The notes beneath the pieces are model-generated. The model made no database searches. It was not told where the DNA came from and worked only from the letters and a program-made list of their open reading frames with translations. The translations under genes were made by a program, and so were the position numbers. This document shows positions 1-64,000 of a DNA stretch of 64,000 bases, in pieces. Source of the DNA: Dimorphilus gyrociliatus (taxonomy: Eukaryota > Animalia > Annelida). The stretch covers positions 124,001 through 188,000 of the forward strand of contig CAJFCJ010000013.1 in the NCBI GenBank assembly GCA_904063045.1. The letters are read 5' to 3'. Each line of letters starts with the position of its first letter. Positions within the stretch are counted from its first letter, which is position 1.

Positions 1-2
1 CA

Positions 3-2752
<2,750 letters not shown>

Positions 2753-2874
2753 AACAAATATACAACTCATTAATATGCAAATTTTATTAATTTATTAATT
2801 TATTCCAAAAAAATAAAGAAAATAATAATGACTTTTAATTAAAATTATCGTTAAAAAAGTAATTATACCAATCG

Positions 2875-3339
2875 TTATTCTTTGATCGGAAATACTTTGT
2901 GAGATATAATAAATGGTAAAGGCCTATATCTTTTACCATTTTCTTTTGTCAAGCGTTTACCCTTCTTTACTACTGCTGATCTCTTCTTTTTATAATAGAC
3001 AAAATCAATCCTTAGCCATATCAATATTATCAAAGCGATGAACAGTATCAAACCGCAAGCGATAAAACCCTTCGACTCTGTATAGAAGATTGGAGAGGAC
3101 GATAGAAAAAATTGTTAAGAAAGTTTGAAATAAACAAAAATAGAAAAACAAAGTGACAAACTCGAATTACAAACCAAAAATATAACAAGAATCCTTTCCA
3201 GACCATTGTCCATTGTTACAAACTCTTTTAATTAATTCGCCAGTATAGCATTCATAAATCACTTTTTTTAATGTTAAATTTCCGCTTTCCTCCCTAACAA
3301 CCGAGTCTTCGATTGCCGGATAAGTTAGGCAAGACATAT
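2875..3339 (-). CDS. Small single-pass membrane protein with one Sushi/CCP domain. Exons 3339-3175 and 3077-2875; 5' exons unresolved (possible 33-nt exon near 3525-3557)
   Basis: Exon 3339-3175 reads MSCLTYPAIEDSVVREESGNLTLKKVIYECYTGELIKRVCNNGQWSGKDSCYIF (4 Cys, YxC, C..NGQWSG..C). A phase-1 GT-AG intron joins it to ESKGFIACGLILFIALIILIWLRIDFVYYKKKRSAVVKKGKR...PIKE* (hydrophobic helix, basic tail). Not in the ORF track. Confidence 0.75.
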
Positions 3340-4111
3340 CTAAATAATACTTTACTCTCTCTTTCTCTCTCTATCTATCTATCTATTTGTTTATCTATAT
3401 TTTCTCTTCTTCTCCTCCACCTCCTCTGTTTTTTCCGTCTTTGTTCTTGTTCTGTTTCTGTTTTCTCTGTTTTCTCTTTGTTCTTCCCCCTCCTTTTTTT
3501 ATTAGTTTCCTATCCTCTTCAACCGAATGTACACTGATTAATGATCATATTAGACGCTATGTAATGAAAATGACGCTATACAATTGGACAAATCTATAAA
3601 AGAATAGCTGAGTTCCTTTTGAAGGTTATTTTTGATATTGTCTATAATTTATAGATCGCTTCATTACTTATACATTTTGCGCATTTATTATATATACTAT
3701 CTATATTTATTTAATAATGACACAATCCCACCAATAGACCCTCTTCTTCTTCTTTCTTCTCTCTCATAGATTAAGAATGATATCATAAATATCATTAAGT
3801 AAAATGCGTGAAATAAACGCTAAAACAAACTTTTTACGCTTGTTCTATGTTCTTTTAACGTTCTTTTTAGATGAAAGTTTTTACAAGATTTTCTTTTATT
3901 ACTTGTATTATAAATTATTATTTGATATGATAGAATTTTTAGTTTTAGCCTTGTTAGTCATTTCAACAAGTTTATATCATATGCTTTTAAATATGGAAGG
4001 ACAGTTTTAACATAATCTGCCAGGGTAGTCGCCAATGGCAGCGTTATAAACATTAAATTGACAAGAACGATCGATCTTCGTTCGTAGCAGGTTTTTTTCT
4101 TTACTTGCTTG

Positions 4112-4114
<3 letters not shown>

Positions 4115-4150
<36 letters not shown>
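4115..4150. repeat. (TA)18 microsatellite; similar long (AT)n, (AG)n and (CT)n tracts lie near 32526, 33518, 34783, 35061, 37699, 37853 and 63316
   Basis: Directly visible dinucleotide runs. Confidence 0.9.
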
Positions 4151-4152
<2 letters not shown>

Positions 4153-4297
4153 TTGATAGATACTATATTATAACTACATAGAAAAAGAATTATTTCTATT
4201 ATTATGACTTCTATTATCGCTCTTATCGCAATTGCTTTTATCAAGTTATATTAAGAATGGAATGGTACTTTGATTCTTGATTTATGCCAGAGATATT

Positions 4298-5875
4298 ATG
4301 GATAAAAGTCATAAATTCAAGTTATTTTTACTTATCAACTTTGTTCAATCTATACATTGCCTAACTGACGGTTAAGTTACTTTGCTTTTTTTTTTCATTT
4401 TTTACCTAGCTAATTAATTTACATAAATGAATATTCATTATTGAAAAACCTCCACAATTGTATATTATAATCGTATTGTTTATAGTTAAACGTCTATGGC
4501 GACTGGGAAATGGAATTGTTGCATCAGAAAATCAAATAGAAGATTCCAATACAGTCTTCCTTTTACATAGAAACATTTCATTTCCTGGAATGTTGGTGTC
4601 GGTTACATCCTATTTTAAGAACTATAATAATTTTAGTATACAAGTAAGAAAGATTGGATTTTTCCTTATAATTGTTCATTTATCTTGTTCATTTCCCAAA
4701 GGTATGGAGTCTAAACGACAATAGTTTAAAGTATACTTTAAAACAGGAGAAGAATATTGCACCTCAGAAATCGAGGGATGTCGATACGGTATTGCAAGAT
4801 AATCTATCATCCTTAAATTTGTTTGATTGATCAAATTCCTTAAAAATAGATTGCTTTAGATTCAAATGATTGCTTAAAGATTGAAAAAGGAAATAGCCTA
4901 GCTATCCTTATTAAGGAGACTCCTAGCTCTATTGTTTATACTTATAATTTCTCAGCCCCGAATAGTTTAACATATTCCATTAAGGATAATTCTCCCTTAA
5001 TCCCTAACAAAACTGTTGAGTTTAAAAGGTTTATAATCCCTTTACAATTTTCTATCATATTTACTATGCAAGTTGGTAAGGTCCCAATACTTAAATTGAT
5101 TATTTAATTGCCAACTTCTTATACAGACCTCTTTCAGTTCCTAATTGGACAAGTTTCTCTTGCGACGACTTGAAGAATGAGGAGAGTACGTCGTCAGCAA
5201 CAACAACAACAGCATCTACAAAATTCCCTTTTAATCAGGAGACGACTGCCAGAATAAATTTAAAAGGAGACAAGGGCGAAAAGGGTGAAAGAGGTGTTAG
5301 GGGTAAACCCGGCGAAAAAGGCGATAAAGGTTCTAAGGTCTGTTTATTTATTTCTGTCTCTTCCAAATGAGAAACGACTTTACTTTCCTTTACTGCGATA
5401 GGGGGAAGAAGGTCTAACTGGTCAGCAAGGTATTAAAGGTGATAAAGGTGATAAGGGAGATAAAGGTGATAAAGGCGTTAAAGGTGATAGAGGTGATAAA
5501 GGAGATCGTGGAAAACCTGGAAAGAGAGGTGAAAGAGGTCCGCCAGGTCCGCAAGCTTCCCCACCCAATGTAACGAGTCCATTAGTCGATTCTGCTAAAT
5601 CGCAAACGAAACCCGAACATGATAATCTGGCAAAGAACTCGATTATAAGCCTTCTACTTGTTTGGCAAAGTTTATTAACAATTACTTTGATCGGTTATTG
5701 CTGTGTAACCATTTGTAGGAAAAAAGGATCAATAGGTTCAAGAGTTTGTCCGTCAACATCAGTTGCAGAAAGAAATTACTGTCAAGAAGATAATGGAAAA
5801 AGATTCCCTATCAGATGGAACGCTGGTATTCATTCCTTCAATAATTCCAAGGTCAAGGTAACATCTGATGCTTAA
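4298..5875 (+). CDS. Type I membrane collagen-like protein 1 (405 aa): signal peptide, ~150-aa unassigned domain, 25 Gly-X-Y triplets, TM helix, short tail. Exons 4298-4370, 4486-4643, 4702-4788, 4850-5075, 5138-5337, 5402-5875
   Basis: All introns are GT-AG with compatible phases (1218 nt). N-terminus MDKSHKFKLFLLINFVQSIHC; uninterrupted GDK/GEK/GDR-rich triplets; hydrophobic IISLLLVWQSLLTITLIGYCCVTIC followed by RKK. Confidence 0.8.
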
Positions 5876-7712
5876 TACTTGACTATATGAATCATCATTT
5901 TCCTCTAGCAGCTGACAATTAATAAATAAAAAATTACAAAAGCGTCTCTTTAATATTTTTTCTTATTCCAAAATAAATAGGCAGGGGGAAAGGGAAAGGG
6001 AAGAAAAGCTTCTCATTTCTTTTCCTTCGTCCTATATCTATAATAGAAGCCGTTTCAAGTTGCCTTTCTGATTTAATGTAATACCTTAAATAATAAACGA
6101 AAGAACAAAGTGTGGGGAAAAATACAACTGGGTCATTCGGAATTATTCAATTTCCTTAATTAAATTGCATCACTTAGAATGGTCCTTTAAAAAAAATCTC
6201 TCAACAGCAAAAAAAAAACAGGCAAATCGATGGATATATATGATATAGATAGAATATGAAATGAAAGGAAAATAGAGAGAAAGAGCAAGAGCGAGGGAGA
6301 AAGAGAGAGAAAGAGAGTTATTTGCATTTCCACGACAAAATGGATATAAAATAGAGTATTCTACAGATGATAGTAAAGCCTATTAGAATTGACTAGATTC
6401 TTTGTGATTCTCTAAAAACACTAAAGGGAAGCGTGATTTTGCATTTACGGAATTTTAGTTTTTCTTCTTTCTCTTCCTCCTTTTTTTTGCTTCATAATCT
6501 CTCTCTCTCTCTCTCTTCTTAAGCTGTATAAATATATGAATATACTATACATACGAAAGTCTATTTTTAGAAACAATTTATAAAAATTATACAAGCAATG
6601 CCCTCTATCGATTAGAAATATGAAGGGATATTTAATCATATCAGACGACTGGAAAGGGTTAAGCTTCTTGAGCCCCATTCTACTAGTATCTCAGGTGCCA
6701 AGAAATTAACAATATACTCATTACAGTTGTCGTTTGGCTTAATGAAAAGGGGTTGATACGTGTATTAGCTTTACCATAGTTGAGTATTATACTATATCGA
6801 GGACAATTACCATATAGAAATGATACAGCGTCATTATTTTATACAATACGCTCATCCAGGTTAACAAATGTGATTGTGATGAAAAACTTATTGTCTTAAA
6901 GGGCAACATAGTCTGAATAATAATTCGAGTCTCTTAGCTATTTCATCCATCTTCTGCAAACAAAAGTTATTTAACGGATGTTTTCATCTTTTCCTAATTT
7001 ATATGCTAACTTGTTATCATAAGCTTGTTAAATGAGTTTGTATAGTAAATATTCTTACTCTAATTGGAATGTGGGGCTTATTTGTAAAGAAGACAGTTAA
7101 AGAGAAACAATCTATATAAGATGTATAAACGCTGCTTCTGGCGAATGAAAAGAGAAAGACAGAATGAGCTTAAGTAAAACTGTAACAAATATCCATTATT
7201 AATATTCGTAAAGAGTTGAGTCAGCGTTGAAAGGGACACATTGCCGTTTTAATAGTATTTAGAGAAATGGAGGATCGTCAAAGAACATTCCCTTTTGAAA
7301 GGAAAAACTTTCAAACCCTTTAAAGGTTTTAATAAGGAATATTTTTGGTTTCTTATTTAAAACTTGTACATTTCGTCCTTCACCTTATCTCTTTTCCTCT
7401 TTCACCTCCCAAACCCCGCCCCCCCCCCCCTCTTATTCACAGAGTGCACACTAAACTCCCCAATAGAAAACAGCAGAATAGACATATAAAAACATCTAAT
7501 TTATCCTATAGATTTGTCTTATTAAAATGAAGGATTACTAATACCCATAGAAAAAAAAGACTAATGAAAACGTACACAAGTAATTATCATAGGCTGTTAA
7601 GTCGCTTATGATCATCATTCGATGCAGAGTGGCTTAATTGCTGTAATTATACATGCGCAAATTTTTTAGTCTATGACCTCTTCTACTATCATTTTTTTTT
7701 TTACTATTCTAA

Positions 7713-8727
7713 ATGATTTTCAAGTATATTCATCATGCTATCAGTATTCTTGTTTTTGCTTGTTTTATCTCATCTTCTTCTTCCTCAGGTAAAAATTCTC
7801 TTCAAGATCGTAAATCTATCCTATCAGCTTTTTATTGAAATTAAAATCTGAGAGACAGAGAGAGACAGAGAAAATTTCTAAATTAAAATTCATTTAAAAG
7901 GTTTTAAAGGAGAAAAGGGAGAAACTGGACTAAGAGGTGATTTTATTTTGTATTCTATTTGTAGAGCTATAATATCTAGGTCTAAACATGCTACATATCA
8001 ATCCTTTCCTAAGGTATTAAAGGTGTGAAAGGGCAGAAGGGAATGGATGGAGAACACGGTTTTAAGGGGGAAAAAGGAATGAAAGGAGACTATGGCGATA
8101 TCGGTCCACCAGGCTTACCAGGTATAATGGGAAGAAAAGGAGATGAAGGAAAAATGGGCCTGCGGGGTTTACCCGGAATTGAGGGAGAACTTGGTCTTCA
8201 AGGACCGATGGGAAAGAAAGGGGACAAAGGTAAATAGATTAATGAGCTTGAAATGTATTATTCATTATTTGAAGATGTTAGGCGATAGGGGTGAACATGG
8301 CTTAACTGGGCCTAGTGGAGAGAAAGGTCCGGCCGGCGCAAAAGGCTCTCAAGGTTTAGCTGGAAAAAAAGGCGCGAGAGGTTGGAAAGGTACGCCAGGT
8401 TCCAAAGGCGACAAGGGCAATTCTGGTCCAATAGGTCCAATGGGTCCAGTAGGTCCAATCGGACCTTCTAATCGTCCCGGTCAACGAGGTCCACCAGGAC
8501 CGCCTGGCAAATGTACTAATAAGAATCTTCATAAAATATTGATAATAAGCGCCGGAAGTTCACTAATAATGATCATTCTTTGGCTAACTATATTAACAAT
8601 ATACCTAATAAGTAAATCTCGTATGAAACGGGAAAAGAAGCGCGAGAAATCTCCTAGTTTGTACCTCGAAGCGACGACAAACCAATTAAATCATCAGTTG
8701 GAGTATATAAATGATAAAAATTTTTGA
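7713..8727 (+). CDS. Type I membrane collagen-like protein 2 (257 aa): signal peptide, ~53 Gly-X-Y triplets with one interruption, TM helix, cytoplasmic tail. Exons 7713-7788, 7901-7936, 8014-8229, 8282-8727
   Basis: Signal-like [25 protein letters not shown]. The internal collagen exons are 36 and 216 nt (multiples of 9) with phase-1 junctions inside Gly codons. [27 protein letters not shown] is followed by basic [13 protein letters not shown]. Confidence 0.85.
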
Positions 8728-9205
8728 TGAGTTTTACTTCCATCTATTGTTCTTTCCCTCTGTCTTTCTTTCGCCATCCGCCTTTTTTTCTTCTTACTCT
8801 CTCTCTCTCTCTCTCCGTATTATCTATTTTATTCATTTTTAATTGGTAATACAACTATTAATAAAATGCTATAAGAAATTATTCAAACACGAAGATAAAA
8901 GTGAGTTTTATTAAGCAAAAAGTTCCATTCTACAGAGTGTTCTTTCTAGTTAAAAAGTAGGAGTTAAATACGCCTTTTTAAGAACGTTAGATGGCGTTAA
9001 GTAGTTTACTACGAAATAACAATACACAGAGTTTTTATTGTACAATTCTTGGAAGTTTAGGAGTATGGTGTATAGGTAATGAGAGACAACGTAACTTCTA
9101 ATTATCCTTTGTCCAATATGAAGAAAAATGAGAGAAAATATCAGAAAAACAGCTTTATTTTGATATACCTTCAATGCACTGCATACGTAATTGTTTAGTA
9201 GTAAT

Positions 9206-10108
9206 CTATATAGATTTTCTGGCATCCATTGAGTAGTCGATTGGTCCAATATTACTGAAATCAGCAGGTTTTTGTTCTTCGTAGGGTGGCTTCGATCTCT
9301 GACTTCTACGATCAACTGGATTTGCGGTACGCGAATAGCCCAAACAAGTTGGAGAGTAGTCATTGTAAATTGCCGTATTTGGTGTAAACTGACCAAAATT
9401 TACACCCGAGTAGGAATAGCTAGAATTAGGATAAAAACTCGTGCTACTAGCGTTAGAGTTTGCCTGTCCATTGTATCTCATATGAGGATTGGACGATTGT
9501 CGATAAGTCTGTCTAAGATTCGGATTGACGTGCTTGTTGTACGAATACTGACAATAGCAAGTAGGAAAATAGCAACGAAAACTTGCGGGACTATTATCAG
9601 TAGACCTCATTGTTGTAGCAGATCTTGAATAGTCGGGTCCGTGACGAGATACGCGCTGTCTACGCGGGACCTTTTGAAAGAAAGATCTGTCTAATTGAAA
9701 CTGCGGAGGTGGTCGTTGTTGTTGCTGCTGCTGTTGTTGCTGCAAATGATGTGTAAACTGGAGCTGTTGTTGAGTAGGGGGAATTGAACTTTGATTCTTT
9801 GAATCTTGTTGCTTTAGAACGTACGACTTTGATTCCAGGAGGAGAGTCATAGTACAAACCTTTTCTTCTTCTTCCTTATGAAAAAAGGCCTCAGATTGGG
9901 TTTCTTTATTGAAAGAAACCACTTTAGAACTCTCTTCGACGGCTTTTACGCAATCAGGAGGTTGAGCGATTTTATCTAGCTTAGCGTTTTCCTTCTTTAG
10001 AAGAGCTTGACTCTTTAATAATATCTTTTTCATTTCGATTCTTTGGCCTCTCACAGGATGCAAATAAACAACGTAATACGAATACCTGCAACGACGCTCA
10101 GAGTTCAA
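9206..10108 (-). CDS. Unassigned Gln/Ser/Tyr-rich protein (orphan A); 5' end unresolved
   Basis: 300-codon open frame in AT-rich DNA with a poly-Q tract, a small Cys cluster (CYFPTCYC) and a C-terminal PIDYS motif. No family recognised. Confidence 0.6.
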   Translation of the reverse strand: MNSERRCRYSYYVVYLHPVRGQRIEMKKILLKSQALLKKENAKLDKIAQPPDCVKAVEESSKVVSFNKETQSEAFFHKEEEEKVCTMTLLLESKSYVLKQQDSKNQSSIPPTQQQLQFTHHLQQQQQQQQQRPPPQFQLDRSFFQKVPRRQRVSRHGPDYSRSATTMRSTDNSPASFRCYFPTCYCQYSYNKHVNPNLRQTYRQSSNPHMRYNGQANSNASSTSFYPNSSYSYSGVNFGQFTPNTAIYNDYSPTCLGYSRTANPVDRRSQRSKPPYEEQKPADFSNIGPIDYSMDARKSI

Positions 10109-10998
10109 ATGATGGCTCCTTGTGGCGAACAGAAGAGCAAATAAAATCTAATACTTTTCAAGCTAAGAAAATTAATTAATTTATTATGGCATAGCATTAA
10201 TAATAAGTAGTAATACTTTACCTACTGTTTGTCTCCGCGATCGGAACTAAGACAAAACGAATCGTTGATCTCATATAATTCTATCTCACTTTGTACCGCA
10301 TCCTTTCATTGTCTGCGCTATTCTTGTTACCTTTTCACAACGATACTTACCTTTTCCGGTATTATTCTCCCCACCTCCATTGATAATTTTAGAATGTTCT
10401 TCGTAGAGATCAAACGTTTATGTACAAGTTGAAAATTCTTCTCTTCTATAAATATATAAATTAGATGGAAATATCTCTAGTTTTTACCTATTGATCTTTT
10501 AACTTTCCTACCTCTTTATATAGAGATATTTTTGTTTATCTTCTTTATTTCTCCCCTTCCAAAGTCATAATACTTCATGCAGCTTGTTCATTTATAAACC
10601 AACCTAGAATATATTATAAAAACAGCAGTCGGTATGACTTAGTCGAATGCTCTAATTTCCATTTGTATACAAAATGTTACAACTTTATCTAATGTGCAAG
10701 GTATAAATCAAGCTCATTTAATTCCCCTAAGCTTTAACGGAGAATAAGCAATTGGTGTTGTGAAGATACACCAAAGCTGTATTCAAATAGATTGTAGAAT
10801 ATCCATGGAACGAGAAACTACTGTATTTATAGGATATTAAAATGTTTACGAAACAGTTTGCATAGATGATGATATCAATATAAAGTAAGCAAAATGATAC
10901 AAAAACGAATAAATTATATATATATATATGTATACTTATATAATAATTAAACTTATAAATTACTTTTCATTATCGAGTAGATAATGTTTTCAACAGAT

Positions 10999-12151
10999 TT
11001 ATAGCGCTAGCTTTAAGCCAGCCTTTTCCTTACGAATTTTCTTCTTCTCCTTCGCCGTCTTGTCTTCTACCTATTGACATAATAAAACTGTTAATTTTTT
11101 CTCTATAGATATTCAACTAAAACTGTCAAACCTTATTTACGTCAATGTTTTCTTTATCCAATACAAAACTACTTATTTTCTCCTGATCCTCAGTCTTTTC
11201 TATTGTTTTCGCCGCAATATCACCTTCAACTTTGTTATTATCTTCATTCAACTTTTCAAATTGGTTCTCGCCGCCATCTTTATTATAAGTTTTTTCCATA
11301 ATATTGTCGTTCTTCAAACGTCTTTGCCTTCTTTTACGCGCTTTAGTTGCTAACCTATTCTGTCCCACTTCGTTTGAATTAGTTGGACTTTGTTCCTCCT
11401 TCTTCGCAGCTGAATGGGAATTTTTATCACCTTTCGATCTAGCTTTTTCTTCCTTGAAAAAAGGCGCCAAAAGTCTTTTGACAATAATTCTTCGCAAACA
11501 TAACTTTTTCTCAGCATCAGGGTCAGGAGATGATTCAGCTTGGACTTCATTTTCTTTGGGCTTATCTTTTGTGGCATTATCTTCTTTGGCTTCAAGTTCC
11601 TTCTTCTCTCTGTCAGCTTCGCGCTTTTTTTTCTAATTTGGAGTATATTTTTGTTCATAACAAAACAAAAAAACCTTACCTACAATACTTACGTTTTCAA
11701 GCGACTTCAAATATTTTAGAAATCTTATACGCTCGTGGGCGGGATTGAATGGGCATTTTAAATCACCCTTATCAATTTTACACCGACGGCGTATACTTCT
11801 CAAAATGGCGTCATCAAACGGGCCTTTACCACCATCCTTTATTGTACAGCCCCCAAACTTCCTTACAACTTTTAGCTCATGCTCTTCCCCGTTGGAAGTT
11901 ATTTCCAAAACGATCTCCATCGCACAAGCAAAACGCTTGTCAGGAACTGTTTTAGAGAATTTCTTGTGGCACATAAGGTTGTTGGACGGTTTAGGAGGTA
12001 TTTCAGTGGGCGGCTGACAAGGAATGGATGGTAACTTTTCTTCTGAAGTGGATGTTTTAGTCTCAGGGACGAAATCTTTAGCAGGCGCGGACTCTTTATT
12101 TTTTATGGGAACTTCAAACCAACTTCCATCTTCGGGATTAAATTGTTCCAT
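10999..12151 (-). CDS. Unassigned Lys/Glu-rich protein (orphan B, ~343 aa). Exons 12151-11693, 11632-11132, 11070-10999; probable 5' UTR intron 12162-12217
   Basis: GT-AG introns of 60 and 61 nt join ORFs 11633-12151 and 11126-11497 in frame and add a terminal exon (VEDKTAKEKKKIRKEKAGLKLAL*). Confidence 0.7.
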
Positions 12152-13985
12152 AACTTTAAGCCTGTTGGTAAGACAACTGCTTTACAAGTTACTTAAGTGG
12201 AAAATAGTTCAACTTACGTCATTTTTGTCATGTTTGAAAGATAACTTTTTCTGGTAGCTCACGCACGTGTTGCACACTGTAAGGGAGATGTCGTAATGCT
12301 CTTTTACCGGTATATTCTACCGGAAGAGCCTCGTTTTGAAAAATACTGGCAAAAAAGTCAACTCTTCAATTTTATCAAATAAGTTTAAGCCTTCATAATG
12401 ATTAAAAAGTATAAATCAACCTACTTAACTAATCGCTTAAATCTGTTTTCTTAATAATTTCGTTTACGAAATAATTAATCTATGAGAAACCGATATGAAA
12501 CCTAGATCATTACTGATGAGCGATAAGACGCAGTCCGCAACTCTTTCACGTTGTAAGTATTATCTCTTTTTATTAAAGTTTATTTGATTTATATTTACAT
12601 TAAATAGCATAAATTTACATTACAATAAAATCTGACAAATTTATATAATATAATGTTTAACAAGCTCAGCGTGTGACTAAAGAAAAGTTCTCTCTAACAA
12701 ACGAGTGAATTAGGATAGAGTCGAAGTTTACATGATACTTCTTAGTATTTTATATTCTTGATGAATTTTTATATATTAGCAGATCAGATGTAAATAGCCA
12801 TAATCAAAACGACTAATTACTTTCTCATCTATATCTAGATAAGAATCATCACTTCTGCTTTGGATGAGGGATAGAGAGAGATAAGTGGGTTATGATCGGG
12901 TCGGATCAAATCGACATCTCTTACTGTTAAATGTAAGAAGAAGAGAGAAAGAATTTTCAAACGGTAACAAGTGTTCGCCAAGAAAGGCGACGTCAATCAA
13001 TTGCCAAATTCTGGCTTCATCAAGAAAAGTTGGGGTGGGTAAGGAGCAAACTAAAACTTCTTACGACGAACTGACACAGACAGAGAATTAACTCATGCTG
13101 GATTGTAGGTAAAAATGAATGATATACACTACAATCTGGTATTTAAGCACTTTACATTCGTAAACGAGGCTAGACGGTCACGTGCAGGACGGATCACCCG
13201 ATATTATTTTTTTTTGTATACTTTTAATAAAGATTTTTCCCGCCAATCTCCTGATCCTGGTGCCAAGTTTTCAGTTGACCTACAAAATTTCAAATCGAAA
13301 TCGAGACAAATGTGTTAAAATGAATGCATGCTTTATTAAATAATAAAATATTCAACTTTATATTATTATTAATTATATTAATTATTATTGATAATATATT
13401 ATTATAATGATAAGAATAATTAAAATTTCAAAATGTTCCACAGTCATACCAGTAGTAATCTGTTGAACGCCCACCCATGTTTAGAATATGAAGACATAAT
13501 CTCGACACTTCAAAGCTTATATGTTTTGACTCTATAGATCTTGTGAGCTTGTCAATTAAATTATTTAACATTTCAAAGAAACCCACCACAACAATAGTCA
13601 AAGCGTTAACCATTGTTCTGATGTTATAGGCATCAAATTAAGGTTACACAGTTGACCTTAAACCGTTCCTTTCTTCGTCGTCATTCATAACTTGTAGGCT
13701 TCATATTGACGCCTTTAGCTGGTCGTATTATAATTATTCACTTTCTAATGAAACTAGTTTCTCAATAAATTGTTCATATTCGAATTTTGGTTATTTTTCT
13801 TACGTTTATTAAAGAAATGTTAATGGAAAAAACACTTTCTTTAATTGTGAATGTGACAAGTTTTTGCTATGGAATATTGTATCTTTATCATAAGTGTCAT
13901 GATGTAATACCGTTTTTACTTAAAATATAAACTTTGGCTAAGAATTATTAAAAGTTTAATAATTTTATTTTTGGTTTAATTTTAA

Positions 13986-14002
13986 AAAATGGCGGCCATT
14001 TT
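13986..14002. promoter_or_regulatory. Palindromic double YY1-type motif AAAATGGC-G-GCCATTTT
   Basis: Perfect 8-bp inverted repeat with a 1-nt spacer; both halves match the AANATGGC core of the YY1/Pho consensus. Confidence 0.5.
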
Positions 14003-15390
14003 ATTATTTAATGACCTTGAGAAAAAAGTTTCTGGAAAATTCTTTAATAAACCTATACTAAAAAAAACTCTTCCCGCCAATTTATTTGACCTTTAATTTT
14101 CATTGGATAGCCTCGTTTGGAGATAGCGTCCTTTTTACAATAGCTGATTGGTTGAAATTTAGCATATATATAAAATTTCTTCCAATAAACGTCCTTTTGA
14201 ATTGGGAAACTTGGCCGGTCCACCGATTTCGATGAAAATTGTAAATTGTTGTTGACTTGGTCAAGATTGGACAACTTTCTGCAAGATGAACTATTGTAGG
14301 TGCTGAGTGAGTTCTGATATGAAATATGTAAGTAGTAATTAGTTTTTTATTTATCCATTAAATAAATAATTTAAAAATTATATCCTTTTTAGTCATTCAA
14401 AATGGCAGACCATCTACCCACGTGGATCTGTTTGGTTCATCTTTATCAATAAGTCATCAAGCCAAAGTTTCGTCCGTCCCAAAACAGTCAATTATACTTT
14501 ACATTTCTTGGTTAACTGATGAGAGTAACAGCTTTTCTCTGAAGTCGGTTCACTGAAGTGAATTGTACTAATTGACAAAATATCGTCTTGAGGGAAGCTT
14601 CGCTAAGATGCGGTTCTCCAGCAGATATTGTAAGTAACCTAATAATTTTAAAGTATTGTTTTCTGATATTTTGATATTTTCAGTTGTCCGCCATCTTATT
14701 GGCGAAACAATTTTAGTCATCAGCATCACGTGCTGAGTCGATTGGAATTTATTCTATCGATCTCTCCAGATACTCGTACGATCCCACTATTAATGGTTTC
14801 AACAATACAGATGACCATTTGTCGCGACTTTTGATTCGACATTAAATTGTTCCTGCGCATGTCTTGTTAAATATTAACCTTACTGTTTTTTGTTACTATG
14901 TAACGTCTAACACCTTACGGCTTCATTCCTGAGATGTCTGATTAAAAAAAAGCATCTGGTTAAATGTTTTTCAATTGACGTGTATAGATACTTTATTATC
15001 ATTTTGAATATGATAGCTACGCAATTTTTTTTTGAAAGTTTGTTACTCTGACAAAAGTTAATCTTGAAATAAAAAGTTAAATGACTGATGATTGAATACT
15101 GATATTTATTATTGATTAGTAAAAAACAATTACAAAGTTTTAGGTCTTCACTCAACTAATACATTCATAGTCTTGTTACCATGGTTACAGAAACTAATTT
15201 TTTAATGCCTCTTTCCACCGCATTCCGAAATAATTGTTACTTATTCTTCGTTATTAGTTTTACTTTGCATATGCTGAAAATACTCTTCTAATAAGGAGTT
15301 TCTTTGAAAATTTAAATATTGTTCTTTTATATATCTATATAACTTAGTATAAATATAATTAATTATATTAGGGTGTTTTGCAAGAAATTA

Positions 15391-15595
15391 AAAATGGCGA
15401 ACGTCGCGTCAAAAAGGGTTTTTTCAAATTTTGCTTTAACGTCTCTTTTTTTGTGTACAAGCGTTTTTTTTAATTTGTTAAAAAATAATTAATGAGATAA
15501 TTTTATTTTATCAGTTCTTTTCGAATGTGTATTTAATAATTTTGCGTTAAGAATTTTTTTTTGGAGTGTACGAGACTTTCATGCTAGGTCACGTG
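15391..15595 (+). promoter_or_regulatory. Promoter-like region of the 15675 ORF (YY1-type AAAATGGCG at 15391; E-box GTCACGTG at 15588)
   Basis: Motifs seen 80-290 nt upstream of the ATG at 15675. Confidence 0.4.
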
Positions 15596-15674
15596 GCTTT
15601 ATAATCACATGGTATTTATGTAATACATACATAATTAACTGATATTCGAAAATATTATATACGTCAATAGAAAG

Positions 15675-16166
15675 ATGTCAGAGTCGACGAATAGAGAAAG
15701 TTACTTGGACAACAGTCCTAAAAAAAGCTCGGACCGCTTTAGAAGAAGTTTTCTCAGCGGGGAGTTAGAGCCAACTAAAGAACGTATTCAATTTCTAAAG
15801 ACTGTACAGACGTTGAAGACTATAAGTGTAGCTCGTAAGAAGGCTGGTAAAACTTTAAGTAATCTAGCACCTGATAATTTAATTCCAGAGGACTATGTCA
15901 AACCGGATCAATTGGGAAGGCAGCCTATCAAACCAATGAGTGATAAACCATATCCGACCGAAGAAGAAGCTTTGGCAGCCGCTACGGACGAGAATGGCTA
16001 TTTAGATAAAGATAGAGTGGTGAATCATTGTTTACTAGTTCTTTCCGGAGTGATTACAGAATTGGCCACTTTACTTCCAAAAGTTTATCAGCTACGTAGA
16101 GAAGTGGGTGTAAAAAAAATTAAAGAATTGGACAAACTAATTGAAGGCCTCAAAATGAATCCCTAA
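15675..16166 (+). CDS. Unassigned intronless 163-aa protein
   Basis: ATG-to-TAA ORF with upstream promoter-like motifs; shares a G[ED]L..P..ERIxFLK motif with orphan B. Confidence 0.7.
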   Translation: MSESTNRESYLDNSPKKSSDRFRRSFLSGELEPTKERIQFLKTVQTLKTISVARKKAGKTLSNLAPDNLIPEDYVKPDQLGRQPIKPMSDKPYPTEEEALAAATDENGYLDKDRVVNHCLLVLSGVITELATLLPKVYQLRREVGVKKIKELDKLIEGLKMNP

Positions 16167-16859
16167 AGAAGAAGTTCAAAATTGATTAATGTGCTAAAAA
16201 ATTATTCACTTATTAGTGTAAGTCAACCCTCTTTAATAATCTTTATTAATAATTTATTTCTTATTATTCTGAACTTTTCTTCACTACAGTATCAACAACA
16301 ATATCCAACCGTTAATTTTTCTTCATCAGTAAAATTATTATATATATCTTTTTGAACGTTTGTTAAAAGTTGACCTTTATCATTGATCTCGTAATCTTTT
16401 TGGAAAACGAAAAAAAATTGTTCGTCTTAAGATGTACAAACTTTTTATTGAGTAGTAATTATTAATCTATACAGTAATATAATGTAAGTTTTGTTTACTA
16501 TATATATATATGTTCATAGGTCTAGTAGGTGCGTCTCTTCTATTTTTTATGCACAATAAACACGAAAAATGATTGAAAGGATGAAAAGGAAAAGTTTTAT
16601 AGACATAAAAGTAGTTCATTAGCCAATATTAAGAGATATAATATAAATATAATCACAAAATTTACAGCGAATAGTATGGAGGAATTATTCGGCAAGTTGC
16701 AAACGTTGGAATTTCCTTGGTCTGAATTATATATAAAGTGTTGTTACGGAAAAAAGGGAGAAAATGAAGGAGTAGTAGTATGACACTAACCTGCTCTTTC
16801 TCCTTCGTAGCTTTCCTTGGTTATCTGTTACAAAGATTGACTTTAGCTAAATTAGTAAT

Positions 16860-17423
16860 TTATTCTGTCTTTTGAAATTTAAGAAATTTACTTTTTCTTT
16901 CATCTCGATTGCCTACTAAAGGTAATGTTCCGAGTCTGTCAATTTCAGAGATAATCAGTCCTCTTATCGACATAGAAGGGCCCATGTACGTTTCAAAATG
17001 GGGAACGAAAACTGAAGGAATTGGTATTTCTTTAAAATAATGCGCAAAACAATTATCTAAATGCAAACTGTTAGCTCTTGGAACCGGTAGTACAAATTGA
17101 TGATTTTGGGAAGATTTATCTTCGCCTTCCCTCTCCAGAGAGTTTGATTTGTCAAAATTAACCTTTTGTTTTTCAAAATCGCTATCTAATTTGTTGTTAA
17201 TCTCTCCCTTAATTGGATTTCCGTCATCGCTTCGTCCGTTATCATTTTCTGCTTTCTTTTTAAAACACGGCTGTATATTTACTACATCAGCTTCCTTTGG
17301 CATTGATATTGTATCCTTTCTGACGAGTACTGTTCCCCACTTCAGCGACATTGCATAATAGTGAGCTGGACACCAATCATCCCTATTCTTTTTATAACCA
17401 CTGTTCTTGAAAATTTCAGGCAT
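16860..17423 (-). CDS. Unassigned protein (orphan D, core exon); probably spliced to exons near 17516-17600 upstream and possibly 16685-16847 downstream
   Basis: 187-codon ORF. An in-phase acceptor (AAATAG|GA CTA CCA ATC ATG) and an upstream phase-1 exon (AEHLLTNWSKLSLSSLNVEHRRPKNCA) are visible. No family recognised. Confidence 0.55.
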   Translation of the reverse strand: MPEIFKNSGYKKNRDDWCPAHYYAMSLKWGTVLVRKDTISMPKEADVVNIQPCFKKKAENDNGRSDDGNPIKGEINNKLDSDFEKQKVNFDKSNSLEREGEDKSSQNHQFVLPVPRANSLHLDNCFAHYFKEIPIPSVFVPHFETYMGPSMSIRGLIISEIDRLGTLPLVGNRDERKSKFLKFQKTE

Positions 17424-18803
17424 GATTGGTAGTCCTATTTTTTGGAAAAGTTATAAAAAATTTAAAAATTTTTGTCTCGGTCGTCTTTCTTAGAATAAAG
17501 TAAAAAAGAATTAACTTGCACAATTCTTTGGACGTCTATGCTCCACATTCAGAGAAGATAGTGATAGTTTAGACCAGTTGGTAAGCAAATGCTCAGCCGA
17601 CTTTTATTGTAAAAGCTGGTAGTTTTTTTATACGCTTAAAAAAAGCATGTCTCAAGCAGTTTTTTAATATAGATTTCACAGTAAAAGTTGTCTTTTCTAT
17701 ATTATTATACAAATGCTACCTAATCCTAACAGTGCTAAGGCTGTTTTTTTTAATTGTTTTTTATTTGTTCTTTTTTTTTCATCTTGTGATAGATCTCTGC
17801 ATCAGACACCCAAGTCAGACACATAAAAAAAACTAATAATTAAAAAATATAAGAAACATCTAGTGGGTTTTAAAAGTTATATAATAATATTTGACTAACT
17901 TGAATAGTTTTTCTTTTCAAAGAGGTGTTGGAACTGGAAAAAAGAAATTCAAAAGTATACAGTTTCATTTCCGGAGAAGAATCTGTAAGATAAGTAAATA
18001 TATACTGATATATAATTGCAATCTTCTCGCAGTTAGGCTGAAAGCTCTTTCGTATAATATTTATGCAGTGCATAGCCAATAAGGCATAATTAAAAAGCTT
18101 ATCTAGCAACCTATTTAACCTCCAGCATGTCAGCTCAGGATGAGATTACTTGCGAATTAATTAAGAGGACTTTTCCTTGATTTCTTTTTAAATATAACAA
18201 TCTGATTTGTACAAAATACAATTAGATTGCAGCTAAACAAACAAAAAGGAAGGTTATTTATATAAATAAGCTAAACAAACAAAATTATAATTACTGAAGA
18301 CAAAAAAAAGACATTTTTTTTAGATGTTTATGATAATGAGAATTGTATTCTTTACTTTTTGTTTCCTTGTTCATTTAGATAAGTTCGAGGAAAAAAAATA
18401 CTAAAAATGCACGAGATGAATAATGTTGCACAAATGGGAATTAATAAGTTCTTGTATGAAAGGAGTAGCACGCTGATTAGTAGGAGCTAGTAATATACAA
18501 ATGAAAATAACGAATATAAAGCAGTGTTTGTTTTTTCTTTTTTTTTAGCATTATCCGTTTGTCTTGTGACATGAATATACATTTTCTATAAATAAGCCTG
18601 AAAAGCTGAGTTTTCTGTAACAAATACTGTTTTTCAATTAACATATAAAAAAATAGTTTTTTTCGTGATAAGTCTGGAAAACGTATTACATAGTTATATA
18701 CAGTTGATAAGACATTTAATGTTGAAATCTTTATTATCATTACAAAAGCATGAGCTTTTCGAGAGACGGTTGAAGAAAAGAGGAAAAAAGCGAAAGTAAT
18801 AAT

Positions 18804-20514
18804 TTATTCGTTATCTTCGTCATCTTTATCATTTTCCTTCTTTTCCTTTTTCTTGTCCTCTTCGATCTCTGGATCCTAGAAAAGTTAAACAAAAATGTAT
18901 CTCTTATAAAACAATTTTATGACTTCAATATTTAATTACAGTTTGAGATTCAGTTACTTTCATATTCGATTTGATCTCATCAAAGCAGCTGTCGCAAGCT
19001 TCTTCATATACTCTTGACAATTCATCTAGAACATTGTTTATAATTTCGTCGGTTTGAACTCCCCAGGAAGCATGGGAATCTTCTTCTGACCTAAACCAAA
19101 CATTAGGAAATTATTAGTGTTAATTCTAAATTATTCTCTGCTGGCCTTCTGTGAAAAAAATTAAAAGGATTGATTTTACTTAATTCAATCGGTTTAAGAG
19201 TTAAGAAGCTAAGGAAAAATTAGATATTATTGCAAAAAAAGAAAAAAACATCTACATATTTTATACATTAGTTAAGACTGATTTTGAAAGTACGAACCCT
19301 TTTAGATTTTTGTTAGGAAACCATATGTCAAAGTATTTCCAAATTTGATTGTTAAATGGTTCCAGATCAATGGATTTTTGGTGGGAAGTGTTTGATTCTT
19401 TGTGAGATCTTCTTGAAGTGTAAGGATGGAATATTTTCCTAGATCTGTGATGTAGACTCTTCAGCGACGGCCATACCGGGTCATCGTTATAATTATCTTT
19501 AGTCAATAGAAGATCTAAGGTCCCAAGATCGCGGCAGTCGTTCTGGGTGAACACTTTTCGGCTCTGCTCTATTAGGCTCGCTTTCAGAGGGACATTTTCT
19601 GTATTTTTGTCACCACTTTTGTAGTCAATTTGTGGAACGTATTTGTCATCGAATGGATTAGTTGGGTGATGCGTTGGTCCGTGGGAACCTAAAAGGACGT
19701 ATCCTAGGGTCCATTCTGAACTCACGTTACTGCCACTATGATTATTTTCGTTCCACTGCTCACCATTTGCTGTTACAGATGTTGATGAGCATTCTTCAGA
19801 TTCTTCACTGTCTTTTTCAAGTTTATCAGCTTTATCTTGCTCATAAGTAGATAAAAGATCGGAAGATGAAATTCCATTATATTGTGTTGCTCCCTTGTCT
19901 TCACTTTCTGAATCGCATGAATATAACTCCTCAGCCTCATTTTCAATATCATCCATCGTGGATTCGTAGTCACCTTCTGTCTGTTTTTTCTTCCCTTCTT
20001 CATCCTTCTCCTGCTCTCTCTGTTCTTGATGTTTGTTCTCTGAAGAATAAGTCTGAGCTCTTTCCTCGCATCTTTTAACCAATGAACTCTTTAATTCAAA
20101 GAACTGATCTCTTTTAGTTCTTAAAATCTTACGCATTTCCTTCAGCTTTTCCAACATTGACTCGAAATCTTTCATTAGATCTGACAGTATTATAATAAAA
20201 AATTAACAAAATAAAAAAGAAGTTAATTAAAGTGTATATTACTGTCAAAATTATCGATATCGAAAGGAGTTTCAGAAGGGTCGTCAACCGAATCACTAGT
20301 GATTTCCGACAAATCGGGGTCTTCGTTAAATTCATCGCTAAAAATTATCAGTCATCAATATGAAATACATATTTTTGTATGATAAATTGACTTACAGCTT
20401 GCTCTGTAGACTAGCTATTGACTGATCTAACTGCTGCATCTCACTTTCTGCTTTCCTGATCAACTTATCAAAACTCTCTATGAGATACGTACAAGTTTCA
20501 CATTGGGAATCCAT
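18804..20514 (-). CDS. Unassigned acidic coiled-coil protein (orphan C, ~435-440 aa). Exons 20514-20396, 20337-20243, 20180-19298, 19090-18940 (or 18958), 18875-18804
   Basis: Phase-compatible GT-AG chain of 1320 nt. Heptad-like N-terminal segments (FDKLIRKAESEMQQLDQSIASLQ; LMKDFESMLEKLKEMRKILR) and CxxC pairs near both ends (CETC, CDSC). The exon-3 donor (GTTCGT) is less certain. Confidence 0.65.
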
Positions 20515-22168
20515 CTTTTTTTCTCAAACAGCTATTGACGATATGCTTTGTCCTGTAAAAAAAACAGAAATAGTATTATAATTTATAAATTGCCGCCGAA
20601 ATAGTTATTATTCACAGTATTTTCGAGATAGTACTGGCTTGTATAGGAAGTAGAGAGAAAATATTTTTTTTATAAAATGCTCTCTCTGATGTTGGAGGCG
20701 AAATAATAATTATAAATTACTAATCTTATTACTCCTGCAAGCTCAGCGTTTAGAACTGGTAAAAAATATCTATTTATTAATTAATATTCATTAGTTGATA
20801 CTTACCCTGACTGTGAATAATTACAATATTCTTTAAGAAATAGTTCTATTAATTACGTTTTATTACGTTTTTCTTTTTACCTCGCAACATATATAAGCTT
20901 TTGTTAGTGTTCTTGTTAAAATGCTAATTAAGAATGATAAGAATCAAACTATTCTTTATTTCGTAATGTTAATCTTTAATTGAAAGTAACAGAACATTTT
21001 GTAGCTCGGCTATAAGATAAAAAATATTCTTTTTTCAACCATAAAAAACATAAAATAAAAACTAAAAGATTAAAAAAGAGACATTCGCCTAATAATTTAC
21101 AGTAAGAGTGTTAAATTTACAGATGTTAGTCACATGCTTGGAGCAACGTTTTCATTTACCTTTTCTTGATGAAACAACTCGTTGAAGGCCTGATATTATC
21201 CTGGGAGGGGGGAACGGCGGGTGGTGATGGTCAGAAGTATTACAAGGCGTTTGACCTTTCCGAAACCTAAATGTTGTTAGATATATTTCAAGTTTGTCAA
21301 TAGTAACAATAGTATGAATATACCGTATAAATATAGAAACCAGGATCCGACTCTTTCCGACCGGTAAAACAATTCCACTTAGCTCTTTTAGACCTATGGT
21401 CTCGCTAAGAATTAGAAAATGCGCCAAAGTGTTTAATTTCAACACCTTAAATCAATTACATTATTGTATAAGGTTTGTTATAGCCGCTTGTCAGCTTTTT
21501 TGACAATTTAGCCTAGAAAAAACTTTATTGGCCTATAGTTTTGTGGCCTATTATTTACCGGTTGTGATTAAATACGGGCCTATTATTCATTAAATTATAA
21601 ATTATAAAATATGCAAAATATTTTTTATTTTACTTTTTAATACCAATGTTTTTTTATTAATATTGAATAGTAAATATTATAATTAATTTTTTGCCTATTT
21701 TTACCTGTTTCCGCCCTTTTTGTCCATGCCTTTATTGGTGCTATAATTAAACTCGTTCAAGAGGAAAAAGTTAGTTTTTTAAATTATTTTTTTCAGTAAT
21801 ATTCTCAAAAACGCATTTAAGTTATGAATTTAACATATATTTAATATTTCGCGTAAAAATATTTTAAATAATTAGCGAGAAATAATGAAATTATAAGTCA
21901 TAAGTAATTACGTGCCTTGAAAAAGTCAAAATGGACGACTTTTTTTTTAGTTGATTATTCACATTCTAATTATTAGTACTGCAATAAGTTTAAATATCTC
22001 AAGAAATAAGCTACTAGCTTTTGTTAAAAGAAACATATAATGAATTTGCATTTGGGAACTTTTTTGGTTTTTATGACCAAAAATAAAACTTATATTTTAG
22101 TTTATTTTTGTGTTTAGATATCAATATCTCTTTCGCTTTGCTATTGACAAGTATCCTATCACTTCGAA

Positions 22169-24320
22169 ATGCCACGGGCTTGTGCAATTCGCCATTGTCG
22201 AAGCAATTGGAAAAAAGAATTGACTTCTTCATTTCCTGTGCCTGGCTTCTTCACTCCTTTGGAATTTAGTAGGCGTGCTGCCTGGATTAAAGTTTTACAA
22301 GAAGGCAGTTTTGTGAAAAGCCCTACTTTGGGAGATCATATATGCTCTTTACATTTTCAAAGTGGTCAGTTTCAAACAATTAATCTTTTAAAATATTTTC
22401 GAAATATTTATTGTAGGTAAACCTGCTTCGCCGCACGACGTTGATGATACTGATTGGGCCCCTAGTATATTTGTGCCTCCACTGACTGTTAAGATCATGT
22501 CCAAATTTTTCGATAGAGAATTAATTCTAGCTAATACGAAAGCTATTATGTTAAGAGAAACACCTTCTGGAATATTATTTATTCGTCAAAATTTCAGAAG
22601 TTATGAATCCGCCGTATCATCCACATTTGGATTTCCCAATGTCGGGAAAATGCGCTTCTTCCTTCGGCGATTAATAAGAGATATTTCTCCAGTTCAATTT
22701 TTTAATCAGACAGCTTACGAACAAGTGTTATTGTCTTTAACTTATGTTTGTCATTTCATTACGAAAGGTCATATTGATGGTTTAAGCGCAAGCCCATTGC
22801 CACATCTCTCTCAATTTTGGTTGTGTTTGATAAGAAGAAATTTAGAAGTAGTATTGCAAATTTTAAGCACGAAAAAATCTTCTAAGATAATAGAGAGAAT
22901 TCACGACATATGCAAAACAGACGTCGTGGTCTTGGTAAAGGAATTTAAGTTGCTCGTATCAGGTAAAGCAGTCAAAATGCTTATTGGAGTAACATTATCA
23001 GATCAGATATGTTATATCTCGCCGTTATATTCGATAAAACAGTCAATGGAAGATGCAATGAATAAATACGGACTTTCATTGCTTATTGATTACAATGGAG
23101 TTGTAATTGGTAAAGCAGAAGGATCGAAAAAGTTGGTTTATAAAAAGTTTGATTTACCCGGTGGAATGTTTTGGGGCATACCTGTGAAATTTGAGAATTT
23201 TAAGAGTCTGAATGAATATATTGAAAAGATTTTTAGCTCAATACTTGAAAGAATGAATAATATTCAAAAGAGTATGAATGTTCATAATGGTGGAACAATT
23301 AAGACATTTAACTTTGCTGGCATCAGCCTTTACACTTACTTTTTGATTACTGAAGTCAACAGGATCCTCACTCAAGGTATACACGACTACTTTAAATATT
23401 TTTATTAATCTTTAAACCAATTTCACATATAACATGTTAGAAGTATTTTTCCTCCAATAGATGACAGCGAAACATTTTACAACTTAATGGAGAATTTTAA
23501 TAACAAAAGCCGTAAGAGACTAACTGATGTAGAGAACAAAATAGCTGAGCACGATCATTTAATTGAGGTTGAAAACGCTAATAGTATGCATTTTTCATCT
23601 GAAGCAGTAGTTTCTGATCAAGGAAGGGTTGTTGATACTCTTATGAATACTGATGTTACAAACAATGATATTTCTACAGAAGAAAACTTAAATACTATTA
23701 CCGTGAAACTACTGTATCCGCCACCAACTGATAGCAAACAAGACAATTTAGTCGACAGTAATTCGGTACCCAAAATATATTGCGGTAACACAGAGTTTAT
23801 GATATCTGAAGGACAAAGAAACCATACTAGGAGCGAAAACTCTGATCCTAATTCAGTGAAAATAATTTATTCAGACCCACCTATTAATACGTGCGATAGC
23901 TTACTGGTTAGTGATTCAGTCCCATCAAAAGATTCTTTCAGTACGAAGCGTAGTCTAACCAAAAGCCTGGGAAAGGTTTCAAAAGAAAAACATATTGATA
24001 ATCTTAATTTGAGAATAATTTTTTTAAACTCATCTGTTAGCCCAAGCAATAATTTAGAGAGCAGTCCTTTAGTGACAACCCTCCGAAACTCAGCTGGTGT
24101 TGAATCTTATTCTCAAAAAGATACAAATATGACACATACAGCTAATGGGGCAGAAGAAAATAGTTTAGGTTCGGGTTCGAATGGTACTGAATCTCACTCT
24201 CAAGATTCTATAAATATTGTAACAACTGGCGTAACAGAAGAAAATAATTCGGATTCCGGTTCAAATTCAGGTTCTAACTCAGGTTCTAAGTCAGAAGGTG
24301 CTGAATCTTCTTGTGAATAG
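22169..24320 (+). CDS. THAP-domain protein with a degenerate ISL2EU/Harbinger-type (HTH + DDE_Tnp_4-like) transposase region and a low-complexity tail (671 aa). Exons 22169-22364, 22417-23376, 23461-24320
   Basis: THAP C2CH: CAIRHC...RRAAWI...HICSLHFQSG|KP...DWAPSIF across a 52-nt intron. Then TFGFPN, EQVLLSL, VVVLVKEF, VKMLIGVT..QICYISPLYS, GLSLLIDYNGVVIGKAEG and GIPVKF are collinear with the recalled transposase motifs TGFPN, DQFFLTL, VIIDCTEI, KxLVGITPxGAISFVSxLYG, GxLxLLExGDxVMADRGF and NIPPF. Confidence 0.75.
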
Positions 24321-24760
24321 GAAACAAGTATGGCAGCTAAAGGTGGCGTGACAAAAGACAATAACTCAGGTTCTGCTTCGATTTTGGGCTCGGGTCCAGG
24401 CTCGAGTTCTGGCTCTGGGTCAGGCTCAGACTCGAACAGTACTAAATCTCATTATCAAGAATTTATAAATTTGACAGTAACAGCTAGTATATCAGAAGAA
24501 AATAACTCAGGTTCCGGTTGGATTCAGGCTCAGACTCTAACGGTGCTGAATCTTCTTGTGAAAAGAAAACAAGTATACCAGATAAAGCTGAAAAGAACTC
24601 ATCTTCGGGTAGTTCCCAACATTCTCAACTACAAATTTCCCAGTTAACGTAGTAGAAGAAAATCTCTCATGTTCTGACTTAGGTTCTTGTTCTCAAGAAA
24701 TTATAAATATGACAGACACAAATGATGTGACAGAAGGAAGTAACTCGGAATCGTATTTAA
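24105..24760 (+). repeat. Degenerate coding tandem repeat (about 6 units of ES-x-SQ..N..T....EENNSGSGS type)
   Basis: Recurrent nucleotide blocks such as GAAGAAAATAA(C/T)TC(A/G)G(G/A)TTCCGGTT and GGTGCTGAATCTTCTTGTGAA, each seen twice. Confidence 0.7.
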
Positions 24761-25453
24761 AACATGTTAAAATGATTTCTCTTTTGTCTGATGATAACAG
24801 CTCTGTTCTACCCAGTAATATTAATTTTCCTTTGGCTGGATCAAATTTTGAGAGTTATGAGTATCATTCTCAGCGACATGAAAGTATAGCAAAAGAAAAA
24901 GACTTAAAAAGAAAAGATCCCATCACTGATAATACTTGTTCGAATAATGAATCACGTGCTGCTTCAGATTCTGATGGTTCGAACATGTTTGCGAATATTG
25001 ACAATTTTGACGATTTCTTTAAAAGAAGTGCGACTTTGCTATCTATGAATGAAAACTCTGATTCTGAAGTAGATGGAGAAAATCTTGAATTTTATCCGCA
25101 ATAAATTGTAAGTGATGTAGGTAATCTTAGTGAAAAAGATAACTAGTCCCGTAAATGATAATAATTCCGCAGCGCACCTGATTGGCAGTTCCAGTAATTT
25201 TTCCATTACAAGTGATGCTGAAAGAGATTTAGATTGTTCTGGATCACGGAAAAAGCCTCCAGGCAGGTATGATTTTTTAAAAGACATCTTCCTGAAACAC
25301 CCATCTCAGGATTCCGAAAGCAGAGATAAAACTAATTATATCACTAAACGAAGAATTTATCTGATAAAGTTGAGAGCTATACGTAATAAAAGAAGTCACT
25401 CTTTAAAATTGTTTAACCCAGATGGCATACTTGAAAAGAAAATCGCGTGTTAA
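24321..25453 (+). pseudogene. Decayed former 3' extension of the THAP gene (Ser/Gly/Asn repeat units and Ser/Asp-rich coding-like sequence)
   Basis: ORF 24330 is in the same frame as the upstream ORF, past TAG 24318-20; the equivalent codon in the next repeat copy is AAG. The repeat reading frame then shifts near 24520, 24640 and 25130, with another in-frame TAA at 25102. Confidence 0.6.
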
Positions 25454-25574
25454 AGAATTTAGAGATGAGTCCTGGCTGTATTAAAGTATTTGTCTTTTTT
25501 TAAAAGACATTTTCTTGTAATTTGTTCGTCTGTTTTCTTCAGAAAATTGTTCAAGTTTGAAAAGAATTTACTTC

Positions 25575-25627
25575 ATCGCGTTTTTGGGCTTTACCGGTAT
25601 GAAAGAGCCAGAGCCCAAAAACGCGAT
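25575..25627. repeat. Perfect 16-bp inverted repeat with 21-nt loop
   Basis: ATCGCGTTTTTGGGCT (25575-25590) and AGCCCAAAAACGCGAT (25612-25627) are exact reverse complements. Confidence 0.9.
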
Positions 25628-25800
25628 TAGGATATAAAGATGGATAATGTATTGAAGAGCAGTTTACAAGATAATGAAAATTCAATATTCATACAGTGTA
25701 AAAAATGACTACTTTTTAGCTTGATGACAATGATTGTTTTCTTTTGTAAAGCTGAAGTCAAGAAAATTATTTTTAAAGATTTTGTTTGAATTATAGATTA

Positions 25801-26094
25801 TTAAATTTCTTTTGTTATGTCGCTTAAAGTTATTCTTTTGTCTGGAAAACAAAGTTCAAGTATTTTACTGATTATAAAATTAAACGCGATGAGAATCTGA
25901 AATAATTTCCTTTTATGAAATAAACACTTGCGATAAAATGATTCTAGCTGAGCTATTGCATGACAATATTGTAATCGAGATGTAAGATATTCTAGCGCAA
26001 TTTTATTTCGTTGACTAGGCATTTCATTAGTAACATTTGATGTGGGGACAAATAGAATATGATTTAATTGTGAAAAGTCTGTCATAGTAATCAA
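25801..26094 (-). CDS. Possible small unassigned ORF or exon, convergent with the THAP gene
   Basis: 97-codon open frame downstream of a promoter-like region at ~26.3-26.5 kb; no clear family. Confidence 0.3.
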   Translation of the reverse strand: MITMTDFSQLNHILFVPTSNVTNEMPSQRNKIALEYLTSRLQYCHAIAQLESFYRKCLFHKRKLFQILIAFNFIISKILELCFPDKRITLSDITKEI

Positions 26095-26277
26095 TACAAC
26101 AACATAAGCAACCTTTGCAATTACAGCTGAGTGAAGGATTTAATGTAAAAACAAAGTAAAATATGTTTGAAAATTTATTTACGTTGTTAACTTGAATATA
26201 AAAGAAATAAATGTTTGAACAGTTTTCGATCTCAACTCAAAGGCAGGCAAAAAAAAATTGAATTCGCCACAAGTTGA

Positions 26278-26442
26278 TGACGTCAAATTGAGGGATTTTG
26301 CAGCAAAACGTGTCGTAAAAAGTTACTAAAGTAAGTTTTTTTAATGTAGGAATATTTAAAAAAAAATGAAACTGTTGAAATATTAATATTATATTTTTAC
26401 GAATTCAAAAGTTGAGAAAAAAATTGACCAATGATTACGTCA
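26278..26442. promoter_or_regulatory. CRE-type sites (TGACGTCA 26278, TTACGTCA 26435) and CCAAT (26428) between divergent ORFs
   Basis: Motifs read directly; function inferred. Confidence 0.4.
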
Positions 26443-27720
26443 CAATAAGAGGAAATAAATAGCGAGAACCATGCTATTCTGCGTCCTTTCGGAGCCGAGC
26501 TTGGTTGCACTGCCATATTTTGAACTGTTTTTTTATAAAACGTTCAATTTAGAGGTATTATTTTATTTTTAAGTATTTATTTTGTATGGAAAGTGTTAAC
26601 ATATATTCAAAGAACATTTTAAACCTTTTTGCCAAAAAAAATTGTTAATTTTAAGACTAAAAATGCTACTTTTACTGTTCAGTAATCAACAACGAGTCGG
26701 CCATGACTGCAAGTCACTGTTGAAAATTGTTTAATTTTTTTCATGTATTACTTAAAAAGGCATATCTATCATGAAATTAAACTATATAAACAGCTCTATT
26801 AGAATAGTTTAATGGAAGAGAATATTATATAATAGAAATAGGCAAATTTTGAGAATAAAAGAACTGTCATCCTTATTGGACAATGATTATATGTGTTACA
26901 ATGTTATGACAATTATGTTTAATTTCATTTCTCTCTTTTTTCTATTTAAGGTCAAAGATAGTAGCCTAACGTTAAGACTTTCAATAAGAGAAGGCATAGA
27001 TCCTTGACGGTTTAAAGAATAAATTAGTTTGATAAATTATTAAAGGGTGAGTAGACATTTCTCATTTAGCTCTCCTTCCCAAACCCCAGCCCCTCTCCCG
27101 GCAAGCCTAGAAGGAACCACATAATACCTACAATGTTTTCAATAACAATATATTGAATTTTTTTTCCAATTATTGATCCAATGGTCGGAGGCTAAATCTT
27201 TGAGCCATAATCAGGAAGAGTACAGAATCTATAATAGTTGTCTGTTTTCTTTTATTTCTTTTATAAACGATTGAAAATTTTTTGAGTTATTAAATTTTAT
27301 TTCATTAAATCTTTTAAGAGGCTTTTTCCTCATTTATAAAAATAGACATATATTTATATATATACTGTAAAATGTATATATATTAAATAATCCTATATAT
27401 AGTTATATAGGTAGAGATGTGTTTATTAATTTCTATAATTAAGTAAAGTATGAAATTTGACCTCTTTTTTTTTCAATTGTTCCTGCCAGTAAAGTCTAAC
27501 TAATATGCTTTTCTATTAAAAAGCGATGCTTTTATTCAGCGTAATCATTCGATAGCTTTGAAACAATGCAAAGAAACAAAAATAAATATATATATATATC
27601 TTCATTTCACTCATTCATATTTCTCTATACAATACAGAAATCAGTTAATAATCTTATTAATTTGTTAGTCCTTGAGAGATTTGTGAAAGAATTCTATTTG
27701 ATAATCTTAACGATAAGTAA

Positions 27721-29370
27721 TTGACCATGGATGATTTCAAGCAGCTAGAAACGATTTTAGAAGATATTGTTACTGTTATGAACGGCAATAATTTCCTTCC
27801 CGATTTAGATACATCGCTTTTTGGCTTAACGGAAGAAGAATTGACGAGGGATTATCCCAACGAAAAGTTAAAAGTTGATAGTGTACCGGAAAAGTCTTGT
27901 AATAATGAGATATCATCAGATTTGGATCTTATTTCGGACCTCGACTCTTTAACAGATTTACTTTCAACCCCGAAAAACTTTATGAATCAGTTCTGTAGGA
28001 CGGAAGCTGTTGATCGACCGACTTCGCTACCATTGTCACCTTTGGATTGTCAAGCTCCGGTTGATTATTTCGCTCTGAGTCCAATTATGTCGGTGTCGGG
28101 GAACGATTGCAGTATGAAAGAATTGGGATCTGTTAATAATAAGAGGTCTTTGGACGATTTAGCTGAAGAATATAATGTCAATATTGCAAAGAAACCGTGT
28201 GTAAATAACGTTGTTGTTGATGTTCCTGTTAGTCGAGTTCAACCGTCCGTTATTAGAACAGAGAATCGTGATCCAATTCGATTATCTTGCAAGCCTAAAT
28301 TAACTAATTCATGCCAAAATAATTCTTATGTTAGAAGTATTTGTTCACCATTCCATGGTGAATTGGCAAGGAAGAGATTAAAAGAGTACTATTTGTCGGA
28401 TGAGCCGAAAGCTACTATTTCGCCCATGTCCGATAAACCAGTTGTTGAGAAGAGTCCTACCGTTGTTTTGCAATATCGTCCTAGTGACTTAATTTCCGAT
28501 GGTCAGTCGCCACAGGCTAGTGAGCAACAAGATGGTCAACCGAAAAAAACTATAGGAGAGAAATTTGCGACTATTCGCGCGCTATTAAGCCAACAGAGTT
28601 CAAATATCGTAGCTAGAGTAATAGGAAAGCAAAATACTTCTGTTGATAGATGTCAACCTGTTCAAATTCAAGCTGAGGTAGCCGAAAAAATTTTTAAGGA
28701 TCAATCAGACAATTTACAGGCCGAACTTGAGAGAACTGCAAAGAAAGCCGAATCTGGAACTTTAGTTGAACCGGGTGAGAATCTCAGCCAAATACTTTCC
28801 GATTCAACGGAAGTTCAATTGGAGATACCGCCGGATTCGGATGACGATGAGTCTGTCATCGTTCAAATTATTATGGAGCCTAATAAACCTCGAATTGTAG
28901 GTATTTCCCGATGTAGAAAGAACGTACTGGTTAACACGAGGTTAACTCGTGAGCAGATAATGCAACGATTCGAAACATATTTTGAAGGTCACCCACTACC
29001 GTTGATACCCTATGTTCCAACGTATTCCGAGTGGGCGGCCTGGAAGATGGGACAATATAATTTACCAGATTACAAGTGCGTTTGGAAACCATTCACCACA
29101 ATGACCCGACAGCATTTTGAACAATTTCTAAAATCGTCGGAGCTTGTTGATGTAAGCGTTGAAAAATATAATGAACGTCCCCCAATTTCGATTGTTCAAT
29201 ATTTACTCACGTTAGACAGGCGAATTGCTATGTTACAGACGGCATTTTTGCAGTTAGAGGACGGCGATGTAAAGAGTATAATTCCAGAAATAATAACAAA
29301 GGCTTACCAAGAGTATTTGAACTGTAAGAGAAAAAATTTTCCACCAGAGTTTATTGAACGAAGTGTTTAA
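27721..29370 (+). CDS. Unassigned intronless ~547-aa protein (probable start ATG 27727); long acidic/Ser-Pro-rich N-terminus, ordered-looking C-terminal ~170 aa
   Basis: 549-codon uninterrupted ORF, far beyond chance length in this AT-rich DNA; no family recognised. Confidence 0.8.
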   Translation: MTMDDFKQLETILEDIVTVMNGNNFLPDLDTSLFGLTEEELTRDYPNEKLKVDSVPEKSCNNEISSDLDLISDLDSLTDLLSTPKNFMNQFCRTEAVDRPTSLPLSPLDCQAPVDYFALSPIMSVSGNDCSMKELGSVNNKRSLDDLAEEYNVNIAKKPCVNNVVVDVPVSRVQPSVIRTENRDPIRLSCKPKLTNSCQNNSYVRSICSPFHGELARKRLKEYYLSDEPKATISPMSDKPVVEKSPTVVLQYRPSDLISDGQSPQASEQQDGQPKKTIGEKFATIRALLSQQSSNIVARVIGKQNTSVDRCQPVQIQAEVAEKIFKDQSDNLQAELERTAKKAESGTLVEPGENLSQILSDSTEVQLEIPPDSDDDESVIVQIIMEPNKPRIVGISRCRKNVLVNTRLTREQIMQRFETYFEGHPLPLIPYVPTYSEWAAWKMGQYNLPDYKCVWKPFTTMTRQHFEQFLKSSELVDVSVEKYNERPPISIVQYLLTLDRRIAMLQTAFLQLEDGDVKSIIPEIITKAYQEYLNCKRKNFPPEFIERSV

Positions 29371-30221
29371 GATGGATGTATACAATTTATTATGCGATTA
29401 AGATTTACGAAAAATGTTACATCTTTTTGCTTTGCTTATATTTTTGATTTTGGTTACGGTCATACTCATATTTCGCGTTATGATTCAATTTTCTGCTTAT
29501 TACGAATTAATTGGTGTATTTTTTGTGTTTATTCATGAAGAAAAATAATAAATAAGTTATCATGTAAAACGCATTTAAGACTTTGTAACAATTTTTTTTG
29601 CGGTAGTTTTCACTTTGTCCGATAGATGGCTCGACCATTTAGTTGCAGTTGCGTAGAGTATGGCATATGGATTTGATATATATATATATATATAGTCAAT
29701 TGCTCTGATTAAAAGGATCTTGGGGAAAGCTAAATACGTTCTATCAATTTGATTCTCTCTACAGTAAGATAGCCAATTTTACTATTTTGTACCAGGGTAT
29801 TGGGATATTGAATCATTTAAGAAGAGGAGAATCTCCTAAATTTTCATTTATAATTTATAACAACACAAGAAGCCGAAAAAATTCTTGAAATTCTAGGAAA
29901 TTTTTTTTATCCTTATCTTTCGCTTTCCTACAAGATAAAAGATAAAAAAAGAGGCTTTTTTTTTTCTTCAAATATATAATTAATATAAAAGCCTTAAGGT
30001 CGCTAAACAACAAACAAGAATGTTAAATGTTTTAAAACCTAAAAACCTAGATGGATCGAATTTATCGTTTAATTGAATTTCAATCGAATTATTATTTTTT
30101 TTTTATTGGATACGATTGTCTAATAATTTTGATTTATTGTTTTAATTATACTCTAATAATACTAATTCGAAACCATAAAATAAAGATTTTGTAATTCTAG
30201 TTTAGTTTTTAATTGATAAAG

Positions 30222-30310
30222 AGATAGATGGATAGATAGATAGATGAATGAATGAATGGATGGACGGATGGTTGGTTGGTTTGTTGGCTGACTGACTGAC
30301 TGGCTTGGCA
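30222..30310. repeat. Compound tetranucleotide microsatellite drifting GATA>GAAT>GGAT>GGTT>GACT>GGCT
   Basis: Directly visible 4-nt periodicity with single-base steps between blocks. Confidence 0.85.
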
Positions 30311-32522
30311 AGCAGGTTTGGTTACTTTGGATAGATGGATGCGTGCAATTGTAAATGAACAAATTGGAATTATTTCTAATTTTTTTTTTTATCTCTACAC
30401 CCTAGAGTTCTTTTTTCCAGCTGACGCTCGTAAAGCTGTCGGTATATTAATCACTATTATCATCTTTTCGAGTGTAAACCATTCTTTTTTACGAGTGTAG
30501 AAGAAAGTTTTTCTCTTATTACGTTCTTGTTCTATTCTAACATTGTCCTAGGATTTTTCCTTTAATATCCTTCTCTACTCGGTGACCTAAAAACATTTGA
30601 TGATATTTTTAACTAAATAATTGATTTATCGATTATTGTCAGTGTGCGAGTGACATTAGAAAATATAAAATAGAGGGCGTTACCCATAGCAATTAATCAG
30701 GCAATGTGATTTTTTTTTCTATTGCTTTTTAATTATAGCTTGTTGCTTTCCCCTTTATTTAATCATACATAAAAAATTAATTTAGAAACGATGTAACTTA
30801 CCTTTATCGAAGAGTTTTTGTTGCAAAAATTAACCTCATTCAGTAAAGAATGTTCCACAGAATGTTCCACAGAATGTTCTTTTTTTATGGAATGTATATA
30901 GTATTCATTTTACTATTTGTGTTATATATTTTCTTAACTCTTTTTAATATTGCAAAAGATTTATTTCTTTCCAACTTAAAAGGGAAATGTTATAAATTCG
31001 GCTTTGTTTTATCTTTCTTATCAAATAAGAAAACTGCAAACTTTTTTTTACGGTTTTTCTGTCTCTCTTTACAAGATTAAAGAATAAAAAAAAATAGACT
31101 TTAAAATTACGAAAATATATCGAACGTTTCTTTTTTAAGAACATTCTATAATGATTCTTTTTCGACAGAGAGAGAGAGAATTGCCATTCGAAAAATACTA
31201 AGTAATGAATCAAGGATAGTAGTTTTGTTTTACTGTCAACCGAAGGATATACCTTGGAGAATAATTCTTTTTATTATATTTATCTGCAAATCTCTTATAT
31301 TAATATCTTATTGAGTGTACAAGAATCATTTTGTAATCCATTTTTTTTGTCGGTAAATTTAAGGTCAACATGCAAAGATTAGTTTAGATTATTAAATCAA
31401 ATGGATAAAGTAGTATTTAAATAGTATAGCTTTAATTGATACATGACAGAAAGCATCCTTCAAATGCTGTTTCTATTACAGCATCATTAGTTTCAGTCAA
31501 CAATATTGAACGTTTGTGGCAGGATATTAAACGATTAAGATTATACAAAGCAGCGAATTGCCAAGAGTACTTCAATCGAGGAGAATAGGTTAACTGGTTT
31601 GTTAGAAAGCTTATCTCAAAAGTAAAAGAGAGAGGGAGAGGAGTGCGTATTTATATATATATATATATGTGTGTGAGTGCGTGTGTGAAAAAAGACAGTG
31701 CCTGAGAAGCGGTTGAATGAAAATGTATGTAAAATATGAAAGTAGCGTATAATTAACCTTTAAAATTTTCATTCGATTAACCTCTTTCTTTGGAATTAAA
31801 TTACCAAAAGTTCTTTGATTATATTTTTACTTTCAAAAGCCAAAAAGATTAACGATTATTATTTTTATTATACAGTATTTTACTTGTATCTGGTATAGTA
31901 AAAATTTACTGTATATATAGTATACAGCAATATACACAGCGAATGCTATATACACTATCTACATAGTGGGTTAGTTGTTGTATATACATCGATGCAACTG
32001 ACTGGCTTTACCGTTGTTAGATCCTTTAAAAAAATGATACGTTTCTGGTCGAAAAGATATTATTTCTATCGAGAACTCTTTCAGTAATTGCAATTGAAAT
32101 TTTTCTTGTTATAGAGTATCTTTGTACAATAAAGACCTATAATGAGGAAATTAACACTTTGTTTTTTAAGAATCATTTTGATAAAAGAGCGTAACCTTAG
32201 AGCTAATTATGACTATATCCGGTCTGGAGATGTCGCTATTAGTTGTTACGCTTGGCTATAGAGATATTTTTACGGAAACGATAGGATAGTAAATTGTTCA
32301 TTTGACCGAAAAAATAGAGAAGAGGTGGCATAGAGTTGTGTTTTATAGGAAAAGAATGGACACAGTAAAAGGAAATTTGTAGGAACTAGAGTATGGGGCG
32401 ACTGCGTTGAAAAGAACAGATCAACCCTGGATGTTAATGGGTTGTGGAAAAGAGTCCGGTATTTTTCTAACAATGACCGGAAAAGTAGAGGAAAAAAACG
32501 AGAGAGAGAGATAGAGAGAAAG

Positions 32523-32561
<39 letters not shown>

Positions 32562-33515
32562 TAACGAGAGAATATCTTCATTAGAACCCTGTTCTTTTTT
32601 ATCTTATTTTCTTTAGTAATGACTTTTATTAGGTTCAGTTATATATACTACAATTAGGACTGAGTTTAATAAATTATGTACAGTATGAGGTGTTTAATTA
32701 CTACGTAAATATAATAGAAGGCAAACATTTCAATTAAAAACAAACTAATAAATAAACGAACAAAACAAATAATACTAGACAAGAAAAACAGCGGGAATCA
32801 AATAAAAAGGGGATCTTCTCCACCACTGAAATACTATAAGGTGGAAGGTTGGTGGGGTGCGCATATTTCTTCTACGCTTGAGCTACGCTAGCAGTCTACA
32901 ATTGCCCAGGAGTTTCCTTTTGTCTAGGAGGTAATTAGGGCGTCTGACTGTTTAGGGTTTTTGTTGTTTTTGTATGCGTTATATATTATCGAGAGTTTAA
33001 AATCGGCATTAAAAGGATGATACGTGTGATTTTTCTTCACTCTTCATTTGAGTAATTATTGGCAATGAGGAAAATGAGGTCGAAAGTCAAAAAAAAAAAA
33101 AAAAATAACATTAGGAATACTATAGACTGTATGTAAATAAAGGGTATATACGATAAAAAGAAAATAGAGTAGAAATATTAATCTTAAACACAAGTGTCAT
33201 ACTAGATTGTAATTAATACTAAAATATTGAAAGAATAAAGAATAACAATATTTAATTACCAGGTGTTTAATCACATATTAATTAAAGTATATTAATAATA
33301 TTTATATGCGTTAATATTTTTATATATTTAAATAGAAGACAATGAAGAAATATTTTCTTTTTTTTTGATTCCAAAGTTGTCCTGAGTAACACCTTTGTAA
33401 TTACAGAATATTTTATATTTTAATAGTGTCGAAGAGAGTATAATTACTGTCTTTTTCCTTACATTTTTCGTTAGATCTATTTCAATGCATTCAATTATGG
33501 AATATATATACTGTA

Positions 33516-33558
<43 letters not shown>

Positions 33559-34779
33559 TAAATGTACAGTATACAGTATATACTAATATATTTATTTATT
33601 TATTTATACCTTATATACTATTTCTTATATCTATCTATCTATCTATCAATCTACATTTGATAAATATCTCTATTTAATCCTTAATCCTTTCAGACTGATT
33701 ATTTAATAAATCCGAATTGACTTTATTAAGAAAAAAATCCATTTTTTATATTTAGAAGTGCATAGTTTCTTTTTTAAATCTATATTTAACAGAAATTCAA
33801 CTCCCGCCTTTTCTTTTTATCCTTCTCCCCTGAAAGAGGTTTTTCTTTTTTCTTCCCATATTTCTTCTATTATTTTATAGTTGCTTTTCTTTTACTTTCT
33901 TCTCCTCTTTATCTTTCTATTTACTCGTCCCTGTCTCTTTTGATTTGTTCATCCCTTTTCTTTCCATCATGTTCCCTCCTTTAAGAACAATCTTTCGTAA
34001 TTTCAACGGCCTATAGAGTTGGAGATGGCATCAATTTGGAGCTAATTTACAGGAAGTCTTGTAACTATACGCTTGGTACATGTATGCCCGAGTGAACAAG
34101 GATGAAGAGGGCGGCGTTTATGTCAGCTTTTATCAGGCTGTTGAGAAACCTTATTTTTCCTATTTAATTAATATAATGAAAAATGCGTCTATAAAATGAA
34201 TTAAATGTATATCAAATATTATAAATGAAAATTTCTTTTAAATTATTTAACTAAACTGGTATATAAATATTAGTAAAATATAATGTCATTCTTGGAAGAA
34301 TATCGACAAAAGGTTGACTTGGTGCATCGAGATTAATCAATAGATGATTATAATAAACAGCGTGTTCTTCCCTTCAATCTCAGGTATACAAGAGATATAC
34401 TACGCGTACTATGAAACAATACGCAGTATGAGAATCACTGTATATCGGAAAAAATTGTATACCTCTAAAGATCATCTGTAGATTAGGGCTAGGAAGATTG
34501 GTATTCAAAGAGTGAGAAGAACGAAAACATTCTATAATAATTTAACAAAATCAGTAAATTATGTCAATCGGAAGAGAGCAAACATATACATTTTTATTCT
34601 AATAGATAAAGTAGAAATTAAAAAAGAAACGATAACAGTTCATTTATAGACATTTATAGTGGGGAACAATGGAAATATTTATAATTAGGGTTTTTATTGT
34701 TGTTCGTGCTAAAATAGCTAATCTCTCACACATTTATTTAATAAAAATTTCTTTCTCTTCTTCCTTATTTTCCTTCGTT

Positions 34780-34817
<38 letters not shown>

Positions 34818-34919
34818 TTAATTTTTTCTATATTTTCCATATTCTATGATTGTAGAAATCGATTATAAAATCTACGTAGAAAAAACAAAAACTATATATA
34901 AAACAAATCAAAGATCTAT

Positions 34920-35055
34920 TTAGGAATCATTTTTCTTTAGATCTTCTTGCAAATCTTCTAGTTCACCTTTAACGCATAGTTCGATGTTGTAGAATAAAAC
35001 CTTACTTTTTGTCCAACTGAACGAGTTATCAAAGATGACTTTATCTATTTAAATA

Positions 35056-35104
<49 letters not shown>

Positions 35105-37506
35105 ACAGTAATATATAATAATCCATATATACGTATATACATTAATTGCAATTGTTTAACAATTAAATAGAATATTGAATACTTATATAACTGTTTATGA
35201 ATATTTAACAAGTTTAATCGTTTATTACATTAAATAATCCAATACGGGAATTAAGGATTTATTTATAGAGTTATAACATTGACCTATTGAACTATTCTAA
35301 AGAGTCTAGCTCAAAGTATTGTCATATATAAAAGCAGAAAGTAAGAGGTGTTTTCTTTTTGCTACTATTACGTAATAAGGAATGATTATTGTAAAGAAAC
35401 ATGGTGGGACGAAGAGAGAGACAGAGAGAGAGAGAGAAAAAGAGAATAGACAAGACGGATGATAGACAGAGAGGTAGTTAATTGTTTAAAAGTAACTAAG
35501 AGTATAAAACATATTTTTTTCCTGGTTGGAATATAAATGCCTACTTTTATCTCTCCTATAGACAGTACAGGTATAAAATATGATAAATATACTTTTATTA
35601 CTTACATAGTCCCAGATTTTCGCATACTAATGAGCCATATTCGGGAACAATATGACTATTAATTCTCGTTATTGGTAAAATTTTCTTTTCCTTTTCGTTA
35701 CCTCGAAAAGAAATACCGAAACCGATATCCTTATCATTAGTTTGAAATTCCCATCTATATTAATTAGATAATTAAACTAGGAGTAATTAAATCATTATCT
35801 ATTAGTTTACTTAAGTATAGAATCCTTTTCTTCCACTTGAAATTTGATAACCAGCTTATCAGCTCTCGGTACGGTAACTTTTTCCAGATGATCTAGAAAG
35901 TTGACATTCTTAAGGTAATACGACTCGGGTATTTTTCCTCCTTGAGTGGCAAGATGACAACACCTTGCATCTCCGTTCGGGCCGGTAAGAGTTCCTCCAA
36001 GGCACTGTGGAAGATATTCGGCGCCTATTTTATCAATGAGTCTCTGCCGAAAATCAGATCCCAAAAATTGTATCTTATTTCTCATATCGTCGCTTAACAA
36101 AGGTTTAGCAATTCTGTATAGTATAGGTAGAAAAGCCGGTGCTTAACGGGAACAAAAGAACGAGGAGGAGGAGGAGGAGGAAGAAAAGAAAAGAATATTA
36201 GAAAATTATAAAGATAACAACACTTTCATGTTTATTACCATTGATAACGTAGAGATATTTTACCATTTCCGGATAATTGTCTTCCAATAGCTGTACCAAG
36301 TACATGTACATTTGAATACCTGAACGCCAAAGGTGGCTCGTACCGCATTTTTCCATATCGAAAATTACTATAATACCATCGATTAGTTTGTTCATCTTGA
36401 TTTGAGCAAACAAATTAAGAAGAGTAAAGAAGAGATAAACGAAATAAAATGAATGGTATATACCTTTACAGTTTGCTGTCTGCAATATTTTTCCATTTTG
36501 TATGCTTGAGATATTGTATTCATTTCCAAATCAGACTTTTTACAAGAGTACATTAAACCCTTCATATCTAATCTTCCGAATAATTCCCATTGAAATGGGT
36601 ATCCATCTTTACTTGTTGGAAAGAGACCAGTTGCCGAGTATCGTTTGATCACCTTTTATTATTATTATTAATATTATCATAATAGTAACGATAACCATCA
36701 ACATCATCATCATCATCATAGTTGTCGTCATTGTTTAATAGATAAAGACAAAAAAAATGAAACAAATAAACAATCTTATGGATCAATTACGATATTAAGA
36801 AAAACAGAATCGTATCATTTTTACCTCGGGCGGATCGTATTTATCAATATTTATCATATCGTTCTGAGCCCGATATTCCATACTCTAAGAATATTATAGA
36901 TAAATATTATTAGGGAAGAGGAGGGAGGGGCGGGGTATGGAAGCGAGAGAAAAAAACATATACGACGAAGAGAGAGAGAAAGAGAGAAAGCGAGATGAAG
37001 AAAAGAGGAAAGTAATGGAATAAATTAGATAATTTTTAAAAGAAACATACATTTCTTATCATCTTCTCTGCTTTATCAATATCGAAGCATCTAGCTGGAA
37101 AAAATAATTACTCTATTAACTTAATAATCAATGTTAATAGTCTAAATGCTTTCTTATTATTATCTGTTTTATTTTTTATACCTTTCAACCATTTTATTAC
37201 GTAATAATCCTCATTATACGGAAGTTCTAGATCGGAAATTCTATCCTTAAACTGTCAATATATAAAAAAAGAGGTGGGGAGAGAGGGTTATATATCTATA
37301 CTGTATATTTATAAAACTATTATCTATTCAGCGTGGAAAAATTATAGATAATCAAGAATCAGCTCATTAAGTCGCCTTATCATTAAAATTATTATTCTTA
37401 TCTTTTCAATCGTAAACAATCTGTATAGATTCTTTCTATTCTTTATTTTTGTACAAACCTTATTTAATATCTCCAATTTGTTATCGTCCAAATCAAATTG
37501 ATTCAT
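34920..37506 (-). CDS. SEC14L2/3/4-like lipid-binding protein (CRAL-TRIO-N, CRAL-TRIO, GOLD), copy 1, 390 aa. Exons 37506-37459, 37251-37182, 37094-37051, 36884-36825, 36652-36464, 36395-36239, 36141-35811, 35754-35606, 35044-34920
   Basis: Continuous spliced frame with EDYYVIKWLKARCFDIDKAEKM, LLEDNYPEMVKYLYVINAP, EYLPQCLGGTLTGPNGD, WEFQTNDKDIGFGI and FDNSFSWTKSK. Confidence 0.92.
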
Positions 37507-37696
37507 TTCTTAGTATTTCCTAATTTCTTTAACCTTTAAAATGGTCTTGGACAAGAGCCTATCTATGAATCATATATATATAGTGTTTAAACAACTCTTC
37601 ACAAATGGTAACCTTTGACAATGACCTTGTTAAAAATATAGTAGAGCTAATAGGCTGAAAAAAGTTATAAGAAATAATATTAACTATATTGAATAC

Positions 37697-37736
<40 letters not shown>

Positions 37737-37849
37737 AAATTCAAAATAAACATGAATGATAATGTATTTATTCTTTATATACAGTATATTATGTTTGAAC
37801 TCTTTAAATCTCTTCTCCTGTTAAAGTAATATATATGAAGTATACATAG

Positions 37850-37895
<46 letters not shown>

Positions 37896-38214
37896 TTAAC
37901 AGACACAATTATACGTACAATGTTTATGAAAGTACAACAGTATTTATACACTATACATGTATATGCATCGACACGTCATAATCAGGAGTGCATGTACAGA
38001 GTATATACTGAGCATTAATGACGTCATGATAATACAAGTAAATCGGATTTTCCATTACAGTACGGAAGAATTAATAAAAAGAGTTTTTTTTCGCATTAAA
38101 AAAATCAATAATTCTTCGCAAATCATGGCATAAATCGAGGTCGATATTTATTATGAATCATTCCTTTCTATTCCTTTTTTTTATTATTATTATTTTTCGA
38201 TAGTTGATAGTTGA

Positions 38215-40198
38215 TTAACAACGTTCATTATCAGTTAACTTGTCTTCTAATTGGGTTTTCCAATTTTCATCAATTTCCTCTTCTTCCTCTTCGCCCTCTT
38301 TTAATTCTTCGACTTTCATATCAGATGTCTTATCTGGTTTCAATATCTCGATATCGTAATATACGGTTTTACTCCTTGCCCAACTATACGAATTATCAAA
38401 AATAACCAAATCTAAAAGAATTTAAAAATGTAAATTTCAGTCTAATTATTATTATTATTATTATTATTATATAACTCTATGAATATTAATTAGATATGAA
38501 TTTATAATGCTTACAAAGTCCCTTCTCCTGTAGGCGTATAGATCCTGATTCTGGTACGAGATGGCAGTTCAATCTTTTTGGTTGAATTAACGGTTGCATA
38601 TCTTTAACAGAATCTTTTGGATTTTTAGCCTTAAATATTCCAAATCCAACATCATGATTATCCGTTTGAAAAGCGTATTTCAGTGCTGAATTCTCTTCGT
38701 CAACGTTAAATTCAATCCTCTTAGCACTTCCCCTCTTAACATTAATCTTTACTGTATTCTTCTCATTCAATAAACCTTTATCCTTCAAAAAATATGACTT
38801 TGGCACTTCCGTCCCATAAATGACCTTCGTTTTACAAAATTCGTCGCCATTTTCATCTATCTGCGTTCCACCCCAACTGACGGGTAATTGATCAGCTTCA
38901 ATAAACTTGCCAAGAACTTTACTCTTCCAATCACCTAATTGGTTAGATTAGAAAAATGAGAAAGTAAAGTGGAAAAAGAAGAAAGGAGGAAATAGAGAAA
39001 GAAAAGATGCTTACTTCCAAAAATATGAATTTTCCTTTTAGTATCATCACTCATAAATGGTTTTAACACGTTGAATACAAGAGGGAATATCCTTGGCGCT
39101 AGAAAAAGTATAATTGTTTTCTCTCTTAATTACTTATTATTAGTGAGAAATTTAATAAGGGAAAACTATTTCCTATACTATTCGTGTATATATATATATA
39201 TATATATTTGAATATAGTATAATCTCTTCCCAATAGGAGTAGGTACTATTTATTGAATAGAAGATGGAGGGAATTATTTCATACCATTGATAACGTAGGC
39301 AGCACCTAAGAACTCTGGAAAATTCGATTCGTATATCCTTAATACTTCGTACATTTGATCCATTCCTAAAGAAAAAAAATGAAATCGATTTATATTATTA
39401 GTTTTCTTTATCTCTTCTTCTTCTTCTTCCTTCTCTTTCTCTTCCTCTTTTTTTATTATACTTTTATCGTCTAAACAAACATATTATTAAAAAACAAACC
39501 TGGAACGAAGAATTGCTTTAAAGTAAGACCATCCATATCGGCTACTACAGTTGTTTGATCGATCTGCTTTCCCGTCTATGGGATGAGATAGGCGTATATG
39601 TTTTATACTGGATTATAGCATATTATATAGCATATAAAAACCTTAGCAGTTTGTTCCTTTCCTATTTCCAACAATCTCATCATTCGTTTTATATGAAATT
39701 TATGTAAATCAGACTTATTTACCGATCTAAATATTCCTTTAAAATCCATTCCTCTACAAGCCATAAGAAACAAAGGTCTACCATCCGTATCAAAGCCGGT
39801 TGTCCCACCTGTCCAATGCTTCTCCAATACCTCAGGATCCTTAAATTCCGTCAACAGGCTATCAGTACCAAATTCATCCCTCCACTTCATACTATTTCGA
39901 AACATCGATTCAGCTTTCGAAATGTCATAGTTGCGAGCTAAATATGGTTAAAATCATATATACTATATATATATATTATATGTATATACATTTTTACCTT
40001 TAAGCCACTTTACAAGATAATAGTCGGTGTGTGTAGGCCGAATTTCATCCTTAATTACTTCTTTAAACTAGTAGTAAGAATATAAAAGAGTTAGTAATAG
40101 TCCAAGCCAAATTTTAAATATCATACTACCTTAGCTAATATATTCCATTGTTTATCGGTTATTCCTAATTCCTGAGCAGTTAGTTCTAGAGAAGCCAT
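38215..40198 (-). CDS. SEC14L2/3/4-like protein, copy 2, 430 aa with acidic C-tail. Exons 40198-40130, 40067-39998, 39937-39642, 39575-39500, 39365-39285, 39098-39015, 38934-38515, 38411-38215
   Basis: TDYYLVKWLKARNYDISKAESMFR, YESNFPEFLGAAYVINAPRIFP, DQLPVSWGG, DNHDVGFGIF, FDNSYSWARSK; all junctions phase-compatible. Confidence 0.92.
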
Positions 40199-41179
40199 AT
40201 CTGTCTTTTCTTGCTATCTGGTGTCGAGTAAAAATTTATACTAAAATGTATAAAAAAAAAAAGAGAACAAGCCTATTTTGGTCAGAAAAAAAAAATAAAA
40301 TGATAAAATTACAGTGGCCTATTTCTATTTTTTATGTGTCAAGGTACGGTACCGTTTAAATATGTATTAATTCTATGGATATTTAAACGGTACTAACCAC
40401 GATATTCTCTGGAAATGTACTCTTCTTCTTTAATCTTATTTGTTTTTTGTTCTTAAAAAAAATTGAAATAATCAACTAGTTCCTTTTTCTCGTACTTTAT
40501 TTTTGTTTATTAATATTCATAAACCTATTAACGATGAAATCTTTCTTCCTTCCTTATAGGGTAATGTTATTTCTTCTTTATGTTGTTTTGTTCGTAGACG
40601 TCTATATTTTCTCCATCAATACATTTGTTTTTGGAAGATTCCTTATAGATGTCGTCGTTCTCTTAAGTGAAAGATTTTTAATATTCTACTCAAAACATTC
40701 GAGCAATACGTTTATTGAATACAGACCTCTTTTTTTTTCTCTTTCTGTATTGAACTCTTCATAAAAGCATTTGCCAGCTTGCTCACAGTTCTATCTATCT
40801 ATCTATCTATCTGTTTTTACGCACCTTTGTCTCTCTCTCTCTCTGTCTCTCATATTTTTTACTTTCTTTCTATCTTTCAATTCTTCCAACCCGTAAGAGT
40901 CTTAGGACTTTTCTTCCCCTTTTTTATTGCGAATTACATACTGCCTATATAATATATATATATATATATATACTGTATATAAATAATTAACACTATTTAA
41001 AACGACTATTAATTTATATTTTCCAATAGCATAGTATTATAGTAAGATACTTGATTAAAATTGGAGATTAGTTTTCTTCTTTTTCTTCTTCTTATTGTTA
41101 TTATCATTCTTAGCTTCATCCTCAATCTATATATCTTTCTTTTCTCCTTTCTTTATCATTATATTTACAATATAAACTT

Positions 41180-43381
41180 TTATATAATATTTTCAAATTC
41201 GTCGTCACTAGAACCGTCGTCCTCTTTACCCTTGAAACAATCAGCTTCCAAAGTATTTTTTCCATTTTCTCCTAATGCTTCTTCGACATCTTCCAAATTT
41301 TCAACGTCATAGGTTCTTTCCGTATCCGGTTCAATTATTTCGGCTTCGTAGTAGATTGTCTTTCCTTTCGTCCAACTGAAACTATTATCGAAAGCTAAGA
41401 AATCTGCTAGGAAAACGAAAATGAGCGTTTTTTTATCCTATACGATAACATGTTCTTACATAGTCCGGAGTCCCTTAAACTGATAGATCCTGATTCCGGC
41501 ACTAAATGACAATCGACTCTCTTCGATTTTATTAAGGGCGTCATATCTTTAATGGAATCATCTGGAGAATTCGCTTTGAAAATCCCATATCCAATATCGT
41601 AATGATCCGTTTGAAAGACATATCTGAGACACGAATTATCTTTCTGTGCCTCAAATCCTACTTTTTTAACAGATCCGCGTTTAACCTTTAGCTTTAAAGC
41701 TTTATCTTGATTTAGCAGTCCCTGATCTTTTAAGTAAAAAGATCTCGGCACTGTAGAGCCATAGACCACCTTAGATCTGCACCATTCGTCACCATCCCTA
41801 TCGATTTGGGTTCCTCCCCAGCCAAGAGGTAATTGATCTTCGTTAATATGAACACCTATAATCTTTTCCTTCCAATCTCCTATTTGGTAAGAATAATAAA
41901 AAAGATCGTATACAGAGAAAAAGAAGGGAAACCTAATAAAAAAAAGGAATAGTCGCTATCAAAAGAGGAACGCGAAGATATAAGAAGGATATGGGAAAAT
42001 ATATATGGAGAAAAAACTTTTCTTCCCCTCCCCACCTCCACCCCTTTATTTATTCTTCGATAGCTAGTGTTTAAGCGAACGTAGGACTACATTTTCATTT
42101 TCTTATCAGTTGTATCTATATACTGAGAGATCTGTACGGATAAGAAGGCAAGAGCTATACTACTGGGTTACATTATCACTACAAGCTTCTTTTAAACTTA
42201 GGACTATCATTAATACAGCAATAGAGTTGAAGGTTAAACACTTACGGCCATAAATATGAATTTTTTGTTTAGTATCTTCGCTCATAATAGGCTTGACAAC
42301 ATTAAAGATAATCGGAAATATTCGTGGTGCTATTATTCCAATTGAAAAAAGTATATTATAAGAAAGTTTGTACCATCCATCACCAATATTTCATCATTTT
42401 TATTACCGTTTACAACATAAAATGCTCCTAAAAATTCCGGATAATTAGCTTCGTACAACTTCAATATATCGTAAACTTGATTAATTCCTACCAAGAATTA
42501 TTTAAATATAGATCGATAAATTATTAATTAAATATTATATTAAAACCTGGAACGAAGAACTGCTTAAGCGTTAGTCCGTTTAAATCGGCAATTCCAACGG
42601 CTTGATCAATTCTAACATTTAGCTTTTTTTTTATTTTTTATGTTATTAAGAATATTGTAGAAGAGAGGAGGTGCGTCGCGGATGGAGTGGGAAGATGACC
42701 AAAAATGATAGTAGGAGGATAAAGAGGAAAAAGGATAAAAAAATAGTTTATAATATATAATGTTTGTTTTGTTTTTTGTTTCTCTTCTTACTCTTTCCGA
42801 TTCTTCAACGCAAATCTGACGAAATTGCTCCATTTTTAATAGGAAAAACTTTTGCAATTCCGTCTTAGTAACGGATTGAAAAATTCCTTCCAAATCTAAA
42901 TCCTTTGCTGTCAATAAATAAATAGGTCTGTTGTTCCTGTCAAATCCAGTAGTACCTCCAGGTATATAATTCAAAAGAACTTCGGAAGGTTTAAACTTTT
43001 CGACAAGGTCATCGATTTCGAATTCTTTTCTCCATAATAAACTCTTTCTGATCATTATTTGTGCTTTTGAAATATTGAAATTTCTTGCTGTTTTATAAAT
43101 ATACTAATTATAATGGCTTGTTTTATATTGACAAACAAAACGTAAAAATCATAATCAATAAAGAATGTAATACCACCTTTCAGCCATTTTAACAGATAAA
43201 AATCATCGTGATGAGATTGTAGAACATCGTTTAAAGATTGACGAAACTAGAATAATAAAAAAAAAGAGAAATAAAAAAGATAATCTGCGAAAAGTACTGA
43301 AAAATTAACAAAAGAACTTGCTTGTATTAGAATTTCATGTTCCCTTTCGCTCAAATCAAGGTTACTAGAAGAAGATGCCAT
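41180..43381 (-). CDS. SEC14L2/3/4-like protein, copy 3, ~436 aa with acidic C-tail. Exons 43381-43322, 43246-43177, 43087-42792, 42622-42547, 42487-42407, 42329-42246, 41879-41460, 41403-41180
   Basis: DDFYLLKWLKARNFNISKA, YEANYPEFLGAFYVVNAPRIFP, DQLPLGWGG, FDNSFSWTKGK. Exons 2-7 have the same lengths as in copy 2 (70, 296, 76, 81, 84, 420 nt). Confidence 0.92.
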
Positions 43382-45362
43382 CCTCTTTGAAAAAAGAAAC
43401 AATGTTTGTTTGTTGAATATCAACAGATTTATTATCTAATTTCCAAAAATAACAAAATTAAGATATCGATATAAAGGTAGAAAGAGAGAAAGGAATAGAT
43501 AGATAGATAGAGAGAACGATCGAGCGAGCGAACGAGCGACAAAGAAGAAAAAGTTAAAAATTATCAATAATCTGTAGAAACCAATTGATTTATTTGATAA
43601 ATTTAAACAGATATTTCTTATCTTATAACAAATCTTATTTGATAATATAAATAAATTAATAATGTCAACGTGCTGCCATCTAACAAATAAGTTTAAATTG
43701 TATTTTAAATAGTCATTTAGAGTAAATATTATTATCTACAGATGAATACATAGAAAAGAAAAGTACATAAGACGCGAGATAATTTTATGTAAATATATTT
43801 AAATGAGATTAAAATATATATATATATAGAAAGTGAGAGTAAGTAATAAATATATATGCATGTGCATATATTTTTAAATAACAGAAAGAAGGAAATCATG
43901 GAAAACAATCTGTGATTAATTATTAATATGATTATTATTTCACTATATAAGCTAACTGACTGAGTAAATCACAAATTCTAAAGATATTAAGCAGCAATGA
44001 TGAATTTTCTTCATGTATATTAAATCAATTTTTATTTTATATATATATATATATATATAAATGTATTCAATATATACAAAATATCAATTATAATATACAT
44101 ATATATATATATATATATAAAATATATATAACATATATATATGTATATATTGTAAATCGGTCGAAACTTATTGACAAATGGCAACAGGCGAAAGCATGAA
44201 CAGAAAGCAAAGTCAACTATTGACGTCTTATCGACAAACGCATGACAAACGCAATTCGAACGATGAGAAATACATTTAGGACATGTTCAAGATCAATAAG
44301 GGTAGCGATATTATCCCGTACATAAATATATATATATATATATTTATAGTATATACTATACATATGTATATAAAGAGCTATTTATAACATCTTACTATAT
44401 ACAAATTATGGAATGTTCTGTTATTAATATTCATCTAAAACATATTAAACATGTGCTATACTTTTTGTACGGAATACTTAAAGGAAACATTATTTGACTT
44501 TATTGAATTGTTCCGGTTAATGTTCAATTTTATTGTGTTTGCCTTTAGAATGACTTAACTGTGTGATTTCATTATTACTTTTAATTTCAATGTTCATAAT
44601 TCAGTAGATTATTGAACACTCCCGAGCACTGACAAACTCAACACGTGTTCAATGCGTCGATCGAACTTAAATTGAATGATAGCCACGCTCAAAAAGCCAA
44701 CCAATTGATTTTATATACGCCATTATATCGACCGATATAGTTAATCGAATATCTTGCTGTATGCATCTATTGACTTATTCGAAATAACAATCTGTGGCCA
44801 TATAACTCAAACTTCATGGAAAGGTCACTTTTTTTCTTCTTCTTTCTAAGAGTATAGAAATTTAAGCAACCTTAAAGTTCTAGGTTTCAAGTAGTTCAAT
44901 AAAACAAGGTATATAGTTGAAATAAGAGAATTAACAGTTGAAACTTTTCGCTTGATACTATTCTGCTTCCTTGTATTGTTTCGTAAAGACTAGACATTCT
45001 TTTCATCTTCCAGACGAATTCGAAAGCTTTTACATGTAGAATTTTTAAATTATTCGATAACAACAATGTTGACGTTAATGTGTCTGGCATAACGTTCGAT
45101 ACAAAAAGCGTTTAATAATTAATGTTACTGAATATCGTTTTTACGTTTATAAAAACGCCTACAAATTATATTAGTGAGTTCGGCTCTTCGGATAATACAA
45201 TAGAAGCCGATTCTGTGGTCAATATCCTTAAAACGTCGTCGATCCCTTCGGCAAATTTTCTCTCAATAAAAGCCGATAAGACTGGAAGCAAAATTCGAAA
45301 ACAATTATCACAAAGACAAAAAGTTTCCTTTTCTTTTTCTCAATCATTCAATCACTCACCTA

Positions 45363-45394
<32 letters not shown>

Positions 45395-46106
45395 TTCACT
45401 TTTTTTTTTATTTTTTTTTGTTAAGGATTGTTGATTTATAAAAGGAAAAAACTTTTTCCTTCCGACCCACTTTTTAAAAAATACACACACTTTCTAATAT
45501 ATCGATCAAACATATGGACTTTTCATCAACATATCATGACGAGAAATTTATAGACAAGGACGGCTTTATTGTAATTTTATGGTAAATAATCAAGATACAA
45601 GTTTACTATTGCGCCATTTAATAGTCTGGTTCGGTGGTCGATTATAGTCATTTTCTTATTAGTTTGAAAATGGATTAAGAATATAAATAATTATAAAAAC
45701 ACGAATTTCATGGTAAGATTGCGGTGTAGATATATTTTTTAAAAATTAACCAATTTGTTAATGTGATAAAAATCCATTTTCATCTTTTTAGGACCGGATT
45801 AGTTTATCATCTTAGACGTAGAGAACGTTTGCAAAGAGAGCAGAATATCGATCGAAATCGCGCCGTTTCTCGTTGATTGACGGAGGCTTCCTTCAAAACA
45901 ATTGATCGGTGATTTTCTCGAATAAAAGGCCGAATCGAGCGAATTGATGCATCACTTGATGGCCGATAGCCAGTCTATCCATTCGCAATCGTCAAAGCCT
46001 AAGAATATTGTTTTCGTCGCTAAGAAAGTGAACTGTTCGAATAGTACTATCGATTTGTATTCGATATGACCGATTGATTAGCTAAAATCGCCCGAGAAGA
46101 TCAAAT

Positions 46107-49100
46107 ATGGCCGCCTCACAAGTTCTTCAATGTTGGAAAGATTTTAATTTAAGGCAGCTTCAGGTGAGTGGATCGTGTATGTTACAACAGTTTTTTGATA
46201 TATTCTTACCAATACTGCGTTGTTACTCGACTGGCAATGGTAAAAGCGGATAGATTAGGTCGAGTGAGGTATAGGGAAAACGCTGAGACAAGATGTTCGC
46301 TCTGAAGCGATCAGAAAAGTAATCAATATGGCGGTGAAACGATTGCATTTAGGCGCCAATGATCAGTTTGTAGAATATAAATACGGTTGAGTCTACTGTT
46401 ATTTAACAGAGACGGTTAGATTGGTACCATTTAAGTACTTTTCAACGACAAATTCAGCAGAGTTGCTGAGTTGAGTATCACTTGTTGCTCGACTCGGACG
46501 TCTCTTACCCTGGTAAATAAGAGTAAGCTGTGTTTTTTTCCTTTTTTTTTTGAACATATTTAACTGATAGATTTGCGTGCAATACAACGTTTTGAGGTGA
46601 AACGATGGCCGTAAATATTTAATGGGTTTGCAAAACGAGAGTCGATTCCGATCGCCGGAGTAATTCTAGCTGTTGGGAACGCTTCGTAATATAAAAAATA
46701 AGAAAACGCGCACTTGTTTTTTTCTTATCACTAATAATCGAAAATTGACGAGAAAACGCGATTTTTCTTCCTACCACTAATATAATTGATAAGAAGTAGA
46801 AGTTGGAGCGAGTGGAGTATTAATTCGCCATATGGTGCGGCGTAGGGCGACGACGATTATCTATCGATCATTATGATTATGATGATGACGGCGAGCATAA
46901 AAAGTGGGAAAATTTCTCGGCTTTTGATTAATGAGTAACGTTGCTTTTATGACTTGTTGCTGCGTGCTGTTTGTCGAACGTATTTGTACGTTTGGTGCGC
47001 CTGTTTGTGGCCTGTTCGATATGATACAGAAATCGATAGCCGCGATTGGTCTCTCAAACAAATCACTAATGGAACTGAATCTACTCATCTCTTTGTCTTT
47101 CACCGAACAATGCATTGTCGTTCATCGATCTTCGATATCGATTCGGTTGAAAGCGACTTGTTGACTCGGCTATATTCTAATTGACGGCGTTGTTTGCGCG
47201 TCCGGGGCTACGATCAGTAATCGATTGATGAAAAAAGACAGATGGTAACGTCAAAGTGTTAGCCAAGCCTCCTCCTGTTTTACATACCAAGCCGCCCTAG
47301 TTTTCGATCTCTTATCACCCATCTTATCGATTCGTTGAAAGGGGCGATTGATTTGCGCGGGCGTTCCGCGTCGTTCTTAATGCGTTTTGAGAAACAACAG
47401 CAGATGACGGACGAGCCAACGAATCGATAATCGGTTATGGATTTCTTGAAAAACATATGCGGCCGCAGTGAGTGTGTGTACACACTAGCAGATGCATGCA
47501 GGTTGGCCTAAAACGGCAAGGCCGAAAAGCGAGGGGGTGATGGATTGATACCGTCTGGCGATCGGCGTTCCCTACACCGTACCCCAATTTTTTTTATTTT
47601 GTAAAATCTTCTATTTCACTTAACCCTCTCCCCCCGCCATCATCTTGCTCTCTCTCTCGTTTCCCTATCTCTCTTTCGAACAGTGTTCGACTATGGGCTA
47701 GAGGCGATTTGTTAAGAAACTGATCGCTGTTTGGCATAGTTCGTTTTAGCTGGCGCCGAAGAGCCGCACTAGCGTCGGTGATGGTGCTGCAGCGAGCCTT
47801 CTAAATGTAGCTTGATAGCGACGCGATCGTGTTACACAAGGAGTTTGAGTTGTTGCACCACCTGTTAGTGGTACTTTCCCTAGCAGGGGGGGAAAGAGAT
47901 GGGGGTGAGGGTGATGGCAGCGGGATTATAAGATACTAGGTGGGACGTTGAACAAAAAGTTTTCTTTACTTGTTTCTTAACTCAACAAGCACCCCAGCTA
48001 GAACCCCTATCTGTATCTTCCCCTCCCCTTCAGATTACAGATCGGTAGTTTCGCTATCCCCTCCTGTTTATTTGGCGATTTTGATTGATTATTGGTACGG
48101 TTTGATAGGCGTAGCGCGTTGCTTAATAAAACATAGGCGCCTCGGTACCGACTGACGGTTGGCGCCGGCTTTTAAATAATGCACAACTATTTTGGCGGCT
48201 AACAGTGCCGAATTCTATTGATCCGACGTTCCCACCTCTCTTTCGTCAAGGCGTTTCGGCGCCTGTTAGTTTTTTTCCAATCTACGCTCTCGCATCTTTT
48301 CGCTTCACCCAATTAAAAGCAACTAACCAGGGTGAAAAGGTCAAAATTGGCGTCTGTAGGCAAAAGCAATATAAGATTTTTTAAAAGAAAAAGGGAGGGA
48401 AAAAAATAAAACGCGCTCAGCGTACAATGAACACGCCCTTAACAATGCTAATGGTATAGGTGATAATCAGAGTGAGTCAGATAGCGATTTTTTCCCTTTG
48501 TTCTTGCGCATCATTAAGGAAACGATTTTTGACGTGATCGAACTGCTAGTTGTGATTGATAGCGGCCGTCCGCCCGCCGCTTTCTCCTATCTGTTCTTTG
48601 TTCGTTGCTGCACTTAACCCCCCTCCCGTGTCCTTTTTCTTCGCTTTCCCTCCCTTTCTCCCAAAGCCCGCCGAGTAAATAGGTTACGTACGTTATTAGT
48701 TTGCCATTTAAGCGATTATTAGTTTAGTGTAATTAGGCGCCACGCGATCGCTGACCCGAAAAATGAGTCGACGGGAATATAAAATAAAACTAGTGCCATC
48801 TATTAGTTGCTAATAAAACGATTGATGGAATGATGTATTGGTTGCTAGCCCTGTCGAATTATTTACTATTTATTATGCCCGAGTAAAGGGGTAGATATGG
48901 ATAGAAATGCTCTTGGGGTCGCTGCCACCGCCCTCCTCAAGATAAGTCGTCAGCGACGAATATTTTTAATGCGAAAAACAGATATACTCGATAGATTAAT
49001 GAAAAGAAACAGTAACAAACATTTCTCGTCTTTTTAAACGGCTACATATATTATATATAAATTTATTTTCAATACTAACGTTTTTCTCTATTTTTCGTTT

Positions 49101-52100
49101 TATAGCAAGAATTAGATAAGACAGCCACAGAACTTGCAACCAAAGAGGACGAATCGGAAGCGGCCAAAAAGAGACTCGTTGAGCAAAGCCGCGATTTCAG
49201 GCGGAGTACTGCTGAAGTAAGTTTTAAAAAGAAAGATAATAATAAAAAAAAGAATCGTAACCGCGCGAAAAAAATTGCTTATTGACTGATGATAGGCAGT
49301 AATAAAGGACTGTATCAAAGTACGAATGTTAGTTATAAGAAAGTAAATAATAGTAGTTATTTGGCGTTTGCGAACGGCTTTTATCGTGTTGACGTAATTG
49401 GAAGGGTTCGCTACAGAGCCGAGTAAAGTTGATGGTGCCTTTGTAAATTTTTCATGACTCATGAGCCCCCCACCAGTCGAACTGTTCGGACTCAGGGTAA
49501 TCGCTGATTTTCATCTATCTTTTTCTCTCCATCTCTCTTTCGTCATGCTCTTTGTTTCGTATTTATTTTACGCCACTAATTTTCTCTAGTCATTTCAATG
49601 AGTTAAGGAAACTTTTTTCTTTATTTAATTCTCTTTTCAAGGTATAAACAAAACGAGAATAGAAAGTACTAATAAAAAAAGCAACGACTTCAAAATATGC
49701 AAAATCTTTTTAATGTAACATGAAATATATATATATGTAAATTTCTTTCTTTTATTTATTCCTAGCTTATAATTCTGATCTTTTTTCACAATTAAAAAAA
49801 AAGTAACATCTACTTATTTATATTGTATATATGATATAGGTGCTAGGTTGTATAAATATAATATTTTTTCTTCTTTACTTCGAACTGTATATATGTAGTT
49901 TTTAATTATGTTAAAATCAAAAAGAAATTTATTTCCAGTACGTGTACAATTTCGTATCTGCATATAAACGTGTACGCTATTGAGGAAGGGGGGAAATTGT
50001 GAAGAGAACTTTTATAAACGGGTGCGCGCGTGTCACGTAAGAATAGGCTTGTTTCATATGTTTAACATTGCATTAAGCTTCAGGTTCTATTTGGCTTCAC
50101 AATCTGTTTCTATAACAACCATTTTAGTTGGAATTAGTTTTTTTTCTGTCTTCTCTTCTGATGATTTTCAAGAATTGAATGAATGAATGAATGCCGATTA
50201 AATACGTTATTTTTCTCTATTGGAGATAATTTGGATCAGTACACGAGTCAATTGTTCGCTTTTCCGCCCCTCCTAGTTGATTCATTTTTCATCCCCCATC
50301 CGTACCAAATATCGTTTTTTCAGTTGTTTACCGAACGGTCGAGCGTTTAATGAAAACTGCCTCATTTTTCTATATGTTCCTCCTTTAATCTGGGGCTGAG
50401 TTTTGCCCGTCTATCAATTTCTATATCGATTTTTGCATTATTTACTCTTGGATTCGTAATTGTTTAATGGAGCTCACATTTGCGTTTATTTTTATTATTG
50501 TTACGATGATAGACGCCCGGTTGATTGATATTGATGATGACGCCCCGTCTATGATCCGGGAGGGGTAACTGGCTCCGATCTACTTTAATATTCGAGATGG
50601 ATGTCCCTAAAAATAATAATGCTAAATGAACGGTAAGAACGTCTTTCTCGGTTAAGATCGCTGCAGTCAATAAGGGGGGGGGGGTTGTCCAATTAACGAG
50701 TATTTGGAAAACGCTTAAACAATAAGGGTATTGGTTCTAGCGAAAAAATAGAAAATGTCATCGTCATTATGGGGCGGCGTAAATATCAATTGGCGTCGTG
50801 CTTGGCTGCCCTGTCGTCTTCTCGACGTTCGGTCTCCTCGAGGCTGCAGAGAACGCCACCGAAAATGTCATACTTTCTTGATATGCTAGAGAGCTTGAAG
50901 CTCTAATTTCCCTCTATCTACTCCACTTCCCTCCTATCCTCCCTCTCTACTCATCTACCTCTCTATCTATCTGTCTCTCTAATTCTATATGTCTTTCCTT
51001 TTCCCCACCCACCTCGATTATCCGCTCATAATCGATATTCGTCTATGTATGATATTACCTCCCGTCGCTTTGTTCCCTCTTAATCATTATAAAGTTTCAT
51101 TCTCTATAAGAATATAATGAGTTTGATTTATTTTTTCTCAAACAGGAACTACGTAAAGTAAGCGCTCCTCTTTTGAAAAGTCTGCAAACTGAAATCGACC
51201 AATTATTAAGGCGCTTTAAGTATGCCGAAACGGCCTTTTTGAACGTTTATAAAAAAGTGATTGATTTACCAGGTAAATTGACTCAATATTTTTACATTCA
51301 CACAACCACACATACCAAATATGTATATATGTATTTTTTGTTGTGTCATATATAATCATACACTGTTTTCTTGTGTCAATACGAAATTTATAAATGCGCT
51401 GTAATATGAAAAGACGTATGGTATATGCGCAAATCCATACATGGAAGTAACAAAACAACATTCATAAAATCAAACACCTACGTATTTTGGGGTTTATACG
51501 TGTATAGTTTTTTTTTTTAGCTAATACGCATAATTTATATAGAAATAAGGAAACAAACAAATATGATTTATGTGTACAGTATTTATATATACATATAAAT
51601 ACTAATAATATACATACATATATTTGTCTTATATAAGGATGTATATGGTTGATATTATACTGGGGAAAAAGTGCCTGCGTGAGCACGAATGATTTGTTCC
51701 TTTTTCCTTTACTATCTGGCCACCATATATATTTCTCTATTATTATTATAGTTATTATTACGACTACGGTCTCCCTTTCACACCTCTATCCTTTTATCTT
51801 TCTGTATTTTGTACCATTACGCATCAATTAGTGTTTGTTCTAAAAGATTGGCAAAAGTTCGATATATGTGTTATGGAATCGCGCAAACATTGACAATATA
51901 TGTGCCCCGGGCTGCGACAAACAAGACCTTGACGTGTGTAAATGATCCATCAGAAATCGATGCGGTCGCCATTAGCGGTGCTGATGCGCTTCGAATGGTG
52001 CTGCCGCTGATGACTTGTTGAACGTACCCTGTGTAAATATGACGACAAACTAGTTTGTAAACAGCAGTAATTATCGGAAGAAGCGCGTCTACTTCCGAAT

Positions 52101-55100
52101 CTTTCGTGCACCCGCGTGGTGTTCCAGGCATTTTATATTCGATGTAATAACATTGTTATTATTATTACTATTATTACTACTGTGATCATTATCAGTGACT
52201 ATCTTTTCAGTTAAAATGACAGACAATAATATCATATTTGTTCTGTATATTTACGCATAAATAGGGTCTAGTCGATGATGAAACGCTGGGAAATACGTGT
52301 TGCGCGTTTTGCTGTGACGTCACACCGCTCATTGTGTAGTCGTCATCGATTGATGAGCGTGATTTGTCGGTGTATGCGTTTGTCGCATCGGTGCCCTTCT
52401 TTGTTTATATTTCAACGTTGTATGTTCATCCAGCGTTCGTTTTTTTTCATCTTTACTAAATATTTTATTGACTTTCTTGTAATTTATAAATTTATTATAC
52501 AGACCCCGTAGAAGTTCTTGAACATGTTCAACAATTACAAAGACGTGCGCAACGATCTAGTGAATTGGAACTTGAAAATAATCAACTCAGAGACACATTG
52601 AATGAATATAATAATGAATTCGCGCAAGTGAAAAATCAAGGTAAGACAGATTGTATTATATCAAAATTATAGTATGACTAATGAGATCAATGTTCGAAAG
52701 ATATTATTTATATAAGGTGAATGCATTTACATTTCATTGTTTCTCTTACTCTTCGAAATTAAATTGATTTGTAAATGATATGATAGGGCCAAAGGGTAAA
52801 TAATCTAATCAATTTATTTGAATTTACTAAACAAAAGCTTTTTTTGATTAAAGTAAAGTAGTTTTGATATTGATTATAGTGGCAAAGGAGCATATGTAAA
52901 CAATACATAAAGTATATATACATATATAATATATTTATAATTTCTCCTTACCCAAAGTAGTAGGTTATCTTTAGGAACCAAGTCATGGCATGTCTAGCAA
53001 TTATCGTAAATGACGCTCGCAATTTTTAACTAGCCCCATTTACGATCACATGCTACTGACACGTCGCATCTCTATTCGACGTTCACTTGAATTTAGAGAG
53101 AATCAAAGGTAAACATCTTAGGAGAATTACAAAAATTAATCACCGACTCTTACGAGAAGACTTATTAATTGAAATTTAGCGCGTAATACCTAGTCAGCGG
53201 CAGCGTAACAGTATAAATTGGGTATTAATAGAGTTAACGGTTGCAGTCTGACACAATTGCTTAGGAGTGGTAGTCAACCACCCTTGTAACAGTTAATCCT
53301 CGTTGAAACTAAGTAAACAATTCCGCTTTCCACAGAGGTTACGATCAAATCGTTGAAAGAAAAGGTTCGTTCTCTAGAGGAGGAAATGGAATCGAAAGTC
53401 TGTAACCAATTAAAGGAGAGAGAACGGCAGCTGGAGCGTTCGTTTGCTGAGAAAGAGCGTGAGATACAAGACAGTAATTTAGACGTGGCACGAAGATTGG
53501 GCGAAGCTGAAAGGACGATAGAAACGCTTCGATCCGCTCTTAGTCAGGCTCAATCTGAGCTATTCGACGTCAAGAGTAAATACGACGAACGTGCAAATGC
53601 CAAGTTAGTACCTTATTCTATTTAAAATCCGCAAATTCAACTATTAAAATTTTTGGTGCGGCTTCTTACCTTCTCTTTGGGTCCGTTCGAATGTTTACCG
53701 TCTCATACAAATTACCTGAAATTTGACAGAAATTGCTTGTAATTTAATGCAATTTTATACGATCGCGTTCGATTTCTAGGTGAATTAAACTAGAGATGAT
53801 TGACGTAAAAATTCGGTTGAAGACTCTTACTAGCCAGTTTATTTAAGAAGCTACGAACTTTAGACGATTGGTAAATTCTTGTGGGAATTGAACGAAAAAT
53901 TTACGATATAGAAATACCATCTCTTTTACTGACATCTGCAGTTGATAGTAGGCAGGTGTAAATTTAATTAAGATCGTTTAGTATTCTTTCACCGAATTCG
54001 ATCATTCCGAGTGTGCAATACTAAACTCCTAGCCTATTTTTTGTACCCAGTAAGTCAGTAATACTTGCTCAAACACACATACTCAAATCTCTCTCTCCTC
54101 TACTCTACTTTTTCTTTTTTTCGTTGACCGTCACAAGCCTCATAAGCGGCTTATTGTCTTTGAACGGATACAATGATTACTTTTATTAATTGACTGTTGC
54201 ATTGGACACAAGACACATGCTTTGCGATTCTACCGTACAAAATGAGAAAAAAATAAATAATGAGAAAAAAACCAAGTACAGAATGGTACTATTAATATAC
54301 AACAATTAATAACAGTTGGAATAATTATATTTTAAAATAGAAATAATGCTAAATGTTTTTGCAACGAATAATATAATATAAATCATTCTTCTCTTCAATA
54401 TGTTTTCTTTCCTGCCCCTCGCCTCTTCTTTTTCTGTTATCTATTAACTCATTCTGGAAATACGGTCGAATCAATGATGCAGCACCGAAAATTTTTCAAT
54501 TTGTCAGAATTACTTATTGATTAACTATTACTGTCGATCGCGTATTTGGTGCTATGTTAATTAATGTTTTGTTTGTCTCTTAGATATATTTAACGTTTGT
54601 CTTCGATTAAGATTTATGTAAGAAAGAAAACATAAAAACAAGAGAAAATAGATAATATATATTAATAAAAGAGGAAGATTTAGGTTAGGTTTTAAATTTA
54701 GACTTTTTTCCTTAGTCATATTACGTCTAGAGTGAAGAAAAAAAATCGATTGAAAAGTCTTGATTCCGAAGAGAATGTTTCCTGATGTTTAAAAAGTAGA
54801 CATAGAATCGAAAGAAAAGATAAATAGAATAAAAACTATAACATTGCAAGAGAAAAAAAATTATGCAAAAAAATTTGTATGTTTGTATTATAGCCATACA
54901 GTTTTGTTTTGTAATTTATCTACTAAATCGTAATTTTAAATAAGCCTTTTGTTAACACATAGTAAATAATAGTAATCATAAATTTAGTTAACGGATAATC
55001 ATCTTTCAACTAAAACAAAAAAAAAAGTGAATTGCAGATTTAAGAAATTCTATATGATATTAGAACATGATAAGGTTCATCAGGGAAAACAATTTTTTTA

Positions 55101-58100
55101 CCTTGGTTTACAATTCACAAAGTTCCCAATATATTGGTTTCTGAAAGAATTTTTTTTTAGATGTTTAGATGTAGGCAATCGGAGATGCAGGTGACGGGTA
55201 AATTTTTTTTATCATAAAAAGTTCTTAGAACCTTGTAATATAATAACACAATATTAATTTTTTTTCACCACTCACAAAATTTAATCATAGCCATTGATTA
55301 AAATGAGTTTTTTTTTAACAATAAGATTATTATTAAATGTTTCTTTTCTTCGTTTTTTTTAATCAATATTATGCTGATAATATAATAATATTAATAATAA
55401 TAACAATTACAATAATAATAATAATATTAATAATAATAACAATAATAATAGTAATGATTATAATAACAACAATTGATATTATTATTATTGTTATAATTAT
55501 TAGGGCTATTGATACATTTTTGTGTTTACTTAAGCTATCTTAAATTGGTTTGTATTTTTTTTGAAGAATTTATATAATTATAAAAGAAAAGAAATATAAA
55601 GCATAAGTCAATAGATGCTTATTTAGAAAGAGAACATTTTATTTATCACTATGAATTTAATGTCTTCTCTGTTAATTAATTAATCGTAATAGGAATCTTT
55701 CATATTGGTTGACTTAAAAACTTTATGATTCTTAAAAGTCTCCTATCACTTTTTATTAACAATAATTTAGCAAACGCCAATAAATGCGTATGCAATTGCG
55801 TGTACATAATATTCTATATACTGTACACAGTATATACTGTATATATATATATATACAACTTGTGTATGGTATATACGAAAATATACTTTATATTCAGTGT
55901 ATCCTCTATATTTATATACGAAACTGATATGAAACATATTTTTAAAACGAAGTAAGAAAAATTATCTGTCTTAATAGGTGGGATAAAAGAGAGGAAATCA
56001 TTCCCTTACCTCCTCTCTTTCCTTCTCGATTCGAATGATGTATTAACAAGGTTATTTATAACGAGTGTAATCACTTTGTAGCCCCAACCAACTGCCCTTA
56101 ATCGTAAAATGTGCATTATATTGAAAAAAATTTTAATCTCTTCCTCTTCTATAACTTTTTTCCACCGTCAATCCCCACCCTTTTTAATTTACTTTCGGTA
56201 GGGACAAAAGAGCCGATGGCGAGCCTGTGCCTGGGCACTGTTGCATGATGGCGTTAAGTATTGATCGATTGGCGCGCGTACGCGTCCTAATGGTGATAGT
56301 CGCATAAGAGACGGCGCTCCGTGAGCAGACGGCTGACGCCTCGCGTCTGTTGCAGTTTACCAAGCGACTCGTTCAATTGACGGTGTTACGCGTGAATGAT
56401 CGCGCTGACAAACTGGCGCGACTCGCACCGCCTGTCGTTAAGTGGCTGTTTTGTATTTGTTGCGGACCGACCTTCTACCGGTACTGGTAGTAGTGATACC
56501 TGCGGTTGTGCTATTAGGTATTGATAGTATTTTAACTAGCGGGCGTAGTCGTCGCCATCATCTTTCGTCAATCCATCGCCCGTCTTCATACGCTCGGCGC
56601 CGATTTGACGCCTTCTATTGTCCGATTGTACTGCGAAGTTGTCGCCTTTGGCGTTCGTCTTATATTTTATGGAGTCTAGATGAATTCCATCCTACCCTTT
56701 TTCTCTTTCTGCAGGTCTGACGAGATCGAAATGCTCTTGGCGGAAGTCGACAGGGCAACAGAGGTACGTTACTGTCTTATTTACATTACTTTATTTTCCA
56801 TTTGCTTTGAAATGTTTTTCTCATTTATCGATCATTTTTTCCAAAATAGAAAGCCGCTGCTGGTGAGAAAGAAGTGGAACAACTAAAAGCTCAGCTGGAG
56901 ACTCTTACTCAGAATTTGTCCCAAGCCGAACAAAAGAATACAGCACCTAATGTGGATCAGGCTATGAACAATTTAAAAAATTCTTCGCTTGAAGTTGAAT
57001 TGGCATCGAAAGATCGGGAATATCAGCAGTTAATCGAGGAATATCAGCGTCTGCAAAGGACGCACACTCGATCTAAGGAAGAGGACAATAGCCGTATTAA
57101 TCGTCTCGAAGAAGAATTGGAGAGTGCTAAAGAGAAGATCGACCAATTAGAAAAGAGATTGTCGGAACAGGCCGACTACGAAGAGCTGAAGAGAGAATTG
57201 GCTGTGATCAAATCTATACAATTGGGTGCAGCTTCCGAGAGAGCTAAACCGTTAGAGGTACTCGTTCTCGAGAAGAACAAGCAACTGCAGTCGGAATTGA
57301 CGCAGCAGAAGAATGCCAACGCTGAATTGGCAGGTGAGTGACTAGTCTTTTTATGTCGTTATTTTTTTCCTGCTTTTGCTCTTCTGCTTTATCGCCTCCT
57401 TCACGCTGAATTTGAGTTGCTTTAAAAAATTTTCCATCCTTTCCCTTCGTATTTTCTGTAATTTTACTTGTTTTTTTTCTACCTTTTCTTGTCCCTATTT
57501 AAATGAATTATTACTTAAAGGAACTCAAATTCAGCTTCAAATAATTGATTATATATACATTATCGTATATACTTCTCGTTTATTGGCACGCTTCCATTCC
57601 CACTAATTTAATCAGTAATAGTTATTTTTATTTAGTAAATATTAGCACTAGTGGTAGTATTAGTGGTAGTAAATACTATTTACCTTTTATTGCCCGCATC
57701 TTTTAACCATTCACCACTCCCTATTTTATTTGTATTTATTATACAGACCGTTGTTTTAAAAATCAAAGCTCGTACTTGTTAACAAGAAAAATCGCCTTCC
57801 AAGGCCGTTTAGCCTTTCAGCACTTCATATAGTGAATATATTTAGGATCGAAGTACCGGGTTGGAATAGAATAAATTAATTGTATTAAAATTAATTTTGC
57901 TATTACGTAATAGATTACTATTTTATGTAAATAATTTAAGTTCTTCCAACTCGATTTGATCCTTTAGATTTGCTATATATATATATATATATATATATAG
58001 ATTTATGTATAATTTCATAAGCCAGTTATTTTGACTGAAAAAGCATGATACGTCATTAATTTATATATTTGATTTATTTACAAAAATCAGGAAACTAGTA

Positions 58101-61100
58101 CGAACGTATAAGATTTATGTTTATTTAAATAAATATATATCTGTATATATATATATATATCTGTATATATATATATATATATCTGTATATATATATATAT
58201 ATATCTGTATATATATATATATATATTTATATTTTGCTACTACCTGCCCGCGCATTGAAAAGACTTCTTAAAAGTTTACTTGCATCTAACAACAAAGCTA
58301 CACCAATTATCATTTTCTTTCCCTTTATATACTATTCCTTTAAAACTATAAGAAAAGGGGCTATTAAATTAAATTATTAATATTTATACATTTATTTAAT
58401 ATCTTAATATTTATATATATATGCATATATATTCAGATGTCATAAGATTCTATTTACATGTATCATCTATATGTATATATATCTAAAAGTATATATTTAT
58501 ATTTAATACTACCATTCAGGCTTAATTAACTACTCTAAAAGAAAACGCTTAACAATTTGAATGCGCATTTGAACAAAAGTATTCAATACAAGCAAATAAT
58601 TAAATTCTCCGAAATACAATTATAAACTTAATAATTATAGACAATTTTAAAATTAATAAACGATTAATAATTATTCTTTGGAAAATATAAGAATTAAAAT
58701 TGCTTACTGCTAATCAACTATTTCTCTATTATCTTAACTATTATTGCATATACATATATATATATATTTTAAACAGATTTATATAAATGTATATTTATTC
58801 GTACTTGTGTATATACCACTTTTTCATGGTTTTTTATTTTGCTCTCTTTCTCTTTATTTTTTTCTCCATGTAAAAATTCTTTAGAAATAAGCAAAAGAAA
58901 TTGGTGTCACTCTATAGTGAGATATATTTAGTCAGCACATCCCGGAATGAACCAATCACGTAATAGGCAATTTTCGTGCTATATCGAACGGAAGCGACAA
59001 AAATCATCGTTATTAGCGTTTTCTAAGAATATTTTTTCTTCTCTCTTTGGTTTGCAGTTCTCGACGTATTTTATTTATATTATATATATATTATATTTAT
59101 ATTCATATTGGTATTCATATTATTTATTCCGAAAACAAAACAAAAAAGCCATAAAAATGACAAAAATCAATTGAATTTATGAAGATACAAGTCCTTTCTC
59201 TCCCCGTCCAATTCCTTACATTCCGTTCGAAAAGAAGAGGATATATTTGTGTCGGTGCAATATCGGTGTACATCATGGGGAGGGCGGGTTATGGCGCGCG
59301 GCATGTAGTAGGCGTATTATTGTGTGCTTTTATTGGCTGTTTTTTTTCCTTTTTCCTCGTTTATAAACATTAATATATACATCATAATGTATATGTCTAT
59401 GGGTATAAACGCTTGTGGTGATGTTATATTTTCCATCGTCGTCGCCGTTGCTGTTGTTTTTTTTATTATCAGTACGAGCGTGCTTTTTTATAGACTAAAA
59501 GTAATAATAATAACGTACTTTTCTACTAAAATTTAATAAGATGATAGTTAAATATTAAATTTACACAAGCATATATTTTATTCTGAACTTGATAAAATTT
59601 AAACAATTTATATATATATATATATATATAAAATAAGGAATATACTGTATAAATAGTATGTATATTAACAGAAAGATAAAAAAGAATATGTTTGTGTACT
59701 TTATAAATAAAGTAGTGATTTTCTTTCATACGGTAGATAAATTAGTGGCGATTAAAACTCGTTCGTGCGGATAACAGTTGTTTTTAAATCAATTTGAGGT
59801 AGCGACGTAATCCGTGATTTGTTTACGTTTCTAATCTATGCTCGGGCGTTATAAATATATATTTTTGACGGTCGCGCGCCATTCACAGACCCCTCGTCCT
59901 CGACGGCACAAATCAAAGCCGAACGGCCACCATCCAACTCTTCAACAGCGTCCTCTTCTTCGGCAGCCTTCCTAATGAATTCAGGAGTAAAGAAAGAGTC
60001 ATCGACAAGTCAACACCAAACACCTCCGGCCGCTGTTGCACCGCAAGCGGTCGTCTCTCAGCTAAACGGCTTCTTCCCCCCTCCGGTCTCATCTCTGGCG
60101 CCAGCCGCCCTAGTTCCGCCCGCTCACCATCCAGCGGCAGCCCTATTTTTTTCCCCTCACCTACCTCCGCTCTTGCCGCCTACTCATTTCGGATCGATTG
60201 CACCAGCTCTACTGCACGATCATTTACTACGGCCTCCAACTCCGCCAACCTCCGTGCCGTCGACGGCTCCACCGCCGTCCCAATCGCCTCCTAATGACGC
60301 CCTCGATACGGCCGACGTGGCGCAAAAAATTAGAGAAATACTCTCTACACACAATATCGGCCAGAGGTTATTCGCTAAGCACGTACTAGGACTGTCTCAG
60401 GGTACGGTTAGTGAATTGCTGTCGAAGCCGAAGCACTGGGACAAATTGACAGAAAAGGGCAGGGAAAGTTATAGAAAGATGCACGCTTGGGCTGCTAGTG
60501 AGAAAAACGTTGTAGAACTGAAGGCTATTTCTCCAAAGAAAGGTATTGGAAAAACAATCAGTTGCAATTCCTTATCGTTCTCTTCTAATACTGTAGTTCC
60601 GGCAGGTTCCTCACCTATGATGTCGAACTATCGGAGCGAAGATGCTGCAACAGAGGAGAGAATTCAAAAAATTTTGTCTGAGGCGCATCATGCAATGCAG
60701 GCGAAGCATTCGCAGGAGAAAGAACAATGGAATCGTTCAATAGTTAGTTCTATATACGAACAAGAATTAGCCAAATTGGGCGAGAATGGGAAAATAACAA
60801 ATGGTGTTAACTCGTTATCCGGCCAGCAATACGACGCTGGTGAATTTACAGAGCAACTTGTCCAAAGAATTTATCAGGAACAATTAGAAAAGATGATAGC
60901 TCACGCTCGAAAGAGTGGAAATGTGGCCCAATTGAATATGTACCAAGCAGAATTACTAAAAGTAGCCCAACAAGTTCACGCGAAAGGCAACAGTCCTCAC
61001 GAGGATAATAAAGAGAATTTAACGGATACAAAAGATGAACCAACTGATCTGAGTATCAAAAAGAAGGAGGAAACTCTCGCCGATTCTTCTCCAGCTGAAC

Positions 61101-62572
61101 GTCAGTCAGCTTTTTCAATAGTACGTCCGGAGAGCTGCCAAAGCAACGATTCATCTTCTCACAACGCCATGTCTCCTTTACAGAGAATGCAAAATATTGC
61201 CAATTCACTGATGAATAAAGGCCCAAACCAAGGCGGTACTGGAGGGCGACCCTTAAAAGCCGTACTGCCACCAATAACTCAGGAACAGTTCGATAAGTAC
61301 TCGCATATCGGTACGGACGAGTTAGTAAAGTGCGTCAAAGAGACTCTTAGTCAATTCTCGATCAGCCAAAGACTTTTTGGTGAAAACATACTCGGCTTAT
61401 CTCAAGGATCCGTTTCGGATTTGTTAGCAAGACCGAAACCTTGGCATATGCTAACACAAAAAGGACGAGAGCCATTTATCAGAATGCAGATGTTCTTAGA
61501 GGACACAGAATCCATATCAAAGTTGGTAGCCAGCCAGTATAGAGTTCCGCCTGAGAAACTATTGAGAGGGTCAATGGGTGACGAACCACCACCACCGCCA
61601 CCGCCACCACCCCCTCCCCAGAGTACCTCGTCCCCTGCAGAATCCGATTACAGACAGTCGTCCTCTTCGGTTGCCGATAGTGAATTGGATACTTTAGCCA
61701 TTACTTCGAAGGTGAAAGAGGTATTAACGGCCAACAATTTAGGTCAGAAACTATTTGGTGAAGCTATTTTAGGCTTGTCACAAGGTTCAGTTAGCGAACT
61801 ACTATCGAAACCAAAACCGTGGTCAATGTTGAGTCACAAAGGGAGAGAACCATTTATAAAGATGCATATGTGGCTTCAAGATCCTGCAAAATTTGACCGA
61901 CTTCGCCTCTATCAGTCGGAAACCCCAGCGGGCAAAAATAGTCGAAAGCGTAAACATCAATCTGCGATCATCTCATCGAATAGCAACTGCTGTGACAATA
62001 GCGCTTCATCTTCTGATAATCAGAAAAGACCGAGAGTATTCTTTACTGAACAACAAAAGGAAACTTTGCGCAATGCTTACGCTTCCGATCCTTATCCAAG
62101 TCAAAATGTTATCGAAAATCTGGCAAATCAATTAAACGTGGGTCAAAAGACTATCGTTAATTGGTTCCACAATCATAGAATGAGAGCTAAACAACAGCAA
62201 CACTCAGTATCTAGTCCCGCGTCATCTGTGTCTTCATCAGCTAGAACAGCTGCCGTCGATAGTGACGACGCTCCAAGCCCAGCCTCAACTGCTAGTTCGT
62301 CGGCTGGTGCTCTTACAAGGCCTTTAAATGACGCAGCTCAATGGCTATTTCCAGATTTCATGCCCGTAAAAGCAGAAAAAGCTGAAGAGGAGGAGGAAAT
62401 TGACGAAGAATCTTCAAATATGAACGTCACCGTTACAAAATCCAACAAGAGAAAGGCTGCAAAGCCCAAGCGTGTCTACGAGCGAGCAGAGCCAGAAAGA
62501 AATGGTGAGAGTTGGGATGATGAAGACGACGTGGGCTCCACATCTGGTCTCACCGTTGTTGCTGCATGCTAA
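46107..62572 (+). CDS. cux: Cut-like homeobox transcription factor (CASP-type coiled coil, 3 CUT domains, homeodomain), ~1290-1305 aa. Exons 46107-46163, 49106-49216, 51146-51272, 52503-52640, 53336-53603, 56715-56763, 56850-57333, 59889-62572
   Basis: N-terminus [19 protein letters not shown]|[11 protein letters not shown]...[15 protein letters not shown]|DPV...[17 protein letters not shown] matches the CUX1/CASP shared region. Three GLSQG(T/S)VS(E/D)LL(S/A)(K/R)PK.W CUT repeats; homeodomain [16 protein letters not shown]...NWFHNHRMR. The spliced length of 3918 nt is in frame. Confidence 0.96.
55378..55500. repeat. Imperfect (ATA/ATT)n trinucleotide tract in Cux intron 5; source of spurious Ile-rich ORF 55337-55543
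   Basis: Visible ATAATAATA periodicity. Confidence 0.85.
58132..58228. repeat. (AT)n tract punctuated by CTGT four times (higher-order microsatellite)
   Basis: Units of ATATAT...ATCTGT repeated in Cux intron 7. Confidence 0.85.
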
Positions 62573-63310
62573 AAATATGAAATGTAAGAAAGAGCGGAGG
62601 AGGAGGAGAGGAGGAGAGGAAGAAGTAATGATAATTATGGACAAGACATAAGAAGAGGAGGTTAAGTAAAAGTTGTTTTAGGAGAACTGGAGGGAGAAAT
62701 GTGAACCACAAATGATAAAACCGAATATTTCAACTCATGCATTTACTTATTAAGGAGTAACGGTTTAAAAAAAAATGGCGTTCTATTTTCAAGACCCCAA
62801 AAACGGAGGGGAGGAAAAAGAGAAGGCATTATTCGTATTTTTTTAAAGTCAATCGTAGTCGTTCAAAACACAAAGGAAAAAGAAATGCACTGATGAAGCT
62901 CATCGTTGTGGCGCCTTGTACGATATCGTTCAAGAAAGTGTTGTTCTAATCAAGATATTTTTTTGGCTTTTTTGATAAAATTGGAATTTTGGACGGTGTT
63001 TCCCAGCTTACTAGGAACCCGCCCCCCCGCCCCCAACAAACAAAATCCCCTGCCCACTTTTATAAACCGCCCCCAACTTAAATACCCAACCCCATAAAAC
63101 TGTTTTAATCAGTTTTAGAAAACATTTATCCTTGAAAAGTTTTGGAAAAACAGAAAAGTTGGGTCGCGAAAAAATATTATTCTTGGCTTATTCTTATTTT
63201 TTTTTAAAGAAAATACTTCGCGATGTTTATTAATGATTTAATTTCTTCTTTGGGATTGCTATGTAATTTTTTTCATTATTTGTGTCAGTATTACCGGTAT
63301 TTTTCCTCCC

Positions 63311-63360
<50 letters not shown>

Positions 63361-64000
63361 ATATGTTTACTCTTTACGACGTCAATTTGTGACATAAAGT
63401 TTACAAAAAGGTATATATATACACGTACAGGATAATTGATATATTCATATGTATAATTTATGCGTATAGAACGCGTATAGAAAAAAAAACCTTATACATA
63501 TGTTTATATTAAAAGAAAGTTTTAAAAAAGGTTATATTTTAAACGTATAAACATGCGTTTATATTTTAAAAATTTACATATTATATATATATATATTGAG
63601 CTGGCGCTGAAAATATTTCATATTTGCTCTACGAATGGATGGAACAATGTTCTCCTTTTTACACTGCTGGTGTACGTCTGCTGTTTTAAAGTATGCGTGC
63701 CTTCTTAATTGTTGTTAAACAGATAAAACGTTACACGTTACATATATATTATGTATTTATATAATTTATTCGTAACAAACCATTTATTTTCCTTTGAACG
63801 TTTTTTATAGCCAAAAAAAACAAACAAAACAAATGTAACAAACGTTTCAGATATTTTTGAAGGTTAAAACGATGTCGAAGTTGATGATTTCTTACAAACA
63901 GAAAGGGCAACAGCTATTTAAAAAAAAAAAGAAGAAAAAGCAATCATTACGACAATAAAGATAATTATCTCTCTTTTTGGGACCAGATTTAAATGATAAA

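Follow-up and report, generated by a model that had tools for sequence, protein, structure and literature searches.

Dead transposases are recurrently reused as DNA-binding or chromatin proteins, and HARBI1, ALP1, HDP1, the PIF-derived genes of Drosophila and many THAP genes are all examples. The vertebrate gene HARBI1 comes from a Harbinger transposase (Kapitonov and Jurka, 2004, cited in PMC5753468), and PIF-like transposases have been domesticated repeatedly in Drosophila as the DPLG genes (Casola et al., 2007, cited in PMC9179366). The plant proteins ALP1/ALP2 and HDP1 are described as domesticated Harbinger transposases that act in PRC2-related and histone acetyltransferase complexes (references 54-58 of PMC9179366). 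For Hydra and oyster, a survey lists THAP genes that include DDE_Tnp_4 or Harbinger-like segments as transcription factors of possible transposon origin (PMC10027918).

ISL2EU elements belong to the same broad group of transposons (PHIS; Han et al., 2014/2015; PMC4122938, PMC4482050). They are defined by a single protein in which a THAP domain is followed by an HTH and then by a DDE core, and by a second ORF with a YqaJ exonuclease domain (PMC4482050). Such elements occur as families of dispersed copies, and their terminal inverted repeats begin with GG and are bordered by an AT target-site duplication. The catalytic signature of PHIS transposases reads D..K..D..D..P..R...E (PMC4122938). We describe here the DgyrCDS9271 locus of the tiny marine annelid Dimorphilus gyrociliatus, which we consider, with a probability of about 0.6, to be a real single-copy gene whose exons 1-2 come from an ISL2EU transposase and which has been kept by selection as a predicted DNA-binding protein.

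Gene Model and THAP Zinc Finger

The locus holds an intact 671-aa frame in three exons joined across two phase-1 GT-AG introns (Table 1), the residues adding up as 65+1+319+1+285. The first-pass annotation had proposed this spliced frame, and it is confirmed both by a check of the splice sites by hand and by the public annotation (CAD5120710.1, 671 aa), in which residues 67-385 are exon 2 at 100% identity. The introns of 52 and 84 nt are consistent with the median intron length of the genome, 66 bp (PMC7854359). In DNA of ~33% GC a random codon is a stop about 7% of the time, and the chance probability of a 319-codon open frame, estimated from base composition, is ~2e-11. The published annotation pipeline gave transcript evidence a weight of 10 and discarded gene models that matched transposons, a filter that DgyrCDS9271 survived (PMC7854359).

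The THAP domain is the only part of the protein that Pfam or NCBIfam recognizes. Exon 1 matches Pfam PF05485 at 28.3 bits against a gathering cut-off of 23.9 (E = 3.1e-6), and the whole public protein matches at 25.3 bits over residues 5-66. The zinc ligands, C5-X4-C10-X48-C59-X2-H62, fit the C-X2-4-C-X35-53-C-X2-H pattern. The other signature residues (P23, W39, F63, and WAPSIF, an AVPTIF-type tail, at residues 79-84) are also in place. A score above the cut-off and a full C2CH and P/W/F/P signature bear out the complete zinc finger that had been read from the translation.

Table 1. Features of the DgyrCDS9271 locus. Positions are those of the window, i.e., the whole 64-kb stretch of DNA that was analyzed.
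Feature	Position	Strand	Remarks
Left arm of 26-nt imperfect inverted pair	21343..21368		starts GG; 81% complementary
Exon 1	22169..22364	+	65 codons + 1 base; bulk of THAP zinc finger
Intron 1	22365..22416	+	52 nt, GT...AG, phase 1; demanded by the public 671-aa model
Exon 2	22417..23376	+	319 residues; end of THAP, then transposase-like region
THAP end, WAPSIF motif (AVPTIF-type)	22417..22475	+	start of exon 2, read from translation
FYTG-motif / HTH_Tnp_4-type region	22584..22913	+	exon 2 residues 56-165; HMMER domain 1, MAFFT --add; weak alone
Degenerate RNase H-like core (DDE_Tnp_4, ISL2EU-type)	22914..23375	+	exon 2 residues 166-319; hhalign, HMMER domain 2, ESM Atlas
First catalytic Asp site, Leu172 of exon 2 (Leu238 of protein)	22932..22934	+	global hhalign and MAFFT --add agree
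Preferred second Asp site, Tyr241 of exon 2 (Tyr307 of protein)	23139..23141	+	MAFFT, global hhalign
Helix with the only surviving triad residue	23223..23249	+	Glu269 (YIEKIF, MAFFT) or Glu277 (ILERM, hhalign) of exon 2
Intron 2	23377..23460	+	84 nt, GT...AG, phase 1; immediately 3′ of transposase-derived core
Exon 3	23461..24320	+	286-residue tail; TAG stop at 24318-24320
Repeat array beyond stop	24321..25104	+	same frame open to 24647, then repeat frame shifts
Right arm of 26-nt imperfect inverted pair	25590..25615		4,273 bp from left end; in hairpin loop and stem

Similarity of Exon 2 to ISL2EU Transposases

The comparison family was made up of ISL2EU elements, i.e., a THAP-HTH-DDE transposase plus a YqaJ ORF, taken from metagenomes by a scan with a degenerate motif that gave 120 loci. 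Ten long ORFs were tested, and seven of them combine THAP, HTH_Tnp_4 and DDE_Tnp_4; YqaJ was carried by seven of eight ORFs adjoining the comparison transposases. By the published definition (PMC4482050) these elements are ISL2EU. Other sources of a comparison family were rejected. Two Harbinger-type remnants in the worm genome lack the necessary length and are too remote (pairwise BLASTP gave no significant match, and a word search started from one remnant had no matches), and the motif scan of viral contigs gave chance matches only.

Two custom HMMER profiles were built from 25 and 88 family members. Exon 2 scores 12.1 and 11.8 bits against them, respectively (E = 6e-6 for a single target), in two collinear domains with an i-Evalue of 0.004-0.012 for the first and E = 4.5e-5 for the second. 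The comparison is a single test since the family had been named beforehand, and it is not circular since the motif by which the family was selected is missing from exon 2. Only 0 and 1 of 40,000 shuffles reached the real score (empirical p ~1e-5 to 1e-4), and reversed exon 2 scored about -1 to -3 bits. When 203 natural ORFs from 264 kb of the D. gyrociliatus genome are scored, exon 2 ranks first, with the runner-up at 3.8 bits. With hhalign, residues 181-220 of exon 2 align in the same register (P = 0.0018, at a probability of only 12-15%), and the global alignment to the family is not significant (P = 0.097).

Roughly 265 residues after the THAP domain are collinear with ISL2EU transposases over the FYTG/HTH region and the RNase H-like core, and three deletions fall within this stretch. 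In the HTH region LSQFWLCLIRR lies opposite L..DEFFLVL.RLR of the family. The core is shorter than that of the family by about 30, 15 and 14 residues at the three gaps. The first-pass annotation had claimed that the order of transposase motifs is kept over some 320 residues and that the segment with Tyr-Lys (YKxxNT) is shortened. HMMER, hhalign and MAFFT all reproduce the order against ISL2EU transposases, and the loop bearing the conserved Tyr-Lys is indeed ~15 residues shorter in the alignment.

General searches return little. Exon 2, its halves and exon 3 were compared with Pfam and NCBIfam and neither exon matched a family at E ≤ 10; Pfam DDE_Tnp_4 (PF13359) and HTH_Tnp_4 (PF13613) in particular have no match in exon 2 or its halves at that threshold. 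A DDE_Tnp_4 profile match had been named beforehand as something that the transposase reading needs, and the outcome is divided: the general Pfam model is blank, but the ISL2EU-specific profile matches. A phmmer search of exon 2 against 1.84 billion representative proteins returned only its own protein, apart from two matches that we reject as chance, one in a bacterial repeat protein (DUF7507) and one in an amino-acid transporter. Word searches that started from either exon 2 or the public protein recovered that protein alone. No orthologue was found among 15 billion public proteins, nor any match in a PDB sequence search.

On structure, the ESM Atlas and AlphaFold2 gave different outcomes for the core. 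When residues 190-385 were submitted to the ESM Atlas with the THAP domain excluded, the ten best named feature matches were all DDE_Tnp_4, with scores of 0.83-0.85, which lie within the range that the tool labels as leads only. The Atlas's own model has a TM of 0.62-0.66 to DDE_Tnp_4 clusters, one of which combines THAP, HTH_Tnp_4 and DDE_Tnp_4. AlphaFold2 run without an alignment produced unusable models (pLDDT 40 for exon 2 and 38 for the last 166 residues), and Foldseek and VIA-align found only generic helical matches to them, none RNase H-like. The descent of exons 1-2 from an ISL2EU-type THAP-HTH-DDE transposase is supported by the custom profiles and by the ESM Atlas neighbors.

Catalytic Residues

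At the first Asp motif, IIDCTE of the family stands opposite VVLVKE, so that Asp is replaced by Leu while the Glu of the motif is retained. The loss of this Asp, claimed earlier at VVVLVKE, is upheld by hhalign and MAFFT alike. For the second Asp the two alignments differ in register, and neither places an Asp or Glu at the site. The preferred register sets MADKGF opposite LVYKKF (Tyr241 of exon 2 in place of Asp), and the alternative falls on IGKAEG (Lys232 of exon 2, codon 23112-23114). The earlier claim that the second Asp is gone at IGKAEG thus stands as to the loss, but the alignments favor LVYKKF as its place. It had also been proposed that only the Glu helix (IEKIF or ILERM) may survive, and the alignments put the Glu there; in the low-confidence AlphaFold2 model this helix spans exon 2 residues 261-289.

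Over the whole PHIS signature, exon 2 has Leu for the first D, Val for K, Met for the middle D, Tyr (or Lys) for the second catalytic D, and Asn or Ser for R. Only the P (in GIP) and the E remain. The loss of both catalytic Asp is supported in either register. With both Asp and most of the remaining invariant positions substituted, the protein would not be expected to cut DNA by a DDE mechanism.

Copy Number and Element Ends

DgyrCDS9271 is a single copy in the 78-Mb genome, not a dispersed repeat, and has no paralogue at E ≤ 10. Both of its flanks are unique in the genome, and its neighboring genes lie at 19261-20175 (minus strand) and 27721-29370 (plus strand). ISL2EU profile A2 found no further ISL2EU copies in the 78-Mb genome, although the same search also missed DgyrCDS9271 itself; genome-wide searches with PF13359, PF13613, PF04827 and A2 did not flag the locus. 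The YqaJ partner could not be found either, with no match to PF09588 genome-wide and none to a YqaJ-ORF profile in the six frames of 19000-28000.

The first-pass annotation saw neither terminal inverted repeats nor a target-site duplication. No target-site duplication was found around the gene and no inverted repeat is convincing, but one weak 26-nt inverted pair is present (Table 1). It is the sole non-simple pair of such quality in the window with arms 3-6 kb apart. The pair is unique in the genome, its match ends by 27 nt, and no AT duplication lies beside it. Its right arm is contained in a perfect 16-bp hairpin at 25575-25627. The arms may be what is left of a terminal repeat, or they may match by chance. 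If the former is true, the 81% matching of the arms would make the insertion younger than the divergence of the protein suggests.

C-Terminal Tail and Downstream Repeats

The 286-residue tail encoded by exon 3 is rich in Ser, Asn, Glu, Thr and Asp (D+E 42, K+R 23), ends in degenerate tandem repeats, and has no family match in Pfam or NCBIfam. The comparison ISL2EU ORFs stop soon after the core and contain no counterpart of it. The repeats continue past the stop codon: the copy at 24524-24590 is 81% identical to 24279-24345, with AAG in place of the TAG stop. A further ORF downstream (24709-25104) ends with AATAAA, at 25103. The stretch 24321-25104 is probably former coding sequence that now forms the 3′ UTR. 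Repeats that run in frame past the stop and then out of frame look like erosion and show that constraint is weak over the last third of the protein at the least. The tail appears to be fast-evolving and to have been shortened recently.

Retention by Selection or Decay

The first-pass annotation read the locus as a host gene derived from an ISL2EU-type element. The origin, the lost catalysis and the single copy have held up, and the domestication itself, i.e., retention as a host gene, is plausible but unproven on the sequence at hand. Features of the kind seen in domesticated transposases are present: the gene is immobile and single copy, its partner is lost and its ends apparently so, and its frame is open despite deep divergence. 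The element would have been immobilized first and its frame then held open by selection. We infer selection from the deep divergence, the in-frame deletions and the lack of a stop in 671 AT-rich codons, a combination that is unexpected under neutral decay. At present the gene may encode a sequence-specific DNA-binding protein in which the THAP domain, and perhaps the HTH, contacts DNA. The dead core could serve as a scaffold for dimerization or protein docking, and the disordered tail could recruit partners. This model follows, by analogy, other dead Harbinger-type transposases that sit in chromatin complexes.

A fuller version, which we put at somewhat less than even odds, is that DgyrCDS9271 is the first host gene for which descent from ISL2EU is shown: a THAP-tethered dead transposase that gained introns and an acidic disordered tail and survives as a sequence-specific regulator, or as one that formerly repressed its parent transposon family, in a miniature annelid genome purged of other ISL2EU.

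The gene could instead be an immobile single-copy ISL2EU remnant without host function, its frame open by chance, annotated by the predictor and now decaying. DgyrCDS9271 is an orphan by phmmer and word searches, its repeat array runs on past the stop until the frame is broken, a possible relic terminal pair still matches at 81%, and the transposons of this genome have been reported to be either very old or very recent (PMC7854359), all of which such decay could explain. It would have to leave 671 codons open over three exons at ~33% GC, where ~7% of random codons are stops, and place two canonical introns of sizes typical for the genome. It would also have to let three in-frame deletions and the replacement of most invariant residues pass with 0 stops or frameshifts up to residue 385. 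That the full THAP signature survives and the catalytic residues do not is a pattern unlike neutral decay. We thus regard a mere remnant as rather unlikely.

It is decidedly improbable that DgyrCDS9271 is a lineage-specific THAP gene with an unrelated middle domain, the ISL2EU match being a chance or compositional likeness of a beta-hairpin segment. The confident alignment covers only ~40 residues, Pfam is blank, the hhalign probability is low and the Atlas scores are leads only. Against this, the match comes from one predefined test with a low empirical p, and exon 2 outscores all the sampled natural ORFs by 8 bits. The HTH and Glu helix segments are also in the correct order, and the Atlas, given the protein without its THAP part, returned only DDE_Tnp_4 families, both in its feature matches and in its structural ones. 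A THAP-first architecture is, moreover, what defines ISL2EU transposases (PMC4482050). Descent from a P-element/THAP9-type transposase can be practically set aside: THAP domains are common to both superfamilies, but no P-element Pfam family (HTH, RNase H or GTP-binding) and no paralogue in the genome is found at E ≤ 10, and the Atlas neighbors and custom profile indicate DDE_Tnp_4/ISL2EU.

Comparison with Known Systems

If DgyrCDS9271 is a clean case of a selected, ISL2EU-derived host gene, it adds a source family to those of domesticated transposases, and does so where transposons make up only 4.87% of the genome and ISL2EU has left no other trace. It would also be a compact system in which to ask what a dead RNase H-like core adds beside a THAP finger. 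As a point of method, the ISL2EU relationship escaped Pfam, phmmer over 1.84 billion proteins and alignment-free AlphaFold2 alike, and was detected by a protein language model and by a profile made for the subgroup.

The worm gene shares with ISL2EU transposases the order of THAP, FYTG/HTH and DDE_Tnp_4-type core, and a core of similar length. It differs from them in lacking both Asp and most invariant residues, in its three deletions, in having no YqaJ ORF, AT target duplication or family of copies, and in its two introns and 286-residue low-complexity tail. HARBI1 is likewise a single-copy host gene from a DDE_Tnp_4 transposase of the PHIS superfamily. It retains the DDE triad, belongs to the Harbinger group, has no DNA-binding domain of its own, relies on the Myb-like partner NAIF1 and is conserved across jawed vertebrates, whereas the worm gene is of ISL2EU origin, no longer has the triad, includes THAP within its own chain and yielded no orthologue in our searches. 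The DPLG genes resemble it as lineage-restricted, single-copy invertebrate genes from PIF/Harbinger-type transposases; they are of the PIF group, and their orthologues across Drosophila species are under purifying selection.

The THAP genes of Hydra and oyster show the same domain pairing, and co-option has been proposed for them, in a survey by domain content in which many may be ordinary transposon copies (PMC10027918). The first-pass annotation knew of no description of a host gene derived from an ISL2EU-type element. ISL2EU as a source of domesticated genes is indeed not documented in the literature searched, where no paper on such a host gene was found, but the Hydra and oyster candidates listed in that survey qualify the claim to novelty. 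ALP1/ALP2 and HDP1 differ from the worm gene in being plant proteins of the Harbinger group, without THAP and with demonstrated partners and phenotypes. Their use of a Harbinger-type core as a non-catalytic subunit of a chromatin complex is, by analogy, the model that we propose for DgyrCDS9271.

Gene model and THAP finger

The exons of the gene were searched singly, not joined (window 22169-22363, 22419-23375 and 23463-24317). Exon 2 proved identical to residues 67-385 of the public 671-aa protein CAD5120710.1 (DgyrCDS9271) in a large protein search, so the gene model read in the first-pass annotation, a 671-aa spliced frame with two GT-AG introns, is the published model; every junction was checked and held. 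In that published annotation transcript assemblies were weighted ten times above ab initio predictions and models matching transposons were thrown out (PMC7854359). The introns agree with the median intron of 66 bp in D. gyrociliatus (PMC7854359). The window covers positions 124001-188000 of contig C13 in a 77.9-Mb assembly, and its G+C averages ~33%.

The translation of exons 1 and 2 contains all of the THAP zinc ligands, the conserved Pro, Trp and Phe, and the WAPSIF tail, and Pfam PF05485 (THAP) matched above its cut-off. The zinc finger is complete, as originally read. Genome-wide there are at least 23 THAP-domain matches, dispersed but with clusters on contigs C26 and C14, several of them with internal stops.

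Features of the window and Harbinger-type remnants elsewhere in the assembly (G000)
Feature	Position	Strand	Remarks
ORF with CHORD domain	1172-2239		
Short ORF of collagen repeats	8143-8727		
Inverted pair, left and right arms	21343-21368 and 25590-25615		best pair around gene; 26 nt, 81%, GC-rich, starts GG, spans 4,273 bp
Exon 1, DgyrCDS9271	22169-22364	+	ends one base into codon (sequence read 21800-24700)
Intron 1	22365-22416	+	GT start, AG end; 52 nt
Exon 2	22417-23376	+	ends one base into codon
Intron 2	23377-23460	+	GT start, AG end; 84 nt
Exon 3	23461-24320	+	TAG at end; three exons = 671 codons
Further ORFs	24709-25104, 25130-25453	same as gene	AATAAA at ~25103
Hairpin	25575-25627		perfect 16-bp stem, 21-nt loop; AT-rich intergenic DNA downstream of gene
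Cux-type homeobox gene	59975-62572		uninterrupted 865-aa ORF; three CUT domains, homeodomain
DDE_Tnp_4 remnant (L002)	G000:C149:20096-20404		broken, Harbinger-type; 48 bits
DDE_Tnp_4 remnant (L003)	G000:C289:4907-5341		broken, Harbinger-type; 48 bits

Probable transposase origin of the middle exon

Standard searches recovered little for exon 2. Pfam and NCBIfam gave no family, even at E ≤ 10, a word search with exon 2 and the public protein gave no relative, and a PDB sequence search gave nothing. Against 1.84 billion representatives, phmmer matched exon 2 only to itself and to two repeat-driven sequences, which were rejected as chance. Two AlphaFold2 runs without an alignment reached a pLDDT of ~40, and fold searches on the models were uninformative; the low-confidence secondary structure runs from three strands through a helix and further strands to a long helix, an order that would suit an RNase H-like fold, though no weight was placed on it. 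The Pfam DDE_Tnp_4 model, run over the genome, found the two remnants on other contigs and did not pick up the gene locus. The first-pass annotation had staked its proposal on a DDE_Tnp_4 profile match, and by this model the idea would fail.

A lead came from the ESM Atlas, queried with residues 190-385 of the public protein, leaving out the THAP part. The best named feature hits were DDE_Tnp_4 clusters alone (scores 0.83-0.85), and the Atlas's own model matched these clusters with a TM of 0.62-0.66 across ~175 residues. Among the structure matches was a 482-aa cluster, mostly molluscan, with THAP, HTH_Tnp_4 and DDE_Tnp_4. Since the tool itself rates such scores as leads, an alignment-based test was sought.

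To obtain a comparison family, metagenome contigs were scanned with a degenerate pattern of 27 nt that represents the second-Asp motif of these transposases, D-x-[IV]-M-A-D-[KR]-G-F; the motif was then verified. The scan gave 120 loci, ~88 of which have ORFs of a single family. HTH_Tnp_4 and DDE_Tnp_4 were present in all 10 long ORFs tested (E down to 1e-51), THAP in the same ORF in 7/10, and a YqaJ exonuclease domain in 7/8 neighboring long ORFs; this two-ORF structure, transposase plus YqaJ, defines ISL2EU (PMC4482050; PMC4122938). Loci L033, L049, L107, L047, L067, L080 and L066 are apparently complete ISL2EU elements with both ORFs. Many of them trace back to a small number of host-associated sample series, suggesting that those metagenomes contain invertebrate DNA.

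We aligned 25 long family members (A1) and trimmed the same 25 to the start of the FYTG motif (A2), so that THAP contributes nothing. In hhalign, A2 against exon 2 gave P=0.0018 and a probability of 14.6% (columns 161-200 versus residues 181-220), pairing the family h.T.K.LVGItP.G.isFVS.lygGs.SD...v..SG.L with SGKAVKMLIGVTLSDQICYISPLYSIKQSMEDAMNKYGLS. HMMER scored exon 2 at 12.1 bits with the A2 profile and 11.8 bits with the profile of all 88 (E=6e-6, one target), as two correctly ordered domains, FYTG/HTH first and beta2-beta3 second. Reversed exon 2 scored about -1 to -3 bits; the real score was reached by 1/5,000 block-wise shuffles and by 0 and 1 of 40,000 global shuffles. Stop-to-stop ORFs of ≥100 aa taken from 264 kb of the worm's genome number 203; the exon-2 ORF tops them with 11.8 bits, the next reaching 3.8, and it is the sole match among the 186 ORFs surrounding the gene. 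The motif that fetched the family is missing from exon 2, so the test is not circular, and it is a single test because ISL2EU had been named beforehand. A whole-genome search with A2 returned zero candidates, so with that tool, screening the entire genome blind does not recover the exon-2 signal. From these profiles and controls, which support the origin first proposed, we consider exon 2 transposase-derived with a probability of roughly 85-90%.

Anatomy of the core

MAFFT --add and global hhalign agree on one collinear picture of exon 2. STFGFPNV pairs with the family FYTGFPNY and LSQFWLCLIRR with the L..DEFFLVL.RLR helix of the HTH, after which ~30 residues of linker are gone relative to the family. 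KTDVVVLVKE pairs with P.TRVIIDCTE, which puts Leu172 of exon 2 (protein residue Leu238) at the first Asp; this motif still has its invariant Glu. The ~15 residues bearing the invariant Ser-x-Tyr-Lys are gone, the invariant Lys of T.K.LVGI is retained, Met replaces the conserved Asp of GGS.SD, and the Pro of NIP.F persists as GIP. Both programs place Tyr241 at the second catalytic Asp (LVYKKF versus MADKGF). The catalytic Glu corresponds to Glu269 (YIEKIF) in MAFFT or Glu277 (ILERM) in hhalign. From the published signature D..K..D..D..P..R...E (PMC4122938), exon 2 keeps P and E alone. The alignments thus support dead catalysis in a putative transposase-derived core. They uphold the motif order, loss of the first Asp, shortened YKxxNT segment and possibly surviving Glu helix (IEKIF or ILERM) of the first-pass annotation; the second Asp is lost in either register, at the preferred Tyr241 or at Lys232 as read there.

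Host gene or decaying remnant

The copy-number check proposed at the outset found the gene to be single copy at E ≤ 10. The whole genome contains no YqaJ domain, with no remnant adjoining the gene, and no further ISL2EU-like sequence. The only DNA transposons reported for D. gyrociliatus are Mariner and MULE, with transposons making up 4.87% (PMC7854359). No AT target duplication was found at the locus, in keeping with the initial reading by eye, which had also seen no terminal inverted repeats. That second part needs qualifying: the 26-nt inverted pair is the sole non-simple one of such quality in the 64-kb window with arms 3-6 kb apart, and ISL2EU ends usually start GG, with autonomous elements averaging ~4.8 kb (PMC4482050). 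The pair has no extension beyond its arms, each arm occurs once in the genome, and the right arm overlaps the perfect hairpin. The two arms may be what is left of the termini of the ancestral element, or they may match by coincidence.

A host gene is plausible on several counts. The core has diverged very far, sharing ~16-18% identity with the family, and has undergone three in-frame deletions. Even so, all 671 codons are open in DNA where ~7% of random codons are stops. Two canonical introns and an added acidic Ser/Asn-rich tail in exon 3, which is without counterpart in the transposases, point the same way, as does a wholly preserved THAP finger beside apparently selective loss of catalytic residues.

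Other observations speak against a host gene. DgyrCDS9271 is an orphan protein, and its tail looks unstable: degenerate repeats run on beyond the stop codon (TAG, 24318-24320), no other stop interrupts this frame for 109 codons more (to 24647), and a repeat copy at 24524-24590, 81% identical to 24279-24345, has AAG at the stop position and a shifted frame. The interval 24321-25453 resembles once-coding sequence that is being lost from its 3′ side, or else part of a longer unannotated isoform. We read the tail as probably recently shortened and weakly constrained and the first 385 residues as constrained, a pattern that early decay would equally produce. Domestication, the host-gene reading of the first-pass annotation, is plausible but unproven. 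Transposase origin and dead catalysis are supported, and the open frame and introns are confirmed.

Possible function and known systems

In a domesticated protein, the THAP finger, possibly aided by the HTH, would bind specific DNA, and the disordered acidic tail may recruit partners. The protein may also once have repressed the transposon family from which it came. Among papers mentioning ISL2EU, and those of them that also mention domestication, none was found to describe a host gene derived from ISL2EU. A survey lists Hydra and oyster genes that combine THAP with DDE_Tnp_4 or Harbinger-like parts as possibly co-opted (PMC10027918). There is ample documentation of domesticated Harbinger/PIF transposases, among them HARBI1 (PMC5753468), plant ALP1/ALP2 and HDP1, and the DPLG genes of Drosophila (PMC9179366). 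By analogy with plant ALP1 and HDP1, whose transposase cores supply the model, the dead RNase H-like core of the worm protein may serve as a dimerization or docking module.
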